A stretch of 16,983 bases of DNA. Source: a virus. The stretch is taken from positions 1 through 16,983 of the IMG/VR virus record IMGVR_UViG_3300045988_117943, one strand, 5' to 3'. Below the pieces are notes generated by a model, which made no database searches, had not been told where the DNA came from, and worked only from the letters and a program-made list of their open reading frames with translations. Shown piece by piece: positions 1-16,983 of this stretch. The position numbers and the translations under genes were made by a program. Numbering within the stretch: position 1 is the first letter of the stretch; each line of letters begins with the position of its first letter.

Positions 1-242
1 ATTGCCCCGCAATCTCTCCCCACAAGAAAAGGCCGGTCAAGCTACTCACCATAACTCAACCGACCTCACTGTCACTCACGTGACCTCACGTCACATCACA
101 GTACCTTACCGCACTGTCCTGTACTTGCCAACCACCGTGCCATGAAGTGGTCAGCGAAAGGGAGGGGGAATGAAAAGAAATACCTACTCATTACATAAAT
201 AGTATAGCATAAATAGACGGGAATGGCAAGTTAGAATTTTGA
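1..242. repeat. Left inverted terminal repeat (242 bp)
   Basis: By hand comparison, the reverse complement of 16742..16983 equals 1..242 base for base. The first mismatch is 243 vs 16741. The outer ~180 bp are about 53% G+C by hand count (95/180), against a visibly AT-rich genome body. Confidence 0.97.
201..229 (-). promoter_or_regulatory. Outward-facing (leftward) extended -10 promoter inside the left ITR, mirror copy of 16755..16783
   Basis: The minus strand reads TTGCCA (229-224), a 17-nt spacer, then TGcTATACT (-10 hexamer 206-201). It points toward the genome end. Confidence 0.4.
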
Positions 243-262
243 GATAATGTTTAATAAAAGTG

Positions 263-291
263 TTGACAATAATGCATAGTTGAACTATAAT
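263..291 (+). promoter_or_regulatory. Early promoter, exact sigma-A consensus
   Basis: TTGACA (263-268), 17 nt, TATAAT (286-291). It sits just inside the ITR boundary and points into the early genes. Confidence 0.75.
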
Positions 292-456
292 ATAATTGTA
301 AAAAGAAAGAGGTAATGAAAAATGAAAGGATGAAAAATAAAATGAAAAGAATGATAAAAATAGGTGGTAACTGGTATTCGCAAAATGATTTAGAATTTTT
401 ATTACGTTTATTGAATCAACAGGAATCATAGAATTTCTAAGAAAGATGAATGAACT

Positions 457-1038
457 ATGAATAAATGGATTGAAGTTTATATGCAAGAACATGATTTGAA
501 GCCGAATGAGCATTTCAAAATTATTTCCGAGCAAGATAATCATGAATATTATTTTAGCGAAAACGGTCAACTATGTAGATGCTCAAATACTGGATATAAC
601 TATGTAAACTATAAACTTTGGGGCAAAGTCATGTCAGGAGTTGTAATCGAAAAAGTAAAACCAAAAGGAAGATATATACCGAAGAAAGGGGAACTTTATT
701 TTTTTGTTGGTATGTACGGAGGAATTATCGCAAATGTATATGATTCTGAACAAGATGAATTTGTAATCAAACATAATTTAGTATTCAGAACTGAAGAAGA
801 AGCCGAAGATTACAAGTGGTTTTTAGATCAAGTAGATAAGTATAAAAAAGAGTTTGTTACTAGGCAACCTAATTATAGATTATGTTTTGATTTTGAATAT
901 AACAAATTATTCTTGACTAAAAATGATCGCATTAAACACCATAAAGATTATTTTGGAAATATAGGAAACATTAAAGAATTCTGTGAAGTCGTAGGTGATG
1001 ATCGTATTAAGAAGTATATGTTTGGAGTGTATGAATAA
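457..1038 (+). CDS. Hypothetical early protein (193 aa)
   Basis: First long ORF downstream of the consensus promoter. ATG start with a weak SD (AAGAAAG). No recognisable motif. Confidence 0.75.
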   Translation: MNKWIEVYMQEHDLKPNEHFKIISEQDNHEYYFSENGQLCRCSNTGYNYVNYKLWGKVMSGVVIEKVKPKGRYIPKKGELYFFVGMYGGIIANVYDSEQDEFVIKHNLVFRTEEEAEDYKWFLDQVDKYKKEFVTRQPNYRLCFDFEYNKLFLTKNDRIKHHKDYFGNIGNIKEFCEVVGDDRIKKYMFGVYE

Positions 1039-1208
1039 TGGCTATGGATATCAGAACAGTTAAACAAGCATATGATCAACAGAATAAAGCGTATGATTTA
1101 GGAATGTTTTGTATAAAGTACAGAATTGAAAAAAGCGACTTACAAAACATTGCACATGAAAAGTTAATGGCAGATGAAAAAGAAATATGTTGTTTATACA
1201 CTTCTTAG
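1038..1208 (+). CDS. Hypothetical small early protein (56 aa, MAMDIRTVKQAYDQQNKAYD...)
   Basis: Read by hand; it is below the track cutoff. Its ATG overlaps the upstream stop (TAATG), which suggests translational coupling. Confidence 0.4.
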   Translation: MAMDIRTVKQAYDQQNKAYDLGMFCIKYRIEKSDLQNIAHEKLMADEKEICCLYTS

Positions 1209-1341
1209 TTATACTGATGATTATGGATGTTTACAGTATAATAAGCATAAGGTAGGAGAGTATGAAGATGAAGAAGACGCAATCATAAGGGCATATGAAA
1301 TTAGACATATGGGATATAACGTTAAGATCGAGGAAGAATAA
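1174..1341 (+). CDS. Hypothetical small early protein (55 aa, MKKKYVVYTLLSYTDDYGCLQYNKHKVGEYEDEEDAIIRAYEIRHMGYNVKIEEE)
   Basis: Read by hand. It overlaps the previous ORF by 35 nt in the +1 frame and ends 12 nt before the next ATG. The SD is weak. It could be the 3' half of a single gene split by a frameshift. Confidence 0.35.
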   Translation: MKKKYVVYTLLSYTDDYGCLQYNKHKVGEYEDEEDAIIRAYEIRHMGYNVKIEEE

Positions 1342-1353
1342 GAGGAAAATAAA

Positions 1354-1650
1354 ATGGCTGGAAAAATTATGTGTTTAAGAGCAAAAAATGATGATGACAG
1401 AATCAATGCTAGAGTATGGGCAGAAAAGTTTATTGAGTATTTACAGGAAGTCAAATACAAATACCCTAGATTACATGTAAACGAGGTACATTCATTTAAA
1501 GTTTATTGCATGTACAGTAATAAAGGAAATCTAAAAGGTTTTGTTTTATACAAAACAGGTTCAAGCGCTATCTTAGGCTCGTTGGATGTATTTGGTGTAA
1601 CACATTTATTTTACTTGCGGAAAGAACTAGAAAGTGTGTGTTTAAAATGA
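1354..1650 (+). CDS. Hypothetical early protein (98 aa)
   Basis: ORF preceded by SD AGAGGA with 7-nt spacing. No recognisable motif. Confidence 0.7.
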   Translation: MAGKIMCLRAKNDDDRINARVWAEKFIEYLQEVKYKYPRLHVNEVHSFKVYCMYSNKGNLKGFVLYKTGSSAILGSLDVFGVTHLFYLRKELESVCLK

Positions 1651-1808
1651 AAAACTTGAAAGAAAATATCTATCTGTTATGGCTTGCCTTTTGTAAGTTA
1701 GTTCTAATTGCTTTTGTGGGAATTACATTCCTATTAGGACTCATGGTCATCTGGTGCTGGATTGGAAATACGATTGATTGGACAATGTTGCCGAGATTGG
1801 GTGGTTAA
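1647..1808 (+). CDS. Small hydrophobic membrane protein (53 aa, MKNLKENIYLLWLAFCKLVLIAFVGITFLLGLMVIWCWIGNTIDWTMLPRLGG)
   Basis: Read by hand. ATGA start/stop overlap with the upstream gene. The hydrophobic core is about 30 residues. Confidence 0.5.
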   Translation: MKNLKENIYLLWLAFCKLVLIAFVGITFLLGLMVIWCWIGNTIDWTMLPRLGG

Positions 1809-1809
1809 T

Positions 1810-2046
1810 ATGTATTTTACAGAAGAATATATACAGGATGTTTTACAATATGAATTGAAAATACGTGGTTATAAACGTATTAAATTTAAAAAGAAGAACA
1901 ATACCTTAGAAGTTAAAGTGGACGGATTCACAAGTTATGTATATAATTTGAATCTATTAAACCCGCTGGACGAAATGAAAGATATACTAATGAGCGTTTT
2001 GCGACAGTTAGAGTTGGATAAAATCAAAAGGGGTGGTACAATGTAA
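1810..2046 (+). CDS. Hypothetical early protein (78 aa), directly upstream of the SSB
   Basis: The track ORF opens at 1762, but the internal ATG at 1810 follows SD GGGTGG and starts 2 nt after the upstream stop. The protein is lysine-rich and has no recognised motif. Confidence 0.6.
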   Translation: MYFTEEYIQDVLQYELKIRGYKRIKFKKKNNTLEVKVDGFTSYVYNLNLLNPLDEMKDILMSVLRQLELDKIKRGGTM

Positions 2047-2053
2047 AATACAA

Positions 2054-2081
2054 AAACGATCGTTTAAAATGATGTTATATT
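2054..2081 (+). promoter_or_regulatory. 12-bp perfect palindrome (AAACGATCGTTT, 2054-2065) next to a candidate extended -10 promoter (TGtTATATT, 2073-2081)
   Basis: Both elements were read directly in the 81-bp gap upstream of the SSB gene. There is no good -35 box. The palindrome lies where a -35 box would be. Confidence 0.3.
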
Positions 2082-2127
2082 GCTTAGGTTTGCTCAAAAT
2101 TGAATAACATAGAAAAGAGGTAAAATT

Positions 2128-2514
2128 ATGAATGAAGTTATGGAAACAAAAGGAACAAATTTGATGAATGTTAAGGAAAGCGATAAAGTCAAACTGTTTA
2201 ACGCTTTGAACAATGCTGAAGCAAGTCTTTCCGATATGGTAGGACAAGCGATTCCAATTATTGGTTATTTCGTACAGGAAAAAGAAGATTTGAACGAAAA
2301 AACAGGAGAAATCAAAGTTCGTAAAATCATTACAGTGATTGACGATTCGGGAAAAGCTTATGCTACAAACTCAAACAGTTTTATCGACGCTATGAATTTA
2401 GCAAAACAGGTGTTTACGTATGATTGGAATGAAAAACCGCTTGTAATCACACCGATTCAAAAGAAATCCTTTAGTTCAAACAATAAATATTTGACATTTG
2501 TTGTTAATGAATAA
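2128..2514 (+). CDS. Single-stranded DNA-binding protein, phi29 p5-like (128 aa)
   Basis: Strong SD (AAGAGG, 7 nt) and its own terminator. The size matches p5 (~124 aa). Segments align with my recollection of phi29 p5: VKLFNAL vs IKIFNAQ, ITVIDDSGKAYATNSNSFIDAMNL vs TTIFAADGSLYSAISKTVAEAASDL, and KYLTFVV vs VFFSLQL. It sits immediately upstream of TP and DNAP, as in phi29. Confidence 0.6.
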   Translation: MNEVMETKGTNLMNVKESDKVKLFNALNNAEASLSDMVGQAIPIIGYFVQEKEDLNEKTGEIKVRKIITVIDDSGKAYATNSNSFIDAMNLAKQVFTYDWNEKPLVITPIQKKSFSSNNKYLTFVVNE

Positions 2515-2521
2515 TTTTGAT

Positions 2522-2551
2522 AGGGTGTCAATAATGACACCCTTTCTTTTT
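2522..2551 (+). terminator. Rho-independent terminator after the SSB gene
   Basis: A 9-bp stem, AGGGTGTCA (2522-2530) with TGACACCCT (2535-2543), a 4-nt loop, then TTCTTTTTT. Confidence 0.8.
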
Positions 2552-2574
2552 AGGCGTTGAAAGGATGTGTGAAA

Positions 2575-3348
2575 ATGGCAATAAGAAGAAGTTACAAAGA
2601 CCAAGTGGCATTTAGAAATTTAAATGCCAGTATTAAAAGAACCGTAACAAAAGCAAAAAATATGGGTGTTGATATTGAATTTACTACACGAAATTACATG
2701 AGTTTTCGTACCCGTGAAGAACTAAATAAATATAAAAGACAGGCAGAACGATTTATTTTAAATAATCAATATTACAAAAATGACAGAAACGTAGTTTTCA
2801 ACAGAAAAGATATACGTATGGCAAATAAATTGATTGACAAACAGAACAGACAAAAACGAAAGTTAGCAAACAAAATAGGTGACTTGCCACAGACGGTGGG
2901 CGGTATTGCACAAGATATCACAGTTAGACGAGCGACAGGGTTAGTTTTAGATGATAAAAGTTCTTTATTTACAGACATAAAACACGTAAACATTGACAGT
3001 TATTCTTCTAAAAAACAGTTGGAAGATAGAATCAAAACACTAAAAAGAAATACAAAAAATCCAATGAAAAAGCAAGAATTGTTACAGAACAATTATATTA
3101 AAGCCTTAAGAAAACAAAAGAAAAAAGGCAATTTGACGTCAAAGCAGTTTCGAGAAATGTCGAAAAACATAAAGGGTATGAGCGTTTCTCAATTCACAAC
3201 GTGGTTTTATCAAGAGCAATCAAGTTTGGATACTTTCAGATATGAAGAACTAGGAATTGGAGATAATAATAAAACCTTAGAATTACGTCAAATACAAACG
3301 TCACTAAATAAATTTAAGAATCAAAATGGCAAGAAAAAGAAAAAATGA
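2575..3348 (+). CDS. Terminal protein (protein primer for DNA replication), phi29 p3-like (257 aa from ATG 2575)
   Basis: The ORF opens at TTG 2557, but ATG 2575 has SD AAAGGA 10 nt upstream. The protein is basic, ~260 aa, and overlaps the DNAP start. The N-terminal third aligns with my recollection of phi29 TP: K.K..RT..K..GVD.....SF.TR...NK.K.QA..F. Confidence 0.8.
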   Translation: MAIRRSYKDQVAFRNLNASIKRTVTKAKNMGVDIEFTTRNYMSFRTREELNKYKRQAERFILNNQYYKNDRNVVFNRKDIRMANKLIDKQNRQKRKLANKIGDLPQTVGGIAQDITVRRATGLVLDDKSSLFTDIKHVNIDSYSSKKQLEDRIKTLKRNTKNPMKKQELLQNNYIKALRKQKKKGNLTSKQFREMSKNIKGMSVSQFTTWFYQEQSSLDTFRYEELGIGDNNKTLELRQIQTSLNKFKNQNGKKKKK

Positions 3349-5146
3349 AGTTTGGAGTTGTGACTTTGAAACTACAACAGACCCGAACGACTGTCGGGTC
3401 TGGGCATGGGGAGCAAGTAATGTATTTGATGTTGATAAGAAATTCTACGGAAACACAATGAAAAGTTTTGTCGATTGGATTTCCAATCAGAATAAAAAGC
3501 TATATTTTCATAATTTAGCCTTTGACGGGGAATTCATTGTATCGTGGCTTTTATCCAATGGATTTGAATATACAGACAGACCAAAAACAAACAGTTTTAA
3601 AACTATCATATCTAAACAGGGGCTTTGGTATTGCATAGAAATCTATTGGAGTGTAAAGGGAAAGCACACAACAAAAACAGTGATTTGGGATAGTTTGAAA
3701 TTGATACCGTTTAGCGTGGAGCAGATTGCGATTGACTTTAAATTACCAATACGAAAATTGAAAATCGATTATGACGAGTACAGGGAAATTGGTCATGAAC
3801 TCACAATAGAAGAAAAAGACTATCTCTTCAATGATATCGACATTATAGCTATGGCATTGCAACAGTGCTTTAATGAGGGTTTTGATAAAATGACCGCAAC
3901 CGCAAGCAGTTTTAAAGCCTTTAAAGAAACACTGCCGGATGACTTTGAAAAAATATTTCCTGTCATTTCAATAGAAACGGATAAAGATATAAGGCCTAGT
4001 TATATGGGTGGATTTGTTTGGGCAAACGAACGATTTAAAGAAAAAGTAATAAATGAGGGCATTGTGTTTGACGTAAATAGTCTATATCCTAGCCGGATGT
4101 ATACAGAACTCTTGCCCTATGGTGCGCCTGTATTTTTTACAGGAGATCCACAAAAAACAGAATTGTACCCGTTATGGATTTGTAAAGTTTCCTTTGGCTT
4201 TGAATTAAAAGAAGAACACATAGAGTGTATCAGTTTAGACCGGTTTAGCATTATGTTTGGAAGCAAAAAATACGTGAAGTCAAGTGACGGTGATGTTGTG
4301 ACTATGGTATTGACTAACGTGGATTGGGAACTCATAAATGAACAGTATGATGTGTATGATGTGAATTGGTACAGTGGCTATAAATTTAAAGGTGTTGTGG
4401 GAATTGCCAACAAATTTATTGACGAGTGCATGGAAGTAAAAAAGAAAGAGCATGGAGTGAAACGGTTTATCGCTAAAAGAAAAATGAATAGTGTCTATGG
4501 TAAGTTTGCAACCAACCCCGATGTTACACCTAAAATACCGTATTTGGATGATAGCGGAGTTCTAAAAACAAAAATACCGACCTATACCACTTACGAAAAT
4601 GGAAGAGTGCAGGAAGTCGAAGACAAACAGGAACGTGACCCTATTTACTTGCCCTATGGTGCGTTTGTTACTGCCTATGCTAGAAAGTACACAATAAGCA
4701 CCGCACAAAAAGTAGGTATTGACAGGGTGGCTTATATCGATACGGATTCTATACACCTTATAGGAACAGAAACACCGAAAGCGATTGAGGATATTATTGA
4801 CGATAAAGAACTAGGCTATTGGGGTCTTGAAAGTGTATTTAAAAGAGCTTACTTTATCGGGGCGAAAGCCTATATTGAAGAAATTGAAATCAGCTATAAA
4901 GATTACAGTGACCACCAAAAAGAATATATTTTTGACCACGATAAAAAAGACAATCTATATTATATGCGTGACGGGGTTTGCTATCGGTTAAACGTAAAAT
5001 GCGCCGGCATGACAGAAAAAGCGAAACAGAATATAACCTTTAATAATTTCCGAGTTGGCAATGAAGTGCCCGACTGTTTGAAAAAAGCACACGTGAAAGG
5101 GGGTGTTGTATTATATGACAGAAAATTCAAAATCAAACGAAGATAA
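3326..5146 (+). CDS. Family-B protein-primed DNA polymerase (606 aa)
   Basis: Exo I is SCDFETTT, Exo II is HNLAFDGEF, Exo III is YLFNDIDI. Motif A is DVNSLYPS, motif B is KRKMNSVYGKFA, motif C is YIDTDSIH, and KxY is GAKAY. The N-terminus MARKRKNEVWSCDFETTT resembles that of phi29 DNAP. Confidence 0.97.
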   Translation: MARKRKNEVWSCDFETTTDPNDCRVWAWGASNVFDVDKKFYGNTMKSFVDWISNQNKKLYFHNLAFDGEFIVSWLLSNGFEYTDRPKTNSFKTIISKQGLWYCIEIYWSVKGKHTTKTVIWDSLKLIPFSVEQIAIDFKLPIRKLKIDYDEYREIGHELTIEEKDYLFNDIDIIAMALQQCFNEGFDKMTATASSFKAFKETLPDDFEKIFPVISIETDKDIRPSYMGGFVWANERFKEKVINEGIVFDVNSLYPSRMYTELLPYGAPVFFTGDPQKTELYPLWICKVSFGFELKEEHIECISLDRFSIMFGSKKYVKSSDGDVVTMVLTNVDWELINEQYDVYDVNWYSGYKFKGVVGIANKFIDECMEVKKKEHGVKRFIAKRKMNSVYGKFATNPDVTPKIPYLDDSGVLKTKIPTYTTYENGRVQEVEDKQERDPIYLPYGAFVTAYARKYTISTAQKVGIDRVAYIDTDSIHLIGTETPKAIEDIIDDKELGYWGLESVFKRAYFIGAKAYIEEIEISYKDYSDHQKEYIFDHDKKDNLYYMRDGVCYRLNVKCAGMTEKAKQNITFNNFRVGNEVPDCLKKAHVKGGVVLYDRKFKIKRR

Positions 5147-5327
5147 AAAGAAGAATTATGATTATATTAACAGACATCATAAAAGCAAGTATGAACGATT
5201 TACTGTTTTTGTACCGAAAAAAGAAAAAGCAGTTCGATTGTTTTTGAATACGAAACGAAGAAACAAACAATTAAAAGATTGGGTATGTGAAAAAGCGTTT
5301 GAGGATATTGAAAAAGAATTAAAATAG
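5115..5327 (+). CDS. Small basic protein, possible ribbon-helix-helix (Arc/CopG-like) DNA-binding regulator (70 aa)
   Basis: ATG 5115 follows a strong SD (AAAGGGGGTG). The pattern KKNYDYINRHHKSKYERFTVFVPKKEKAVRLFL resembles RHH proteins: a basic N-terminus, a beta-strand (RFTVFVP), then helices. This is pattern recognition only. Confidence 0.6.
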   Translation: MTENSKSNEDKKKNYDYINRHHKSKYERFTVFVPKKEKAVRLFLNTKRRNKQLKDWVCEKAFEDIEKELK

Positions 5328-5335
5328 TTTATAAT
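5308..5335 (+). promoter_or_regulatory. Near-consensus sigma-A promoter driving the intergenic RNA
   Basis: TTGAAA (5308-5313), 16 nt, TATAAT (5330-5335). It overlaps the end of the upstream CDS. The predicted start is about 5342. Confidence 0.6.
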
Positions 5336-5341
5336 AAAGAT

Positions 5342-5497
5342 ACAAGGTACATAAATGAAGTCTGTCTTTCGTTGGTGGGGTTCATTAGGCGTAAAATCCT
5401 CCTACCCGATTTAGAAGTAATGAATCTAGTATGACAGTTTATGCTACTTTGGCCATTTGATTTTAGAAAAAAGACGTTAAAAACGTCTTTTTTCTTT
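5342..5497 (+). ncRNA. Candidate structured ncRNA (~155 nt), pRNA-like three-way junction followed by a terminator hairpin
   Basis: A promoter-to-terminator unit with no SD-led ORF. Hand fold: helix A pairs 5343-5366 with 5433-5451 (18 bp, with a 6-nt and a 1-nt bulge). Hairpin 1 pairs 5374-5380 with 5400-5406 around a 19-nt loop. Hairpin 2 pairs 5411-5415 with 5425-5429 around a 9-nt loop. The two loops carry 7 nt of perfect complementarity: UUCAUUA (5381-5387) and UAAUGAA (5418-5424). Confidence 0.55.
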
Positions 5498-5498
5498 T
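5467..5498 (+). terminator. Rho-independent terminator ending the ncRNA unit
   Basis: AAAAAAGACGTT (5467-5478) and AACGTCTTTTTT (5482-5493) are perfect inverted repeats, followed by a T-rich tract. Confidence 0.8.
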
Positions 5499-5513
5499 CT
5501 TTGACTTAAAATA

Positions 5514-5522
5514 TGCTATTAT
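5514..5522 (+). promoter_or_regulatory. Candidate late promoter, extended -10 type (TGcTATTAT)
   Basis: The extended -10 box lies about 24 nt upstream of the scaffold ATG. The nearby TTGACT (5501-5506) is too close (13 nt) to TATAAT (5520-5525) to act as a normal -35. Confidence 0.35.
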
Positions 5523-5545
5523 AATAATAGGAAAGGTGTGATGAT

Positions 5546-5821
5546 ATGGAACGGGCGCAAATGGAACAACAGTTGTCACAGATTTTGGAGACCGACGACA
5601 GAGCAGAACGTTCTACAATGTTGGATGAAGTGCGAACAGAAACCAATGCATTATATGAACGGATTGACGAGCTTTCGAGCCAAGTTTCTAATTTACAAGA
5701 GCGAAATGGTTCGTTAGTTGAGGCAAACTCAAAATTGTTTATGCGTTTGGGTGTAGAGAATAAACCCGAACAAAAATCTGAAAGTAAAGGCTTAGATATT
5801 TCAAAAATGTTAAAAGATTAA
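5546..5821 (+). CDS. Scaffolding protein, phi29 gp7-like (91 aa)
   Basis: Acidic, heptad-rich helical protein of about 90 aa immediately upstream of the major capsid gene. SD GAAAGGTG. Confidence 0.6.
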   Translation: MERAQMEQQLSQILETDDRAERSTMLDEVRTETNALYERIDELSSQVSNLQERNGSLVEANSKLFMRLGVENKPEQKSESKGLDISKMLKD

Positions 5822-5835
5822 AGGAGTGATTAAAC

Positions 5836-7185
5836 ATGGCAAAAACAACAAAGGCGCAAGTATTGAGCGCCATTCAAGAATCAACAGGGGAAGACGTAAC
5901 CCCTACAAGCGTGGATGTTGCTCATGCAATGTACACAAGTGCTAGTCCTAACTTACGTAGTACTGTTGGAGATCCTTATGAAGTCAATTCCCTAGACTTT
6001 ATGGACGGGTTGTTACAGTACCCCGACACGTTAGCGACCGAATGGATTACGTTAGCAACAAGAATCGGACGTTCGATTGCACACAAGAATATTATTACCA
6101 ACAAGTTGGCACCATTTAAAACGGAAGATATGCCATTAGGCTACACTATGGAAGAATATTTTGTGGATGTTGCAAAAGAATATGAGTATAACCAAGAACA
6201 GGCTGAAACAAACCAGTTTAAACGTGAATTGCCGGACATTAAAAATGTTTTCTATATTGTCAACCGTAAATCCTATTATAAACAGACTATCACAGATGAT
6301 GACTTACGTTCTTATTTTGTAACATGGGATGGTGTGACATCTTTGATTGCACGTATTGTGGACGCTTTGTACAATGGTGACAATAAAGATGACTACAATT
6401 ACATGAAATCAGCTTTAGCTACGCATTACGAAAACGGGCATATGAAAATTGTGAAGCTGACGAGTCCTGTACAGGACGCCGACAGTGCAAAAGCGTTGGC
6501 ACAGAAGTTGACCGAATACGCAAGCTATTTGACAGAGCCAACATCTGAATATAATGCTATGGGTGTAACGAAACAGAATGAAATGGACGACCTGTATATT
6601 ATTTTAACCGGAAAATCCAATTCTTATCTTAACATTGAATGGTTAGCACAGACTTTCCAATTAGATGTCGCTAGTTTTAAAACCCATGTGTTAGTGATTC
6701 CGACATTGCCTAGCACAGAAAATGGAACAATCGAGGCTTTATTGGTAGATAGTGAAATCTATAGAGTATTTGATCAAAAGTATAACGTTACTACAAAATA
6801 CAATGCTGAGGGATTGTACTGGAACTATTGGTTGCACCATTGGGAATCTATCGCAACATCTCGATTTGCCAATGCGATTGCGTTTGTAAGTGGAATGGCA
6901 GAAGAAAAGGTTACTGCTATTGAAGTAAAACCACAGTCGGTCGTATTAAAAGCCAATCAGTCAACCAAAGTTGCTATTGACGTGACAAAGACAAGTGTTG
7001 ACGCAACCGAAAACATTACTGCTACGTCAAGTGCAAATAGTGAAGTTACCGCAACACTGAGTGATGACAAACGTAGTATGACAGTTAGTGCCACAGGAAG
7101 TGCCACACCCGGTCTTAAGACAATCACTGTCAAAGATTCTACTTCAAAAGTACAGGCTATCTTACAGGTAGTTATCACGGCATAA
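5836..7185 (+). CDS. Major capsid protein with a C-terminal bacterial Ig-like (Big_2-type) domain, phi29 gp8-like (449 aa)
   Basis: Size and position match phi29 gp8 (448 aa). The C-terminal ~90 aa (VTAIEVKPQSVVLKANQSTKV...TITVKDSTSKVQAILQVVI, nt ~6907-7182) has a Big_2-like strand pattern. Strong SD AAGGAGTGA. A terminator follows. Confidence 0.85.
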   Translation: MAKTTKAQVLSAIQESTGEDVTPTSVDVAHAMYTSASPNLRSTVGDPYEVNSLDFMDGLLQYPDTLATEWITLATRIGRSIAHKNIITNKLAPFKTEDMPLGYTMEEYFVDVAKEYEYNQEQAETNQFKRELPDIKNVFYIVNRKSYYKQTITDDDLRSYFVTWDGVTSLIARIVDALYNGDNKDDYNYMKSALATHYENGHMKIVKLTSPVQDADSAKALAQKLTEYASYLTEPTSEYNAMGVTKQNEMDDLYIILTGKSNSYLNIEWLAQTFQLDVASFKTHVLVIPTLPSTENGTIEALLVDSEIYRVFDQKYNVTTKYNAEGLYWNYWLHHWESIATSRFANAIAFVSGMAEEKVTAIEVKPQSVVLKANQSTKVAIDVTKTSVDATENITATSSANSEVTATLSDDKRSMTVSATGSATPGLKTITVKDSTSKVQAILQVVITA

Positions 7186-7190
7186 AAATA

Positions 7191-7219
7191 AAAAGGGGTG
7201 TAAACCCCTTTTATTTTTT
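7191..7219 (+). terminator. Rho-independent terminator after the capsid gene
   Basis: AAAAGGGG (7191-7198), a 6-nt loop, CCCCTTTT (7205-7212), then ATTTTTT. Confidence 0.85.
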
Positions 7220-7260
7220 GCTATAATGGAAATGTAAATAATATAGCGTTTTGCTATATT
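7219..7260 (+). promoter_or_regulatory. Two tandem extended -10 promoter boxes plus an 8-bp hairpin/operator-like inverted repeat
   Basis: TGCTATAAT at 7219-7227 and TGCTATATT at 7252-7260. AATATAGC (7240-7247) and GCTATATT (7253-7260) form a perfect inverted repeat with a 5-nt loop that overlaps the second box. Confidence 0.4.
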
Positions 7261-7286
7261 TTGGCTAAGAAAGGAGATTATGGAAC

Positions 7287-7547
7287 ATGGATGAAGTCAA
7301 TGCAATTGTACAGGTTATTAGTACTGTAGGTTTTCCAATCTGTATGTGTTTAGTCATGGGGTATTATATCAAATACTTGAATGACCAGCACAAAAGCGAG
7401 ATCGAAGAGTTAAACAGTTCACACAAAACGGAGACACAGGAGCTCACAAAAACAATTGAGAATAACACAGTTGTTATGGAAAAGTTAAGCACAAAGATTG
7501 ATACGATTTTGGATTTGAAACATGAAGAGGGTGGAACAAATGAGTAA
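7287..7547 (+). CDS. Single-pass membrane protein, BhlA/UviB- or YvrJ-like (holin-like candidate, 86 aa)
   Basis: SD AAAGGAG with 9-nt spacing. An N-terminal TM segment (IVQVISTVGFPICMCLVMGYYI, with the GFP motif recalled from the YvrJ family) is followed by a charged coiled-coil tail, as in BhlA-type holin-like proteins. Confidence 0.6.
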   Translation: MDEVNAIVQVISTVGFPICMCLVMGYYIKYLNDQHKSEIEELNSSHKTETQELTKTIENNTVVMEKLSTKIDTILDLKHEEGGTNE

Positions 7548-8178
7548 ATTACCCGAATTTAAACCGTTACCGGATGTTGGAAATTTAAGTTCCAATTATA
7601 TGTCCGCCTTTAATCACGGTATGAATATCTATGAGGCTTTAGTGTATTTACAGTGTTATGTGCAAATTACATACAATAGTATGGATGATTTGTTAGACGA
7701 TTGGAATAATTTTGAACAATACGTTACGGAAAATATCTCACAGATTGCAAACGAAAAGACACAGGAAATTCTAAACCAATGGAAATCAGACGGTACTTTA
7801 AATGAGATTATTGCACAGAATCCAATGTGGAATCAAAAAGTAAATAAGACCGGAGATGTGATGAGTGGAGATTTACAGTTCCAAGAGAGTACAGGTGTTT
7901 ACGGAACGAGCGCAAGTGGTCAAAAAGTCAATTTAGCAAAGACTAGACACGTAGGGTCTAGCAATTATGTTGATATTGGACATGATGATAGCCAAGCGGT
8001 TATTTATTCCAACGAAAAACCCGTTTGGTCAAAAAATGGTTCTAACAAAGATTTGATTACAGAAGAAGATATCTCAAATATTGTAACGCAATTAAACACT
8101 TTAATTGAATATTTACAAAGAGCCATTTTTATTCCAAAAACAATGGCAGATGAACTCGAGGCTTTAAAAAAAAAATAG
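7540..8178 (+). CDS. Fibre-like structural protein (head or tail fibre, 212 aa from ATG 7540)
   Basis: The ORF opens at 7522, but ATG 7540 follows SD GAGGGTGG. The motif KVNKTGDVMSGDLQF is typical of phage fibre proteins. The C-terminus looks coiled-coil. The position after the capsid gene resembles the phi29 gp8.5 slot. Confidence 0.6.
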   Translation: MSKLPEFKPLPDVGNLSSNYMSAFNHGMNIYEALVYLQCYVQITYNSMDDLLDDWNNFEQYVTENISQIANEKTQEILNQWKSDGTLNEIIAQNPMWNQKVNKTGDVMSGDLQFQESTGVYGTSASGQKVNLAKTRHVGSSNYVDIGHDDSQAVIYSNEKPVWSKNGSNKDLITEEDISNIVTQLNTLIEYLQRAIFIPKTMADELEALKKK

Positions 8179-8213
8179 CCAAGCTCGTGTATTATAAGTA
8201 AGGAGTGATAAAT

Positions 8214-8525
8214 ATGATACAGGCTACAAATTATGAGGGTAACCAAGATTATAATGTTTTGACGGATGAGGATGTTGTCGATAATTTGGCATCATCTAGC
8301 ACAACCGCACCATTGAGCGCCAACCAAGGGAAAGCGTTGAAAGCATTGATTGATGGTGTCGAAGTGGGAACAGACCCGAGTGTTACGCAAGGCATCGAAC
8401 AGTTACGAACACAAATGCAGACCGCGAACTCAAATATTTCAAGTTTACAGTCAAGTGACAGTGAACAGGATTCCGAAATTGCAACAATCAAAGCGAAACT
8501 ACAAAAAGGAATTTTCTTTAAATAG
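8214..8525 (+). CDS. Small fibre-like protein A (103 aa) with a shared N-terminal module and a coiled-coil C-terminus
   Basis: ATG 8214 follows SD AAGGAGTGA; the track start at 8205 is a GTG inside that SD. The N-terminal 48 aa are paralogous to the next gene and include LSANQGKxLKALIDG. Confidence 0.7.
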   Translation: MIQATNYEGNQDYNVLTDEDVVDNLASSSTTAPLSANQGKALKALIDGVEVGTDPSVTQGIEQLRTQMQTANSNISSLQSSDSEQDSEIATIKAKLQKGIFFK

Positions 8526-8537
8526 GGGGTGAGTTAA

Positions 8538-9032
8538 ATGTTAAACATGGAAAACTACCAAGGTACTACAAACTATAATTTATTAGAAGATAGTGACATT
8601 GTAAATAACTTGACAACCACGGCAACCAATAAAGCGTTGAGTGCCAACCAAGGAAAACAGTTAAAAGCATTGATTGACGGTTTACTGCCCGATTTAGAAA
8701 CAGATACAGAAATACCTCTTAACTTTAATTTGTGGGACGGGAAAAAGGCCTATTTAAAAATTGTTCACACAGGTACTCTAACTGCCGATTCATCGCCGAC
8801 TATTGCGCACAATGTTAGTGGTATTGCTAATTATGTGCAAGTACCTGGATTGAGCTATGCGAAATCAAATTCCAGCGGTATTGTTGTTTCTTTACCAAGA
8901 CCCGCAAGGTATGGAGCAGAATCGGGGCAAGCAGTAATGTTGTATATTTCGCGTAATGATATTAGTTTTGTAGTTGGGTCGGATTCAAATTTTGATGATT
9001 CTTGGGTGACTATTTTATATAGTAAAAATTAG
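8538..9032 (+). CDS. Small fibre/receptor-binding-like protein B (164 aa) with a shared N-terminal module and a distinct C-terminal domain
   Basis: SD AGGGGGTGA. Residues 6-48 align without gaps to residues 6-48 of protein A, about 55% identical by hand count. The C-terminus looks globular and beta-rich. Confidence 0.75.
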   Translation: MLNMENYQGTTNYNLLEDSDIVNNLTTTATNKALSANQGKQLKALIDGLLPDLETDTEIPLNFNLWDGKKAYLKIVHTGTLTADSSPTIAHNVSGIANYVQVPGLSYAKSNSSGIVVSLPRPARYGAESGQAVMLYISRNDISFVVGSDSNFDDSWVTILYSKN

Positions 9033-9043
9033 CGGTGATAATT

Positions 9044-9568
9044 ATGAAAATTTATGTTGATAAAGAAACAAAACAAATCAAAGCCTTTGAGCGATATGGC
9101 TACTTAGTCTTTGAGGGCGAAACTTTTAATGATGAAAATTGTGATGTTTTTGATATCCAAGAAAACAATAAGGACTATTTGATATGGTATAAATATGTTG
9201 ACGGAGAGTTGATTGAAAATAAGCCGGAAATTCCTGTTAGTAATTTAGAGACAGAAATTAAAAACACAATCAATGCCATGGTTTTAAATGTAATTCCGGA
9301 CGGGGAAACTTTAACACCCGAAAATGTACCGAGTTTGGTTGACATCATAAATCCAGCCACAACGGAAGAAAGTGGAACACAGGCAAACCCTATTGTTATT
9401 GTGGATAATGATATTGCACATAACGGGTATTTATACACCTACGGTAAATATTACAAATGGAATGGTGTATTGTATCAGTGTAAACGTACAGGAGAAGCAG
9501 ACGGTGGAACAATTAAGTTATTCTACACACCGGACCAGCTGATTGGACATTATTTTGTAACAGTGTAA
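9044..9568 (+). CDS. Hypothetical structural or tail-associated protein (174 aa from ATG 9044)
   Basis: The ORF opens at GTG 9035, and ATG 9044 follows GGTGA. The C-terminal pattern YTYGKYYKWNGVLYQCKRTG...YTPDQLIGHYF is reminiscent of CBM5/12-type carbohydrate-binding motifs (weak recognition only). Confidence 0.65.
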   Translation: MKIYVDKETKQIKAFERYGYLVFEGETFNDENCDVFDIQENNKDYLIWYKYVDGELIENKPEIPVSNLETEIKNTINAMVLNVIPDGETLTPENVPSLVDIINPATTEESGTQANPIVIVDNDIAHNGYLYTYGKYYKWNGVLYQCKRTGEADGGTIKLFYTPDQLIGHYFVTV

Positions 9569-9572
9569 GAAT

Positions 9573-9755
9573 ATGAAAAAATGTGATATGTCATGGTTGT
9601 ACAAAATCAAAAAGCCAAGCGAAATTCCAAACAGTTTACAAGGGTTAAATACCGAACAGTTAGAAGAATCGTATATGTATTTTATAAAACTATGCGAAAA
9701 ATGCGGGCTAAAAAAGAGAGCAAACCTATTGAGGGAAAAGTTAAAGCGATTATAG
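9573..9755 (+). CDS. Hypothetical small protein (60 aa), alternative to the 5' extension of the lysin ORF
   Basis: It starts 5 nt after the upstream stop and has no SD. The sequence is plausibly helical (SEIPNSLQGLNTEQLEESYMYFIKLCEKCGLKKRANLLREKLKRL). It overlaps nt 9593-9755 of the long lysin ORF in another frame, so the two readings cannot both be genuine across that stretch. Confidence 0.35.
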   Translation: MKKCDMSWLYKIKKPSEIPNSLQGLNTEQLEESYMYFIKLCEKCGLKKRANLLREKLKRL

Positions 9756-9853
9756 CTTTTCTTTTCTCTTTTTCTTTAGTATTAAATAGTTCTTTTTATT
9801 ATGAATTGAATAATATCTATCTTCATAATTTAGTGAGAGGAGATGATTGTGGA

Positions 9854-11086
9854 GTGAAAGCCGGACAAACTTTAGTTGCAAGTGACGGTCATGAAGTATG
9901 CCTTTTTCCTATGGATATGTTGTATGTTACACAGGTAAGTGGACCTAGTAGTTTAAGTCACTGTTGTGGACATCCTATTGATATTGTAGGTAATACCGCA
10001 CAATATCCATTGTATGCACCTTTCAGTTGCCATTTGGTATGGAGTTGGGCAGACGGGAACGAACGAAGTTATACAAGTGACAATCCTGTATGGTATGCAA
10101 CCCCTAACGGGAACGGGTGGACATTGGGTTATGTGACGGTATGTTTTACCCACCAAAACAACCCGCCAACCAAGACGAGTTTTAAACAAGGTGAAGTTAT
10201 AGCGCATACGGGAACAAGTGGAAATATTACCGGTGACCATTGTCACTTAGACCAAAGTACACTACCTAATGTCGGTAATGTTAGTTTTGGGGTGACTTGT
10301 GCTTATGGTAATTTATGTTATGCCCTACAGGGGTCAACCGACCCAACAAAGATTTATTTTATAAACGATACAAATATTGTGCAGTCTTTGGGTTTAAATT
10401 TTGCAACGTATGAGGGCGGTAGCCAACCGGAACCGGAACCGGAACCAACAGAAAACAAATATATTCCTTTATTTATGGACGGCATGGGAATTGACATTTT
10501 CTTGATGAAAAAACCGAGTGAAGAACCGGAACCACCGGAACCGGAACCACCAACAGGCGAATGGATCATACCTGGAACGATAAACAGTACTAGACCACTG
10601 AATGAAGAGGAAGCCTTAAATAACTGTAAAGTATTTTGGTCATACTTTAAAGCAAAAGGGTGGAGCCTCAATGCCGTTTGTGGAATATTAGGGAACGCAT
10701 GGTATGAATCAACCGTGAATCCTAACCGGTGGCAAGGTGACGACCCATGGCACCAGCCACCCGACAGGTGGGGATTTGGACTTGTGCAGTGGACACCATA
10801 TACAAAGATTATCAGTTGGTTAGAGGAACAGGTAGGACTGAATGATGTATCAAAATTTGGTCAAGCGGAATGCGATAGAATTCAGTGGGAAATGGAAAAC
10901 AACCAACAGTGGATTGCAACCGCAACCTATCCTGAAAGTTTTAGAGAATATTCAGTGACAACCAAAGACCCTTACACTTGCGCCATTGAATTTTTAGCAA
11001 ACTATGAAAGACCCTTTGACCCGAACCAGCCGGAACGAGGAACAAAAGCACAGGAATTATATGACTATTTATTGCAGTTTGAATGA
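9854..11086 (+). CDS. Tail-associated peptidoglycan hydrolase, phi29 gp13 analogue: N-terminal M23/LytM-type peptidase plus C-terminal phage-tail-lysozyme-like domain
   Basis: M23-like motifs are GHPIDIVG and KQGEVIAHTGTSGNITGDHCHLD (HxH). The C-terminal domain has GWSLNAVCGILGNAWYES...GFGLVQWT, as in the gp13 N-terminal lysozyme-type domain. The ORF is open from ATG 9593 (497 aa). I favour GTG 9854, which lies 11 nt after a strong SD (GAGAGGAG) and downstream of a pyrimidine-rich tract that looks non-coding. The start remains uncertain. Confidence 0.8.
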   Translation: MKAGQTLVASDGHEVCLFPMDMLYVTQVSGPSSLSHCCGHPIDIVGNTAQYPLYAPFSCHLVWSWADGNERSYTSDNPVWYATPNGNGWTLGYVTVCFTHQNNPPTKTSFKQGEVIAHTGTSGNITGDHCHLDQSTLPNVGNVSFGVTCAYGNLCYALQGSTDPTKIYFINDTNIVQSLGLNFATYEGGSQPEPEPEPTENKYIPLFMDGMGIDIFLMKKPSEEPEPPEPEPPTGEWIIPGTINSTRPLNEEEALNNCKVFWSYFKAKGWSLNAVCGILGNAWYESTVNPNRWQGDDPWHQPPDRWGFGLVQWTPYTKIISWLEEQVGLNDVSKFGQAECDRIQWEMENNQQWIATATYPESFREYSVTTKDPYTCAIEFLANYERPFDPNQPERGTKAQELYDYLLQFE

Positions 11087-11116
11087 TATAGTGACTATAT
11101 CATTCTTTTTATTTTT
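11083..11116 (+). terminator. Probable rho-independent terminator after the lysin gene
   Basis: ATGATATA (11083-11090), loop GTGAC, TATATCAT (11096-11103), then TCTTTTTATTTTT. The stem is AT-rich and therefore weak. Confidence 0.5.
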
Positions 11117-11145
11117 GTGTTAAACTAAGGTTAAGAGGTGATAAC

Positions 11146-13356
11146 ATGACCATTGGAGTGTATAATAATCAATTTACACCGGAAACACAAATTTATATTT
11201 TAAAAGGTGTTGAATGTGATGCGATGAATAATACCTATTGGGGTGTGTATGAAGATAAAGAAAGTCAATTGCAGTTCTTTTTGAATAACTTTGAGTATAA
11301 AGTTTTTAATGATTTTACATATCAGAGAGTCAATGGGGTAGTCAATATTGAGGGTGACTTTGACGAAATCAGAAAATATAACTATATGATTTATAAAAAC
11401 CGAAAAGCGGGAGCGGGAAGTAAATGGATTTACTGTTTTATAACACAAGTAGGCTATGTGAGTGATTCTGTTTGTTCAATTTCCTTTGAAACCGACGTCA
11501 TGCAGACATGGCGCTTTGAAATAGAACAATCTTTTTTGCCAAGTTATATAGCATATGAACACCGTGACAGGTGGTACAATTCAAACGGAGATTTATTGCC
11601 TTGTGTGAATACACAACCCGAAAATATTGAGTTAGGAACGGAGATGATTTGTGGAAATGTTGTCGATATTTTTCCAATAGCAAATCAAATCAATTTCATC
11701 GTCATAACGATGGCAAGTGGCTTCAATGATTCCGAATGGGCAAATTTTGAACAAGGTGTTCCGACTGTATTACGAACCTATATTTTCCCGTTTACAGGAT
11801 CAAAAGGTGTTCTAACCGATATACAAATACAAAGTACGGCGGGCGGAAATCCAGCAAATATAACAAATTTCAATACCATTTATACCGCAATACGAAATGA
11901 TACAAATCTAGTAAATAAATGTGTTAGTATTAAAGTTTGTAATTCTTTAGTGGGTATCAAATACGTGAACAATCAAGTTTTGTTCACGGATTCTATGTAC
12001 CATTATGCAGAAGAAAGTAACTATAAGTTCCTAATTCCTAGCACATCCTCTTTTTTATCGACAGTTTCGGATGATTGCGAATATTCAAACGATATTGATT
12101 TATTAAGATATTTTAATATAAAAAGAAACAATGTTGTTTATGAAAAAGAATCAAAATTATTTTGTTATCCGTTTGCCTTTACTGTCATGACAAATTTTAA
12201 TGGAACATATAAAACGTATAAAAATGAAATATGGGAAGACCCGCAAGACGTGAGTTTCGTTGCCATCGGAACGGTTGGAAGTTCAAAAAGTAATTATATT
12301 CCTTTAAATTATAAAGTAAATAATACCGGAGTTGGAAATATCCTAGACGGTATGAGTGATTCTTTTGAAGATGGGTATGAAATGAGTTTGCCTATTGTTT
12401 CCGATTATACCGCCGTTTTATTGCAAAGCTCACAAAATTCAATGAATGTTGGTGTATCAAACACAATCAGAAACACGGAAACAGCAAACACGATTGCAAG
12501 TATGACAGGAAGTGCGATGACACAACAGGGCGCTATTCAAAATAATTTACGCTTACAACAAACCGGATATAACACAGAAATGAATAAAAGCCTAAATGAA
12601 ATAGCAAATGAGCAGTTAGCAAATTCTTACTTGATAAATGGTGTTGGTGGTTCTATGGGTGGAATGTTATCAAACCCGCTAACATATACAGGTATTGGTG
12701 CTTTATTTACAGGTGGACAAGCTATTGTAAATGAAATGCAAAGCGGAGCAAATACTTACAATCAAATGCAAGCCAACAATGCAAGGCTAAGCGCTCAAAC
12801 CACGAACGCATGGCAAAATGTGGGCGCTACAAACCAAGCCAACAACGCAAGTATTGCAGTAATGAATAAATTAAGAAATGCGACTACAAGATACCAAGGA
12901 CAAACTAACATACAAAATGCTATCGATTCCTACAGAGCAAGAATCAACGATGCTAAAGCAACCGCTGATACATTGGTTAGTGGGTCAAATGATGTTTATA
13001 GAATGTTATCCTTAAATTTACTAACACCAAAACTCATGTTTTTCGTGCCAACCGAAGAATACAAAAATAGGGCGAAATTATCCTTTACAATTCGAGGTTA
13101 TGCAACCAACCTAGTGGAATTACCGAATTTACACACAAGAAAAAGCTGGAACTATATTCAAACCGTAAAATGTAACATTGTAAGTCATGACATTGATGTA
13201 GTCGATTTGGAAAGAATCAAACAATGTTTTGATAACGGTATTACGCTTTGGCACACGAAAGATATAGCAAACTATACGCTAAACAATGATGAATTAACAG
13301 ACCCGACACAGGTTGACAAGTATGGCTCGATTTTGAGTCACAAGAAAGGAGATTAA
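11146..13356 (+). CDS. Tail knob / distal tube protein, phi29 gp9-like (736 aa)
   Basis: The N-terminal region NYMIYKN...KWIYCFITQVGYVSDSVCSISFETDVMQTWRFEI matches my recollection of phi29 gp9 (SYIMFQNADYGNKWFYAFVTELEF...VHFEIDVLQTWMFDI). SD AAGAGGTGA. Confidence 0.88.
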   Translation: MTIGVYNNQFTPETQIYILKGVECDAMNNTYWGVYEDKESQLQFFLNNFEYKVFNDFTYQRVNGVVNIEGDFDEIRKYNYMIYKNRKAGAGSKWIYCFITQVGYVSDSVCSISFETDVMQTWRFEIEQSFLPSYIAYEHRDRWYNSNGDLLPCVNTQPENIELGTEMICGNVVDIFPIANQINFIVITMASGFNDSEWANFEQGVPTVLRTYIFPFTGSKGVLTDIQIQSTAGGNPANITNFNTIYTAIRNDTNLVNKCVSIKVCNSLVGIKYVNNQVLFTDSMYHYAEESNYKFLIPSTSSFLSTVSDDCEYSNDIDLLRYFNIKRNNVVYEKESKLFCYPFAFTVMTNFNGTYKTYKNEIWEDPQDVSFVAIGTVGSSKSNYIPLNYKVNNTGVGNILDGMSDSFEDGYEMSLPIVSDYTAVLLQSSQNSMNVGVSNTIRNTETANTIASMTGSAMTQQGAIQNNLRLQQTGYNTEMNKSLNEIANEQLANSYLINGVGGSMGGMLSNPLTYTGIGALFTGGQAIVNEMQSGANTYNQMQANNARLSAQTTNAWQNVGATNQANNASIAVMNKLRNATTRYQGQTNIQNAIDSYRARINDAKATADTLVSGSNDVYRMLSLNLLTPKLMFFVPTEEYKNRAKLSFTIRGYATNLVELPNLHTRKSWNYIQTVKCNIVSHDIDVVDLERIKQCFDNGITLWHTKDIANYTLNNDELTDPTQVDKYGSILSHKKGD

Positions 13357-13361
13357 TTATA

Positions 13362-14285
13362 ATGTCACAAAAAAGAAGTTTATTTGGTTATTCTAAAAGT
13401 CCTACAGACTATGCACAAATGGAAACATTTGAAACGGAAAACATATATCAAAGCTATTTACTACAAATAGCTTTGAATATGTTCCAATATGAAAATCTAC
13501 CAGAAAGCATTGACGAATTTTATTTAGAATATATTTTACAAACAAGAGGATTCTTGATTATTGTAAATGATGATATTTTCGGTTTGACCGCTTTGGAGTG
13601 TGCTATGGGCGGACGAATCAATCACTATTATCTTCCTATTAGTTTTAGAGGGGTTGACCCAACAGGAGAACTCACGAAAAACTATTCTTTGGATGAAGTT
13701 GTTCTATGTAAGAACAGTCCGCTTTTTGTTGGAACGATTCCTTTTATAAACTATTATGCGCGTGAACTTTCCCTATGTTCAAGAACTATTGACGTAAACT
13801 TAGACGCTCAATGGACACCGTATATCATTGCAGGTGACAAGCGCATGAAATCCATGTTTCAGAATTTTATAGACCAAGTAAGAAAAGGTGTGAAAACTAT
13901 ATTCACATGGTCAAACTTTGATTTAAATAGTATAAACGTTTTGCCGACACAGGCACCGTGGGTAGCGGAATCTGTCAACGTTTTAAAGCAATCTATTCTT
14001 AGAGAATGTATGACTGTTCTAGGAATTGACAATGCCAACCAAGATAAAAAGGAACGTGTGCAAAGTGCAGAAGTAAACGCGAACAATACACAAATCATTG
14101 CGTCACGCAATATTTGGCTTTCCGAACGAGAAAAGTTTGTGAAAAAGCTGAATGAAAAATATGGAACGAATGTGAAAGTATCATTTAGAGCCTATAACGA
14201 TATTTTGGATATGATTGAAGTAAACAACAATTCTATTGATTTAGACATTTCAAAAGGCGGTGAAGAAAATGCAAACGATGAGTAA
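13362..14285 (+). CDS. Portal / head-tail connector (upper collar), phi29 gp10-like (307 aa)
   Basis: YENLPESID vs WENLPPTIN, GIDNANQDKKERVQSAEVNANNTQI vs [25 protein letters not shown], and KLNEKYGTNVKVSFR vs KINELYGLNVKVKFR, compared with phi29 gp10 (309 aa, as recalled). Confidence 0.93.
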   Translation: MSQKRSLFGYSKSPTDYAQMETFETENIYQSYLLQIALNMFQYENLPESIDEFYLEYILQTRGFLIIVNDDIFGLTALECAMGGRINHYYLPISFRGVDPTGELTKNYSLDEVVLCKNSPLFVGTIPFINYYARELSLCSRTIDVNLDAQWTPYIIAGDKRMKSMFQNFIDQVRKGVKTIFTWSNFDLNSINVLPTQAPWVAESVNVLKQSILRECMTVLGIDNANQDKKERVQSAEVNANNTQIIASRNIWLSEREKFVKKLNEKYGTNVKVSFRAYNDILDMIEVNNNSIDLDISKGGEENANDE

Positions 14286-14955
14286 ATATACCATGATGCT
14301 AAGCAAAGTTTGTGACGCACTTACAAACGTAGAACGATTACAAAGTGATTATGAATTAACACGCGATGAAATCATTGAGATTGCACGAAAGAAGATTTTT
14401 GATTTTGATTATGAATTTTATAGCGATACGGACGAAGAAGAAGAAAAGAAAAAAGCGTTAGAAACAGGAATCATCCACCATTTCTTTTTTGACGAAATTG
14501 GACAGGAAACGTATGAATATTGGCATTTTGAACTCAGACATTGGATGATTGTAAATATGCCACGTTATTACAGTCTGTTTAAAACTATTCCTTTCCAAGA
14601 CCAAGAAAATCCGACATGGAACACCAGTTATGATGAAGAATACACGAGAGGAACAACGGGAAGAAGTAAGGCAAGTGGAAAAGATAAAGCTACAAATCTT
14701 ACAAGCGCAACACCACAAGGACGTGTAGACTTAGAAAGTACGGGATATGTTGACAGTATTGCGCAGTCTATTTCCGAACCGAACTCACAGACAGATTCAG
14801 AGGGAACGGAAACTTATAAGTTTCACAGGTCCGGAAATATTGGGGTGCAGACTTTAGCGCAAGTATTGCAAGGTTCTCGTGACGCTATTATTACAATAGA
14901 AACATCATTATATTACGAGATGATGGACTATGGCTTATTTTACCAATTATTTTAA
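14269..14955 (+). CDS. Lower collar protein, phi29 gp11 position (228 aa from ATG 14269)
   Basis: The call rests on its position immediately after the portal. The ORF opens at GTG 14260; ATG 14269 and ATG 14278 are both plausible starts after SD AAAGGCGGTG. No motif was recognised independently. Confidence 0.6.
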   Translation: MQTMSKYTMMLSKVCDALTNVERLQSDYELTRDEIIEIARKKIFDFDYEFYSDTDEEEEKKKALETGIIHHFFFDEIGQETYEYWHFELRHWMIVNMPRYYSLFKTIPFQDQENPTWNTSYDEEYTRGTTGRSKASGKDKATNLTSATPQGRVDLESTGYVDSIAQSISEPNSQTDSEGTETYKFHRSGNIGVQTLAQVLQGSRDAIITIETSLYYEMMDYGLFYQLF

Positions 14956-14967
14956 GGAGTGATTTTC

Positions 14968-15744
14968 ATGGGAAAAAGCTATCAAGAATTTAAAAATATG
15001 GTATTGAATAATGGCTATGATTTAGATGGAGCATATGGCGCTCAGTGTTGGGATGGGTATGCTAAGTATGCACAGTATTTAGGTCAAACCGTTTGTCGAT
15101 GTTCTTTGACGGGATATGTTGGAGATATTTATACCTTGCGAAATTCAAACGGTATCTTAAATTATAACTCTTTACAGTATGTGCTCAAAAAAGGCGATAT
15201 CGTAACCTTTCAAAAAAGCTATTATACACCTTATACACATATTGCAATATATGACGGAGATTGTGGCAATGGCTATGGATATTTTCTAGGACAAAACCAA
15301 GGCGGAAAAGCCTATCCAACAGGTGGCGCAAATTTTAACATAGTTAAACTACCCTATAGCATTACAGATTATTATGCATTTAGACCGAATGTGCTGAATG
15401 AGCATAGCGAAAGTGGATTGAATCAATATGGATGTGATGATATCTTACACGTAGGGTCACACGTGTCTAGTAAACCAATGAAAATCGGAAACCAAGGATT
15501 GAAAAATATTAGTGGTGATATGTGTTGCTATCTCGAAGAACTAGGCGGATGGTATCCTATCTCACAAGTTAGTGAATATGATGCAAGCGACGGTAACAAA
15601 GACAATTATTTGGCGAACACCAATGCGGTTGTTTATTTGGATGAAAAGATTGTGACAGAATTGGACGTGACTAAAAATCGTGTGAAATTAAACAATGGAA
15701 TATGGGTCAACGCTACACCGCTCATTGAGGTAGTAGATGCCTAA
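14968..15744 (+). CDS. Endolysin: N-terminal CHAP amidase/endopeptidase plus C-terminal SH3-like cell-wall-binding domain (258 aa)
   Basis: ATG 14968 follows SD AAGGAG at 8 nt; the track start at 14959 is a GTG inside the SD. The CHAP catalytic signatures are GAQCWDG (Cys) and YTHIAIYDG (His). The C-terminal ~100 aa are beta-rich and SH3b-like. Confidence 0.85.
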   Translation: MGKSYQEFKNMVLNNGYDLDGAYGAQCWDGYAKYAQYLGQTVCRCSLTGYVGDIYTLRNSNGILNYNSLQYVLKKGDIVTFQKSYYTPYTHIAIYDGDCGNGYGYFLGQNQGGKAYPTGGANFNIVKLPYSITDYYAFRPNVLNEHSESGLNQYGCDDILHVGSHVSSKPMKIGNQGLKNISGDMCCYLEELGGWYPISQVSEYDASDGNKDNYLANTNAVVYLDEKIVTELDVTKNRVKLNNGIWVNATPLIEVVDA

Positions 15745-16753
15745 AAAATTCAAATGGTATGACCCCGCCCGTGCGAAGTCTTATGACAAATTTCTAAACT
15801 TTATTTTAGGTGGTCGTGGTATCGGTAAAACTTATGGGTTTAAAAAAGATGCAATTAAAAGGTTCAAGACAAAAGGAGAGCAGTTCTTTTATATAAAAAG
15901 ACATAAAACAGATATGCAAAACATAGATACGTTCTTGAATGATATGATTGAGAATTTTCCAAAAGATAAATTTAAAATAAGTGCTGGAAAGAAATTTACA
16001 AGATTTTATATAAATGGATTGGAAATGGGATATGCCATGCCGTTGAGTTTGTATGCGAACCTAAAGTCAAGTTCCTTTAATAAAGTAACCACGATTATTT
16101 TTGATGAGTTTCTACCGGAAAAAGGCGGGTATAATATGTACATTCCTAATGAGGTGGAAATCTTCTTGAATATGGTGGACTCAATCTTTAGACAACGGAA
16201 CGGGCACGTTTATTTATTGGCAAACAAAACGTCTATCAGTTCCCCTTACTTTAGTTATTTCAATATTACAGTAAACGCAAACAAGGAGTTTAACACATTC
16301 AATTTTAATGATTCAGTAAAACAAATACTAATTCAAAACTGCGGAGATGATTATTCTAAAGGTGACGGAGAAAAGTCACGCTTTCAAACTTTGATACAAG
16401 GCACACGTTATGGAGATTATAACAGTGGCGAGTTCGCCTATGATACAAATGATTTTATAGCCAAAAAGGAAAAAACCGCGAGATATTTTGCAACGCTTTA
16501 CCTAGACGGATTCTATTATGGTGTGTATATCGATACAATGTTAGGTAAATTTTATATTGACAAGGATGTGAATATGGAATATCCATATAAATATGCGATT
16601 GGAAACAATCGTTGTGAGAATATGATTCTTGCGAAAGAATGGCGCAAGGATTATAAACTGAGCGCTATTGTACGTAACTTTAGAGCGGGTAACATTTGGT
16701 TCAGTAATGCACAAGTTAAAACTGACATGACGTATATATTATCAAAATTCTAA
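15737..16753 (+). CDS. DNA encapsidation (packaging) ATPase, phi29 gp16-like (338 aa)
   Basis: Walker A is ILGGRGIGKTY (compare phi29 gp16 GARGIGKSY). Walker B is TTIIFDEF. It is the right-terminal gene, as in phi29. The last four codons and the stop lie inside the right ITR. Confidence 0.92.
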   Translation: MPKKFKWYDPARAKSYDKFLNFILGGRGIGKTYGFKKDAIKRFKTKGEQFFYIKRHKTDMQNIDTFLNDMIENFPKDKFKISAGKKFTRFYINGLEMGYAMPLSLYANLKSSSFNKVTTIIFDEFLPEKGGYNMYIPNEVEIFLNMVDSIFRQRNGHVYLLANKTSISSPYFSYFNITVNANKEFNTFNFNDSVKQILIQNCGDDYSKGDGEKSRFQTLIQGTRYGDYNSGEFAYDTNDFIAKKEKTARYFATLYLDGFYYGVYIDTMLGKFYIDKDVNMEYPYKYAIGNNRCENMILAKEWRKDYKLSAIVRNFRAGNIWFSNAQVKTDMTYILSKF

Positions 16754-16983
16754 CTTGCCATTCCCGTCTATTTATGCTATACTATTTATGTAATGAGTAG
16801 GTATTTCTTTTCATTCCCCCTCCCTTTCGCTGACCACTTCATGGCACGGTGGTTGGCAAGTACAGGACAGTGCGGTAAGGTACTGTGATGTGACGTGAGG
16901 TCACGTGAGTGACAGTGAGGTCGGTTGAGTTATGGTGAGTAGCTTGACCGGCCTTTTCTTGTGGGGAGAGATTGCGGGGCAAT
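16742..16983. repeat. Right inverted terminal repeat (242 bp)
   Basis: Exact reverse complement of 1..242 by hand comparison. Confidence 0.97.
16755..16783 (+). promoter_or_regulatory. Outward-facing (rightward) extended -10 promoter inside the right ITR
   Basis: TTGCCA (16755-16760), 17 nt, TGcTATACT (-10 hexamer 16778-16783). No ORF lies downstream. A run-off transcript would cover the terminal ~194 nt. Confidence 0.4.

Follow-up and report, generated by a model that had tools for sequence, protein, structure and literature searches.

A probable prohead RNA gene at the boundary of the early and late genes in a phi29-type phage genome

The stretch of DNA analyzed here (the window) is IMGVR_UViG_3300045988_117943, 16,983 bp in length. 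Its ends are perfect 242-bp inverted terminal repeats (ITRs). Hence, the window is a complete linear genome. A type-B DNA polymerase gene (3326-5146, plus strand) lies upstream of an ORF of 74 aa, which is separated by a non-coding gap (5328-5545) from a phi29-type scaffold gene (5546-5821, plus strand). The capsid gene (Phi29_MCP, 5836-7185, plus strand) comes next. The genes for the gp9 knob, the gp10 connector, and the gp16 ATPase are all on the plus strand and downstream of the gap. The capsid protein is 33-35% identical to the major capsid proteins of Bacillus phi29-like phages. The host is a human-gut bacterium, probably of the Clostridia; a scan of genome contigs gave one locus, in a human-gut MAG labelled "Clostridia bacterium", which is weak evidence for the host.

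The gp10-like portal and the gp16-like ATPase, which the original prediction had named as partners of a packaging RNA, were identified with Pfam as Phage_connector (13362-14285, plus strand, E = 3e-53) and Podovirus_Gp16 (15737-16753, plus strand, E = 2.6e-62). With the scaffold and Phi29_MCP, the phi29-type packaging set is present. The connector N terminus is basic (MSQKRSLFGYSKS, beginning with MSQKRS) and can be compared with that of the phi29 connector, which we take to be MARKRS and which is reported to bind the prohead RNA (pRNA). As expected for a phage with a pRNA, the connector and the ATPase co-occur with the RNA described below, and a small terminase is missing. The protein set alone cannot imply a pRNA, because the phi29-like Lactococcus phage asccphi28 has a terminal protein, a small ATPase, and a portal resembling gp10, yet is reported to have "no evidence for a pRNA" and an ATPase that forms rings alone (PMC7823558).

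The gap carries its own transcription signals. A sigma-A-type promoter (5308-5335, plus strand; -35 TTGAAA, 16-nt spacer, -10 TATAAT) agrees with the consensus at 11 of 12 positions and overlaps the 3′ end of the 74-aa ORF. It is conserved in the related contigs L001, L083, L084, and L142. The predicted transcription start is A5342 or C5343, and 7 nt lie between the -10 box and the first base of helix A, as at the phi29 promoter A1. The 3′ tail (5456-5500, plus strand) contains an intrinsic terminator, a 14-bp stem-loop at 5465-5495 followed by a U run, which is the sole terminator-like site found by a consensus scan of 4800-6000. A separate promoter-like site and the ribosome-binding site of the scaffold/capsid operon (5501-5545, plus strand) lie outside the RNA. 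The near-consensus promoter, the strong terminator, and the non-coding gap before the scaffold/capsid operon had all been proposed in the original prediction and are borne out. The RNA 5342-5498 folds at -41 kcal mol−1 (z = -3.5) and is more stable than all of its 200 shuffles.

We searched for relatives of this locus. In blastn, no similar DNA was found in the phage collection, and a search of 80 related loci returned near-identical copies only. Homologues were therefore sought by synteny and covariance models. A search with the capsid protein gave 80 IMG/VR contigs (63-95% identity) and 70 metagenome contigs, mostly titled "human gut metagenome". A gap of 216-243 nt between an ORF of 61-74 aa and the scaffold gene is present in 79 of the 79 viral contigs long enough to show it, and about 150 related phage contigs from the human gut have the slot for the non-coding RNA. 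By sequence, the gaps form three groups which are not linked by blastn: group W (the window, L001, L083, L142, and L084), group B (L002-5 and relatives), and group C (at least 74 sequences, among them the divergent pair L029/L079). A promoter, a core of 114-118 nt, and a terminator hairpin were found in all three. In the groups other than that of the window, the hairpin is kept structurally and not by sequence (CCCTC/GAGGG, CTCTC/GAGAG, GCCAC/GTGG).

The structured core of the window RNA spans 5343-5451, about 110-115 nt, and all of its elements are read on the plus strand. It is closed by helix A, in which the 5′ strand (CAAGGUACAUAAA, 5343-5355) pairs with the 3′ strand (UUUAUG-C-UACUUUG, 5438-5451), leaving C5444 bulged. 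After a 4-nt internal loop on the 5′ strand, comparable in place to the CCA bulge of phi29, the distal part of the helix is formed by GUC (5360-5362) and GAC (5433-5435). Among five close relatives, the 13 bp of the outer helix are paired in 98.5% of cells and the distal pairs in 100%. The pair 5354/5439 occurs as AU, GU, and GC, a compensatory series, and the pair 5362/5433 changes from C-G to A-U in L083. Helix A had originally been drawn from 5343-5366 with 5433-5451. The outer 13 bp of that helix stand, but its inner segment (5362-5366 with 5433-5437) was rejected, as it is paired in 84% of cells with four of its five pairs disrupted, compared with 100% for 5360-5362 with 5433-5435.

Helix C is formed by CG-UU-GGUGGG (5370-5379, UU bulged) and 5401-5408. 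Its eight pairs are paired in 100% of cells, and the pair 5370/5408 changes from C-G to U-A in L084. Between helices C and E lies a left-side bulge, UUCAUUA (5381-5387), which is the equivalent of the phi29 CE loop. The E hairpin follows (GGC-GUAAAA-UCC, 5388-5399, loop GUAAAA). What had been described as a hairpin with a 19-nt loop is, hence, the 7-nt bulge plus the E hairpin. The D hairpin lies at 5411-5429, as originally placed, but with a 4-bp stem (UUAG/CUAG, 5411-5414 with 5426-5429) and a loop of 11 nt (AAGUAAUGAAU) instead of 9. The same UUAG/CUAG stem is found in group C. The helices of these two hairpins are short in the window, with just 2-3 bp in E and just 4 bp in D.

Over the five sequences of the window subgroup, 95.8% of the cells are paired and three pairs are compensatory (5354/5439, 5362/5433, and 5370/5408). 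The core measures 114-118 nt in all groups, against the ~115-120 nt expected of a pRNA, and is closed by a long interrupted helix A, paired at 98.5-100% and carrying compensatory changes. From it opens a three-way junction with two arms, one made of the C helix, the left bulge, and the E hairpin, and the other of the D hairpin, whose stem is the weakest element (85-94% paired). The minimum free energy (MFE) fold of the window instead pairs the D-loop sequence in cis with 5368-5374. This pairing was rejected, as the relatives show no compensatory change for it and conserve it less well than they do the three-way junction.

Covariation was also assessed beyond the window subgroup. In group C, a hand-made model (74 sequences) is paired in 98.5% of cells, and 14 pairs are changed on both sides, compared with 1-4 in controls slid by 1-3 columns. 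None of 500 shuffles reached the observed covariation. In the equivalent of helix C, four of six pairs show compensatory changes. Across the groups, a covariance model (CM)-guided alignment is 93.5% paired, with double changes in 33 of 38 pairs against 11-16 in slid controls, values that are somewhat inflated because the alignment was fitted to the structure. One version of the CM alignment (A6) included a false match, L001:5766-5872, and was replaced by A7.

The architecture common to groups W, B, and C is an A helix with a bulge on the 3′ strand, a three-way junction, a C/bulge/E arm, and a D hairpin. The same arrangement comes out of RNAalifold for groups C and B and out of MFE folding for the phi29 pRNA: the ends are closed by helix A, and a multibranch junction carries a C helix with left bulge and short E hairpin as well as a D hairpin. 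In group B, a single bulged A occupies the place of C5444 on the 3′ strand of helix A. The E loop is GUGAAA or GUAAAA (GURAAA) in every gut group; GUGAAA is the form of L084 and of groups B and C, and it recurs in Hungatella phage CH17P1 and Bacillus phage DK1. The covariation check proposed at the outset thus gave compensatory pairs within the window subgroup, within group C, and across groups, and it establishes the predicted core fold of ~110 nt as evolutionarily conserved.

The conservation also bears on the coding potential of the gap. An ORF of 19 codons (5355-5414) exists in the window and could be taken to encode the small peptide MKSVFRWWGSLGVKSSYPI. No Shine-Dalgarno sequence precedes it. 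The ATG has become ATA in L084, and the frame is shifted by deletions of 1 nt in both L142 and L084. No counterpart of the ORF exists in groups B and C, where substitutions maintain base pairing and not codons. A conserved 19-codon peptide, named in advance as evidence against an RNA gene, is, therefore, not seen in the relatives. We rejected the peptide on this ground and give it practically no chance. From its signals and its conservation, 5342 to ~5498 can be read as an independent promoter-to-terminator unit for a predicted RNA of ~155 nt without a conserved ORF.

The original prediction had drawn attention to seven consecutive complementary bases in the two loops. UUCAUUA (5381-5387) and UAAUGAA (5418-5424, within the D loop) are indeed fully complementary; a match of 7 bp arose in 1.1% of trials with shuffled loops. 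The two sequences change together between lineages. The window lineage has UUCAUUA in the CE bulge and UAAUGAA in the D loop (7 bp), L002 has UGCAU and AUGCA (5 bp), L004 and L138 have GUAU and AUAC (4 bp), group C has UUACU and AGUAA (5 bp), and L029 and L079 have UUUUC and GAAAA (5 bp). When the five sequence types were compared in a cross-matrix, the own D loop was the best or equal-best match for each bulge. In the CM alignment, the complementary positions occupy the same columns in all groups. Compensatory loop-loop changes are found in three of five pairs within group C and as CG to UA within group B. Within the window subgroup (5 sequences), there is none, as the pairs are invariant apart from one that is lost in L084 (6 bp). 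The expected compensatory changes were, thus, seen between lineages and within groups B and C, but not within the window subgroup. These data show co-evolution of the bulge and the predicted D loop, with complementarity retained. CE and D loops which change but stay complementary are known from pRNAs (PMC5066667).

Next to the phi29 pRNA, the window RNA is similar in layout. Both share a core of ~115 nt with a helix A bearing a 5′-strand bulge, a three-way junction, a C/CE/E arm, and a D hairpin. Both have complementary CE and D loops, 4 bp in phi29 (AACC/GGUU) and 7 bp in the window. In phi29 and PZA, the prohead RNA also has its own sigma-A promoter and a 3′ terminator domain; the 3′ tail of the window RNA is the counterpart of the 3′ domain that is dispensable in the 174-nt phi29 pRNA. 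The ends of helix A are near-identical (CAA(U)GGUAC / GCUACUUUG). By direct reading, the window has 5′ ACAAGGUAC...GCUACUUUG 3′ and phi29 has UCAAUGGUAC...GCUACUUUGA, with the shared base of the helix being A-U, A-U, G.U, G-C, U-A, A-U, a bulged C, and C-G. The single bulged base on the 3′ strand is C5444 here and C109 in phi29 (Rfam consensus). The AAGG/CUUU base with its G.U wobble is common to the window RNA and the pRNAs of phi29 and B103. The pRNA of B103 (group II, B103/M2/Nf) starts with ACAAGGUGCA, like L001 and L084.

There are also differences. The D hairpin has a 4-bp stem and an 11-nt loop in the window, but a 6-bp stem and a 5-nt loop in phi29. The E loop is GUAAAA in the window and UUGAGU in phi29. 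The U-rich strand of the junction joins helix A to helix C in the window, but helix C to helix D in phi29. Sequence identity is low outside the helix A ends.

The Rfam pRNA model RF00044, suggested as a check in the original prediction, does not find the RNA. It gave no match in the window at its gathering score (100 bits), and none at E <= 10 for the locus, L006, or CH17P1, where Rfam returned only chance-level sRNA and terminator matches. With RF00044, phi29 reaches 145 bits, but the genuine B103 pRNA (172-287) only 50.2 bits and Bfsp1 only 44.4 bits. As it gives a genuine pRNA half its threshold, its silence on the window is weak evidence. RF00044 describes the phi29 subgroup and not the whole pRNA class.

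Covariance models were built from the gut sequences. Model R1, made from group C alone, locates group B exactly (E = 4e-4 to 0.01) and also finds L084 (30.5 bits). In the whole window, searched on both strands, its best match is 5340-5455 on the plus strand (21.1 bits, E = 0.013), which is missed with default filters and recovered with filters off only. The match in the window is marginal, and its E-value is only roughly calibrated. R1 also finds the cultured Hungatella phage CH17P1 (24.4 bits, E = 0.005), in which the homologous RNA (13682-13796) is unannotated.

For model R2, we used 15 gut RNAs drawn from all groups and no Bacillus sequence. Its top matches fall on genuine or expected pRNA sites of four Bacillus-type phages. 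Two of these are B103 (172-291, minus strand, 25.9 bits, E = 0.011), where RF00044 agrees at 172-287, and DK1 (615-730, minus strand, 38.4 bits, E = 3e-5), in an unannotated gap at the left end. The other two are Bfsp1 (624-744, minus strand, 19.9 bits, E = 0.18), with RF00044 at 625-741 (E = 1.5e-6), and PumA1 (102-198, minus strand, 18.9 bits, E = 0.29). Each of the four is encoded on the early strand, near the left end of its genome, and aligns end to end, and two of the sites, B103 and Bfsp1, are confirmed by Rfam below its threshold. The hosts are Cytobacillus for Bfsp1, the B. cereus group for DK1, and B. pumilus for PumA1. The E hairpin at the DK1 site, CACG-GUGAAA-CGUG, is identical to that of group C. 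The kissing sequences of the Bacillus-type pRNAs differ from those of the gut RNAs. Neither R1 nor R2 matched phi29 itself, Enterococcus phage vB_EfaP_2/Chl-5, C. perfringens phage phiCPV4, or the first 1 kb of GA-1, a segment that probably does not contain the pRNA. The matches link the predicted gut RNA family statistically to the pRNAs of Bacillus phages.

Could the RNA be a convergent analogue, with a pRNA-like shape and no common ancestry with the Bacillus pRNAs? The failure of RF00044 on the window RNA and of R2 on phi29 would fit such an origin, as would the low identity to phi29 outside the helix A ends. Known pRNAs, however, themselves share only 12% sequence similarity (PMC5066667), and R2, without any Bacillus sequence, matches four pRNA sites end to end. 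In addition, the AAGG/CUUU helix base, the bulge on the 3′ strand, the GUGAAA E loop (DK1), and the order of polymerase, small ORF, and RNA are shared. We consider convergence very unlikely.

The same link bears on how the loops are used. Pairing in cis and in trans cannot be distinguished by sequence analysis. A monomeric small RNA of the same shape, in which the bulge and the D loop form an intramolecular pseudoknot, might have a role without a ring, e.g., in regulating the early-to-late switch; the gene lies exactly at the early/late boundary, and the complementarity is longer than that of phi29 (7 bp vs 4). The architecture and the arm lengths match those of pRNAs, however, and R2 ties the gut RNAs to Bacillus pRNAs, whose pairing is intermolecular (PMC5066667). 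A monomeric role is, thus, unlikely in our view.

The position of the gene had been noted as differing from phi29. The early operon of phi29 has the order 6-5-4-3-2-1 with the pRNA last, toward the left end; in the window, the order is polymerase, small ORF, and RNA. Since both have the polymerase followed by the small ORF(s) and the RNA, synteny with the polymerase module is kept. Only the orientation relative to the late genes differs: the early module of the window is co-oriented with the late genes and the RNA gene is internal, whereas the phi29 pRNA gene is at the genome end. The Bacillus-type pRNAs (B103 and Bfsp1, and the predicted ones of DK1 and PumA1) are likewise at the left genome end, on the strand opposite to the late genes. 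Inverted early regions are known in Bacillus phages Harambe and BeachBum (PMC6266182).

Being directly downstream of the early operon and directly upstream of the late operon, the RNA might instead be a leader or attenuator that regulates the scaffold/capsid operon in cis, or a 3′ UTR of the replication operon. It has, however, its own near-consensus promoter and strong terminator, with a second promoter-like site beyond. Moreover, the homologue in CH17P1 sits between the polymerase and ATPase genes, and the related RNA of Bacillus phages is at the genome end; hence, the RNA moves independently of the scaffold gene. A leader or UTR is, accordingly, extremely unlikely.

Taken together, 5342 to ~5498 is most likely a pRNA gene, a divergent orthologue of the packaging RNA of the phi29 family (probability roughly 0.85, judged from sequence comparison). 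We favor the pRNA because of the packaging set, the conserved slot with its covariation, the complementary loops, and the R2 matches at Bacillus-type sites. The first and last of these, the covariation, and the co-changing loops also support the phi29 pRNA-like architecture of the original prediction.

By homology with phi29 (PMC5066667, PMC8104870), we infer a role in DNA packaging, with intermolecular loop-loop pairing and a ring on the prohead. Transcription would take place early, from the strong sigma-A promoter. Distal to the junction, the part of the RNA that carries the CE and D loops would bind the connector and the capsid vertex of the prohead, and the gp10-like connector is the expected docking partner. 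Between neighboring molecules, CE bulge and D loop would pair over 7 bp and close the ring, which is pentameric in phi29. The free end of helix A, with the AAGG/CUUU base and the bulged C, would recruit the gp16-like ATPase, the expected partner of this helix. The ATPase would then translocate the terminal-protein-capped genome, and the RNA would leave the particle once packaging is done.

In reviews, pRNA is described as unique to phi29 and related Bacillus phages (PMC5066667, PMC11476376). In studies of packaging motors it is regarded as an oddity, and the lack of a pRNA was the reason for choosing asccphi28 as a motor model (PMC7823558). Outside Bacillus, a putative pRNA was proposed for Streptococcus phage Cp-1, which is phi29-like and has long ITRs (Martin et al. 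1996, as cited in PMC6266182). Papers on C. perfringens podophages mention pRNA merely as the partner of gp16. A non-exhaustive literature search found no report of a pRNA in gut or Clostridia phages.

We lean toward the view that pRNA is ancestral and widespread in the phi29-type motors of Firmicutes phages, including abundant human-gut phages of Clostridia (CH17P1) and probably those of Enterococcus. The kissing loops would have diversified to many orthogonal specificities of up to 7 bp, and losses such as that in asccphi28 would be secondary. If the pRNA assignment is true, the Rfam model is too narrow to annotate the pRNA family, and CH17P1, a cultured phage of an anaerobe, would be a test system. 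RNA nanotechnology, in which the pRNA is heavily used as a scaffold, would gain new three-way junctions and at least five kissing-loop pairs that are natural and mutually orthogonal. The host range and diversity of pRNA would be widened beyond Bacillus phages, and the RNA component would predate the split of these lineages. Such an early date would bear on the debate whether pRNA is a relic or a late replacement of a terminase domain.

The window is bounded by perfect inverted terminal repeats of 242 bp (1-242 and 16742-16983) and hence, judging from its ends, represents the linear genome in full, that of a phage with protein-primed replication. The terminal repeat of phi29 comprises 6 bp only, whereas that of the window extends over 242 bp.

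A short distance 5' of the CE bulge UUCAUUA (5381-5387), the window RNA carries UUCGUUG (5368-5374), which almost duplicates the bulge. In the minimum-free-energy (MFE) fold, UUCGUUG pairs in cis with the D loop, and this pairing is a possible alternative conformer of the modelled RNA. Among relatives, the cis fold is less conserved than the three-way-junction fold.

An RNA homologue was found in Hungatella phage CH17P1 (OP172758, 13682-13796, plus strand) with R1, the covariance model built from group C gut-phage RNAs (24.4 bits, E = 0.005). It lies inside an unannotated 235-nt gap between the genes for DNA polymerase and the packaging ATPase, and the gap contains a promoter (TTGACA-17-TAACAT). 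The E hairpin reads CGGG-GUGAAA-UCCG, and the CE bulge ACGCUA is matched against the D loop AUAGCA. CH17P1 is a cultured gut phage.

In Enterococcus phage vB_EfaP_2/Chl-5 (PV455607), a 267-nt gap (4572-4838) is a candidate based on synteny with the window and on its MFE fold. The order of terminal protein, polymerase, small ORF, gap, scaffold, and major capsid protein (MCP) is that of the window, and the gap contains a promoter and a terminator. The predicted fold of its RNA resembles a pRNA: a three-way junction, a bulge on the left side and a hairpin reading CACG-UGAAAUAU-CGUG; the loop complementarity amounts to 3-4 nt only. A search of this genome with R2, the model built from all gut groups, did not detect the gap RNA.

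For Clostridium phage CS229P2 (OP172773), the 180-nt gap at 5616-5795 is flanked by the terminator of the polymerase operon on one side and the convergent packaging ATPase gene on the other, and R2 gave only a weak match (5695-5832, minus strand, 15 bits, E = 1.7). Human gut contig UEYI01001673, from a distant phi29-like phage (25% MCP identity), has a GC-rich candidate RNA located after the polymerase gene and before the scaffold gene (2549-2668, plus strand; R2, 15.9 bits, E = 0.62); its hairpin reads UGG-GUGAAA-CCA. This candidate is best described as syntenic and statistically weak.

Bacillus phage DK1 (NC_049967) matched the gut-phage RNA model with 38.4 bits at 615-730 (minus strand), where the left genome end has a gap without annotation that separates gp01 from gp02. 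Here the gut-phage model outperforms RF00044, the curated Rfam pRNA model, which gave no match at E ≤ 0.01. The pRNAs of B. cereus-group phages appear to be less distant from those of the gut clade than from that of phi29. RF00044 has a gathering score of 100 but assigns the genuine pRNAs of group II (B103) and Bfsp1 only 50 and 44 bits, respectively. Standard annotation will therefore overlook most pRNAs that do not belong to the phi29/PZA subgroup.
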